A stretch of DNA of 63,078 bases, the filler included, from Guillardia theta CCMP2712 (taxonomy: Eukaryota; Protista; Cryptophyta), in NCBI RefSeq assembly GCF_000315625.1. It is 4 parts of 4 records of this genome, joined end to end, with 100 filler letters (N's around TTAATTAATTAA, not from the genome) between each part and the next. Parts side by side here need not be neighbours in the genome. Positions count along the whole stretch, not along the records: positions 53,105 to 63,078 come from NW_005434266.1; 3 more parts are not named here. The stretch is one strand, 5' to 3'. A program made the position numbers and the translations under genes. This document shows, one piece after another, positions 1 to 63,078 of this stretch. The notes beneath the pieces were generated by a model that searched no databases, was not told the origin of the DNA, and worked only from the letters and a program-made list of their open reading frames with translations. Positions within the stretch are counted from its first letter, which is position 1. Every line of letters starts with the position of its first letter.

Positions 1-780
1 GACTGTGAGGAAAGGCAACTGGGAAGCAGAAACGTTGTCAAACCTCCAGCTGACGTGCTCGGTAAAGCATCCCTGCCTTCCACTATCTTGCTCTCCTTCC
101 TGCCTCTGCTGACCTTTAGCAGGCACTCGACGCTTGGATAGCCCGCGAAGCTCTCTGCTATCTCGGTTTCTACTCCTCCCACCCTGACGCGCCTGACGCG
201 CCGACCAGAGACGCTGACGAGGCGACCAGCCCCCAAGGACGACTCGCTCCCCTCAGAGGTCCCTCCTCCTCCTCCTCCTCCTCCTCCACCTCCTCCTCCT
301 GAACCTCTCTCAGGCCCTGGCGCGAGGACGACTAGGCAAGGAGGACGAGGTCCCGCCGCCTCTCCCACGCGCGTACCCCCAGCAGCCGCCCCAGCAGCTG
401 GACAAGGGGGAGCCGGACATGACGCTCTACATCCCCAAGACAGACGTGCGCAAGGTCTGCTGGCCTCCTGCTGCTTCCCAGCTGACCTTAGGGCTTCAGC
501 CGGGGGCGGAGGCTCACTGGGTGTGGAGGGGGACGAGGGTCAGTAATCGGCACATCCAGACCTACTGCCAGGCAGTGCTGGGGGGCAGCTGGGGTTGCCG
601 GTAACGTGACCGTAGGTGGAACTCGAGATCGAGGACTACACAGCAGGAGGGAGCAGCAGGACGTGCTCGAGAATTCGCCTGTGGGGAGGAGAAGCCAACG
701 TGTGGGAGGCAACACAGTTGGTAAAGGCGGGAGGAGGAGGAGGAGGAGGAGGAGGAGGAGTAGGCGCTAAAGGGCAGCAG
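1..780 (+). CDS. Partial multi-exon hypothetical gene (3' part)
   Basis: Short GT...AG introns alternate with coding-like segments (GLQPGAEAHWVWRGTRVSNRHIQTYCQ; VELEIEDYTAGG). No family recognised; ends uncertain. Confidence 0.35.
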
Positions 781-1397
781 ATCAAGAAGCTGCTAGCAAG
801 GAGTCAGCTGGACGAACAGTACCTGGCATGCGGACTAGCAGTGCCAGCCTTCATCGAGAGGGTGAGGAACACAGAGACTGTCTCAGCTGATGCCTTGCTG
901 ACAGATCGACTCCGAGTCCGTTCAAAGCACCGCGCTAGTGAACACACCAGAGGTGAAACGAGTCGAGAGGATGAGGGGGAGGGGGAGCGCGAGAGCTGAT
1001 GCTCTAGAGAGCAGGTTGTGGCTTGGTCCTTCTTCCCCAAGACTTTGACGCAAACTTTCACGGGCGGACGCATGGAAATAAGAGGAAGAAGGTGGAGATG
1101 GAGGGGAAGGAGAAGAGGAAGGGGTGAGTGTTGTCGGTGCTGATGTTGGAGGTAGGGAGAGGAAAGATCGCGAGCGAGCTGCCTTCTTTGCTCAGGTGTC
1201 TCTGCTCTTCCTTCCTCCCGCCGCCTCCTCATTTCACCCCATAGGCGGATGCAGCTGAGAAAGCAGCTGACGCACTGCTGGGCCGTCAAAGGCCTGGAGT
1301 AATCATCGGGCCGCTGCCTGGTGGCTTCGATCCCTGTGTGATGTGGGACGTGACGCGGTATGAACTCTGAGGGAGGAGCAGAAACAATAAACTTCAA

Positions 1398-4300
1398 TCA
1401 AGACAGCAGGAAGCAGAGTTGACCCTCTCGCATCGCTGTGAACAACTGCTTCCTCAGCACCTCTTCGCTCGAGTACTCCTGCTTTCACGTCATCTCTCCA
1501 CTCGTCTCTCCCTCTCACCCTCAACATCTTCCCCCCGTCGCCCTCGCTCCCTCCATCCTCCATTGTCTCCTCACCGGCAGCTTCAGGTAGTTGGCACACG
1601 TCATGACTGACGGCAGGTAGTCGTCTGCTGTCAGAGGCGCCTCCGCTTCCTTCCTCACAACCTGCAACAACTTCAGCCCCTGCCCCTGCCCCTGCCCCTG
1701 CCCCTGCCCCTGCCCCTGCCCCTGCCCCTGCCCCTGCCCCTGCCCCTGCCCCTGCCCCTGCCCCTGCCCCTGCCCCTGCCCCTGTTTCTCGCTACTTTTC
1801 TTGCTCGTTTTCATCTTCTCACCGTCAGCCGTGGGGTCAGGCGCCGCAGACCTCCCGCTGGAAGAGTCGGACTGCCCCGTTAGCAGACGCAGACGCAGAA
1901 GCAGAAGCAGGGGAAGGGGAAGGGGCAGGGGCAGAAGCAGAAGCAGAAGCAGGGGCAGGGGCAGGGGCAGGGGCAGGGGCAGAAGCAGGGGCAGGGGCAG
2001 GGGCAGAAGCAGGGGCAGAAGCAGGGGCAGAAGCAGGGGCAGGGGCAGAAGCAGAAGCAGGGGCAGAAGCAGAAGCAGAAGCAGGGGCAGAAGCAGAAGC
2101 AGAAGCAGAAGCAGAAGCAGAAGCAGAAGCAGAAGCAGAAGCAGAAGCAGGGGCAGGGGCAGGGGCAGGGGCAGGGGCAGGGGCAGGGGCAGGTGAACCG
2201 CATGAGTAGACGGCGCTCGGACTTGTCCATGGTGGACATGACGTTGATGAGCCATAAGACAGGCAAGCTTGCCTCGGAGTAGCCATGGTCGGGTTGGATG
2301 GAGGCTCGGAGGGTCTCGGCGTCCCATCGCTCCTGGTCGCCTCGCACGTGCAGCTCGAGCTCCTCAGGGCTGAAAACTCGCAGGTGCCGCATCGGAAAAA
2401 CCTGCGACATCGTCAAACCCCGTCCCCTCCCCCTGCTCTCTCCCCTCCTTTCTGCCTCTCTCTTTCCTTCAGTTCCCCCTCGCCTCGTCTCTCCTCCCTC
2501 TCTGTTCACCTCATCGAAGCCCTTCTTGAACTGCTCGAACTGCTTTTCCACTCCCTCGCCCATCACCTTCTGCACCACAGCCTCCACGTATCTACTCGAG
2601 TGTCAGCTCCACAGCTCTGAAGCTCCCTCCGCTCCCTCATACTCGTGCAGGTTCGCATCCGTCACGGAAACGTTGTTGCCCTCGGGGTGTAGAAGGACGT
2701 CAGGGTAGCCCGGGCAGGTCATATCGAGGCAGAGATCCTCTATGCGGCAGGCATCGATCGTCATCTCCGACGAGGGGTTCGTCTCCCGCTGCTTGATCGC
2801 CTCCTTCATCTTCATGAGGGTTTGATACCTGACGGCATCGATCAATCTGGCAGTTCTGCCTAGCCTCCTCCCTCTTCCTCCCTCCTCCTCCCTCCTCCTC
2901 CCTCCTCCTCCCTCCTTTACAGCTTTGGGTCGATGAGAGCCAGGTCTTGGAACGTTAATTCCTGACCGACCATCTTCTTGAAGAACGCTGGCGACAGGGG
3001 CAGGTCGAGGTTTCTCTGGTCAAGCAGCGCCTTCCCCATCAGACGCCCGAGGAAGAGGAAGCAGGGAAGCGTCGCGCTTTCGTTGGCTGGCTGTAGAGGA
3101 GCTGGGAAGAGGCCGTAGGGTGCGACCACGTAGGTGTGAACCTGCTGGGCTTGCGAGACCTCGTCCACTCCTTCTTCCGCCTCGGGGGTCTTGCTCACTA
3201 ACCTGGCGACTGCCTCGCACTCCTCGGCCTCAAGCCTCACCGGCACCTGACCTGCTTGTCAGGAGAAGTCCAGCTGAAGCGCAAGGAGGGCGAGAGACGG
3301 CGAGGAAGGAGTACAAGACCTTGAGGAGCGGCAGGTGCGAGCAGGAGTTGGAGACGTGGCGGGTGACAGCCCTGTAGTCGACCTCGTGCATCACTCGACC
3401 TGATTGACTTGCGGCTTGTCAGAAGGAGCGAGCGCTCAGAAGCGACGAACCTCGTCATCTTGCCTCCGCGATTGACCACAAGATTCTGCTCTGTCCCGGG
3501 AAAGTTCACGCTACGGCACTCGGGGCACTGGAGAAGGATGTGGTCGATCGCCTGCTGGTGGGACGGGAACGCGGAGTGAAGGTAAGTGGCCTCCTCGTCC
3601 GAGAGCATCCACCACTCCATCGCCAGTGAGTCTGAACCCTTGCAGTGCTGGCACGCCCCTCCCCCCCACACCCGCGTCTCATCACACTTGTGGCATGAAG
3701 CTGCTCCATCCTCGCGGTGCTTGGTCAGCAACGTTGAGTGTCGTTCGCACCGAGGGAAGGAAACCTGGTAACAATTAGCAGCAGCAGCAGCGAGCGAGCG
3801 ATCGCTTACAGTCGTGCATGTGGAGCAGCGGAGGATGCAGATCTCGTGGAAGCCGCGGATCGTCTCTGCTTGTGCCGGGGCCTCGCCAAGACCATCGTCA
3901 GGGGATGGGAGAGGCTCCTCGCCCTCTCGCTCTCTCGTCGAGCTGCTGTCCCTCCATAGCCCCAACCTGACAGGAGGAGAACGTCAGACCCTTCGCCTAT
4001 CGGATCCGCGTGTCTCCCTCACTTGGAGTTCTGAAGCGCTTGAGCAACGAGAGTGAAGAACTCGAGTGTGGGCCCGAGACCTGTTCCCGCCTCCCCGAAG
4101 TACTCCACCTCCAAGATGGACCTGAACAAGTAAGCGCGGTCAGCAGGCCTCCAGCTGTCACCAAAGCGGAAAGGAACGACCTGTGGGAGGCGTACAACTC
4201 CAACGCTCGCATGGCAGAAGGGAGCACGCGAGCGCGGCTCACCCGAATCTTCTCCCGTTGGATTCTACTGATTCGCACCTTGACGCGTCTCGTCAGCTTC

Positions 4301-5255
4301 CACTGTCAGAGAGTCTCGGGGAGATGACCACCTCGCTAGGGCGATCGGAGGAAGAGCTTCCTTGCACCCTCTGCTGCAGCGAGTGCAACGCCCGTGAAAT
4401 GCCAAAGGCTGTGCAACTGGTGAAGAACTCGCGACATTCTAAAGGAAACAAAATCCACAAGACTCCGCCTGCAGCCACGTGAGGACAAGCATCTTGAGGG
4501 AGCAAGACCTCACCAGGTCCGAACACCAACTAGGCAGGGAGCTTGTGCATAGCATCAGAGGGTCTTGCAGTTGTCGCATGAGCTTCCACGATAGCTTCAC
4601 GTTCACAAACTCCGACGTCTTGATCTGCTGACATGCTTAAAGCTCGTTACGCCTGCCCGGCCTCCTCACCATCGGCCTACGGGGGTACATAGGCTGTCCG
4701 TCAGACAACAGCTCCCATTGATTGTTGAGGATCGAGAGAGCCCGGAGGGTCCTCAGCATCAGCTTGGTGTCAGCACTCATGCTAGCGTCGACGAAGTCGC
4801 ACTCTTCCACTAGCATGGAATACACAGCATCTTCACTCGACAGCAGCACCGTGCTGGAAGCGAAATGCAACTTGGCTTGAGCATCGGCAACTGACGGGGA
4901 GGTGGAGGCAGTTGCTTCCTCGGGATGTAGGCTCCGGTAGGTGATGGTGTGCACCTGCAACAAGTCAGCAAGGAGGACGGCGAAGGGAGCAAGACGCGAC
5001 ACCTGATCCCACACTTGACGGATGTTGTATGGGCTGGCCGAGTCCGGCGAGGAGCCCCCGACAGCCTGACTCATCAGCATCAGCCAGTCACAGAGCTCGT
5101 CAGCTGGTCATCACCTGGATGATGGGGCACTTGAACGCAACCTGACGCCCATTGGTAAAGAATGAAAGCGCTTGCACTTTGTCTCCATTAGCAGCTACTT
5201 CCCCGCCCTGCTGGTTTGGACGAGCTGGAGTAGGTCGAGTGATATCAGCAGGCGG

Positions 5256-5287
<32 letters not shown>

Positions 5288-7999
5288 TTTCATCTTCGTG
5301 ATCCAGCAATCGTCTCTCTTCCGAACGATCATCAAACCCAGCGGCGCCCATGGCAGGGGACGAGTGCTCAGCTTCCTCAGATCCCTGGCTAACCTTTGGC
5401 CAGAGGAAGTCGTGGACAGCCTTAATGGTTGCCAATGGCTCAATGAGAACGACGTTGTTTCCGTAGTCTGCGATGCCAGACTCTCCCGCATCTCTCACAA
5501 GCCGAATCTTCAAAGGCTGCGCAAGCAACTTGATGCCAGCCGTTATGTCGCCCGTAGCGTCACTCATAATTATAGGAAAAGATTCCGCCAGACTCAGAGA
5601 CTCGTTGAACTTTGAGACAAGAAGCTGCAGCGGAGCATCTTCGTCTTCGGAATTCTTCATGCAGAACGTCTTGACGAATGCCACTAAGCGTCCTGGGACT
5701 CTTTGCTGCAGCCATAAAAGCAAGCTTGAAGCTAGCCCACTTGTAAGGATCTGATAACATGACGGAGTCTCTCTTGCGCAAGAAAACAAATCTCTCAGAT
5801 CCTTCAAGACTTCTATCTCGCCTGCATCCAGTCTCTTGGCTACCTGTGAAGCCTTTGCTAGCTGCATATCGCTGCTGGCACATGCCGCCGCTGCCGATCC
5901 CGTATGTAGTTGCGTCGCTTGAAAGTGCCGGGCATGATCAAGAAGGGCATCCATAGCTGTGTCGGGGACTGCCAATTCTTTCGAGCATAGTCGATTAACT
6001 TCATGTACAACTCCTTCCCTGGCAAAGTGAGGAGCAAGCTTTTCCGGGAGCTTCTCTAAGAGCATCTCAGCAACAATAAGAGCCAAACCAGCAATTGCAG
6101 GTCTTCCTGTAGCGATGAATCCTGAGATGTAACCGAGAAGCTGTGAACCATTTACAACTTTGTACAACTCATCTCTCTGCAAACTGGCCAAAAGTTTTGC
6201 AACAGCCGAGAGACATGTAATCCTCATTGCGTCATTTACAATCGTTACAGAAATATCTACAAGAATTGGATATAAGAGCTCGGAATACTCCACAAGGACT
6301 CCTGGATTCAGTTCAACAAAGTTGTTCAATTGTGAGAGTGAGCCTTCGACCCCGTACAGGTCTTGAGTCATATCCGTACCATGCGAGATGTCACGCACAA
6401 ACTGAGTTACCCGGTCATCCGTCCTCAGCGGTGGCAACACCTCATTCGCAAGCATCAATGTGTGCAGCAATTGCTCCATCGGTCGATGCACTGCGACTGC
6501 AGTGATCAAGGCATTCCCTCCCAGCTTTTCATCCTCCTTTCGTATAATGTGGAACACAGTTTGAACAATGTTTTCTTTCAGCAACGATATTGCGATACTC
6601 GATGATCCCCGGCAGCATATGGCGAGCGTCTTAACGACCAAGGTATAAGTACCAGTGGTCAGGCCTCTGCTTTCACGGTCGCCGGGTCTCAGCAGAGATA
6701 AGAGCCGAAGCAGTGCTCCGTACGAGGAAATTTGCTCCAGCTGCACTGAGGATTTTGCAAACGAATCAACAAGCCGGGAAAAGCAAATACAAGAGCTCTC
6801 AACAATTTTTTGATCCGAATTAGAGAGGAGGAAAGTAAGATTCTGGAGCATGTCTGAGACATACACAAAACTGTCTCCAGACATATTACGACAAATATTC
6901 GCGGCAGTCATCACTGCTGTTCTTTGAGTATTGATATCGAAAAAATCGATGAAAGTTAACACAGCTGACAAACCATTTGCTTTCATTATCGGCTCTGGGT
7001 GCTCGATAGATAATTTGTGAATTGCCAACAATGACTGTTCGGCAACATCGATAAATTCAATGTTCAGGAGCCTCTGACAAAAGATAGGAACTGCCCCAGA
7101 AGTGACAACCTTCGCTGCGGACTTAGGGAGCACTTCAAGCATATGTGTAATAGCTCTGCACGAGAGAAGCATGATCTCTGGGTTGTGCTCCGCATTGAGC
7201 AATTCAACAAGAACCTGAAATCAGTGAGTGAACGTCAGCGTGCGCGGAAGGAATGGACCGGTAAAAATGAGTCCACATTGAAGCCGATGAGAATATCTTC
7301 TTGCCCCATAGACAAGACCTAATGACAAGTCATCATGGTCGTGATACCAAAAAATGCTGCAAACCTCGCAAATTTCTGTCAAAGCCTCCATTTGCTTCAC
7401 ATCGTTCCCATGATCCTTCAGATAGGAAAGCAATTCCTTCATCCTTGCTCGACCTTGTTGCATGAAAGCAATGTCAGCAAAAGAAAAAGATTAGAAGAAC
7501 AAAAGAGAAAATCAGACATCATTTTAGAAAAATCAGTCGTCAACCACACCATCAAGCAACATGCGTCACACGAGTATCTCTTACCGCTTGCATTCGGCAA
7601 CAAATCTTCCATCCCGTTTCCGAGTCTCCTCAGCAAAGTCTGGAGAGCACTGCTTGTGCCCGAAAGCCTACTCTGAACATCATCAGAATCTCCAGCCCTG
7701 CGACATGACGAATCAGAGGAAGGCTTGTGTGAAGCGGTGACAGCTGCTAGGCGACAAGAGCCTCAATCCCCTTTGAGACTAAGGGAACACTCACCCAGAA
7801 GACGCTGACATTTCTGACGGACCTGAAGCTCTCAAATCAGGATGAAACAGGAAAAAAAATGGCACTCACAGACGAGTCCAGACGCTCAGAGGGTGGGGGT
7901 TGGGGGGTTAGAGAAAAATTCACTGCAATGGAGGATGTTGTCAGCTACACAAATCAAAGCGGTACTTGGTAACTCCGCGTCGAGCTGAGAGCTCGACAT
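1398..7999 (-). CDS. HECT E3 ubiquitin ligase, UPL3/TRIP12/Ufd4 family (ARM repeats + HECT), multi-exon
   Basis: [19 protein letters not shown]; ARM region ([22 protein letters not shown]); HECT motifs [63 protein letters not shown] (stop 1398-1400). Start codon uncertain. Confidence 0.93.
1677..1783. repeat. (TGCCCC)n hexamer array in a HECT intron
   Basis: About 18 perfect copies seen directly. Confidence 0.95.
1885..2192. repeat. Mixed (GCAGAA)/(GCAGGG) hexamer array in a HECT intron
   Basis: Seen directly. GCAGGG units are the reverse complement of the 1677-1783 array. Confidence 0.95.
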
Positions 8000-8699
8000 C
8001 TAATGGCTTGAAACTATCTCTACAGCCTTGTCCAACGACTTGAAAACAAAAGAAGCTCTTGCTCGCTCGCTCATTTTTGTGCATTGGGTTGCAGGGCCTC
8101 TTGCACGTTGTACTCTCACATTGTGTTGCATTGCCGTCATGAAAACAACAATGCTCATCCATTTCGTGATGGCTCAGATTGTACCTTCAACTGAAACATC
8201 TCAGATATTCCTTGTTATGCTCATGCTCTTCTCTTGTGAACCCCTGCTCCATGCTGTTGCTCCTGTTACTCCGCCCCTTGCGCTCCCTCTCTCTACCTCT
8301 CCCCCTTCCCCTCCCCCTTCTACCTCTCCTGCTTTCCCTCCCTCCCTCTACTTTTCCTACTTCATCTCCTCCTTCTACCTCTCCTCCTGCTGCTGCTTCG
8401 CTGCATTCTCTTCCTCTTCTTCCTTCCGCCGCAAGCAGCATGCCCACCTCTTCTGATCTGCCTGCAACCCTTCCCTACCCCTACCCCCTACCATACGATC
8501 ATTTTAGGAGCGGCGAACGCGGTAAATTCGATAGAGTTTTATTAGTATACCGTACATTTTTATAGCAGGTATACTTTTATAGTATATTTATAGAATATAT
8601 ATATATCATTGCATATTTTTATTTTGTACCAATATTGTATGGTAAAAAGTTTTTGATCCCGGTACAACCGTTGAACAAAAAAGTACGAGGGGGACGCGA

Positions 8700-9495
8700 A
8701 TGTGTCCAACAGGCTCACGGATGGACGGAGACGCTCAGCTAGTGAAGGCTCCAAAGCTCGGGCTCCGAGTCGTCCAGCGGCATCGCCGGCTCCTTGTCGG
8801 CGGCCGGGCTGCCCTAAGTTCTCCGTCCGCGGCCTCCCAAGACGACTTACGTGTTTCAAGGCGCCGGGCCATGTAGGCGGGCATGTGTGACGAAGAGGAG
8901 GCCTTCCTGACTCGCGGCCGTCTTGCTAAGGTCCTCTCATGTCTGGATGCTCGGGTTTCACATCCTAGCATACAGTCTATCTCTCATGTCCTCCTCAATT
9001 CTGGTTTCGTGTGCACTGCATCGGGCGGCCATTAGTTAAACTCGGTCTTGAGCAAAAACTGAGTCTTGTTGCAACTAAGGTCGATATCCGATGATCAGTG
9101 ATGCCGTCTGCATTACCGTTTGGCACTGGCAGTAGAAGTCCAACAAACTTGTGCTCCGCCGATTATGAGCCTCGATTACATGCTCAATCATGTTGATCTT
9201 ATGTTTGGTTAGTCATAATGTTTTTCTGGAGTTTTTCTGCCAGTTCGGGGTATTGTTTCGTTACTGTGAAAATTCATGTAACTTGGCAATTCTACTATGA
9301 TCAAGCCTTACACATTCGGATGATTCTTCTCCAAGGCTCTTCAATCAGGCTCTCTCTCTACTGAGCCGCAAGTTGTTTAGGCCTCTCATCCCAGCCACAA
9401 TTTGTTTGATTGATCTTCGTCGAAATAGGAAAAACAAGCCTTTCCGGGCCAGCCAGATTGGTCGGTCGGCATATGATATTGTTAATTCGATTCTC
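8700..9495 (+). repeat. Degenerate retroelement fragment plus a duplicated flank segment
   Basis: About 8785-8835 resembles the element tail (ctccttgtcggcgg..ctgccc..ttctccgtccgcggcc). About 8885-9150 resembles 18370-18590. About 9260-9495 resembles 17503-17730. Confidence 0.75.
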
Positions 9496-9499
9496 CGAC

Positions 9500-12400
9500 G
9501 CCCGGGGTCCTTGGGCCGCGTGACTGCTGCGGCGGCGTTCATAACGCCGCTGAGGCTAGAGCGATCCTCGGCCTCAGTGCTGCGGCGGATGGCGCGGGGA
9601 TCCCACCGCCGCCGCCTGGACTGGTCTTGTTTTTTGTGTGTGTTTGTGCAGCTTCTCGCTGTGTTGTGCACATGCTGCTGGTCCGAGCTCGCCTGCCTCC
9701 GATGCCGCCGCCGCACGCGGCCCCGGTCCCTGGGCACCGTCACGGGTGGTGTTGGTCTCGGCTACCGCTGACTCGGAGGCTAGTGATGCATCGCTGCCCC
9801 AGGCGGACCCCCGGGCAGCGCCGGCTCCTTGTCGGCGGCTGCCCTTTCTCCGTCCGCGGCCGCCCGCTTTGCGGCGGCGGCGGACGTCTCGACTGAAACT
9901 TCATTCGGCCGCCTCCGGGTATCGCGTCTAAGGGATTTTATTCCTCCTGCATGCTCCTGCTGCTTGTTGCTTGATTGCTTGGCCCTTAGGCTGCTTGTCT
10001 GCGCGGCTTCGCGCTTGGGCTGGCGATGCCGCGTCTGGGTGCCAGCAGTGCTGGTTCTTTTCGGGCTTGTGTATTGTGTGTGTTTGTGCAGCTCCTCGCT
10101 GTGCGCTGTGTGCCAGGAGGTTTAGCTTGTTCCTGTTTGTTTTGCTTGAGGCACTTTTTACCTTCTGCCAGTAAATCCTATGCGATACACATCCCTGGTT
10201 TGCGCGCTCTCGTCGACTCGTCTCATGAGCACTTCATTCCTCCGCCTGCGCAGCGAAATGTGACCCCTCTTGTCATGCGCGTCTTCCCTCGCCATGTGCA
10301 TGCTCGCGCTGCGCTGACCGATCAGCAGCGTGATATCCTCACCTTGCACAGCCGCAGGACACACTCGCTCAAGTCACCTTGCACAGCCGCAGGACACACT
10401 CGCTCAAGTCGCAGGATAGGGTCTTGCAGTCTACCATCTTCGCTCATTTTACTACCCCGACCTCAGCCACTCTCCGATGCGAGTCTCGAGCTACTACCCC
10501 CTCAAGGCCTTCCCGCACCGCTATGCTCAGATGCTCGACTGCTATCTCCATGGCATGCCGATCTGCCAGTGTCCGACGGAATGTGATGGATGTCAGCGCG
10601 AGCTCGATCCCTCCGTTGCTGCACATCATCTCCAGACCTGCATACGCCGATCCTCCAAGCTTCCCACGGCGCATGACAACCTTACTCGTACGATTCGGTC
10701 GATGCTGAACGAAGCTGGTCTTCAGAGCGTCATCGATACAGTCGGGGATCCTCGTTCTCGACGGCAGGTACCCTCCCATCCTCATGGCCGCAAGATGAAG
10801 GGCGATATCCACATCCCTGGAATCCGCGATCGAGGGTCCGAGCAGTACGAGGGCTTGATGGCGGACGTGACGTTGGTCCACCCTTACATTGGTAGCTCTG
10901 CCGACCTGACCAAGTGGGGGGAGGTCAACCTCGACGCCCTCCATGTTGCAGCGTCTGAGAAGATTCGCAAACATCGCGCTGCATATGCCATGACTACTCC
11001 TCCTCGAGCGTTCATCCCTCTTGCCATCTCGACGGACGGTACCCTGCATCCTGACACCCTCCGCTTCATCTGGTATCTCGCGGACATCATTGCTCAGCGC
11101 TCAATGCCTCTTGAGGATGCGGCGTTTGGTCGGCACTTCGTGCCTGATGACGGACCTGCTGCTGAGGTCTTGGCTCGCAAACGCGCCGCCACCTATCAGC
11201 GCCTCACCATGCAGCTGACGCTGGAAGTGCTCTTGTCTGGTGCGAGGCGCATGACGCCCTTGCGGGCGCAAGCACTTCTCGAGCCAGAGGACAGCTCCTC
11301 CTCGGACTTTGTCGAGTCGCCCGAGGAGTCTTCGCCGGAGGTCTCCGACTCCGATGGGGGACACCCTTCGAGTGGCCCCGACGATCGGCGCGGAGCTGGC
11401 GAGGCGTCTCCGTCCCTCACTGTGACGTCGGGTGCCTCCGGAGAGCTCGACACCACTGGGGTGCTTGCAGCTGGTCCGAGCTCGCCTGCTTCCTCCCCGG
11501 CAGTACCTCGCCGCGCATCCCGACCTGCTAGAGTTTGCGAGGTTCAAGCGGGAGCTTCCGCATAGTCGGGGAGGGGACGAGTTCACGCCCTCTGAGGGTC
11601 TACACCCCGCTGTTTACTATACGGCTATCGCTCGCTTCCTCGCTTGGTACTCTGACCAGCCCATGTCCCGGACCTTGCCCTCTCCTCATAGCCTGGACGT
11701 TCACTGCTCGAGATCTCTCCGTGCCCAGAAGCATCCTCTGGCGACCTTCTTCGTTGAGGCGCACGACTTCGTTCATAATGCTGGAGCGATCCTCTACCGT
11801 CATGTCAAGGCTCCTGCACCGGCTGCAGATGGCGCGGCGATCCCACCTGCCCCGGCTGCTGTGCCTGATGACCCTTGGCATAGGAATTATTGGCAGAAGG
11901 TAAAAAGTGCCTCAAGCAAAAAAATGCAGGAACAAGCTGAACCGGCAGGCACACAGTCCACAGCGAGAAGCTGCACAAACACACACAAAACACAAGCCCG
12001 AGGATGACGCAGGACGCCCCCCGGCATCTGTGGTACACATCCCTGGTTTGCGCGCTCTCGTCGACTCGTCTCATGAGCACTTCATTCCTCCGCCTGCGCA
12101 GCGAAATGTGACCCCTCTTGTCATGCGCGTCTTCCCTCGCCATGTGCATGCTCGCGCTGCGCTAACCGATCAGCAGCGTGATATCCTCACCTTGCACAGC
12201 CGCAGGACACACTCGCTCAAGTCGCAGGATAGGGTCTTGCAGTCTACCATCTTCGCTCATTTTCCTGAGCGAGACCTGAGCCACTCTCCGATGCGGGTCT
12301 CGAGCTACTACCCCCTCAAGGCCTTCCCGCACCGCTATGCTCAGATGCTCGACTGCTATCTCCATGGCATGCCGATCTGCCAGTGTCCGACGGAATGTGA

Positions 12401-15400
12401 TGGATGTCAGCGCGAGCTCGATCCCTCCGTTGCTGCACATCATCTCCAGACCTGCAAACGCCGATCCTCCAAGCTTCCCACGGCGCATGACAACCTTACT
12501 CGTACGATTCGGTCGATGCTGAACGAAGCTGGTCTTCAGAGCGTCATCGATACAGTGGGGGATCCTCGTTCTCGACGGCAGGTACCCTCCCATCCTCATG
12601 GCCGCAAGATGAAGGGCGATATCCACATCCCTGGAATCCGCGATCGAGGGTCCGAGCAGTACGAGGGCTTGATGGCGGACGTGACGTTGGTCCACCCTTA
12701 CATTGGTAGCTCTGCCGACCTGACCAAGTGGGGGGAGGTCAACCTCGACGCCCTCCATGTTGCAGCGTCTGAGAAGATTCGCAAACATCGCGCTGCATAT
12801 GCCATGACTACTCCTCCTCGAGCGTTCATCCCTCTTGCCATCTCGACGGACGGTACCCTGCATCCTGACACCCTCCGCTTCATCTGGTATCTCGCGGACA
12901 TCATTGCTCAGCGCTCAATGCCTCTTGAGGATGCGGCGTTTGGTCGGCACTTCGTGCCTGATGACGGACCTGCTGCTGAGGTCTTGGCTCGCAAACGCGC
13001 CGCCACCTATCAGCGCCTCACCATGCAGCTGACGCTGGAAGCGCTCTTGTCTGGTGCGAGGCGCATGACGCCCTTGCGGGCGCAAGCACTTCTCGAGCCA
13101 GAGGACAGCTCCTCCTCGGACTTTGTCGAGTCATCCGAGGGGGAGTCTTCGCCGGAGGTCTCCGACTCCGATGGGGGACACCCTTCGAGTGGCCCCGACG
13201 ATCGGCGCGGAGCTGGCGAGGCGTCTCCGTCCCTCACTGTGACGTCGGGTGCCTCCGGAGAGCTCGACACCACTGGGGTGCTTGCTGCTGGTCCGAGCTC
13301 GCCTGCTTCCTCCCCGGCATCGGTCGGGTCACGCCGGTCCTTGGGCATTGCCGCGGCGTCGCCGCCGTCACGGGCGGCTACCGCTGACTCGGCTACCGCT
13401 GACTCGGAGGCTAGCGAGGAGGACTACCTCGAGCGGTACCGTGTTCCTGTGTCCAGCCTCCCTCCGTCCGCTGCCCCAGGCGGACCCCCGGGCAGCGCCG
13501 GCTCCTTGTCGGCGGCTGCCCTTTCTCCGTCCGCGGCCGCCCGCTTTGTGGCGGCAGCGGACGTCTCGACTGACAGTGGTCAGTCGGCTGCCTCCGGGTA
13601 TCGCGTCTAAGGGATTTTATTCCTCCTGCATGCTCCTGCTGCTTGTTGCTTGATTGCTTGACCCTTAGGCTGCTTGTCTGCGCGGCTTCGCGCTTGGGCT
13701 GGCGCTGCCGCGTCTGGGTGCCAGCAGTGCTGGTTCTTTTCGGGCTTGTGTTTTGTGTGTGTTTGTGCAGCTTCTCGCTGTGGACTATGTAACTGCCGGT
13801 TCAGCTTGTTCCTGCTTTGTTTTGCTTGAGGCACTTTTTATCTTCTGCCAGTAAATCCTATATCCCTCAAGGCCTTCCCGCACCGCTATGCTCAGATGCT
13901 CGACTGCTATCTCCATGGCATGCCGATCTGCCACTGTGTCCGACGGAATGTGATGGATGTCAGCGGTCGATGCTGAACGAAGCTGGTCTTCAGAGCGTCA
14001 TCGATACAATGGGGGATCCTCGTTCTCGACGGCAGGTACCCTCCCATCCTCATGGCCGCAAGATGAAGGGCGATATCCACATCCCTGGAATCCGCGATCG
14101 AGGGTCCGAGCAGTACGAGGGCTTGATGGCGGACGTGACGTTGGTCCACCCTTACATTGGACATTGGTAGCTCTGCCGACCTGACCAAGTGGGGGGAGGT
14201 CAACCTCGACGCCCTCCATGTTGCAGCGTCTGAGAAGATTCGCAAACATCGCGCTGCATATGCCATGACTACTCCTCCTCGAGCGTTCATCCCTCTTGCC
14301 ATCTCGACGGACGGTACCCTGCATCCTGACACCCTCCGCTTCATCTGGTATCTCGCGGACATCATTGCTCAGCGCTAGTATAGGATTTACTGGCAGAAGG
14401 TAAAAAGTGCCTCAGCGCTCAATGCCTCTTGAGGATGCGGCGTTTGGTCGGCACTTCGTGCCTGATGACGGACCTGCTGCTGAGGTCTTGGCTCGCAAAC
14501 GCGCCGCCACCTATCAGCGCCTCACCATGCAGCTGACGCTGGAAGCGCTCTTGTCTGGTGCGAGGCGCATGACGCCCTTGCGGGCGCAAGCACTTCTCGA
14601 GCCAGAGGACAGCTCCTCCTCGGACTTTGTCGAGTCGCCCGAGGAGTCTTCGCCGGAGGTCTCCGACTCCGATGGGGGACACCCTTCGAGTGGCCCCGAC
14701 GATCGGCGCGGAGCTGGCGAGGCGTCTCCGTCCCTCACTGTGACGTCGGGTGCCTCCGGAGAGCTCGACACCACTGGGGTGCTTGCTGCTGGTCCGAGCT
14801 CGCCTGCTTCCTCCCCGGCATCGGTCGGGTCACGCCCAGATCTAGGATGGTCCTTGGGCATTGCCGCGGCGTCGCCGCCGTCACGGGCGGCTACCGCTGA
14901 CTCGGCTCAGCTACCGCTGACTCGGAGGCTAGCGAGGAGGACTACCTCGAGCGGTACCGTGTTCCTGTGTCCAGCCTCCCTCCGTCCGCTGCCCCAGGCG
15001 GACCCCCGGGCAGCGCCGGCTCCTTGTCGGCGGCTGCCCTTTCTCCGTCCGCGGCCGCCCGCTTTGTGGCGGCAGCGGACGTCTCGACTGACAGTGGTCA
15101 GTCGGCTGCCTCCGGGTATCGCGTCTAAGGGATTTTATTCCTCCTGCATGCTCCTGCTGCTTGTTGCTTGATTGCTTGACCCTTAGGCTGCTTGTCTGCG
15201 CGGCTTCGCGCTTGGGCTGGCGCTGCCGCGTCTGGGTGCCAGCAGTGCTGGATTTACTGGCAGCCTTGAAGGTAAAAAGCCAGCAGTGCTGGTTCTTTTC
15301 GGGCTTGTGTTTTGTGTGTGTTTGTGCAGCTTCTCGCTGTGGACTGTGTGCCTGGAGGTTTAGCTTGTTCCTGCTTTGTTTTGCTTGAGGCACTTTTTAC

Positions 15401-17480
15401 CTTCTGCCAGTAAATCCTATACTCTGCAACATGGAGGGCGTCGAGCTGTCCTCTGGCTCGAGAAGTGCTTGCGCCCGCAAGGGCGTTATGCGCCTCGCAC
15501 CAGACAAGAGCGCCACCAGCGTCAGCTGCATAGTGAGGCGCTGAGGAGCAACAAGCAGCAGGAGCATGCAGGAGGAATAAAATCCCTTAGACGCGATACC
15601 CGGAGGCCGCCGACTGACCACTGCCAGTAAATCCATTCTATCACTGTCAGTCGAGACGTCCGCGGCCGCCAGCTTTTCGGCCGCGGACGGAGCAGTATAC
15701 GGATTTACTGGCATGAGGTAAAAAGTGCCTGAGAGAGGGCAGCCGCCGACAAGGAGCCGGCGTTGCCCGGGGGTCCGCCTGGGGCAGCGGACGGAGGGAG
15801 GCTGGACACATGAACACGGCTGTTCAATGCTTCATAGGATTTACTGGCAGAAGGTAAACAGGGTATAGGATTTAACCAGTGCCTCAAGCAAAACAAAGCA
15901 GGAACAACCTAAACCTCCAGGCACACAGTCCACAGCGAGAAGCTGCACAAACACACACAAAACACAAGCCCGAAAAGAACCAGCACTGCTGGCACCCAGA
16001 CGCGGCAGCGCCAGCCCAAGCGCGAAGCCGCGCAGACAAGCAGCCGAAGGGCCAAGCAATCCAGCAACAAGCAGCTTCTCGCTGTGGACTGTGTGCCTGC
16101 CGGTTCAGCTTGATCCTGCTTTGTTTTGCTTGAGGCCCACTTTTTACCTTCTGCCAGTAAATCCTATGAGCAGCAGGAGCATGCAGGAGGAATAAAATCC
16201 CTTAGACGCGATACCCGGAGGCAGCCGACTGACCACTGTCAGTCGAGACGTCCGCTGCCGCAACAAAGCGGGCGGCCGCGGACGGAGAAAGGGCAGCCGC
16301 CGACAAGGAGCCGGCGTTGCCCGGGGGTCCGCCTGGGGCAGCGGACGGAGGGAGGCTGGACACAGGAACACGGTACCGCTCGAGGTAGTCCTCCTCGCTA
16401 GCCTCCGAGTCAGCGGTAGCCGAGTCAGCGGTAGCCGGCCGTGACGGCGGCGACGCCGCGGCAATGCCCAAGGACCGGCGTGACCCGACCGATGCCGGGG
16501 AGGAAGCAGGCGAGCTCGGACCAGCAGCAAGCAACCCAGTGGTGTCGAGCTCTCCGNNNNNNNNNNNNNNNNNNNNNNNNNNNNNNNNNNNNNNNNNNNN
16601 NNNNNNNNNNNNNNNNNNNNNNNNNNNNNNNNNNNNNNNNNNNNNNNNNNNNNNNNCGTCACAGTGAGGGACGGAGACGCCTCGCCAGCTCCGCGCCGAT
16701 CGTCGGGGCCACTCGAAGGGTGTCCCCCATCGGAGTCGGAGGAGGAGCTGTCCTCTGGCTCGAGAAGTGCTTGCGCCCGCAAGGGCGTCATGCGCCTCGC
16801 ACCAGACAAGAGCGCAAGTTCCAGCGTCAGCTGCATGGTGAGGCGCTGATAGGTGGCGGCGCGTTTGCGAGCCAAGACCTCAGCAGCAGGTCCGTCATCA
16901 GGCACGAAGTGCCGATGCTTACGGATTTACTGGCAGAAGGCCAAATAGTCCGATTTACTGGAAGGTAAAAAGTGCCTCGCTTGAGGCACTTTGTACCTTC
17001 TGCCAGTAAATCCATTATCTTGCCTCAAGCAAAACAAAGCAGGAACAACCTAAACCTCCTGGCACACAGCGCACAGCGAGAAGCTGCACAAACACACACA
17101 AAACACAAGCCAGCACTGCTGGCACCCAGACGCGGCAGCGCCAGCCCAAGCGCGAAGCCGCGCAGACAAGCAGCCTAAGGGTCAAGCAATCAAGCAACAA
17201 GCAGCAGGAGCATGCAGGAGGAATAAAATCCCTTAGACGCGATACCCGGAGGCAGCCGACTGACCGTGCACTGTCAGTCCGACGGTCCAGACGTCCGCTG
17301 CCGCAACAAAGCGGGCGGCCGCGGACCGGGAGAAAGGGCAGCCGCCGACAAGGAGCCGGCGTTGCCCGGGGGTCCGCCTGGGGCAGCGGACGGAGGGAGG
17401 CTGGACACAGGAACACGGTACCGCTCGAGGTAGTCCTCCTCGCTAGCCTCCGAGTCAGCGGTAGCCGAAACCAACACCGC
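9500..17480. mobile_element. Nest 1 of truncated and rearranged CRE-like (RLE-type) non-LTR retrotransposon copies; + copies to about 15420, mostly - copies after
   Basis: Near-identical repeats of the CCHC finger/endonuclease coding region and a ~250-bp 3' UTR ending GCCAGTAAATCCTAT, in both orientations. Confidence 0.9.
12003..13610 (+). CDS. C-terminal part of the retrotransposon ORF: CCHC finger, restriction-like endonuclease and Ser/Ala/acidic tail
   Basis: CDGCQRELDPSVAAHHLQTC, AHDNL, KGDI, LMADVTLVHP, ASEKIRKH and FIPLAISTDG match the PD..D-x-K RLE motif layout of CRE/R2-group elements. Confidence 0.85.
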   Translation, partial: DDAGRPPASVVHIPGLRALVDSSHEHFIPPPAQRNVTPLVMRVFPRHVHARAALTDQQRDILTLHSRRTHSLKSQDRVLQSTIFAHFPERDLSHSPMRVSSYYPLKAFPHRYAQMLDCYLHGMPICQCPTECDGCQRELDPSVAAHHLQTCKRRSSKLPTAHDNLTRTIRSMLNEAGLQSVIDTVGDPRSRRQVPSHPHGRKMKGDIHIPGIRDRGSEQYEGLMADVTLVHPYIGSSADLTKWGEVNLDALHVAASEKIRKHRAAYAMTTPPRAFIPLAISTDGTLHPDTLRFIWYLADIIAQRSMPLEDAAFGRHFVPDDGPAAEVLARKRAATYQRLTMQLTLEALLSGARRMTPLRAQALLEPEDSSSSDFVESSEGESSPEVSDSDGGHPSSGPDDRRGAGEASPSLTVTSGASGELDTTGVLAAGPSSPASSPASVGSRRSLGIAAASPPSRAATADSATADSEASEEDYLERYRVPVSSLPPSAAPGGPPGSAGSLSAAALSPSAAARFVAAADVSTDSGQSAASGYRV

Positions 17481-18271
17481 CCGTGACAGAGGGAGGCTGG
17501 GCAGTTACTGTTGAAAATTCATGCAACTTTCTATCAAGCCTTACACATTCGGATGACTCTTCTCTTCAATCAGGCTCTCTCTCTAGCCGCAAGTTGTTTA
17601 GGCCTCTCATCTCAGCCTCAATTTGTTTGATTGATCTTCGAATAGGAAAAACAAGCCTTTCCCCAGCCAGATTGGTCGGTCGAATATCTGCTTAACCGTG
17701 TGGAAACGCACTTGAAGCTGATTCGATTCTTATTTTCTTGATCTTTGAGTAGGATCAAATGGAACTCCCAGGAGATCTGGCGGAAGTTTCATGTCATGGA
17801 GCTAGGCTGTGGCATGCATAACTGGAGCTACTTCTGGATCGGCGAACAAGGTACTACTGCACAACAATCTTCAAATGCCTTGAAACGGATGTTCCAATCT
17901 TGCGGCAGCAATCTCTGGTCACAAGTTCTTTACGGTTCAAAAATTTATCTTTTGGTCTTCAAATGCCGGCGGGCACGCTCTCTCTATCTCTCTTATCTTC
18001 TCTCTCTTCAGACTCTCTTATCCTATCCTCCATCTCTCGTCATTGCATCCGCTCGCCAGGCATCTCCCCTTATCTCTGTACCGCACATCTAACAGCCCTG
18101 CATGAAAATCTTCTTCAGAATGGACAATCCTCGAATGGTTATTGCCCACTCAGCATGACTGTGAACTTGACGTTGTATCATCGTATCTTGACTTGGATCT
18201 GCTGACATTCTCTTGTTTGTGTGACTTTCTGACGTCCGATGTAACGTACTATTTCAGAAACTCGGGGGGAG

Positions 18272-18912
18272 GATGGAACGTATGCCAGCCGTGCCAGTCA
18301 GATAGCGCCGAGTTAACAAAAACTCTCCTGTAAACCAAGACGACTTGCGTGGCAGGCGGCAATGTAGTACATGTGACGAAGAGGAGGCCTTCCTAGCCGT
18401 CTTGCTAAGGTCCCCTCATGTCTGGATGCTTGGGTTTCACATCCTAGCATACAGTCTATCTCTCATGTGCTCCTCAATTCTGGTTTCGTGTGCATTAAAC
18501 TCGGTCTTGAGCAAAAACTGTCTTGTTGAGATTAAGGTCGATGTGATATCTGCGTGACTTTGGACTAGTACAAGTCTAACAAACTTGTATAAACTTGTAT
18601 TCCGTTAGACTTGTACTAGTCCAAAGTCACGCAGATATCACATCGACCTTAATCTCAACAAGACAGTTTTTGCTCAAGACCGAGTTTAATGCACACGAAA
18701 CCAGAATTGAGGAGCACATGAGAGATAGACTGTATGCTAGGATGTGAAACCCAAGCATCCAGACATGAGGGGACCTTAGCAAGACGGCTAGGAAGGCCTC
18801 CTCTTCGTCACATGTACTACATTGCCGCCTGCCACGCAAGTCGTCTTGGTTTACAGGAGAGTTTTTGTTAACTCGGCGCTATCTGACTGGCACGGCTGGC
18901 ATACGTTCCATC
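18272..18912. repeat. Perfect long inverted repeat: 309-bp arms (18272-18580 and 18604-18912), 23-nt spacer
   Basis: The arms are reverse complements (identical 70-aa ORFs on both strands). Spacer is aaacttgtat-aaacttgtat-tcc. Confidence 0.93.
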
Positions 18913-19142
18913 AGTGTAGGGTCTGGTTGCCAGCAGTGCTGGTTACTTTCGGTCTTGTGTTTCGTGTGTTTGCGCCGCGCAGAAGGTACTAGTACTTGAA
19001 GTGCCTCAAGAAAAAGACAGCAGGAACAAGCTAAACCTGCATGTACACCGCTTTTGTTGCTGTGTGCTCTTTTTGCTTGCTCTCCCCAGCCCTAGAGTNN
19101 NNNNNNNNNNNNNNNNNNNNNNNNNNNNNNNNNNNNNNNNNN

Positions 19143-19154
19143 TTAATTAATTAA
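19143..19154. other. Artificial contig-joining linker TTAATTAATTAA within N-run
   Basis: Six-frame stop linker, identical at three gaps. Confidence 0.9.
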
Positions 19155-19369
19155 NNNNNNNNNNNNNNNNNNNNNNNNNNNNNNNNNNNNNNNNNNNNAG
19201 AAGGAGAAGGAGGAGGAGAAGGAGGAGGGGAGGAGGAGGAGGCCATCAAAATCGTAACAAATGAGAAGCAAGCTCTCCTTTCAGAACGGAGGACCAATCA
19301 AAGCAGAGCAAGGCGGAGGCGAGTAGAGGAGGAGAGAGATGACGAGAGGAGGCAGGGCGTATATCACAC

Positions 19370-20957
19370 CTGCCGACGTTGATGGCAGTTTGTTGGACGG
19401 GGAAGGAGAAGGTGAAGCCAAGAGGAACGCGAGGAGAGTCTTTGCCGACGGCCTCAGGAACCATCTGTTTGACTTTCTCTGCGAAGAAGGAAAACAGCTC
19501 TTTGCCGGGGGCATACATCATATTCTCTGCGATCCTGCGGTAATGGGGATGAGAGGAGAGGGATGGAGATTGTGGAGAAGGGAAGAAGAGGCGGATGAGG
19601 TGGTGATGGTTTGTGAGGGGATGGTGGTGGTGAGGCAGCAGCTGATGATGACCGATGATGGTGGTGGTGATGGTGGTAATGATGATAGATCGGGAGGAAG
19701 AGAACAAAGAAACATGAACAGATCAAGGAGAGGAGAGTAAAGAACAAACGATCTCAGTTTTAGATGCACATGTCACATCAGCTTTCGCATTTCGCATCGA
19801 CATATCTGCAGCGACACAATGGTTGTAAGAGGAGCAGCTCTACCTGTGTTTCGACTGCGTCACGTCTACCTTTCCCTGTCCTTGCAGATTGACCTGTGCG
19901 GGAAGCAAATGAACTTCATTGCAAGCAGAACTGGCGAGGGTAACGTTGCACCAAGAGATGAAGAGGAGACAAGGAAGGGAGGGAAGGGAAGTGGTATCGT
20001 GAGGAAGAGGAGAGGCGAGAGGAAGACAAGGGAAAGATGCGGGAAAGGCGCAAGAGAACAAGAAAAGAGCAAGAAAAGGACAAGAAATGGAGCAAGAAGA
20101 AAAGGTTGACGAGGAGAGCGGGGGGAGGGGAGGGGGGGGGGGGGGACAAGCAGCAGGAGGAGAAGGAGGACAAGTGGAACATGAAGTAAAGTGTAGACGA
20201 GAGGACAGAAATTTGCAATCCCCCACCTTCAGTACTCGAAAATTGGTTCCTCCCAAGTCAAGAGCGAGGAAAGAGCCCTTCTCCCTGCCCCATACGTCTC
20301 ATTCTCTGACCCCTCCACCTTCCTCTCTTCACCCTCCGCTGGGTAGCTTTCGCAGATGCGTCGGCAGCATTAGCATGGGCGAGTCGCCGTTCTTCTGCAG
20401 CCCGGACTTCATCTGCCAAGTCAAGAGCGTCAGGAAGGGTGAGGAGTGGAGGGAGGAGCAGGAGGAAGCAGAACGAGAGGAGGTAGGGGAGGGAGCAAGA
20501 GGAAGGGACATGAGGAGGGAACAGCACGAGGGAGCAGCATGATGGAGCATGAGGAGGGGAGGGGGCAGGAGGAGGGGAGGGGGCAGCAGCAGGGGAGGGG
20601 GCAGGAGGAGGTCACTTGGTGGATCATCTCGTCCTTGATCTTGACAAGCTTCTCCCTGCAGCTCAAATTCAGCTGGTCGCGCGGGAGACGTGAAACTAGA
20701 GCGATTACGAGTCGACCGAGAACTGCTTCTCCACATTCTCCATGGCTGCCTTGACAGCCGGGTCCAGCTGTTTGCTGCCAGCAGGTCAAGCCTTGCAGCC
20801 GTAGCAGGGGCCAGGCGCAGCACGGTATACCGGTTGGCGAGAGCGCTTAGGAGCCCTCCAATGATGGGTATTCCACATTCTGCAAGAAACAAGCACGGCA
20901 TATGTCAGGAAGTGTCCTCCTGATCTCTTCCTTCTGTTCACCTGCTCTCTCGACCAT
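19370..20957 (-). CDS. HXK: Hexokinase, 5' part (3' exons lost at the gap)
   Basis: SPMLMLPTHLRKLPSG, LGGTNFRVL (phosphate 1 motif), PLGFTFSFPVQQTAINVG (sugar-binding motif). Confidence 0.9.
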
Positions 20958-22429
20958 GTTGAGCGCAAACAAGACACAAAGGATCAGACGCATCGTCCTC
21001 ATCTTCAGCGGTGGTTCCCAGCCTGCGAAGCTCCTGGGTTACCGTCCCACAACCATCAAGAATGGATCAAGTTTCATTTGAGACGATCGAATTCAGGATC
21101 GACAAGCATTGAAGACAACCATGACCAGATAGGGCGGGGGTTGGGGATGGGTGGGGGATGTCCATAGGACAAGGAGAGGAAATAGAGGAAATATCAGGTA
21201 TGTATGAAGCTTGTTGCACCGAAGACAACAGGGCAATTGAAATAGATTCGGTGAGATTCCACATGCAATATCATTATCCTAGCTAACCGATTGCGATACA
21301 ACATCTCTTACGCGGGTTTTGAAATCAGAGACGAGAGAGAAACGATCGCCAGGGAAAGGTAACGAACTAGGACAGGCATGGGCACGATAGCAAGGGATCA
21401 GAGATGGCCTGATATGCCGCAGTGAAGTAAACAGTGTAAAATGAGAAGGCGTTTGAATAGGACATGTGCAAACGCATGAGGGAGTATCTTCAAAGCATTC
21501 GTCAGTGGTGGATACAAATGCCAACACTAATCAAACTTGTATCTCTGATCAATATCTCGCACATTGCTCCTGTCTCTGCTGTTGCATCATGCACTTTCAT
21601 CATGTTAGGTATCATGTCAGATCATAGTCTTCGCTCGTTCCTCCCGCATTCTCCTCCTCCCCTTGCTCATGGGCGCGGATCACGGCAATATGTCCATGGG
21701 GCGCCTACTCTGACAAGTGAGGGGACAGGGATCGCTGGGGTGGGGGGTATGTTGTACCGGTCCATTATGACCCGATTCGATATATGAAGGAGGGGTACTA
21801 GAAGACACTCTGAGAGCCCACACTAGGTACCGATGCCGGAGGGTGGGCATTTGGTCTGTGGGGTAGGGGTACTTGTTTTTTCCAGAGACACCCGTACTTT
21901 TCAGTCGAAAAATCATGGTACATATGTGCAAGGGTGGGTGATGGAGAGAGTTTGGGGGGATTATAGGGGTGTAAGATGTTTAGGAACGACTTCATTCCTA
22001 GGACAACGCTAGGACAAAGCTACTCTAACTACCCTACAGCCACGACCCGATCGCAACACATGCAACTACCCTACCTTACTAGTGTCATATCACCCCTAGT
22101 TTAGAGCATTCAGATACCCCCACCCCTTTTAAGGCGGCCCGATACCATTCAATTACTGATCCCCCGATAGTGAGGCGGGTTTGGATGATTTACCACCTGG
22201 TACCACCAGACCCCTCAAAGTTGCCTGTAGGTGGGGGGTGCCAAAGTCACCAGCCTGCTGGGAATCATCAATTAGTCATCCAAGTTCCGGGCCCTACTGT
22301 TTCCAGGCTGAGCCTCGGAGGTCAGCCGGCGGGCCAGCACTGCCTCGGTGGACCGCAAGCGGCCTGAATGATCGCCGCCATGGTCAAGGCTGCTTCAACG
22401 AGCAGACTCGCCGATTTCACTGTCACAGA

Positions 22430-23354
22430 ATGAAATCGTATCCTAGTACGGTATTTGGGCTGGGAGCCTCCGCCCCAGCGGCCATCTTCCTTGCTGCTTG
22501 CTTCCGGCGCGTCCTTCCGAAGTTCATGGCAATCATATTCCTCATCGATCTGCTTCCTGTTTCTAGCAGCAGCGCCAACACCGACAACCATAACACGAAC
22601 TACAACAAGCTGTCCGGAGTCACATGCAGCGACTGGAATTGCTATGCTCTTGCAGCAACAGTGACATTCATATGTGCCTCAAACGTTGCTGCAAACCATC
22701 TTGATGACCGCATGTAACATTGCCCCAAGGCTGTTTCACCCCGACCTGTTCGGTGAAGGGCTTAGGAATGCGTTAGTTGGCAATCTGCAGACGCTATCAG
22801 TTGTCCTGGCCCTGTTCCTGTCCTTGTTGTTTGCCATGGCGACCAGTGGACCTCCTCTTCATAGCGACGCCACAGCCATCTTCCCTCAACTTTACTTCTG
22901 CTTCGTCTTCAACGGGATCGGTATCTCTTTCTACGGTCTTGCATGCACAATCATCCCCTTGATCTTCCTCCAAATCCTTGACGATGTCCAAACTGCAGAA
23001 TACCTGAGGCTCAATGGTCTTGGAGCTGTTCTGACTTGTATCACTGTTGTCATCTGTATCAACCTTGGATTTGCGTTGATCGTATTCGGCATAGCCTTGT
23101 TCGGCAAGCCCATGGGGTTTGCATGCGCCACAAACATCGTAATCCTATTCATCGGAATTTACAACAAAATCAGACGGCACGCATCATGGAAGGCTCCAGT
23201 ATCAGCAGAGAAAGCCAAGAGTATTGCCAAGAGTATCCAAGTGAATGGCTACGAGCAGCGACAATGTGAGGCCTCCAGTTTGGCTGCTGATGAGTCGAAT
23301 CCAACATACCCCTGTGTCTCGATCAAATCAGAAGCTGCGTACGTGATAGAATAG
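22430..23354 (+). CDS. Hypothetical multi-pass membrane protein (weak resemblance to the PGG domain)
   Basis: ORF 22674-23354 has about four hydrophobic helices after LRNALVGNLQTLSVVLALFLS. 5' structure uncertain. Confidence 0.55.
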
Positions 23355-23921
23355 AATGTGGGGAGATGATGTTGTATTCTTGAGAATCATTGATTGTGCT
23401 GATTTTATTGGCATAAGAGGAAGAATCCAATCAAGATGTTGATATTGATGATTTTCATGCTCTTTGAATCGCTCCAGGAGCTTGACAATCAATAGGCTAC
23501 CGTGTTATAACACACGTGTGCACAGTTCATCACTGCTGCTCATGTCGCGCAATCAAGTTCTGTATCTTGACAGGTTTGCTGCTTGGAAATAATCGCAAAG
23601 TGGCAGCAAGTGTATATCATCATTGCGAAAGGATTTCCTGTATGTTCGTATTTTCTCCATGGTGACTACAGATGTATGTGGTGTGGGTTGAACGCGTGTC
23701 TATGTCCTTGTGATGTGTACACAAATCAATTTTCATTTGAAGTTCTCATTCATGAAAAACAATTTGAAGCTTGGTCAATGGCCATCACAGTGCCTCACAT
23801 TCATAGTTTTCTCGAGCACATTCAGAAGAATTCCTAAAATCTGTTGGCACCCGCTTCACGAGTCTTCGAGTGAAGAGGCACACGTGTTTGCTCCTGCATG
23901 ACCTGGTCGTGAATCTGCGCT

Positions 23922-24398
23922 TCAATCCCTAAGCTGAACCTTGATGACAGAGTTTGCAAGGGCCTGGGCATAGACCATCAGTATGACATGAAATATCGTA
24001 TGCCCCCATCCCATGAATATTTGCTTATTCAGCTGTGGAACGAAAGAAATTCCACCGATCACGATGCACCCCATTGCATATCCGTAGTTGACAAAATCTC
24101 TTCTCCAAAGCATTGGGAATGTGTACATGAGCACGCATACCATTACCGGCATCCAACGTTCAAGTTTGCCATCGTTAGATGTTTGATCAAGGCGCCGCAT
24201 ATCGTTGTCAAGTCTGTCAGAGTATCGATTGAAGGCAGCGCTCATGTGGTAGGTGAATGACACTGGTAGATGCATCAGTGGAGCTGCCCACCAACAAGAT
24301 CATCAACAATCTGTTTGGCGTTTCCCATGCATTGACTGCGAGCACAAGTGTTGGCAAGACCATAGTAACAGCATTGGCGGCCTCTTGAGAGCATGTCA
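23922..24398 (-). pseudogene. PAQR/haemolysin-III-like membrane protein, frameshifted and apparently internally deleted
   Basis: E-x-x-N (QEAANAVT), SFTYH, MRRLDQ and GHTIFH motifs. Frame shifts at about 24280 with no plausible intron. Too few TM helices after RLD. Confidence 0.55.
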
Positions 24399-25940
24399 TG
24401 GCGTAGGCTACCCGGAAGGGCTCCTCGCATCGACCCTTACCTCCTTCTTCGATCCCGTCCCCATGTCTGCCGCCGCTGTTTTTCCTGCCACCCTCCTCGA
24501 CGACCTCTCTCCTCCAGCTACCCGGTGGCAGCCGCAGCCTCTGCTTCAACCCCAGCTTCAGTTTGCCGCGCCTGCCTCACGTCCGGCCCGACTCCCGGAG
24601 TCCGGGCCGCGGGTCCCGCCGCACACCGGGCCCGGCCCGGGCCGGCCATCTCACTCGGGTGCGGCCGGGGGTCACCCGTTGTTGATTTTAGTACAACAAT
24701 TATAAGTATTATAATGTGTATGGTGGACGGTTCAGCTTGTACCACCCAAAGCTTAATATATTTGTAAGAGTGTACCTATGTTTAGAAATAAAATTAGGAT
24801 TTTATTTTGGTTTTAAAAGTACATCCACCTCGGCCCCCAAGGGTGGTGGTGTGTTGACCCTGCTGGTATAGACAAATGAAAAAATTTATTTGAAATTAGT
24901 TGTAATGATTTGAAATAAATAAAATAAATATTGGAGAAATTCTTGTTATTTTTCGTAAATTCTACAACTTGAGTGGATCAACGTCTCCTGTACATTTCTC
25001 CAAATACAAGTTGGCGTTCTAACATAGATTGATCTAGTCTTGTTTCACGCCAACGTCTTGGGAACATCTCAACAGTGAACTACCACCCCGTATCCACCTT
25101 CAAATGGCCGAGAGGGTACTCCCATTATCGAGCTTGAAGTACCCCATATTTCACCATTAAAAGTACGGGTACTCAAGTACCCATCCACTCTCTTGATTCA
25201 AACCCCGTTTATTTCGTGAGTGGTACCCTTGTCCAGACAAGTACCCACCCCTTTTACGGTACACCCCCCAATGGAGCACCTGACCCCCCATATACCCAAC
25301 ATCCCTAGTTGTACAGTGAGTACCCCTACCAACTGTCTCCCATGGAAAGACTCATCACCCGTACATAAATCAAGATGACCCCCTTTAAGACTATAAAAGT
25401 ACCCCCTGTTATATAAGGATTTTTGAGTTCTACTACCCACCCACATCCAAATACCCCTAGCCTCTCAACACCTTGTTTCACCGACCCATGATCGCTGGAA
25501 AATACAAGTACCCTACCCTATTTTGATAGGGCCCTTTTGGTGAACACCCCTCCTGTTTGCTACGCTCTTCGAAGCTGGCGGCATGCACGCACCGGAGCGC
25601 ATGCTGGGTTGAAGGAGCCAGTAGATACCGAAGTCTCTCCCTCCTCCTCCTCCCCTCCTCCTCACTTCCTCTTCGATCTCCTTCTCAATCTCAACCTGCT
25701 CCTTGCTCTTCGCTCAGCTCCACTGCAACGACTTCGCCTCTTCGCTGTCAAGGTTTTTGCTCTACTGAGGTGGGTGTGGGCATAAATCTGCCTTCCTTCA
25801 TTGGATTGGATTCTCTCATATTCTCTCTCTCTCTGGGAAAACAACATCAATATCTAACTTCTCCTTCTCCTCTCGTAGGCTGGACTGTAAGGTTGTCCCC
25901 CCTTGTCTTCCCCTGCTTGTCCAAAACAAGTTGCTGCGCC

Positions 25941-28433
25941 ATGCCCACAACCAAAGATTTTAAGCTCGAGGAGCTATCGAAATATTTTCACATGCCTGAG
26001 AAGGCTGTGGCCAAGGAGCTGGGTATCTGCCTGACGTCCTTGAAAAAGCTGTGCCGCTCCTACGGCATCACGCGATGGCCGTTCAGAAAGGTGAATCAGA
26101 GTGAGAGGCTCAATCCTCGCTAACATCCTCAATAGCTCAAGTCAATTCAGCGCACCCTTGCAAAGGTGCAAGACGAGACTTCGCCTGGTATGGCTTCTCA
26201 GATTCAGAATGCTGGTCTAGGCCAGGATGCCGCCAGTAAGGATGCTCCAAAGCCCGTACCAGGTAGTCTTTTGTGCTGGGCATGTGATTGTTCTGACAAC
26301 AGTGTAAGGGTCACATCCACAACCGATTGAAGGAGAAGGACATGTAAAACAATGAGATGGGTAGACATTCTTCTATTGACTGTTTGCAAAGACGCCTTCA
26401 TCGAGTGGACGAGGTGGTGTTGTCAAGAAACGAAAAGCGTACCAGGTTATCACTCTGAGCGCGAGAGGTTTCCGATGTTTTAAGGAGGCATCTTGCAGTT
26501 GGGGGGCAAGACCCTGATGTTGACCGAAGAAGAGAAGAGCATCTATGAGCTGACAATCGGTAAATCAGGTCTTGTGCCCCCCCCCCAAAAGCATAGGAAC
26601 GAGCTGACTGGAAATGGGAGCAGGGACCGATTTGAAGGTTTCTCCTGCTGCTGCTGCTGCTGCTGCATCGAGCTCTTCATACAATGTAAGACGCAAGAGA
26701 TAATTACCGGCGTGTTTACTTTCCTTTCAGCTGGCGAACGTACAATCATCGTCAGACTCAGGTGATTCTGCGCAGCTGGACGTGGCACGATGCTAACCCG
26801 TATTTGCTTTAGCAGTCAGCTCCTCCAAAGCAATACCTGCTGCATCCCCTCCTGTTTCTACTACATCAAGTCAGGAGGATAAGGCGTTTGCGTGCAATGC
26901 TGTGGGCGCATCTCTCCACATTCGGAACTGGGCGAATCTCTGGACGCAGGTCATGATCGCGTTCGTCACTTTGGTGTTAGCTGACGACTGTTTCAGGAGC
27001 ACCTGCAGAAACGATTGCTGGAACCTCTTGGCGGCACCTCTCTCTCACTCTCCCCAAACCAACAGATTGCATACCTGAACTTTGAAAATGACAGAACAGC
27101 ACAGAGAGCAGAATTAATCTGCAGGTACTTGTCAATGTTGATGATGGGACTTGGATTCTGACGATCTTGCTCAGAGCTGCTGCCGCTGCCGCTGAAAAGA
27201 ACATGAAAGCACAGATTGCTTCTAGATCCTCTAGTCCTGCGCAAAGGGGTTCATACAGTGCGAACCCTTCCAGCGGTCGCCCGAGCATGAGCCCAACGCA
27301 AGGTCCGGTTGTGAAGGAGGGAAGTGCGTTGAGCTGACGAAAGTACTTCATAGAAGCAAGCCAAGCGGTCAGGATTGTTCTTCCGACTACTCTCCAGAAA
27401 CAGTTCGGATCGTCGTCCAGCGCGCAAGTCAAGGTTAATCGCCATCGCTGAACGAGGGCGGGATAACAGCTTAGTCAGGTCGAGGTGCCGATGCCCAAGA
27501 ATCTCAAAGAGCAGCTCGAGATAGCAAATCAGAAGCAGATCAAACTTGAGATCCCCGTGGTGATGCGCAACATACTCAACCTACTCCCACTGACCTGGTT
27601 GCAGGTCTCGTCTGTGATGCCAACGGACCCGGGAAGTAGCTCGGGCCCGATGAGTGGTGGGCACAGTCCGGTCTTCAAGTCGACACCCACGACACCCCCT
27701 ACCTCCTTCACCAATTATTTGTTTGAGTCGAATTACGACGGAACTTCCTTCGGTTGGATGATATCTATCTCTCCTCTATCCCCTCCTTACGTGGTTTCAC
27801 CGACTGCTCTATTCCCCGCCACCCTCCTGCTTCTCTACCTTCTCTGCGTCCCTCTTGTGCTGCCTTCTAACTTGCGGTCGTGTCTATTGCAGGATCGATG
27901 CTGATGCCTCCCAGCACGAGCTCTGGTCTTCACTTTGACTTCCCTGAGTCAGGATCGAACTATGTGGTACGAGGAGAACGATAGCATTTGTCGAGTTGAA
28001 CTTTCGGCAGAGCACATCGTGTGTTGAAGTTTCCAGCACCTCAATCATGGGTGGCCCGGACGATATGACGGTATGAAACTCATGATGTTGCTTTCCTCTT
28101 CCTCTGCTTCCTCCTCCATCCTCCACCTCCTTCCGCACTTGCTGAAGCTTCATCGTCAGATGGCTCTCATGGCGGGTACCACCATGTCGGGAACACAACT
28201 GGGCGACTCTGTAATCCAAATTGCTCCTGCGTTGGCAGCGTCTGACTTCCTGCTGCAGGTTGTGTCAGGCGAGCACCTCTCCCTCGACGACGACTCAGGC
28301 TTCATCACGAGAAGTCCGCCATGCAGTCTCAACAGCAGGTGCTCTTCCTGCCCCAGATCCTGACCGTCGTGCTGATGTGCCTGCAGCTGTCCTCGCTCGG
28401 ATAACCCGCACTCCCTCACTACAAGCGTTTTGA
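25941..28433 (+). CDS. RWP-RK domain transcription factor, multi-exon
   Basis: LEELSKYFHMPEKAVAKELGICLTSLKKLCRSYGITRWPFRK|LKSI. 3' end approximate. Confidence 0.9.
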
Positions 28434-28888
28434 AATCTGACTCCTCCGGTCCGTCTAGCGGCGCCTCTCAGGTATGCTCCTCCTCCACTGCCCTTCCTCC
28501 TTCCATTTCCGATGAAGCTTCTTGACTCCCCCCTCCCCTTCTCCCTGACGACCTATCCATGCTTCCTGTTTCCTCCGTCCCTGCCTTGACGAGCGCCGCC
28601 AGTCGAACGCGGGAGGCAACAGCCCAACTGCAAGTCCTTCAGGGGAGGGGAAGGGCATTTGAGGGACGAGCAGGGAAGGCTGATGTACATACACGGAGGA
28701 GCCTGGCAGGGCATGTAATCATAGTGGGTAGGAGCGTTGGGGCTCCGTTATGGTTGGCTGCGGCTAATTTTGTATATCCTCAAGGAATTGACTCAAGCTA
28801 GATGTAATGAATGAGTAACTTAGTTAGTCATGCGCGAGCTGGGCTTTTGCTGGAGGCTGTCGGTAGCTCTCGATGTTGATTGGACAGC

Positions 28889-31800
28889 TCATGGGTCCTC
28901 GATGACCATGAGATCGCTGAGATCGCCGACGCAGAGAGAGCCTGAGACGTGTTAGGAAGGAGGAGGAGGAGGAGGAGGAGGAGGAGGAGGAGGGAAGCGA
29001 GGAGATGGTAGAGAAGGAGAGGTACCATGATCAGCTGTCCGCTGCTGCCCAGTTCCTACGAGAGCGAGGGACTGTTGGTGGTGTCAGAGGAGCAGGGGGG
29101 AGGGGGAAGAGGATGTGACAAGGACCTTCTCGTTGGCGAGATGGAGGAGGCAGATGAAACAGTAGGAGACGGAGACTTCAGGGTACTTGGAGGTGTCCAC
29201 GCTGGCAAAGGGAGTAAGGGGAGGAGGAGAGGTGGGGGGGAGGGACCTGGCGATGCTGCTGCTGAACGTCTTGGCGACCCTTTCTTCCTCTTGAAACTTC
29301 ACCGTAGCAGTGGAGCCTCCTGCAGCATGCGGTGACGAGACAACACGGAGTGGGAGGGAACGGGGGGACGAAAGGAGGAGAGGGAGGGAGGAGGTGTAGG
29401 AGGAGGAGTTGAAAGAGACCTCGTTTGTCCTGCAGGTCTTCCCATATGTCTTCCTTGAGAGCTTTGATGTCGATCTTCTTGGCTGTCTTGGCGTATCCGA
29501 TCTCAATCTTCTCTGCCCTCCTCGGGGCTTGCAGCAGCTTTAGCCTCTCGTCCTCCTCCTGCTGCGCCGGCATGACGTTCCCTTCCGAGCCCAACCCGTC
29601 CCACTCCTCCCCGACCGCCTCCATACCCGTCCCATCGTCTGCACTGACGTCAAAAATGGACGCTGGAGAGAAAAGAAGGACGAGGGATGGTGCGAGGAAA
29701 GAGAGGGGGAAAGAGAGGATCAGAAGGGGGGACATGAGATGAGAAGGGCAAGGGATGGGAAGAGGAGAGGAGAGGAGAGGAGAGGAGAGAGGAGAGAAGA
29801 GAGGAGGGGAGGGGAGGGGAGGGGAGGGGAGAAGAAGAGAGGAGAGGAGTGTAGAGGAGAGGAGAGTAGAGGAGGGGAGAGGAGGAGGAGAGAGGGGCAG
29901 ACAGGAGGAACTTGGGTCATCACCATCGCAGTCTCCATCCGACATACGGTCTTCCTCCTCCTCCCTCTGGAATCTGCTCGCCCTGAGGGTGAAACGCGTC
30001 CTGGGGCGGAGGAAGAGACGCCGCAGGCTGTCGGGCATGTAGCGGTGGTCCTGGGGCAGCGAGTTTGCGGCTCCTCCTGCCCTCTGAGCGGCAGCAAGGG
30101 TCGTGCTGGCCTTGCTCTTGGACATGAGCTTCTGGGCATCAGCTGGGAGGGGAGAGCGCAGGTCAAGGAAGAACGTCTCCTTCTTCGAAGGCTTCCGCCC
30201 CGCTTCCGCCTCCACCTGGATGTTCTCAGCTCCTGGCCCCCTCATCCTCTCCCGCGCTTCCCACCTCGCTGACTTCGCCCGGCTGCTGGGAGGCTGCTGG
30301 GGCCGCCTGCTGCTTCTTGAAGGTCCAGTGGGCGGGCCCGGCCCAGGCCCTCATGGCGTCTCGGTTAAAGTAGCTGCAGCAGGCTCAGCAGCCGCCCAGC
30401 TGAAGAAGAGGGGCAGGGGAGGGTGGAGGGAAGGGGCTGGGAGTGTGGGGTGCGAGGGGCTCTTCTCAGCTGGTCTAACCAGTAGTCGTCGTTGTAGTCC
30501 AGGAAGGTGTCGAGCTGGTCGAGATCTCCAGTGAAGTTGGAGGCCCTGGAGGAAGAGGAGGAGGAGACGAGGGGAACTCCTGCTCCTCCGTCCGGCATCC
30601 CCTCCAAGTCGATCTCTGCGAGCATCTTCGGGGGACGTCAGTGTGCCGAGGGAGGAGGAAGATAAGAGAGAGGGGGGAAAGGTGATGAAGAGACAACGAG
30701 GAGTAGGAGGAGAGAAGGAGAGCCTTGAAGTGCGGGACCAAGGAGAGTGCAGAGGAGAGGGAGGAGGGAGGAAGCGAAGAGAGAGGGAGGGAGGGACAGA
30801 AAGGAACGACAAGCTCACCTGCTGCTCGAGCGCGATGGCTTCGGTCTCTTCCTCCTCGTCATCGCAGGCGTCGCAGTCACCGTCGAAGTCCGCAGCGGGA
30901 GGCTCGTCGACTTGCGCGCGTTGAGCCTCTTGGAGCGAGGGAGGAGGAGGGAGGGCAACCTCGCTGACGGTCTCCTCACTGGACAGCGTTAGGAGGAAGG
31001 GAGAGGAAGGAGGAGGGAGAGGAAGGAGGAGGGGAGAGGAAGGAGGTGGGAAGAGAAAGGGGTAGAGAGAGAAAAGGAGACGGGGGAAGGGGAAGGAGAG
31101 AAAGGGGGANNNNNNNNNNNNNNNNNNNNNNNNNNNNNNNNNNNNNNNNNNNNNNNNNNNNNNNNNNNNNNNNNNNNNNNNNNNNNNNNNNNNNNNNNNN
31201 NNNNNNNNNNNNNNNNNNNNNNNNNNNNNNNNNNNNNNNNNNNNNNNNNNNNNNNNNNNNNNNNNNNNNNNNNNNNNNNNNNNNNNNNNNNNNNNNNNNN
31301 NNNNNNNNNNNNNNNNNNNNNNNNNNNNNNNNNNNNNNNNNNNNNNNNNNNNNNNNNNNNNNNNNNNNNNNNNNNNNNNNNNNCTTAGCGGATGAGTCGA
31401 TCAGGATCCTACAGCACATCTTAGTCTTCTGCTGCTACTGCTGCCTCCCCCCCCCCCCCCCCCTCCCCTCCTGCTTCTTTTTCCTTCCTCTGCCGCACCT
31501 GCAGCCAGAACCGATCCCAAGCTGATTAAGGAGGAGCCCCCTAGTGGTATGGGTGAGGAAATGCCAAGTGAAGTGACCAAGAGGAGAAGGAGAGACAGGG
31601 AGAGGAGGAGAGAGAAAGCAAGAGCGGGAATGGAGAGGACCTGACAACGAGAGGGGCGGGGCAAGGGACAAGGTAGAGGAAGCATAGGAGGGAGGGAGGA
31701 GGGAGGGAGGAGGGAGGGGAGAAGGAAGTTAATACCTCGCTCCACCCTCGTCGAATGCTTTACACATCTTGTGGAAGAGAGGGTCCACGTTGACCTCTGC

Positions 31801-33048
31801 ACGTCGTTCTCACAAACCAGCAACCTCCTCCTCCTCCTCCTCCTCCTCACCTGTGTCGACTTTCTTCTGGATCAAGCTCTCTGGGTTGCTCTCAATCGTG
31901 TTGCTTCCCTGATAGCCACCGTTACATGCCGGGCCTCCTCCTTCTCCTCCACTTGCCTGCATCGGGGTCTTGCGGGCCTTCTTCCCCTTGCTGGTCTCCT
32001 CCTGCTCTCCCTCCCTGCCAGACTATCAGGAGGAACAAGACCTTGCAAGCACAGACGCTTCGCTCTCGTCGGATCCTTTCTCCTCCTCCTCTTGCTGCAG
32101 ACGCGATTACTGGCTCTCCTTCTCCTCCCTCCTCCCTAACCTCCTCCTCGTTGGGCTGAGATGTGCGGGTAAGACCCGTGACGACCCGAAAGGTCTGTGA
32201 TAGCGTTACCCAATTCTCCTCCTCCTCCTTCCCTCCTCCTCCTTCGCTCATCCTTCCCATCCTCTTCCTCTACCAACGCCTCCTCCCTCTCCTCTTTGGG
32301 TCTCCTTCTCCTACTCTCTCTCTCTGCTCCCGCCTTTCACCTCGTTGTGCACAGAGTCAACACGGCAGGAGTAGATCTTGCCAGCAGCATCCAAAGTGCA
32401 GCCCTGAGACGAGGACGTTCAATGAAGGGGACTGGGGCAGCAGGAGAGGATTCAAGATTGAGGAAGAGGAAGAGAAGGAGGAGAAATGAAAGTAGAAAAG
32501 GATGAGGGAGGAAATAAGGCAAGGTAGGAGTGAATGGAAAGTTAAGTCCGAGAAGGAGGAGAAAGAGAAGGAAGGGAAGGGAAGGGGTAGGGAGGGGAGG
32601 GGAGGGGAAAGGGAGGGGAGGGGAAGGGAGGGAGGGGAAGGGAGGAATGGTGAGGGGTAAGAGGAAATTACCGCTGTCACAAAGTCTGTCTCCTTTGCCT
32701 GCAGCATAGAAAACCTTCACCGCCCGAACACCTCTCGGGTGAGGGGTGAAGAGGGTCAGACCTGGGAGAGGCCGCGGATATGATCGAGCAAGTTCATATT
32801 CCATGCGTTCTTCTGCGTGATCTTGTTCTCGTTGGCCAGCTTGATGCAGTCACCTGCATCCCACCTCTCACTCCTTCAGCCTGACGATTCTCCCCAACTC
32901 ACCGTAGAGAGCCTGCAGGCGGTCGCCGTCGAGACGCCCTCCCTTGGGAGTTCCAAACACTGACATGACCGTCACTGCACCGTCTCAATGCGCATTGCAA
33001 ACGTCATCTCCATCATCAGGTCAATCATCAACAGCAACCTCGTCTCCG

Positions 33049-33099
<51 letters not shown>

Positions 33100-33723
33100 T
33101 GATCATCATCGCCATCATGATCAGCAACATCACAGCATGTCTTCACACACATGCACAACCTGTAGCTTCAGCATCAAACGACTGCCTCTTGGCCTTGGAG
33201 TCGCTGGGAGAGAAAACGACGTCACAGCCCCACTCCCCACCTCCCTCCGAGCACCTCCCCAGCATCTTCTTGAAGGGCGTGAAGGTGTTGGAGCTGGTAG
33301 CAGCGTTCTGGTGCGGTCGGTCAGGAGCAAGATGCTCTCAGAGTATGACAGACCTGCGCTCGGAGGTTCTCCTTCTCAATCTCATCGTCGTTCACAGACA
33401 GCAGCAGCTCGGGGGCTGCTGACTTCCGGCGGTTCAAGGGCGTCTGAGCCACCGGTGTCAAGAGTGCAGGAGGACGTTTCGCGGAGGGAGAGATGAAACA
33501 GCTGATGAGGATGGAGAAGAATTAGGGTAACAGGAAGATGAAATGGCACGGAAGTGAAAGTTGCAAGAGATGAAGATTGAGAAGGTGCAATCAAGGAAGG
33601 GCAAGTGAGAGTGGAAGAAGAAGGCGAGGTGTGGGAGGAAAGGGGAAGGGGCAGGGGTCAGGGGGAAGATGAAAGCGACGCAGCTATCACGATGACCTGC
33701 AAAGGAACTACGTTGGATGACAT
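28889..33723 (-). CDS. NCAPH: Condensin I kleisin subunit (CAP-H/Barren/Cnd2), multi-exon, spans a gap
   Basis: CIKLANENKITQKNA, GCTLDA.KIYSCRVDSVH, IGYAKTAKKIDIKALKEDIW, SVSYCFICLLHLANEK. Confidence 0.9.
33048..33098. repeat. (AAC)n microsatellite in an intron
   Basis: Seen directly. Confidence 0.9.
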
Positions 33724-35199
33724 CCTGCCGATTGGAGTCAGAAGTCTTCCAAGCAAGGAGAAGTAGCTGATTGCTCGAGAGCTTTCTCTAAACGATGATA
33801 TGCTGAGACCAAGATCCAGATGGAATACTCCTTCACTTGCTCGTCTCTATGATGTCTCGAATCCAAATCGGTACGTGAACAATCGTTGTCCTCAACTACA
33901 GCTTGTGTGTATCTCATTCATGCCCAACACAAATCTATCCACCTTCCTTCGCACCAATACTCTATACATGTTTGAACCTCTTCTAACTACTGACTTTGCT
34001 CTCCCTCAGCCCTTGCTGCCACTCCTGCTGTTGCGATCTTTGCTCTTGTTGTGTGCCTTATTGCTATCCGTTGTCCTGCTCCTCCTGTTCCTGCTTCTAC
34101 TTTTCCTGCTTCTGTTTTTGTTCATGCATCTTCTGTTCTTGCTGCTCCTGCTCCTGCTCCCTCGCCGTTGCCTGCTCGTTCAGTTTCCCACGCCATCGTA
34201 CGAAGTTTGAATTCTCCGGAACTTTGAGACTTTACAAACTTTGACTTGGAAACTTTCCGATGGTCAACACATAAACTTCCTGAATTTTGGAAACGACCCA
34301 TCTTACAAAGATTTAGAACACCAAACAGTACAAATTCTGAATTTAAAAATTAATATATTCATTTTAAAAATATCTTTAGTATATATAAGCTATTTATACT
34401 ATCTACCTAACGGTAAACTTTTGGTACACATTGAAGCTTTATATAATAGTTTTAATTATATATATTATTGAGATTTTATATATATTATTGAGATTTTATA
34501 TATTAGTTTTACCTCTACCCAACCTACACCTAAAGATCCTGCGGGGGCTCGGTACCCTTGGGAGCCACAACGTTGATCAGATGGTAGGGGTAGGTAGTCT
34601 TCAGACCGGTCCATAGAACTGAAATTTCCTCTGGAAACAGGGGTAAAAGGGGTACTCACCTAACCCTGATAGGGTAGTCAGCATGTGTTCCCAGATTTTA
34701 CCTGGGGTGGGTGAACTTGAGATGGAGGGGTAGGACGACAGGGTTGGAATGATATTATAGGGGTAGGGGTACTCCGCTGGAACTCTACACGTAGGTCATG
34801 GGATGACAGTACCCGTACTGATCATAAGAGATCCATCGAAATTTAAGGGTGGGGTTTGTTTTGTGAACATGGGTAGGGTACTAAAAAGATGGGTGGTCAT
34901 GGTCTAGTCCCCGAGTGAAAGCAGGAGAGAGGGGGTGGGAACAGGACGTGGGTAGGGTAGGGGTAGCGTACACCTACATTCCAGTGGGTAGGGGTTACAT
35001 TAGGGTAAATGGGGGGTGGAGGGTAGCAACCATGGGTTCAATAGCGCGAGGCGAGAGATGCATAGCAAGGATCGGAATGCAGGGGAGGGAGGGAGGGAGG
35101 GAAGAGGAGGAGGCAGTAGCGTCAAGGGATGACGAAGGGAGGAAAGTACGAGACAGGTCTACGTATCATGCAAAGCGCGTATGCCTCTGTCATGATAAG

Positions 35200-37580
35200 G
35201 CAGAAGGCTGAGAATCTCGTGAAGCTTTTGTAGAGACGGTGAGGGTTGTGTACAGGTTCCATGATGGGACTCGGAGATTGAAGCAGCATGTTCAAGGGAG
35301 AGAAGATTACATGACTGTGGAGCAAAACTGAGAGCTGACAAACAACGATCAGCGGGAGTCAAAGTGGCAAGAGGTAGACGTGGCAAGGCTTGGAAATTTT
35401 GGGTCCGACCTACATTAGTGAAATCAGCTACTCCCAACGCTCTTGCTTCACAGTGGCATGCACAGTGTTCAGAAGTTGGAAATCATCAACTGATTCCTCC
35501 TTAATTCTCGTGTTGGATTAGAGTTAGTACGGGTAGATGTGTGGAGAGGAGGAGAATTGAACTGATGTCCACCTTTGAATCTGGGTTGATTGCACGAAAG
35601 CTTTGAGGTTCAAGGAAGGGATACTTGCTCATGCCCTTTGCTCACAGATGGATCTGATCTTGGAGCTCGAAGACAAGTATTTCTTTGACTGGATGTACAG
35701 CAAAGTCTCACCCAGTGAGTGACGTCTCCTAATATCAGTTTGGAAGGCAGAGTGTTGATAGTGATCTAACTGTCTTGATAAACAGACTATCTTGCGCAGA
35801 ATGCATCTGATCCTGTACGCCAGTTCATCAGGTGCCATAGCGCTCGATAAATCTTGTTAAGCAGCTGATTTCCTGTACAGCATTTACCTCACCCTTACGG
35901 TGCACGGATGGGTGAGTTTTGGCCTGTTAAGAACTTGCGTTCGAGTTGTGATGGGCGACTGTGCAGCTGTTGTACTTCAGTGGTGCGGGTTTGAGCTGGC
36001 TGCTCTTCTTCGACAAGGTCTTGTCTCGGTGCATGTGGGGAAAACATGACGGGGAGCGCGGCAGAAATACCTGGAGCATCCGAAAAAGCTCCACAATCAA
36101 GTTGCAAGGGAGATTTCAACCACATTCTTCAGCATCCCGGTGACAGCTGCAGTCCCATGAGTGTGCAAGCGCTGACATGAGGGGCAAGGTCATGAGTGTC
36201 TTTACCTCTCCCATCTTCTGGCTGGAGGTAACGGCGGACAAGCGTGCGAGATCCTTGGCAGACCTTGTGTGAACGCCGCAAACTCCAGGTCAACGGATAC
36301 TCGAAGCTGCTGGACTCTAGCCCAGGATGGCAGTTCGAGGTGACTCCAAGTTCCTGTTTAATGGGCTCCTCCCTCTACATCACTGCCTGCATCTGCTGCC
36401 GTCCACTTGCGTGCCCTGTCGCTGAGCTGCTTGTTCTCACGTATCTCCTCTGTTGTATCTGTCTCCCTCCTCCTTGCTTCCTCCTACCTTGTTTCCCCTT
36501 CCCCTATCCTCCCNNNNNNNNNNNNNNNNNNNNNNNNNNNNNNNNNNNNNNNNNNNNTTAATTAATTAANNNNNNNNNNNNNNNNNNNNNNNNNNNNNNN
36601 NNNNNNNNNNNNNGGGTGCCTCCCGTGTCGGCGCTGCTGGGGATTCCGTCCTGCTGTGAATCAGAAGCCAGGAAGAGGAGGAGGAGAAGGGAGACGACCT
36701 GGTGGAGGAAGCAAGCGAGCATGCGCATCGTCATCTTCTGCGTCTGCAGCTTCGTCTCCATGCTCTCCTGCTGATCTCCTCCCGAAACGTTTGGCGACAT
36801 CTCAGACGCCTTCCTCTTGCTTCCTGCTGCCCTCCCGCTCCCCGCCATCCCCCCCCTCCCACCGCCGTCCACGTCCATGGCCTCCTCCTTCACCTCCACG
36901 TCATCCTTCCCTGGCCTCTGGGCCCAGGGCATGCCGAGCTTGGGGATGGTGAAGCTTGTGTCGCTCTCGGGGTCTGGCTCCTTGAGCAGCGACTTCACCG
37001 CATCCTCCGTCACAGGCTTGAAGTACTCCTCGTACGTCTCCCAGAACTCCTGGGTAGCAGCGCTCACGTTGTACGCTCGGATCCTCCCCGCATCGTCGGG
37101 GAGAGGCATCGGCCAGCCGTAGACCTCCATGACCTCGTGCGGGTCGTCGCACTTGTCGAGGATGTTGTCATCAACCACGTCTCCCTTCTTCTTGCTGCTG
37201 CTGTCTGAAGATTTCTTCCCCTCCTTCTTCCTTTTGTCCCTGTCCCTCTTCCGCTTGTCGCGCCCCCTGCGCTCCCGCCGCCCGGTCTTCTTCTCTCCCT
37301 CCGATTCATCGTCATCATCATCTGCAATCACATCAGACGAGCCGCAGAAAACACGTATGATGAGTTCAACAAGACATGTCAACCAGCTTAACGACATCAA
37401 CAAGACATGATCACGAGAGCAAGAACAAGTTTAGCTTCCAACCTCCACCGTCGTCTCCCTTCTTGTGTGCCAGGGCCTTGTCGTCATCGTCATCGTCGTC
37501 CTTCTTCTGATCATAGTCATCCTCGTTCTTCACCTGATCCACCTTCAGCGTAAAACCTCCTCCATGCTCTTACGCACCAT
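35200..37580 (-). CDS. Ada3/NGG1 (TADA3)-like SAGA/ADA subunit, multi-exon, interrupted by a linker gap
   Basis: FWETYEEYFKPVTEDAVKSLL..FTIPKLGMPWAQR and MTMRMLACFL resemble the Ada3 FW..EPY..IPPLG..Y..W and LTQRLL.AL motifs. Exons left of the gap are assigned tentatively. Confidence 0.6.
36558..36569. other. Artificial linker TTAATTAATTAA
   Basis: Same linker as at 19143. Confidence 0.9.
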
Positions 37581-39790
37581 CTGTCAAGACTCGAGCAAAC
37601 ACGTTGGATCTCCCTGCTGATAGATGTCACAGCGATACCACTGCGCTCCTGCAGTGCTAGCACTAGGAAGTATTGAGTTCCTGCCTAACTATACTTCCCT
37701 GCTCTGTTCCTGGTTCCAGTGCTACTGACCCACTCTGTATCTCGGCATCAGCATCTCGCACTCTCCATTCACTCTTTCTGCTCCTGCGCATTTCCATCCC
37801 TCTTTTCACACCTCCCTCCTCTCCCTCCCCCCCCTCCTCCTCTCTCTCCCCCCTCCTCCTTCACCCCCTTTCCAGCATTGCCGCCGTCGCCAGCGAAGTG
37901 ACCACCTCCCCACACATACTTGAAATGGGCTTGCGTGGAGATGAGGGTATACTAGAATGAGCGGGCAAGTGGGGAATGAGGGTTCAGTAGTATGAGGGCG
38001 ATGAGTGTGGGATCTCTTTACAGGCCGGCTTAAAGGGGGCGGGGGTGCTAACTGTGGTCTTGTCCTTGTCAAGGGGGGTGGGGTAATCACAATATGGTCA
38101 ACGTGGGGGTGATACGATATATCTTAGGGGGTAGGGGTAGGGGCTCTAAGTGTCAGTCAGAAGGAAAACGGAGGGGTGGGAGGGAGTGAGAGTGGGGAAA
38201 ATGGAGGTGAGTGGAGAAACAGGGGGTAGGGGTGGGTAATGGACAGCCGTCAAAGTCAAGGGTACTGTAAGCGTCATGGTGGGTGGGGGTTGTCACAATA
38301 GTCAGAGTAACAAGATTCAAATTTTCTGGCTAATTTTGAAAGAATAGAGGACAGTGTTTCAAATATTCCATGAATATTTGAATATATTGAAATATCTGTA
38401 CGTACCAACGTATCTCCTGCCACCCCTTCGGCGCGACTCTCCTTGTAATCATTTGACTGGTAGGGGTAGTAACCCCCACCTTGAAATTACAAGCAGTTGC
38501 CGAACATTCCCCAATCTCATCAATGACCCGTTGGAGTCCGCAGGGTTTCGTGGGCATGAAGGGGGTACTTCTACAGACTACCCCCTGAAATAACCTCCTA
38601 GCACCCCTTGCTGCCATCCACCACCCTCCTCAACTTTACAGGACCCCCACGTTTCGTTAATATATATTAAATTAAAAATAGTTTTAAACTTGTTACTGAG
38701 ACCCTACCCACTGTTTTGTCTGAAGAAGGGGGGTGGGGAGCATTTTCGAGCAGGGTGGGGTGGTGGTGTAAAGAGATGGGGTGGTCGGCCCTTTTATTAC
38801 TTGAATATAAAATGAGTAATATCTGAATCTCAATTTTACTATATTGAGTGAAAAGTTTGTACGGACTTCTTGGGGTCTTGCTCGTACCTTGAACACCCCT
38901 CGATCAAGATGCTGATCTTTGATTAGACCACCGGTGTGAAAGGGTACCACCCTGCATTATCCCACGTATTTTTGGATATAATAACCGGTATACTTTAGAT
39001 GGGTTTTGATAGGACCGGTACACTTTGTACCCCCATCATTACCCCACCCCCTTGCAATATCTTGTGTGTCTTCCCGATCATGCATGTGGAACGGCAGGAG
39101 AGGCGGGGGCGGAAAGAGGAGATGGTGGAGGCGAAGATGGAGATGGTGAAGGCGGACGAGGAAGTAGATCAGAAGTAGGGATGAAGGAGGAGGAAGATGT
39201 TGTAGAACAGCATCACAGGGTTGGAAGACGAGTCGAGTATGATTGAAGGTTTCCCCGATACATCTCAATGGATACCTGAGTGGACCAGACATGCTGTTGG
39301 TTGCAGGGGGAGAGCACATGTGCGAAGCAGTAGATACAGAAGCACTGGGAGATGAGATGTGAACAGCGCAGTGGAGACGAAAAAAATTCTTCCTCTTTGG
39401 ACATTTGGACGAATTTCATTATAAGGCAGCAATTGGAGGCTGAAAAGAGGTTGAGAAAGATTGTTGGTGAAGGTGTAGAGAGTTTTAGGAGGCGAGGATA
39501 AAGAGTGCCATGATGTGAAGTGAAGAGCATGAGGTTGATAGGAGAATGTCGTTGAGGAGGGATCTGAGGAGGGGAAGTGAAGTGCCCCTTCCCCTTTATG
39601 TGGTGCTGTAAACTTGCTTGTATGTGAAAAGTTGATTTTGAGGGAGGGGGAGGAGGGAGGGCTCTTGTGCGTGTATGCGGAGCTTTCAAGTCTCGGGTGT
39701 CATGCTTCATCCCTGCCTGTAACTGTGTTTGGCCGTGCATGACGGAGAGTTGTTTCCAGGCGGTCGTCGATTCAGGTTGTGATGATGGAC

Positions 39791-42690
39791 ATGAAGAGGA
39801 TGCAACTGTTTCACGCCTGTGTTCTTGTCTGCGGACTCGTCTTCCTTCTGGGTAAGAGGGCTTACAGTCTCTCCACGTCATCTTCCTCCTCCCTCCCCTC
39901 CTCCTCCTCCTCCTCCTCCTCCTCCTCCATTCACTCACTGACCTCACTCGTGCAGAGCTGCCTTCCTCATGCCTCTCCCACATGCTCCCCATGAACGACG
40001 CCGAGCAGATCCAGTTCGCGCATGCTCAGTACGCGCAGTACGGAGGGTACGGCTACCCCATGGACTACAGGGGGGTCAGGATGCGAGGACCCCCTCCCCC
40101 CATGCGCTATCGCCCCAAGATGAGCGGGTCTCCCTCGCAGGCGCGGGAGTACCGTCCTCGTCCTGAAGAGATCAGGCCGAGGTATGCTGGAGACGTTGAT
40201 AAGGAGATGCCTCCTCTGCCCAGGGGGATGGAGCTGCAGCGAGTGTCGATGCCCCGCGCGGTCGACCTTCAGATCGACACTTCGGTGATGGGCAACGTGG
40301 AGAGCAGGCCGGCGCAGCAGGTGCTTGACGGGACGCTGGCGGATTTCGACTCCTCCATCGTGAGGAAGCGAGTGGACGAGATGTGGAAGCTCAACGTCAG
40401 GTGAGGAGGCGGAGGAGAGTCGGGGAGGAGGGAGAGGGAAAGTGAGAGGGTGGGAGGAGGAGAGGGGCAGGCGGGTTGGAGAGGGAGAGGGCGCAGAGGA
40501 GGGAGTGAAAGGAACGGTAGGAATGTGACGGGGTGTTGCGTACAGGTTCGGAGAGGAGAGGTCTCCCTTCAACGTTCACTTGGATCAAGTGGCCGATCGC
40601 TATGTCCTCACCAAGGGATTCCAGCTCATTCGTGACGAGCTCATGCTCGGTAACCCTTCCCCTTCCCCTTCCTCTTCCTCTTCCTCATCCCCTTTTCTCC
40701 TTCCTTTTCCTTCCTTCCCTCCTCCTTTCGTTCTCCTCCTCCTCTTGCCTTGGCTGATCCACGGGCAGGCTTCAACCGCTACTCTGCCGATCCGATCACC
40801 TCGCAGGCCTGCGCTGCTGACCTCTCTCTGCCTTCCGTCCTTACCACGTGAGTAGAGAAGGAGTGAGGAGGAGGAGGAGGAGTATCTTACTGTGTGATCA
40901 GTTGTGGCTACACCAACTGTGGTGATCGTATCTGCCAGAATGCTGTCAAGGCTTATGCCCAGACTGTGAGCTCCTCTTCCCCTCTCCCCTCCTCCTCCCT
41001 CTCCAGCCCCTCTCCCCTCCTTCTCCTCCCTCTCCAGCCCCTCTCCCCTCCTCGCCCTCCCCCTTGACCTCACCTCCTCTTCTTCCCTTTTCTCCTGCTC
41101 TGCTTCCTTCCTGACCTCTGTCCCTCAGGTTGCCAGCCGCTTCGCGTCCGTCACCGAATATGGTGAGGCCAAGCCCGAAGTCTTCTGCCCGACTGGAGGA
41201 GGAACCGACTCTGGGTAGATCCAAAATCCTCTGAACCCTCTCTTTCCCTTCCCTCCTCCTTCCCTTCCTAGCATTCTGCTCTTCCTCTTCGCTCCCTTCT
41301 TGCACTTCCCTTCCCTTGTCCCACCCACTGCTTCCAGCTCCCCGTCTCCGCTCCATCCTCCATCTCCGTCCTCTGACTCTGCCGCAGCCCCACCCTGGCT
41401 CACGTCACAGTAGCTCACCAGATCGACAAGCCCATCAGAAATCAGATCTACAACGGCAACCCTCATTCCTACGTCCTCGTCAACATCGACATCAACACCC
41501 ACTGTGGACACTACGACTCTGGGGACAAGGTCCTTGCTCTATCCTCCCCTAACCTTGTCCCTCCATTCCTCCTCTTCCATCATTCCTCTTCACTTCTCCC
41601 TTGCTCCGCATCACTCCTCCTCCTCCTCCTCCCTCCCCCCCACCCCTTTCCTTTCTTCTTTTACCCCCGAGCAGGGCAGCAGCTGACCCTCTTGCCAGAT
41701 CACCTTCGGGAAGGCGCAGGAGTCGAAGTTCCGTGACGCTCGCGCTGCCTGCGGGGCCATCGTAGGAACTCTGACCGGCTACAACCCGAACAACGGGGTG
41801 CACGTGAGGCTGAGGGCTGACCTGGGGGAGGAGAACTTCGAGTTCCTCTCCAATAACAGTGAGTCCTCCTCCTCCTCGTCTCCTCATCTCCTCCTCCTCC
41901 TCCTCCTCCTCCTCCTCCTCCTCCTCGCTCTTCTCTCCTCCCTCCTTGTCTTGCTCCTCCTCTTGCTCACTTCATCACAGAGATTCTCGCTGACGACGGC
42001 TCTGACGTCACTTTCCTCGTTGCCGCCGCCATCGTGTCCGTCCAGGGCATGAGAAACACCCTCAGGGTGAGTCTCCTCCTCTTGCTCGTGCTCTTCCTCC
42101 CTCCCCTCCCCTGTTGCTCTTGCTCCTCCTCCTCCTCTGCTGCTGCTGCTCTTGCTCTTGCTCGTGTTCCTCCGTGCTCTTCCCTCCTCCTTGTCCCCTC
42201 CTCCTCTCTCCTCCCTTCCTCCTCCTCCTCACCATTTCCGCAGGCTCTTGCTGAGAACGAGCTGGACGAGCGTGGACTTGGTCACGTGACCGCCTGCGTC
42301 AACGTGAACAACGCGGGACCGGATGAGTGCCTCGTCTACTGCGCGCGTGGAACGGTGAGAGGAGGAGGAGAGAGAGTTGGGGGGTGGGGGGGAGGAGGAG
42401 GGCAGGAAGGAAAGGATAGTTCTAGAGGAGGAGGAGGACTGATCAGCGGTGCTTGTAGGTGTTCGACGGAAAGATCAAGGAGCAAGGGCTGGGCACAGAC
42501 GCGACCAAGTACACTGCGAGAACGTACGTGGGAGCGGATGGAAAGAAGAAGGTGAAGCTCTTGTACGGAAATGTGAGCGTCGAGGTAAGACGAGGAGGAG
42601 GAGAAGAGTGAGGAGAAGAGTCTGACTGGAGAGCAGGTGGAGGAGTTCATGATTTCTACCAGGACGTACAACGTCAACAAGGCGTCTTAA
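39791..42690 (+). CDS. Signal-peptide protein with LCIB/theta-carbonic-anhydrase-like Cys/His/Cys motifs, multi-exon
   Basis: N-terminal MQLFHACVLVCGLVFLLG. Spliced motifs TNCGDRI, NTHCG..FGK and AACGAIVG. Stop at 42688-42690. Confidence 0.5.
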
Positions 42691-43356
42691 GTGTGTAGAT
42701 TGAATCTTTTGTGAGTGAAAACGTCAATGTGACTTGCCTAGCCTCTTTGTCGTCCTTCTCCCCTTACTGCATCCTACTCCTGCTGCCCCGTCAACACTCT
42801 TACCATTCTCTCTTCTGTACCATCACCACCACCCACAACATCATCCCTGCTCCACCCACTCCTCGTCCTCGATCCACATCGTCAACATCATCTGCTTTTA
42901 TCCTCAAACATTCACTCCTGCCTTCTCTAACGCGACCGTTCCCGCGTCCTTCCTGGGCGCTTGACCTCGGTCGAAGTTTCTGTTGAAGGTACCTGAAGTC
43001 ACGTCAACTCCGCATCCTCCAACTCGCTCCATCTCTCCTCTCTTCCTCCCCACCACCACCAGCTCCCTTCCTTCTCATATCCCTCTCTTTCCCATCTCCA
43101 TCCCCCCGCTTTCGATCTTCATCCACGATTCCTTTCCTTTCCTTTCCTCTCCCACTCTCCACTTCTCTTCCCCCCCCCCCCCCCCCTTCATCATCGTTAT
43201 CATCTTCTTACCGCCGAAGAGATGTTTCTCCTCCTCAACTTGCGCGTTTCCTTTGTTGGCGTTGAACCTTGCCTGCAAAATCCCTCAGTCACAAACCGCG
43301 AAACCAAGCGCGAAACAAGTTGAAGAGGAATGGAGTAAAGGGAGTACGGCAACAGG

Positions 43357-43358
43357 GG

Positions 43359-43397
<39 letters not shown>

Positions 43398-43432
43398 GGC
43401 AGGGGCAGGAGCAGGAGCAGGGGCAGGGGCAC

Positions 43433-43472
<40 letters not shown>
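43357..43472. repeat. (GAGCAG)/(GGGCAG) hexamer array
   Basis: Seen directly. Confidence 0.9.
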
Positions 43473-43474
<2 letters not shown>

Positions 43475-43479
43475 AGAGT

Positions 43480-46021
43480 TCACCTGGCGCACGGCAGCTT
43501 CAGGCGTCAGTCGGTTCTTCTTGCCATCCGACTCGGGGTCGAGCTCGAAGACTCTGCGACCGTTGATAGGGTCAACACCTGCCGTGCTTGTCAGCTCCGT
43601 CCGGTCCCACCTCACCCGCCAGCAGCCCTTCCAGCAGCCCTCAAAGTGCCTGTCCAGCTGCTGCTCACCTGCATCACCAGCTCTGCCGAAGCCGTAGGAG
43701 GGAGTCGAAGCTGCTGAAATGGAGTTGACAACGTAGCCCATCGCCAGCGGGGTCTGCTCCTCCTCCTCGGCGTCCTTAGCCTCCTCGTTGGCCTCCTGCC
43801 CTTTGCCTCCCTGCGCAAACGAGAAAGAAAACACAAAACACGTTCACTGCCATCGGTCAACACACGCATCCTCTCTTCAAAGTTGTTTATTACAACCCTC
43901 GATAAACCAGACACAAGACGAGGAAGTCAAGACAGAGCACAAGTCCAACAGAGACATCTGGGGAGGAGGAGATGATGATACAATCATGCTAAGGAGGAGG
44001 AGGGGGGCAAGGAACTTCAGACATTCACACCAGCCCTCCTCAGAGCCTGGGCTCCCCGATCCTTGGAGGGGCTACGAACCTGGGCAGCAAGACTCTGAAT
44101 TCCTCGAGACTTCTTCCAGGACTCTCCCCAGCTGCAACCGAAATGTCAGATCTTGACACATCTCCAGTAGCTACTCAGCACTGCAGAGGGCAAGAGCATC
44201 GCAGCAGGTAGGGGAGTGAAGAGCAGCAGAGGAAGAGAACAGGGGAGAAGAGGTGGCGGGTCGATGGAAGATACCGGTCTGACAGGAATCTCTCCCTCCC
44301 TCCCTCCCTCCCACTCTATCACACACACACACACACCTGTTGAAGAAAGAGTTCTTGGGGCCGTCGTTCTGCATCGAGTTCCTGAAAGCCTCGTCGATGC
44401 GCAACTTGTTCTGGTAGTTGCGGTAGTCGTCGTATGCCTGTTCGTTCTTGTCAGCCCTCACGCTCCATGGAAGTTCTGCCAAGAAGAACAAAGAAACTCA
44501 CATTAGCCAGCTTGGACCCTGAAGCAACTTTCATCCTCTGCGCGTTCTGGAACAAGGCTGGAGGACGGCAGTGAGATATCGGTACGTGGGGAACATGGGC
44601 GAGGACAGAGACAGAACAAAGGGGGAGGGAAAGAGAGGAGGAGAGGGGAAGAGAAGGAGGAGAGGGGAGGAGAGGGAGGAGCACAAGGAGGAGTAGAGGG
44701 GGGGGGGAGAATGAGGAGATTATCAGGAAAGAGGAAGGGACGTTCGGATACCTCTGTTCTTGTCAAGCTTGTGCTTCGAGTACATGTAGGGCGCGACATT
44801 CTCAGACTGCAGCCCACCATGTCAGCGGGAGAGTCTAGAGCTCCAGCGTCCCGGTCACCGGAAGATGGACGTCGCCGAGATCTTCGGCCTTGGTAGCCGG
44901 CAAGTCCATCACGTTGTCGCCGAGGTTGTTGCCCGACAGGAGCGCCTTGCGCGGCGACTGAAGGGACGAGGCCTTGCCCTTGTAACCGTAGTAGCTTCCG
45001 TAGTCGTTGTAGTTGTTGTAGTAGGGAGGATAGATGCTGTACGCGATGTTGTAGATCTCGTCCTCGTTCCTCTCCGCCTGATCCTCGATAGCCTGGAGGG
45101 ATCGGACATCAGGGGAACGAGAAGGAGCAAGGGATCGAAACTCACATCAACTTTGCTGTTCAGAGCATTGAACTCGTGCTCGCCCACCGACTGACCGCAA
45201 TCTTCATCCTCGAAGACGATGCCACACTGAGCAAGCACTTCACAATCGGCATATCAGACTTGCTCCTTGCCCACCTTCCCGCTGAGGGTTCCCTGCCACT
45301 GACGCCACGCCTGCTCGGCCTGGGGCTCCGCATACTGCGGAATGGTGAAAAGAGGGAGGCACACGCATCATCTCCAACCTGGTAGGCTTGCATGACAGTC
45401 TCGAAGCAGCATCCCATAGACCTCGTCCAGTCCTGCATCTTGCCTGCAATGCAACAAAGTTACAATGTCGATCATCAGCTGTCGGACGTCAATCACCAGC
45501 GCACACGTAGGAGCAGGTGGAGAGCTCATGGATGTTCCCGCACGACTTGATCAGCGGGTCAGCCCCCAAATTTCTCACGCCTCCAACCATGTCACCTTGG
45601 TGATGTCGTCGGAGAAGGCCTGCATGTCAACCGACTTGGCGCAACGACCGTAAGTTGGGTTGAGAGCTTGATACTCCTTGAGCTGTGAAAGAACTCAGAG
45701 CACATTCCCAGCAAACGTGTCAATATGTAATCAGCGAGATGAGAAACATCAACACGAATGCTCGCAAGAGCTGCTAGGTACCTTGTCCTGTGGGGAGCTC
45801 TGCGCAATACCCAGTCAAACAGCGAGCTTGGAAGGAACAAGAACATCATTCACCTCAGCTGCCGCCAGCATTGCACCATAGCCTCTACGTTGGAGAGTAG
45901 AGATCTTTCTGTAGTCAGATACCAACACAATGGTAACTGCAATTAGCGTGGTAGCCAGCAGCAGCCCTATGAAGCAAAGTGAGAAGAGACGGATAGCTAA
46001 GTGGCTACCAGTGGAGGTCAC
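43480..46021 (-). CDS. Hypothetical Cys-containing membrane-anchored or secreted protein, multi-exon
   Basis: N-terminal hydrophobic stretch, then exons such as QDWTRSMGCCFETVMQAYQ, AQCGIVFEDEDCGQ and ELPWSVRADKNEQAYDDY separated by GT-AG introns. May be two genes. Confidence 0.5.
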
Positions 46022-47418
46022 ATCCGACAGACTTGTACACTTTCCACCTCCTCATTTTTTAACTCTCCTTCCTACACCTCTCCCTTGCCAATGCACTACC
46101 TCAAGACCTCGCCACCTGCCCCTTCCCTTGCTCGTCCCCTCGCCATTTTTCCTGACCCTCCTGGTGATTTGCACCTCATACCCCTGATCAAGTCTGCCTG
46201 TTCAAGCCCTCTTGCTCTCTGCCTCACTTCCACCCTCCTCCTCATGCCATCCGCTCTCCTCCATTCTCTTCTTACCGGTCACAGCCGCCGCAGCAACCGC
46301 CTGTCTGGCCATCGCGCCTCTTCGCTACCTGCTGTATGAGGGCCTGCACTCACTACCCCTCCAAATAGCTTCAAATTGTACCCACCCTTTCAGTACTACC
46401 CCCCAGACTACCTACCCCATAATACCTATTCTGAACAACCCGTAGTCAGAGCTGAGTTGATTACGACAGTGCGGGCCCGGGCCCGGGCCCGGCTGGCCGG
46501 TCGGCCAGTCATAATTCACTCGGAACTTCCGGGACTTCCCTTCCCCCACCCCCCCTTTCCCCCGCATAAGTACCCCTCTTTCGTCTAGGAGATGGAACCC
46601 TCTGAATTGATTTTTGTACCCTACCCTATGTTGCGACCGTTCAGACCCCCACTTTCCCCCGAGACCCACCTTCTGTACTACCACCCCCCTGGGTCGCGAC
46701 CTTCTATAGAACCTCAATAAAAGAACTGTTGATTGTATTGCAATTCCGGGATGATGAAGATAGAATATTGATATCTTTGAAACATTTGGGAAAAATTCTA
46801 TTGGGAAATTGTAGTTTTTTTATTGAATGTAATAGAATAGGACACGACCCTTCCTTTTTCCAATTGCGCCCTGCAAATGTGCGGGAAGCAAGTTTCTTCA
46901 TGGGGTTACCCTCATCCAAAGTTTGGAGCAGAAATACATAATTTGAAATTAAATGTCACAATTGATGAAATATTTATTTTATAATATCAAAATAAAAAAC
47001 AAAATTTAGAGGACATAATCTGAACTTTGCAGGTATGTCCGCTGCTGAACAGGCAAACCGGTAATTTCGCACTGAGATGTCGGAGTCAGACGGGAATGCG
47101 CTGTCATGCATGGCAGCAAGGATGGAAGGAAGGGGGTGGAGGAGGAGTGAGGTGTGGCAGGGAGGGAGGAGAAGATGTAGAAGTGGCGATATCATGCAGT
47201 TCAGCAGGGTAGCTGTCGGAGACAATCCATCCTCTTCATGCCGTTCATGGAGTTGATTGGACCGAGCGAGTGGCAGATTTTGTCCTCTGGGGGAGAAAAC
47301 GTTGCCTGAAGGATTTTCGGAGGGCAATGCTAGCTTCGAAACATGCATCGAACAGCTGTTTTAATTGAAAAGGAAGGAATGCACTAACTTTGAGTCGCAG
47401 TAAACCTTTGCTCGCATC

Positions 47419-49487
47419 ATGGACTGCTTTGGTTGTTGCCCGAAAGAACTTCAAGCTGAAGCTGAAAAAGTCGCCACGAATGAGGCGCAGAATGCGGTTT
47501 CCAACGCCACGAGAGCAGCTCCAAACATGCAGAATACAATGGGGGCAGGAGGAGGGAACTCCGCTCTCTCGCAGGCGCTGAATGCAGTAGGCGGGATGCA
47601 GGGTCTTATGGGAATGGTCCAGTCCTTGGCTTCTGGGTAACTGCTCTTGTATCCTGTCGGCCCACCATGCTGACCCCTGCCGGCTGCCTGCCATGGCAGG
47701 CAAACGCCGAGCCTTCCCAGCACGAGCAACGCCACAGACTTCAAGCAGAAGGCAGCTCAGGCACTCCCTGCCGAGGTTCACATGTTCAGCGGATGCAGGT
47801 GAGGTGGGAGGAGGAGATGGGAGCAGGGCCGACGAGCGTTGCAGGGACGAGCAGACGAGTGCGGACGTCTACGACACGAGCTCCTTCGGTCTCCCTGCGG
47901 ACTCTGGTCCTGGAGGAGCAGGAGGAGCCTGCACGAACTCCATCATGCTTGCCCTCTGTGAGACGTTCACATCGCTCTCCCGGGATCCTTGAAGCTGATG
48001 ATGCTTTGTTGGACAGCGGAGAACCCCAACCCAACCTGGATTGACCTGCTGAACCGCATGCGAACCATCTTGAAGGAGAAGGGCTTCACCCAGGTCCTGC
48101 CCCCTCGTCCAGTCTCTTCTCTCCATCCATCCGTCCCCTCCCTCCCTCCCCTCCCTCCCTCCTCGTTCTCGTTCCTCCTCGCTCTCGTCCCACCTCGCTC
48201 TCGTTCCTCCTCGCTCTCGTTCCTCCTCGTTCTCCTCCCTCCTTGAACCTCCTCCTTCCCCTATCCTTCCACGTCCTTCCCTTTGCTCCAGATCCTGTCC
48301 TGATTGTTCCCGTTCCTACAGGTCCCTCAGCTGTCCTCGAGCAAGGAGATCTCCCTCGACGGGAATTTCCAACTTGCAGCAGCGTCTTCTTCTACCAAGG
48401 TTCACTCTTGTGTGCGACGTGTGGCTGCTGATGGTGTGCGATGGGAACAGGCGTTGCTCATCGGCATCAACTACGTCGGCCAGAAGGGAGAGCTGGTGAC
48501 GACGCTGACGCTGCCCATGCTCGTCGACCTTAGTGACTGTGTTCCAGAGGGGCTGCCACAACGATGTACTGCAGATGAAGGATTACATCCTCAAGAACGG
48601 CTACGACCCGGTTGGAGGAGGCTGGCAGCCGTTGCGGTCACAGTTGACGCGTCCCGTTCCTGCGCAGGCATCTATGCGCGTCCTCATGGACGACGGGTCG
48701 AACATGAACCCTACTCGCGCCAACATCCTCGACAGCATCAAGTCATTGAGAAACCAGTCGTGCAAGATCAGCTCCGCCTGACCCTGGTCGCCTCCAGGTG
48801 GCTGGTTAAAGATGCCAAGAGCGGGGACTGCCTCTTCATGCATTACTCGGGCCATGGCGGGTCGATGAAGGACGACAACGGGGACGAAGCAGATGGTATG
48901 GACGAGACGATGGTGCCTGTGGACTACACCAGGTACACCTTGGTTCCTCCGACAAGCCAGATCATGAGTTGGACGCAGTACTGGGCAGATTCGAGACGAC
49001 ATCATCTTCCAGGAGCTCGTCGCTCCCCTGCCGCAGGGTTGTAGCAGAGGCAATGCTTCTGCTCGCAAGGTGTGACTGCGCCCTGCAGGAGTCAAGCTCA
49101 CCGTCATCATGGACTGCTGTCATTCTGGCACCATCCTCGACCTTCCCTTCAGCTTCACGGCGAACGACCAGAACACGCAGAACGTAAGCTCTTGTTCCCT
49201 CCCTCCTCCAGCTGCTCACGCTTCCACTCAGTACACGAGCGGCATGACTTTGCCGATGAACGGGAAGTAAGAAGCAGCATCGTGTCGACGATTGTTTTTG
49301 ATCAGACTGACCGTGCCTTTGTAGCTTCAACTGGAAAAAGATCTTCGATATCGGCATGAGTATGCTCAAGAAGTATGGGATGGGAGGAGCGATGGGAGGA
49401 GCGGTGAGTCTTCTTCTTCCCTCAAAGTCTTTCGCTCCCTTGAAATTTCGATGTCCGCAGCAGAGTGGCATGTCTGCAAACGTGTAA
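47419..49487 (+). CDS. Type III metacaspase (p10 domain N-terminal to p20)
   Basis: p10 motifs ([26 protein letters not shown]) precede p20 motifs ([33 protein letters not shown]). Confidence 0.93.
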
Positions 49488-49639
49488 GGAGGAGAGAGGA
49501 GTCCTTGAGTGACGTTGAGCTCAACGTCACGCGCTTGTTTGTTGTTTGTGATGAAAAAGCTGTTGATGTGTTGACCTCGGAACTCAATGATTGTCACTCA
49601 AGACAAATTCCACTCACTGATTGACATCATTGGACCGTA

Positions 49640-49880
49640 TCTTAGTGACTGTCCGCGTCCGCGTGACTAAGCTGAGTCTCAGTGCATGCCGTGACGGGCA
49701 GGATATTTCACCATCATATGCTCAGTGACCCCACTGATAGTTCAATGTAGCCATCATCAGGCTCAGGCAGCCTGATCTAGTTCAACTGAGTAGTCACTGT
49801 GTGACTCAGTCACCGGGCCCGAGGCACTGAGCTCAGTGATTCGCCGAGGTCGCCGGGTGATTCCCGATTCCCGGTGAGGT
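49640..49880. promoter_or_regulatory. Cluster of TGACTCA/CTGAG/CTCAG-like motifs upstream of the next gene
   Basis: gtgactcagtcac, cactgagctcagtg, gctgagtctcagt and gctcagtgac within about 240 bp. Confidence 0.3.
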
Positions 49881-49906
49881 CTGGTTTACCTTTAGGGCCG
49901 GTCGGG

Positions 49907-51073
49907 ATGGCGACGGAGCGACTGGCGGCGGCGATGAAGCAGTTCACGGGGGGGGAGGTGCGAGGGAAGTTCGGAGGAGGGCGAGGACAGAGCTGGAGAA
50001 GAGGAAGAAGCCGTGCAGGGGAGGAGCAGGGGAGAGTAGGGCTCGAGGACCAGGAGAAGCTGAGGGGGAGGAGGGAGGAGGATGTGAATGGAAGAATGTT
50101 GCGTCATGGCAGCCGGTACCGATCAGCGAGCTTGATGAAATCTCTCTTGTTCCTCCTCGAGAGGTTCTCGGATCCTGCAGACTGTGAGCGGTGACCACCA
50201 AGGGGAAGGGAGGGACGAAGGAGGTGATCTCATCTCGCAGGTTGACGAGCCTTTTCAGCAAGTGGGTGATTGCAGGCAGACGACGACTGGTCGTAAACTT
50301 CCTTGTCAAGTCGTGAGGTTGGGACTGACACGATCGCCGCAGATAGGAAGTGCATGCAGAGCCTGGAGGGAGGGAACGAGGATATGCCGACTGGAAGCGA
50401 GGCGGGCGGCGAGGATAGTGAGTATGACATGTGTACGGGCTGGACTGACTAGAACGCCGCAGAAGGAAGAGAGTTTGTGGTGGTGGAGGGCGAGGCATGA
50501 TTGGAGGAGAAAGTACGAGGACTTTGCGAAGAAGACAGCGAGCACAAGGAAGGCTCGTGTTGTCGAGGAATGGTTGTCGCTCGTACCTGAAAAGTGCTGG
50601 CACCAAGGAAAGCAGGTGAAGAGCCTGTGAGATGTTGCAGGTGCAAGGAATCTGAACACCAGGACCTGCTGCAGGCAGAGACGGAGAAGTTGCAAAGGAT
50701 GTTTGACGAGCGACTGGACTCTTGCTCGTTATCCTTAGCAGTGCTCGAAGTCTTGATGGAGAGGCAAGCGGGCGGGAGTAAGAGCACGTCAGACGCGCTG
50801 GAGGCCTTGAGGAGGGAGAACCACCAGCTGAGAACGAGATGCGAGGCTCGTTCCTCCTCCCCGATGCCTCTGACTGTGTTGACTTGGAGCACAGAAACTG
50901 GAAGCGAGAGAAGAAGAGATGCTCAGGGAACTGTCTCGATGCAAGCACAAGGCGTTCTGGTTGGAGGAGAAGGTGTTTGTTCACTGCTCCTTCAAGTTTT
51001 CAAACTTTTATCGTCTCTCCAGATTCTTCAGATGGATGGGATCGCAAGGGACAACAACGACATCTCTGTATAG
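49907..51073 (+). CDS. Hypothetical coiled-coil protein, multi-exon
   Basis: Exons such as CKESEHQDLLQAETEKLQRMFDERL..LEALRRENHQLR with short introns. Confidence 0.5.
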
Positions 51074-51204
51074 CTCGCCACCCTGCTCTGCTCACAGTCC
51101 ACGAACCCGCTCCGCCCTCTTAGTCTCAGTAGAGGTCCAAGTCTTGGCTGCTGCGCAATATCCGTTCCTCCACTACCTTAGCTTTCGTCGGCTGTGAAAC
51201 TCCG

Positions 51205-52808
51205 TCAGCCTCGCTCGAAGTCCTCGTCCTCTACCTTGTCAGGCAACTCGTCTGCGTTGAAACTCTCCTCCTCCTCCTCCTCCAGCTCCTCCTCATTTGC
51301 GTTGGCCGCGGCCCGGATGTCCTCGGGGTGGATCGTATCCGAAACTTGCAGCAGGGTCAGAGATCGACTAGGAGAGGAGGGAGAGGTACGTGACTGCGTC
51401 TCAAAGTCTCGCATGCCGTCAGTGGCATGGAGGAGGAGAAGATTTTCCGAGTCGTGGGAGGTGGAGCTTGCGATGTTTGTGATAGGGCTGAAGGGCCTCA
51501 AGAGCGCTGTATCTTGCGCCTCGCGGAACTGCAAGGGAAAGTGATGATGATGATGACGACGATGGTGGTGAAGAGGACGAGGAGGAGGAATGGAGGAGAA
51601 GGAAGAGGCGGTGGCGGTGGTGGTGGTGGGAGGAGATGAGAGGGAGGGGAGGAGGGAGGAGGGAGGGAGGGAGTTGATGACATAGTCACGTGAATTCCGT
51701 TGTCCATGTTGTTCTTGAAGGTGCATTTGGAAGCTTCAGCCTATGAGCCGCGTGAGGGAAGGGAAGGAGAGAAGAATGGAGTTTTGCACGTTAGCCTCCC
51801 CCTGGGCTTCTGTGTTGATGTTCACCCCATTCCTGAATCGACATGAGTGGTAGGAGGAGGAGAGGCAGGAAGGAGGAAGAGGAAGAGGAAGGAGGAGAAC
51901 GAAAGAGAGCAGCAGGAGCAGTAGGGGATCAGAGCGTACATAGGAAGAAGACAACGAGGAAGAGAAGGAGGAAGAGGTAAAGGAACAGGAGGAGGAGGAG
52001 GAGGAGGAAGAGGAGGAGGAGGAGGAGGAGGAGGAGGAGGAGGAGGAGGAGGAGGAGGAGGAGGTAGGTTGTGGAGGTGGAGGTGGAGGTGGAGGTGGTG
52101 GAGGTGGAGGAGAAGGAGAAGGAGGAGGAGGAAGAGTAGGAGATAAAGGACCAGAAGGAGGAGGAAGATGGGAGCGCAGTCTACCAGGGAGAGACGAAGA
52201 CTCGATTTCCACACACGTGTAGGCCGTTCTTGCGGTTAGCCTGGAGGATGGAATTGGAGAGGAACATAGTTCCGAGGAACAAGTTCGCTGCCCCGTTCTC
52301 CTGGTTCTTGATGAGATTGCAGCGCTGGACAGATCGTCATGGTTCTAGTTCCACTCCACAGCACTGTGTAGAAGGAGAGTTCGCTTACGTAAATTCGGGC
52401 AATGCTTCCTTTCCCCTGTACGTAGATGCCGTTCTCGCCGTTGTCGGAGACGAGAGTGTCTGGAAGAAAGGGAGTGAGGACTATGGGGAGGATGGGGAGA
52501 TGATGGGGATGAAGAGGGGAGGGAGGGAGGGAGGGAGGGAGTGGAGTGGAGGGAGGAGGGGAGGGGAGGGGAGCAGAGGAGTAAGAAGGAGAAGTGATGA
52601 AAATTTCGACCATTGACAGTTAAAGCGCCTCCTTCCATTACAGCGATTCCGTCGGAGCCACATAGTTGGACCTTGCATCGAGACATCTGGAGCAGGAGAA
52701 GTTTGAGATCGATCGAGGAGACTTTTACGCTGCGTCGTCGTTCTCACCTGGAGGACTGAATCTGTTCCTACAAGACACCCGATGCCCTTGCTGGACTCGA
52801 ATGTACAC
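51205..52808 (-). CDS. Right-handed parallel beta-helix repeat protein (3' part; 5' end lost at microsatellite/gap)
   Basis: Repeated N-G-I/L-x-V units: SDNGENGIYV, ANRKNGLHV, CTFKNNMDNGIHV, CGSDGIAV. Acidic C-terminus. Confidence 0.75.
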
Positions 52809-52881
52809 CTATTGGTTGAGAAAGTGAGCGAGTGAAGCTGATGGTGGTGATTGGGTTGGAATAGTTTTTGTAGTCTATGCT

Positions 52882-52993
<112 letters not shown>

Positions 52994-53048
52994 GAGATGA
53001 GAGANNNNNNNNNNNNNNNNNNNNNNNNNNNNNNNNNNNNNNNNNNNN

Positions 53049-53060
53049 TTAATTAATTAA
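53049..53060. other. Artificial linker TTAATTAATTAA
   Basis: Same linker as at 19143. Confidence 0.9.
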
Positions 53061-55675
53061 NNNNNNNNNNNNNNNNNNNNNNNNNNNNNNNNNNNNNNNN
53101 NNNNGGACCCCTTGGAGGATATGTTGGCAGTAGAGCTTCAAAGCTGCAGGATGACTAGAAAGGGGTGACAGGTGTTGCCGAATCCTCCACCCTTGGTCAT
53201 CGGTCCCCGCAAAGGAGCTGTAGCGCTTGATCGCCTGGATCAGGCTAGTGGTGTCGAGGATGTCAGTCAAATCCACCTGCAGCACTGCAAGCGCTTGCTG
53301 GGTGAGATGATCCGCGGAAGCACTTCCAAAGGCAGGCGACGCACCATCAGGGAACTTCTCTTGTGCTTCAGCAAGAAGATCAGCGAAAGATTCAGCCTTG
53401 TAGATGCCGGAGCTCAGTAGTGTCCGTACCGCCCGATGAAGGTCACCCGCAGTGAACTGATGAATCGCCAACTGTCGTTGGCGCTCGCTCGCAGAGGTGA
53501 GGGACAGCGTAGGTCGCGGCGGAGGAGCAGGCTCAGACTCCTGAGACGATTGGCCGGACTGCCGCTGCTCCCTCGGCCCGCGCGGTTGTGGTCGCTGCTG
53601 TTGCTGGTGTTGCTGCTGCTGCTGCTGCTGCTGCTGACGCTGGCGTTGCTGCTGCTGCTGCTGCTGCTGCGGTTGCTGCTGCTGCTGACGCGGGTGCTGC
53701 GGCTGCGCTGCGGCTGCTGCGGTTGCTGCTGGTGGCGGTGGTGTTGCGCTGCGCTGCGGCTGCGGCTGCGGCTGCAGCAGCTGCGATGTGGCTGCCGCCG
53801 CCGTTGCTGTTTCTGCCGTTGCCGCCGCCCTCCGAGGGCTGCTGGGGGCGGTTGCAGCTGCTCNNNNNNNNNNNNNNNNNNNNNNNNNNNNNNNNNNNNN
53901 NNNNNNNNNNNNNNNNNNNNNNNNNNNNNNNNNNNNNNNNNNNNNNNNNNNNNNNNNNNNNNNATGGCACACACAAAACACAAGCCCGAAAAGAACCAGC
54001 ACTGCTGGCACCCAGACGCGGCATCGCCAGCCCAAGCGCGAAGCCGCGCAGACAAGCAGCCTAAGGGTCAAGCAATCAAGCAACAAGCAGCAGGAGCATG
54101 CAGGAGGAAGAAAATCCCTTACACGCGATACCCGGAGGCAGCCGACTGACCACTGTCAGTCGAGACGTCCGCTCCCGCCACAAAGCGGGCGGCCGCGGAC
54201 GGAGAAAGGGCAGCCGCCGACAAGGAGCCGGCGTTGCCCGGGGGTCCGCCTGGGGCAGCGGACGGAGGGAGGCTGGACACATGAACACGATACCGCTCGA
54301 GGTAGTCCGCGTAAATCCTATCCCTTGTCCTCCTCGCTAGCCTCCGAGTCAGCGGTAGCCGAGTCAGCGGTAGCCGCCCGTGACGGCGGCGACGCCGCGG
54401 CAATGCCCAAGGACCGGCGTGACCCGACCGATGCCGGGGAGGAAGCAGGCGAGCTCGGACCAGCAGCAAGCACCCCACTCCACCCCACTCCGCTCCCGCC
54501 ACAAAGCGGGCGGCCGCGGACGGAGAAAGGGCAGCCGCCGACAAGGAGCTGCTTGTTGCTTGATTGCCTGACCCTTAGGCTGCTTGTCTGCGCGGCTTCG
54601 CGCTTGGGCTGGCGATGCCGCGTCTGGGTGCCAGCAGTGCTGGTTCTTTTCGGGCTTGTGTTTTGTGTGTGATTGTGCAGCTTCTCGCTGTGGACTGTGT
54701 GCCTGCCGGTTCAGCTTGTTCCTGCTTTGTTTTGCTTGAGGCATCGCATAGGATTTACTTGCAGAAGTACTTTTTACCTTCTGCCAGTAAATCCTATGCG
54801 ATGAGGAGCCGGCGTTGCCCGGGGGTCCGCCTGGGGCAGCGGACGGAGGGAGGCTGGACACATGAACACGGTACCGCTCGAGGTAGTCCTCCTCGCTAGC
54901 CTCCGAGTCAGCGGTAGCCGAGTCAGTGGTAGCCGCCCGTGACGGCGGCGACGCCGCCGCGGGCAATGCCCAAGGACCGGCGTGACCCGACCGATGCCGG
55001 GGAGGAAGCAGGCGAGCTCGGACCAGCAGCAAGCACCCCAGTGGTGTCGAGCTCTCCGGAGGCACCCGACGTCACAGTGAGGGACGGAGACGCCTCCGAG
55101 TCGCCAGCTCCGCGCCCATCGTCGGGGCCACTCGAAGGGTTTCCCCCATCGGAGTCGGAGACCTCCGGCGAAGACTCCTCGGGCGACTCGACAAAGTCCG
55201 AGGAGGAGCTGTCCTCTGGCTCGAGGAGTGCTTTCGCCCGCAAGGGCGTCATGCGCCTCGCACCAGACAAGAGCGCTTCCAGCGTCAGCTGCATGGTGAG
55301 GCGCTGATAGGTGGCGGCGCATTTGCGAGCCAAGACCTCAGCAGCAGGTCCGTCATCAGGCACGAAGTGCCGACCAAACGCCGCATCCTCAAGAGGCATC
55401 GAGCGCTGAGCAATGATGTCCGCAAGATACCAGATGAAGCGGAGGGTGTCAGGATGCAGGGTACCGTCCGTCGAGATGGCAAGAGGGATGAACGCTCGAG
55501 GAGGAGTAGTCATAGCATATGCAGCGCGATGTTTGCGAATCTTCTCAGACGCTGCAACATGGAGGGCGTCGAGGTTGACCTCCCCCCACTTGGTCAGGTC
55601 GGCAGAGCTACCAATGAAAGGGCGCAGCCGCCGCAGCCGCAGCCGCAGCCGCAGCCGCAGCCGCAACACCCGCGT

Positions 55676-55707
<32 letters not shown>

Positions 55708-55728
55708 GCAGCAGCAACGCCAGCGTCA

Positions 55729-55763
<35 letters not shown>

Positions 55764-57155
55764 AGCAAGGAACACAACCGCGCGGGCCGAGGGAGCAGCG
55801 GCAGTCCGGCCAATCGTCTCNNNNNNNNNNNNNNNNNNNNNNNNNNNNNNNNNNNNNNNNNNNNNNNNNNNNNNNNNNNNNNNNNNNNNNNNNNNNNNNN
55901 NNNNNNNNNNNNNNNNNNNNNNNNNNNNNNNNNNNNNNNNNNNNNNNNNNNNNNNNNNNNNNNNNNNNNNNNNNNNNNNNNNNNNNNNNNNNNNNNNNNN
56001 NNNNNNNNNNNNNNNNNNNNNNNNNNNNNNNNNNNNNNNNNNNNNNNNNNNNNNNNNNNNNNNNNNNNNNNNNNNNNNNNNNNNNNNNNNNNNNNNNNNN
56101 NNNNNNNNNNNNNNNNNNNNNNNNNNNNNNNNNNNNNNNNNNNNNNNNNNNNNNNNNNNNNNNNNNNNNNTTTTTTTCATCAGGTCCCGTCATCAAGCCC
56201 GAAGGGAGGGGAGCCGGGCCCCATGAACCCCGGTCCCGCTCGACAGGCGTCATAGGATTACTGGCCAGAAAGCCTCGAGGTAGTCCTCCTCGCTAGCCTC
56301 CGAGTCAGCGGTAGCCGAGTCAGTGGTAGCCGCCCGTGACGGCGGCGACGCCGCGGCAATGCCCCAAGGACCGGCGTGACCCGACCGATGCCGGGGAGGA
56401 AGCAGGCGAGCTCGGACCAGCAGCAAGCACCCCAGTGGTGTCGAGCTCTCCGGATGACATAGGATTTACTGGCAGAAGGTAAAAAGTGCCTCAAGCAAAA
56501 CAAAGCAGGAACAAGCTGAACCGGCAGGCACACAGTCCACAGCGAGAAGCTGCACAATCACACACAAAACACAAGCCCGAAAAGAACCAGCACTGCTGGC
56601 ACCCAGACGCGGCAGCGCCAGCCCAAGCGCGAAGCCGCGCAGACAAGCAGCCTAAGGGTCAAGCAATCAAGCAACAAACAGCAGGAGCATGCAGGAGGAA
56701 CTTCGAATAAAATCCCTTAGACGCGATACCCGGAGGCAGCCGACTGACCACTGTCAGTCGAGACGTCCGCTCAGTGCCGCCACAAAGCGGGCGGCCGCGG
56801 ACGGAGAAAGGGCAGCCGCCGACAAGGAGCCGGCGCTGCCCGGGTGCCCGCCTGGGGCAGCGGACGGAGGGAGGCTGGACACATGAACACGGTACCGCTC
56901 GAGGTAGTCCTCCTCGCTAGCCTCCGAGTCAGCGGTAGCCGAGTCAGTGGTAGCCGCCCGTGACGGCGGCGACGCCGCGGCAATGCCCAAGGACCGGCGT
57001 GACCCGACCGATGCCGGGGAGGAAGCAGGCGAGCTCGGACCAGCAGCAAGCACCCCAGTGGTGTCGAGCTCTCCGGAGGCACCCGACGTCACAGTGAGGG
57101 ACGGAGACGCCTCGCCAGCTCCGCGCCGATCGTCGGGGCCACTGGAAGGGTGTCC

Positions 57156-59397
57156 CCAAGGGTGGAGGATTCGGCAACACCTGTCACCCCTTTCTAGTCA
57201 TCCTGCAGCTTTGAAGCTCTACTGCCAACATATCCTCCAAGGGGTCCTTCTTGGCCGGATGCCGGATCTTCTTATTCCTGCCCTGTCAGCCATTCGTCGA
57301 GGAGGCAGATTTATTCCCCTCTCCAAGGGAGCTGATAAACCTGGTCTCCGGCCAATTGTCATCGGTTCAAGGCTGCACACCGTCGACTCGCGACGAAGCT
57401 TGCTTTGGCAGGGATTCGCTCATTTCTTGACCAGCACTTCCTCTCGTCTCACCCTCGAGCGATTCAGTTCGGACTCGATCGAGACGGCTGTCTGAAGTTC
57501 TCGCAAACCGCGTCAGCGCTCCTGCCCCTTCACGCTCGCGGTGATGATGAGGATGTTGCCAACCCCACAGTGCTGGTGAGCTTGGATGCAAAGAACGCCT
57601 TCAACTCCCTCGACCGCCAGGCTCTCTTCGATGCAATCGAGGGACGTGCGAGTCGCGACTACTTTGATGGGAGCATCACTGAAGGCGCAAGCTTGCCCTC
57701 TTGCGAGCATCTCCGTTTGTTCGCCTCCTACCTCTCCAGCTACTATGGAGACTCTGCTGACCTTCGACTCTTTCACAAAAGTCAGTCAGCCTCCGTTCAG
57801 TGTACCTCGGGCGTCTGTCAGGGCGATGTCCCCTCCAGCGTGTTTTTCTGCCACAGTATCCACCCCCTGCTCCTCCATATCGCAGAGCTTTTTCCCTCTG
57901 TTCGAGTCTTGGCCTATGCTGACAACGTCGTACTTGTCGGTCCACTCGAGGATGCCGTTGCAGCTACGTCCGCTATGAAGAAGTACATGGTGGCTGATCT
58001 GAAGCTAGAGATTCAACCTCGCGAGTCGAAAGTTTACATCCCCTCCTGGCATCAACACCCTGATCTCTCGCAGCTGAAGAAGAGCCTTAAGCGCCGTCTC
58101 AAGACTCAACTTCTTCACTTCGAGGTCGTCACTGGCGGGATTACACTTGGCGGCCTGCCTATCGGCACGGATGGATTTCATGCTAGTCAGCTCCGAGCGA
58201 AGGTCTCTACCCTCAACGACGAGCTCTCGAAGCTCGGGCTCGTCCAGCATGGCTTCATGTTCAAGACGCTGGTGAGGGCGAGCCATCTCCAGAAGCTGCG
58301 CTTCTTCCTCCAGGGGTCATCTCCGTTTCTCCCGCGGGTCCAATCACAGATTCGTCGCTTTGACCTCTCTGTCCACCTGGCGCTTGAGAAATACCACCGC
58401 TGGCCTTCCTCGCAGTACCTCGCCGCGCATCCCGACCTGCTAGACTGTTTACGAGGTTCAAGCGGGAGCTTCCGCATAGTCGGGGAGGGGACGAGTTCAC
58501 GCCCTCTGAGGGTCTACACCCTGCTGTTTACTATACGGCTATCGCTCGCTTCCTCGCTTGGTACTCTGACCAGCCCATGTCCCGGACCCTGCCCTCTCCT
58601 CATAGCCTGGACGTTCACTGCTCGAGATCTCTCCGTGCCCAGAAGCATCCTCTGGCGACCTTCTTCGTTGAGGCGCACGACTTCGTTCATAATGCTGGAG
58701 CGATCCTCTACCGTCGTGTGAAGGCTCCTGCACCGGCTGCAGATGGCGCGGCGATCCCACCTGCCCCGGCTGCTGTGCCTGATGACGCAGGACGCCCCCC
58801 GGCATCTGTGGTACACATCCCTGGTTTGCGCGCTCTCGTCGACTCGTCTCATGAGCACTTCATTCCGCCGCCTGCGCAGCGAAATGTGACCCCTCTTGTC
58901 ATGCGCGTCTTCCCTCGCCATGTGCATGCTCGCGCTGCGCTGACCGATCAGCAGCGTGATATCCTCACCTTGCACAGCCGCAGGACACACTCGCTCAAGT
59001 CGCAGGATAGGGTCTTGCAGTCTACCATCTTCGCTCATTTTCCTGAGCGAGACCTGAGCCACTCTCCGATGCGAGTCTCGAGCTACTACCCCCTCAAGGC
59101 CTTCCCGCACCGCTATGCTCAGATGCTCGACTGCTATCTCCATGGCATGCCGATCTGCCAGTGTCCGACGGAATGTGATGGATGTCAGCGCGAGCTCGAT
59201 CCCTCCGTTGCTGCACATCATCTCCAGACCTGCAAACGCCGATCCTCCAAGCTTCCAACGGCGCATGACAACCTTACTCGTACGATTCGGTCGATGCTGA
59301 ACGAAGCTGGTCTTCAGAGCGTCATCGATACAGTGGGGGATCCTCGTTCTCGACGGCAGGTACCCTCCCATCCTCAGCATGGCCGCAAGATGAAGGG
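57156..59397 (+). pseudogene. Frameshifted reverse transcriptase-thumb-CCHC region of the CRE-like element
   Basis: GLRPIVIG, QFG, LVSLDAKNAFNSLDR, SGVCQGDVPSS, LAYADN, LGGLPIG. 2-bp insertions at about 57378 and 58448. Continues at 61473 after the LTR insert. Confidence 0.88.
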
Positions 59398-59624
59398 TGT
59401 TAGGGATTGACAATCCTGATGATGTGCTTTGACTCTGTGAACTTGAACCAACTTGATAACTTGCGTTAACAAGCAAACAGGAACCTCAACACAACCGCGC
59501 TCACTGAACGTATAGAAAGTTCGGATCCATTTTATTCGACCAAAACCTACCAAACCGACCAAACCGACCGGATAAGACAGCTAGTTGACTGAAGTATTCG
59601 TAACCGCTTACGTAACCCCTAACA
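59398..59624 (-). repeat. 3' LTR
   Basis: Identical to 61246-61472. AATAAA present on the - strand. Confidence 0.93.
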
Positions 59625-59758
59625 TACGCTCCCAAGCGCATTATCATCTGAGAAACATCTCTATGAACTTCGCTGATCATTAAGATACTGCATAACAAGA
59701 AAACGGCAGCCAACTCAAGTCATTTCAATTGAGTAGCGCGAAGTGCATTGGGCCAATG

Positions 59759-61147
59759 TTATTCACGTAAGTCCTCCTCATCCTGAGTAGAAGATGAATG
59801 CTGAGAATCTTCGTCGGTATCCTCCGCTGACTCGTCATCGTACGAAACCTCATGATGCGTTGACCTGTCATTCCTATACGCATCGGTTGTCAAATCCATG
59901 GACTTAGCTTCTCGATACAATGCTGGCAACAAACTCCCAATACTCAAAGTCTTGTTCACATTTTGCTTTTCCAAGTCAATTAACAACTTCATGACGAAAC
60001 TCGCGGTCACCTCATTGAACAAATTCTGTGCGAAATACCGTTCAAGACCAAACCTCGTGCAAGCTGTCTCGACTTGTCCTTGTCCATGAAATAACACCAT
60101 GCAACAAGCAATAAAATGATTTGCTAAAGCTGAAAACCTGTTGACAAAATCCGAAGTCTTTTCCTCTGACCCTTGTATCGTACGTTGAATCTCACCCAGA
60201 ATATACTGCAAGTGCGACAACGACAAATATTCCTTCACCAGCAACGATTTGAATGATTCCCAAGTACCTTGTGTGGAAATTAATCTATCCTCGCCACGCA
60301 ATGTTTGCAACCAATTCCTCACACGATTACCAACTAATGTTGCAGCAATGTCAACCTTTTGACCTGGAGGGATTCTTTGACGCTGGAATTGAAACTCAAG
60401 CTCCCCAAACCAACTTGCAACGGAATATTCTAGAGTCATTTCTCCATTAAATCGAGAAATATCCTTGGAATGAAACTTCACAAGGGAAGACTGCTGCTTG
60501 ACATGTTGACTTGACATGTCGTTCGACATGCTCGTATTATTTTGCTTGCATGTTGCATCAGCCCCTCTTGGTTCCTTGATCGGAAGGTATTGAACTGCTC
60601 CTGATTCATTTAATCTGAACCGTTGCATCATTTCCTCGAACATTTTTTTATTTTCTTCCCTAAGGACAGAGATTTCCTGTTTTGTCTCGACGAGCTCGCT
60701 TTCCTTACGAAACATCACTTCCTTGACGAAAGCTTCATACTTTACTTGCATGTCCATTGCAAGTTGCAATTCTTCTCGCAACTTCTTGTTTGCAGCGACC
60801 AATTCTTCAAACTGCACTGATTCGAACCTCGGCCGGGTCGAACCTGCCGGAGACGCAATCCTGGAAATTTCCAAGTCCACTGCGCCCTCCCTGTCGCGCA
60901 CTTGTTGCGTGACCGATCCGTCATAAGAAGGTATATTAATCCTCGAAAATCCCGCGACGTCTCGCCGATTTCCGTTCGGATCCTCTTCTGAGGTAGAAGG
61001 TACCGTCGTAACTTCCCTCATCGTCTTGTCTTCAGGCGTTTCCTCATCGAAACTCCTTCTGAAGTTGTCAAGCATGACTGCCAAGCCTGAACTTCCAAGA
61101 GGACCATCTCCAGGAGACCTTCTTATCCTTTCTACATCCGATTGCAT
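59759..61147 (-). CDS. Gag-like protein (coiled coil + retrotransposon capsid-like region + acidic tail), 462 aa
   Basis: Intact intronless ORF between the LTRs. FNG..VASWF..LE..F, LVGNRVRNWL, TWESFKSLL and IQGSEEKTSDFVNRF (MHR-like) fit the Ty3/gypsy Gag pattern. Confidence 0.8.
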   Translation of the reverse strand: MQSDVERIRRSPGDGPLGSSGLAVMLDNFRRSFDEETPEDKTMREVTTVPSTSEEDPNGNRRDVAGFSRINIPSYDGSVTQQVRDREGAVDLEISRIASPAGSTRPRFESVQFEELVAANKKLREELQLAMDMQVKYEAFVKEVMFRKESELVETKQEISVLREENKKMFEEMMQRFRLNESGAVQYLPIKEPRGADATCKQNNTSMSNDMSSQHVKQQSSLVKFHSKDISRFNGEMTLEYSVASWFGELEFQFQRQRIPPGQKVDIAATLVGNRVRNWLQTLRGEDRLISTQGTWESFKSLLVKEYLSLSHLQYILGEIQRTIQGSEEKTSDFVNRFSALANHFIACCMVLFHGQGQVETACTRFGLERYFAQNLFNEVTASFVMKLLIDLEKQNVNKTLSIGSLLPALYREAKSMDLTTDAYRNDRSTHHEVSYDDESAEDTDEDSQHSSSTQDEEDLRE

Positions 61148-61245
61148 ATCCAGAGGTTACCTTTCAAGCTCCTTTTCGATCAAATCAAATCAAATTGTCG
61201 CAATCCGCAATTACTTCAAACAAAAACCAAACCTTACGCTACCAA

Positions 61246-61472
61246 TGTTAGGGATTGACAATCCTGATGATGTGCTTTGACTCTGTGAACTTGAACCAAC
61301 TTGATAACTTGCGTTAACAAGCAAACAGGAACCTCAACACAACCGCGCTCACTGAACGTATAGAAAGTTCGGATCCATTTTATTCGACCAAAACCTACCA
61401 AACCGACCAAACCGACCGGATAAGACAGCTAGTTGACTGAAGTATTCGTAACCGCTTACGTAACCCCTAACA
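61246..61472 (-). repeat. 5' LTR
   Basis: Followed on - by tggtagcg (resembles the initiator-tRNA PBS TGGTAGCGCC of Ty1/Ty3). Confidence 0.93.
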
Positions 61473-63078
61473 AAGGGCGATATCCACATCCCTGGAATCC
61501 GCGATCGAGGGTCCGAGCAGTGCGGCTGCGGCTGCGGCTGCGGCGGCTGCGCCCTTTCATTGGTAGCTCTGCCGACCTGACCAAGTGGGGGGAGGTCAAC
61601 CTCGACGCCCTCCATGTTGCAGCGTCTGAGAAGATTCGCAAACATCGCGCTGCATATGCTATGACTACTCCTCCTCGAGCGTTCATCCCTCTTGCCATCT
61701 CGACGGANNNNNNNNNNNNNNNNNNNNNNNNNNNNNNNNNNNNNNNNNNNNNNNNNNNNNNNNNNNNNNNNNNNNNNNNNNNNNNNNNNNNNNNNNNNNN
61801 NNNNNNNNNNNNNNNNNNNNNNNNNNNNNNNNNNNNNNNNNNNNNNNNNNNNNNNNNNNNNNNNNNNNNNNNNNNNNNNNNNNNNNTGACGCTGCCATGC
61901 AGCTGACGCTGGAAGCGCTCTGTCTGGTGCGAGGCGCATGACGCCCTTGCGGGCGCAAGCACTTCTCGAGCCAGAGGACAGACTTTGTCGAGTCGCCCGA
62001 GGAGTCTTCGCCGGAGGTCTCCGACTCCGATGGGGGACACCCTTCGAGTGGCCCCGACGATGGGCGCGGAGCTGGCGACTCGGAGGCGTCTCCGTCCCTC
62101 ACTGTGACGTCGGGTGCCTCCGGAGAGCTCGACACCACTGGGGTGCTTGCTGCTGGTCCGAGCTCGCCTGCTTCCTCCCCGGCATCGGTCGGGTCACGCC
62201 GGTCCTTGGGCATTGCCGCGGCGTCGCCGCCGTCACGGGCGGCTACCACTGACTCGGCTACCGCTGACTCGGAGGCTAGCGAGGAGGACTACCTCGAGCG
62301 GTACCGTGTTCATGTGTCCAGCCTCCCTCCGTCCGCTGCCCCAGGCGGACCCCCGGGCAACGCCGGCTCCTTGTCGGCGGCTGCCCTTTCTCCGTCCGCG
62401 GCCGCCCGCTTTGTGGCGGCAGCGGACGTCTCGACTGACAGTGGTCAGTCGGCTGCCTCCGGGTATCGCGTGTAAGGGATTTTCTTCCTCCTGCATGCTC
62501 CTGCTGCTTGTTGCTTGATTGCTTGACCCTTAGGCTGCTTGTCTGCGCGGCTTCACGCTTGGGCTGGCGATGCCGCGTCTGGGTGCCAGCAGTGCTGGTT
62601 CTTTTCGGGCTTGTGTTTTGTGTGTGATTGTGCAGCTTCTCGCTGTGCGCTGTGTGCCAGGAGGTTTAGCTTGATCCTGCTTTGTTTTGCTTGAGGCACT
62701 TTTTACCTTCTGCCAGTAAATCCTATGACTTACTGGCAGAAGGTAGGNNNNNNNNNNNNNNNNNNNNNNNNNNNNNNNNNNNNNNNNNNNNNNNNNNNNN
62801 NNNNNNNNNNNNNNNNNNNNNNNNNNNNNNNNNNNNNNNNNNNNNNNNNNNNNNNNNNNNNNNNACCCAGACGCGGCAGCGCCAGCCCAAGCGCGAAGCC
62901 GCGCAGACCGTACCGACAAGCAGCCTAAGGGTCAAGCAATCAAGCAACAAGCAGTAGGAGCATGCAGGAGGAATAAAATCCCTTAGACGCCAGTAAATCC
63001 TGTAGGCAAGACGCGATACCCGGAGGCAGCCGACTGACCACTGTCAGTCGAGACGTCCGCTGCCGCCACAAAGCGGGC

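Follow-up and report, generated by a model that had tools for sequence, protein, structure and literature searches.

In the cryptophyte Guillardia theta CCMP2712, older copies of an R2-type non-LTR retrotransposon family are interrupted by short pieces of the family's own 3′ end, and we propose that these pieces are probably separate new insertions into copies of the same family, made by target-primed reverse transcription that halted very early. The evidence lies in the anatomy of the inserts, their flanking duplications, their privateness, a continuum of lengths, their mixed orientation and the R2-type domains of the enzyme.

Inserts in a nest of one retrotransposon family

The window analysed, a stretch of 63,078 nt (filler included) joined from four parts of the genome, ends with the scaffold NW_005434266.1 (positions 53,105–63,078), which was taken whole, measures 9,974 bp and consists almost entirely of copies of this one family (Table 1). 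The truncated 5′ ends of the 700-nt antisense copy and of sense copy S1 meet head-to-head at 57156/57157, and the tail-to-tail meeting of S1 with the next copy forms a palindromic junction at 62728 (arms 62705–62720 and 62730–62745). The nest also holds an unrelated LTR element, whose insertion left a 5-bp duplication.

Table 1. Copies and 3′-end inserts in scaffold NW_005434266.1 (positions in the window)
Feature	Position	Strand	Description
Copy 1	53968–54477	−	5′-truncated (3′ part of the ORF and 3′ UTR); hosts insert A; 97.4–97.6% identity to reference copy L006
Insert A	54305–54330	+	18 nt (54309–54326) between GTCC at 54305–54308 and 54327–54330
Copy 2	54489–55622	−	Hosts insert B; split into 54489–54549 and 54804–55622
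Insert B	54544–54809	+	254 nt (54550–54803) between AGGAGC at 54544–54549 and 54804–54809
Inner inverted piece within B	54744–54769	−	26 nt; copies the last ~24 nt of B; without flanking duplication
Co-oriented example	56251–56454	−	Last 22 nt of the element (56251–56272) abutting an internal point of a copy (56274–56454)
700-nt antisense 3′ copy	56458–57157	−	3′ end after 3 filler nt, TGA (56455–56457), within another copy
Sense copy S1	57156–62727	+	RT, CCHC, endonuclease; 3′ UTR 62476–62727; split by the LTR element (59399–61472) and a gap (61708–61886)
Antisense copy tail-to-tail with S1	62728–63078	−	Hosts insert C; contains a gap (62748–62864)
Insert C	62985–63014	+	18 nt (62991–63008) between AGACGC at 62985–62990 and 63009–63014

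A sequence-only reading of this DNA had described four inserts derived from the element's 3′ end, three of them flanked by duplications of host sequence. All four were present at the positions given, all derive from the 3′ end, and the three duplications are as described, so that the recurrence of short 3′-end pieces with flanking duplications in this scaffold was confirmed. Inserts A and C each carry 11 nt of the 3′ end together with extra nucleotides; in both, these 11 nucleotides match a contiguous stretch within the element's final 14 nt, which chance would produce about 2e-5 times per insert. Insert B, described earlier as nearly the whole 3′ UTR, indeed runs from 28 nt past the stop codon to the end of the UTR, terminating in AAATCCTATG, followed by five extra nucleotides, CGATG, before the second AGGAGC. 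The inner inverted piece carries these private extra nucleotides of B as well, and together with 54778–54803 it makes a hairpin-like inverted repeat (54742–54803 self-inverted, 85.7%). Uninterrupted versions of the insert sites exist in paralogous copies on the same scaffold, and across nine G. theta loci each insert has 35–98 copies with an empty site. In the same nine loci none of the four inserts was found in another copy, all of them being private to this scaffold.

The scaffold has four gaps, none of which is touched by inserts A, B and C or by the inner piece. The flanks of the gap at 61708–61886 are collinear and belong to one copy (~162–170 nt expected versus 179 N written), and those of the gap at 62748–62864 are collinear with the antisense copy tail-to-tail to S1 (117–119 nt expected versus 117 N). 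Since the flanks of the gap at 55821–56170 are non-collinear, continuity across it is unsupported. These gaps, a 187-bp stretch that is 100% identical between two copies otherwise 96% identical, and the fact that no unitig bridges A or B (unitigs in this repeat being only 60–150 nt) would be compatible with an assembly artefact, the inserts being chimeric joins produced in a repetitive, gap-ridden scaffold. However, 18-nt inserts, exact 4–6 bp duplications and collinear hosts do not look like mis-joins, and eight large scaffolds carry similar inserts at 40 further sites. Moreover, unitigs of two further sequencing runs (X1; X15 for some), which are possibly not independent of the assembly source, contain junctions of the same type, joining 3′ ends to family DNA, many with 1–16 filler letters. 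We therefore give the artefact almost no credence.

The element and its enzyme

The reverse transcriptase matched Pfam RVT_1 with an E-value of 2.3e-6 and 27.9 bits, slightly under the 29.6-bit cut-off, and an Atlas feature search gave 0.96–0.97 to RVT_1 clusters. Sequence searches of Pfam and PDB with the C-terminal domain returned no matches; its motifs (CCHC ... RHD ... GD ... DVT ... K..KH) are conserved in 36 distant homologues in a 37-sequence alignment. Structure prediction from the single sequence reached a pLDDT of 34, and a usable model required the alignment of distant homologues from an exhaustive search. In the resulting model (pLDDT 89.9), each of the six best PDB matches was an R2 protein (E 2.5e-5 to 1.9e-3, TM 0.48–0.60). 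Further traits of the R2 supergroup are present: copies lack terminal repeats, share a fixed 3′ end, are truncated to varying extents at the 5′ end and carry target duplications; one specific target sequence for insertion was not found. A poly-glutamine repeat and a gap separate the recovered sequence from the 5′ end of the element, where any N-terminal zinc-finger or Myb DNA-binding domain would be encoded, and at the level of protein words no organism other than G. theta yielded the family. Taken together, these data identify an R2-type non-LTR retrotransposon with a reverse transcriptase, a C-terminal CCHC motif and a predicted restriction-like endonuclease. Because of this architecture, a DIRS-like or Penelope-like origin of the inverted pieces was dropped; an Rfam scan for ribozymes and other RNAs that mark Penelope-like or other element types gave only chance matches on CAG repeats.

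Junctions across the family

The 3′-terminal motif occurs 112 times in the loci examined. The lengths of the 3′-end fragments form a continuum from ~12 nt to more than 800 nt, with 34 of 107 below 50 nt, 80 of 107 below 200 nt and 7 of 107 above 800 nt; the class below 15 nt was ignored because chance matches dominate there when the motif is searched as an 8-mer with one mismatch. Among 27 simple nested events, 17 have a host duplication of 3–11 bp (one duplication measured 25 bp), a 5′ overlap, or microhomology, of 0–5 nt is likewise seen in 17, and the distance from the conserved AAATCC to the host is typically 4–11 nt. Duplications were scored by overlap in reference coordinates together with inspection, an automatic finder of shifted-boundary duplications having been set aside because it over-called 4–6 bp duplications by chance. 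Micro-inserts elsewhere, including that at L006 11087, show by eye similar duplications of 4–10 bp. Insertion points are scattered over the element, with some hot spots, among them the stop codon that hosts insert C, which is hit recurrently. The same junction anatomy is found where the flank is non-family DNA, and no shared target motif was seen by eye at nick sites or in non-family flanks. Tandem 3′-end fragments also occur, as do a complex event (L001 10881–11195) and a micro-insert of telomere repeats within a copy of the family (L007 8862–8879).

For early-halted, target-primed insertion, the order of events and the priming chemistry that we infer would be as follows. A nick in an old copy would expose a 3′-OH that primes the reverse transcriptase; a few extra nucleotides would be put in at the junction, and copying would begin precisely at the 3′ terminus of the element's RNA. 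Synthesis would then halt after 7–30 nt (A and C) or a few hundred nucleotides (B), and the short cDNA would be joined across a staggered break, yielding a target duplication of 3–11 bp. The orientation would be set by which strand was nicked, either being usable. The inner piece in B may be a side product of this process, in which the nascent cDNA folded back after ~29 nt, copied its own start with the extra nucleotides, and resumed on the RNA at the next base. Addition of non-templated nucleotides and jumping from one template to another are both known for the R2 reverse transcriptase (PMC8857657).

A DNA-level origin would dispense with RNA and with the element's enzyme: end joining of the polymerase-theta type would mend breaks in the nest by copying nearby DNA in either direction. 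The inserts are indeed short, lie in both orientations and carry extra nucleotides and microhomology, and the telomere-repeat micro-insert indicates that breaks in nests can heal in unusual ways. We nevertheless consider repair very unlikely, as all the inserted pieces end at the 3′ terminus of the element rather than in arbitrary nearby sequence, and as the regular 3–11 bp duplications and a continuum of lengths reaching whole copies fit retrotransposition.

Orientation of the nested inserts

Within the scaffold the inserts are antisense to their hosts, as the sequence-only reading had observed, because they read in the sense direction on the plus strand while the host copies lie on the minus strand; it follows from this geometry, again as claimed, that the new cDNA is joined to the sense strand of the host. 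The same reading had gone on to propose a general antisense bias, which a roughly even ratio across the genome would contradict. In this scaffold and eight other G. theta loci, nested 3′-end inserts were 19 antisense versus 25 co-oriented, and without the scaffold the eight loci gave 16 versus 25 (one-sided p 0.94 for an antisense excess), so the bias does not hold. Micro-inserts divided 7 versus 7, the family DNA adjoining 3′ junctions was co-oriented in 50 cases and antisense in 39, and the simplest, single-fragment events were chiefly co-oriented (22 versus 5, p 0.002). Taken alone, an antisense orientation of 3 or 4 out of 4 in one scaffold is non-significant.

These counts bear directly on the first mechanism that had been offered, a homology-dependent and antisense-only process resembling prime editing, in which RNA of the element base-pairs with an old copy's template strand, forming an R-loop, and reverse transcription is primed from a nick in the sense strand so displaced. 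The four antisense inserts in the scaffold would accord with it, as would the stop-codon site, where the data seen include five or more antisense insertions. But the model is unsupported because nested inserts point either way about equally: inserts of like anatomy are co-oriented no less often than antisense, whether events or junctions are counted. An R-loop with full-length RNA would not place the RNA 3′ end at the scattered host positions observed, and at the listed junctions no target site was seen by eye to share homology with the RNA 3′ end, though hosts in general are nearly always family DNA. We regard this model as highly improbable.

The second mechanism offered, template jumping, fared better in part. 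It suits the inner inverted piece and the palindromic junction at 62728, which are without a simple duplication, and is unneeded for the duplication-flanked inserts; on our best reading, only these two features need template switching or snap-back. A broader form of the idea makes insert and host in one event, nests being built during retrotransposition and without re-targeting: while reverse transcribing the host copy, the enzyme leaves the host RNA, copies another template and jumps back to a point a few nucleotides upstream, the return jump producing a pseudo target duplication. A second family RNA entered at its 3′ end would give a co-oriented insert, and the 5′ start of another cDNA an antisense one. 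Such switching would explain same-family hosts without targeting, the similar divergence of inserts and hosts, and the co-oriented excess among simple events. Tandem 3′-end fragments, the snap-back inside B and the complex event at L001 show that switching occurs, and the R2 enzyme jumps templates in vitro (PMC8857657). Yet there is no reason for a return jump to re-copy 3–11 host nucleotides so regularly, complementarity between the insert's 5′-end cDNA and the duplicated host bases was not seen at the listed junctions, and antisense inserts would require a cDNA template entered 11–14 nt from its end. Junction anatomy is the same at non-family flanks, and the unrelated LTR element also entered the nest with a short duplication. 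One-event switching therefore seems to us unlikely as a general account.

Discussion

Early-halted insertion has observations against it. No younger age could be measured for inserts than for the copies that host them: mean divergence from the family majority was 3.7% in inserts versus 3.1% in hosts (19 pairs, p 0.2), a comparison confounded because inserts are UTR and hosts mostly coding. The short unitigs gave read-level support to none of inserts A, B and C. The co-oriented excess in the simplest events is not predicted by pure DNA insertion. Nests are present at all nine loci, and 89 of 117 3′ junctions (at least 76%) abut family DNA, several of the other 28 being family DNA on inspection; this strong self-nesting is left unexplained by random insertion, and one-event template switching accounts for it. 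The family might instead home to its own copies by recognising family DNA, chromatin or nascent transcripts, on either strand, a suggestion we hold to be quite doubtful. If it were true, the 10-kb nests would be actively built, some host sites, among them the stop-codon site and one beside the DVT motif of the endonuclease, would undergo strand-specific nicking, and the micro-inserts would document, naturally and in vivo, the failures of an R2-type enzyme to initiate.

R2-type enzymes are under development as gene-insertion tools, and the rates at which they abort, add stray nucleotides, fold back and restart therefore matter. This cryptophyte family is a dense natural record of such failures, in the form of 12–30 nt scars, tandem tails and hairpins, that could be mined genome-wide. 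An antisense, R-loop-guided mechanism would have been striking; the wider sample gives it no support.

Among known systems, the family resembles R2-type elements such as R2 of Bombyx mori and zebra finch. In both, CCHC and a PD-(D/E)XK endonuclease come after the reverse transcriptase, and the predicted endonuclease fold of the family matches R2 structures; the 3′ end is defined and lacks poly(A), the 3′ junction carries extra nucleotides, copies are 5′-truncated and there are traces of template switching. Sequence identity in the endonuclease region is ~13–18%. R2 differs in using one target site, for example in 28S rDNA, whereas the family has many sites, mostly in its own copies; NeSL and others, like R2 proper, insert at one specific target sequence, which the G. 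theta family does not.

Mammalian LINE-1 reportedly shows twin priming, insertion independent of its endonuclease and truncation that can be extreme at the 5′ end (Ostertag and Kazazian 2001; Morrish et al. 2002). It shares with the family dead-on-arrival truncated copies, target duplications, 5′ microhomology and inverted head-to-head structures comparable to that at 57156/57157. In the G. theta family, however, both inverted arms begin at the RNA 3′ end rather than at an internal site, fragments shrink to ~12 nt and there is no poly(A).

Finally, the nests recall the clusters of Zepp and Zepp-like LINEs at the putative centromeres of the green algae Coccomyxa and Chlamydomonas (PMC9940879), which are likewise localised and consist largely of a single LINE family, other transposons being mixed in. 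Zepp belongs to the L1 clade, whereas the endonuclease predicted here is of the R2 type and not the apurinic type. Zepp clusters occur once per chromosome, at the putative centromere. The G. theta nests seen here are ~5–12 kb long and lie among genes.

A cryptophyte scaffold built largely of one repeat family

The scaffold at 53105-63078 of the window, from the cryptophyte alga Guillardia theta CCMP2712, is complete at 9,974 bp, and a single repeat family accounts for about 6.5 kb of it. Its reverse transcriptase (RT) ORF is GUITHDRAFT_122725 (100% identity), and the relatives found by word search were G. theta proteins in 18 of 18 cases. The sense copy, S1, is a dead copy, interrupted by an LTR element that looks like a recent insertion. 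Its 227-bp LTRs, starting TGTTAGGG, are 100% identical and flanked by a 5-bp duplication (AAGGG), a tRNA-primer-like site adjoins the LTR on the minus strand, and this short element is richer in AT than the surrounding DNA.

Four runs of N lie in the scaffold, and none of the four inserts (A, B, C and the inner piece of B) touches one. The flanks of the gap at 61708-61886 are collinear within one copy, the paralogue at 55297-55466 predicting ~162-170 nt against 179 N; those of the gap at 62748-62864 align collinearly to an antisense copy beginning 3 nt past the S1 3' end, with 117-119 nt expected against 117 N. Continuity over the gap at 55821-56170 is unsupported, because a sense 5' region is joined there to unrelated sequence.

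In S1, a (GCGGCT)5 block at 61521-61550 replaces 34 nt encoding the catalytic DVT motif of the endonuclease, and at copy 2, the minus-strand host of insert B, a GCGGCT repeat at 55624-55653 runs into an inverted junction with the poly-glutamine 5' region of the element. Over 187 bp (55467-55653 and 61521-61707) these two copies match at 100%, against ~96% elsewhere; gene conversion, an assembly duplication or recombination via the microsatellite could be the cause.

Features of the scaffold (window coordinates) and of loci L001-L008 (own coordinates)
Feature	Position	Strand or orientation	Remark
S1, sense copy	57156-59398 + 61473-62727	+	split by LTR element
LTR element	59399-61472		inside S1; unrelated to family
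gag-like ORF	59759-61147	-	sole ORF of LTR element; Pfam Retrotrans_gag, E 6.5e-5
Antisense 3' partial copies	53968-54477, 54489-55622 (copy 2), 56274-56454, 56458-57157, 62728-63078	-
Antisense 5' fragment	53105-53578	-
Insert A	54309-54326	+	duplication GTCC
Insert B	54550-54803	+	duplication AGGAGC
Inner piece of B	54744-54769		26 nt, inverted
Insert C	62991-63008	+	duplication AGACGC
Tail-to-tail pairs	L003 7251/7291; L006 13409/13460, 13564/13610; L007 5293/5341, 13620/13670; L002 16402/16455; window 62705-62745
Example micro-inserts	L002 15224, L004 8081, L004 21811, L005 17397, L005 18726, L006 11087
Stop-codon insertion site	window 62985-63014; L001 9293; L006 13409-13460; L002 16703	mostly antisense
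Site just past DVT motif	L003 6235, L006 453, L001 14234, L007 7059	all co-oriented	four uses

The family has an R2-type architecture

The Pfam RVT_1 match of the ORF is weak, and an Atlas feature search concurs (0.96-0.97); for the region C-terminal to the RT, sequence search returned no family or PDB match. An exhaustive HMMER search recovered distant homologues at 25-44% identity, whose alignment revealed conserved CCHC, RHD, GD, DVT and K..KH motifs, with two aspartates and a lysine of the endonuclease motifs invariant or nearly so. A C-terminal domain model generated from this alignment was confident (pLDDT 89.9), and R2 retrotransposon proteins (zebra finch, turtle and silkmoth) took all six top places among its PDB matches (E 2.5e-5 to 1.9e-3, TM 0.48-0.60). 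From the domain motifs, the confident fold and these structure matches, we assign the family to the non-LTR retrotransposons, with an R2-type architecture. The 3' end of the element is fixed (...CCAGTAAATCC) and is followed by a tail of 3-5 nt of a few recurrent types (TATG, TATAC, ATTA, ATCG, ACTA), after which 2-5 more nucleotides usually precede host sequence.

Inserts are real, but the antisense bias is not general

The sample was widened by eight more G. theta loci (L001-L008, ~170 kb; L006 is the reference copy), picked via RT gene models and blind to insert orientation. Alignment to paralogous empty sites confirmed each insert position and duplication reported by the sequence-only reading, as well as the antisense orientation within this scaffold, where all inserts are sense on the plus strand and their hosts lie on the minus strand. 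The inserts are real and were described correctly; they and the inner piece are private, being absent from all other copies in the nine loci, where each empty site is present in 35-98 copies. Inserts A and C, 18 nt each, carry 11 contiguous nucleotides from the element's last 14, then 5-7 others, with a chance expectation for such a match of ~2e-5 per insert. Insert B consists of 254 nt of 3' UTR and ends with the canonical terminus and five extra nucleotides. Its inner piece repeats, in reverse complement, the terminal nucleotides of B itself, includes three to five of these private extras, and is placed exactly between two neighbouring UTR bases. A 9-nt insert (CGTACCGAC) at 62909-62917, in the antisense host of C, is unlike the 3' end, and family copies hold many others of 8-19 nt without the 3' motif.

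Across the sample the 3'-terminal motif occurs 112 times, and fragments reaching the 3' end vary continuously in length (of 107, 34 below 50 nt, 80 below 200 nt and only 7 above 800 nt). Nested events, in which a 3'-end fragment splits another copy into two collinear halves, were curated by hand and include one in the reference copy itself.

Orientation of family fragments relative to their hosts
Class	Antisense	Co-oriented	Two-sided p	One-sided p (antisense excess)
All curated nested events	19	25	0.45	0.85
Nested events without this scaffold (discovery set)	16	25	0.21	0.94
Micro-inserts <40 nt	7	7	1.0	0.61
Family DNA beside any 3' junction (fully automatic)	39	50	0.29	0.90

The antisense bias proposed earlier is a small-sample impression: the ratio is near even in nine loci, the outcome that the proposal itself had named as its refutation. 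Among the simplest, single-fragment events, 22 were co-oriented versus 5 antisense (p 0.002), and antisense events more often combined two or three tail fragments in tandem. The 27 simple events show host duplications of 3-11 bp (17), 25 bp (1) and zero or 1 bp (6), or a deletion (3), with an overlap of 0-5 nt at the 5' junction in 17 and filler in the rest. By eye, micro-inserts elsewhere resemble A and C: 7-14 or 20-27 nt from the terminus are joined to a short tail, and the duplication spans 4-10 bp.

No target motif common to the insertion sites was seen by eye. At the stop-codon host site of insert C, further insertions occurred in L001, in L006 and, as two different junctions, in sequencing run X1. 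Two host sites besides this one and the one past the DVT motif were each used twice, with orientation kept. Recurrence at the stop-codon and DVT sites hints at strand-specific nicking preferences.

Proposed target-primed synthesis with frequent abortion, and template switching

The simplest account would be target-primed reverse transcription at nicks in older copies, with synthesis very often aborting during or shortly after initiation; inserts of either orientation, their duplications and tails, and the continuum of lengths are all covered by it. An R-loop-primed mechanism inserting in antisense only, as first suggested, is unsupported, given the near-even ratio and the lack of visible complementarity between RNA 3' end and target at the junctions inspected. 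Template jumping by the RT, the other mechanism suggested, is supported only for hairpin-type structures and is not needed for duplication-flanked inserts. The inner piece and the junction at 62728, a near-palindrome centred on the S1 3' end, need more than plain target-primed synthesis; for the former, the nascent cDNA would have turned back on itself and copied its own first bases before returning to the RNA. In tail-to-tail pairs, 3' ends face each other over 2-30 bp, sometimes with a short host piece between; by a rough estimate these are commoner than expected from independent insertions, and could arise by turn-around synthesis or at a hot spot made by the first insertion. Tandem tails also recur (L002 14896, L004 21715, L003 6904). 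Since both structures occur in other loci, template switching is real in this family, as the jumping model supposes.

Two further junctions were observed. At 57156/57157 an antisense 700-nt copy and S1, both 5'-truncated, meet head to head with a few nucleotides of overlap, as if each end of one break had served as primer for the copying of RNA from its 3' end. At L007 8862-8879, an 18-nt telomere-type repeat (TTTAGGG, ~2.5 units), the sole such match in the eight loci, lies inside an otherwise collinear family copy, which suggests that telomerase, or a reverse transcriptase like it, healed a nest break.

Junction diversity in sequencing runs

Runs containing the scaffold sequence were read as Logan unitigs, 60-150 nt within the repeat, a length at which inserts A and B are neither spanned nor contradicted. 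The unitigs hold many distinct joints between the element terminus (54794-54798) and family sequence at other positions, many of them carrying 1-16 filler letters, which supports a junction diversity wider than that of this assembly; UTR in its canonical form, lacking the inner piece, is also present. In run X1, of only 99 million letters and labelled probable DNA, 3' UTR words reach depths of 250,000-360,000. This may be an RNA library or one of enriched material; if RNA, the family would be very highly expressed. Runs X2-X8, X10 and X12-X14 (lake-water, aquatic, freshwater and runoff metagenomes from several studies) contain 45-49% of sampled repeat words, and X3 yields contigs of 258 and 470 nt over 55142-55620 with 2-3 differences. 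A marine alga's repeat in freshwater-type runs could stem from library carry-over, from a spike-in or from a close relative in which the same family is active.

Self-nesting and comparison with R2

At every locus, the window piece included, the family forms a nest of 5-12 kb among ordinary genes, and 3' junctions lie next to family DNA in 89 of 117 cases, a share of at least 76% that rose on inspecting calls labelled non-family. The family occupies ~46% of the sampled loci; the G. theta genome is 87 Mb, and the share there is surely far lower. Nests built by template switching within one reverse-transcription event would explain family-DNA junctions without any targeting, but the regular 3-11 bp duplication speaks against this, and we consider it unlikely. 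Relative to the family majority, inserts diverge by 3.7% and hosts by 3.1% (19 pairs, p 0.2), a comparison confounded by region and compatible with such one-event nests. Self-nesting may instead follow from local re-integration, from survival that, in a compact genome, is confined to DNA outside genes, or from targeting of nest chromatin, by analogy with the Zepp-like clusters of green algae (PMC9940879).

Taken together, the family is an R2-type element of a cryptophyte that inserts without site specificity, nests in its own copies and has left an unusually rich set of aborted insertions. R2 reverse transcriptase is known to jump from one template to another and to add nucleotides without a template (PMC8857657), behaviour that fits the junctions of this family.
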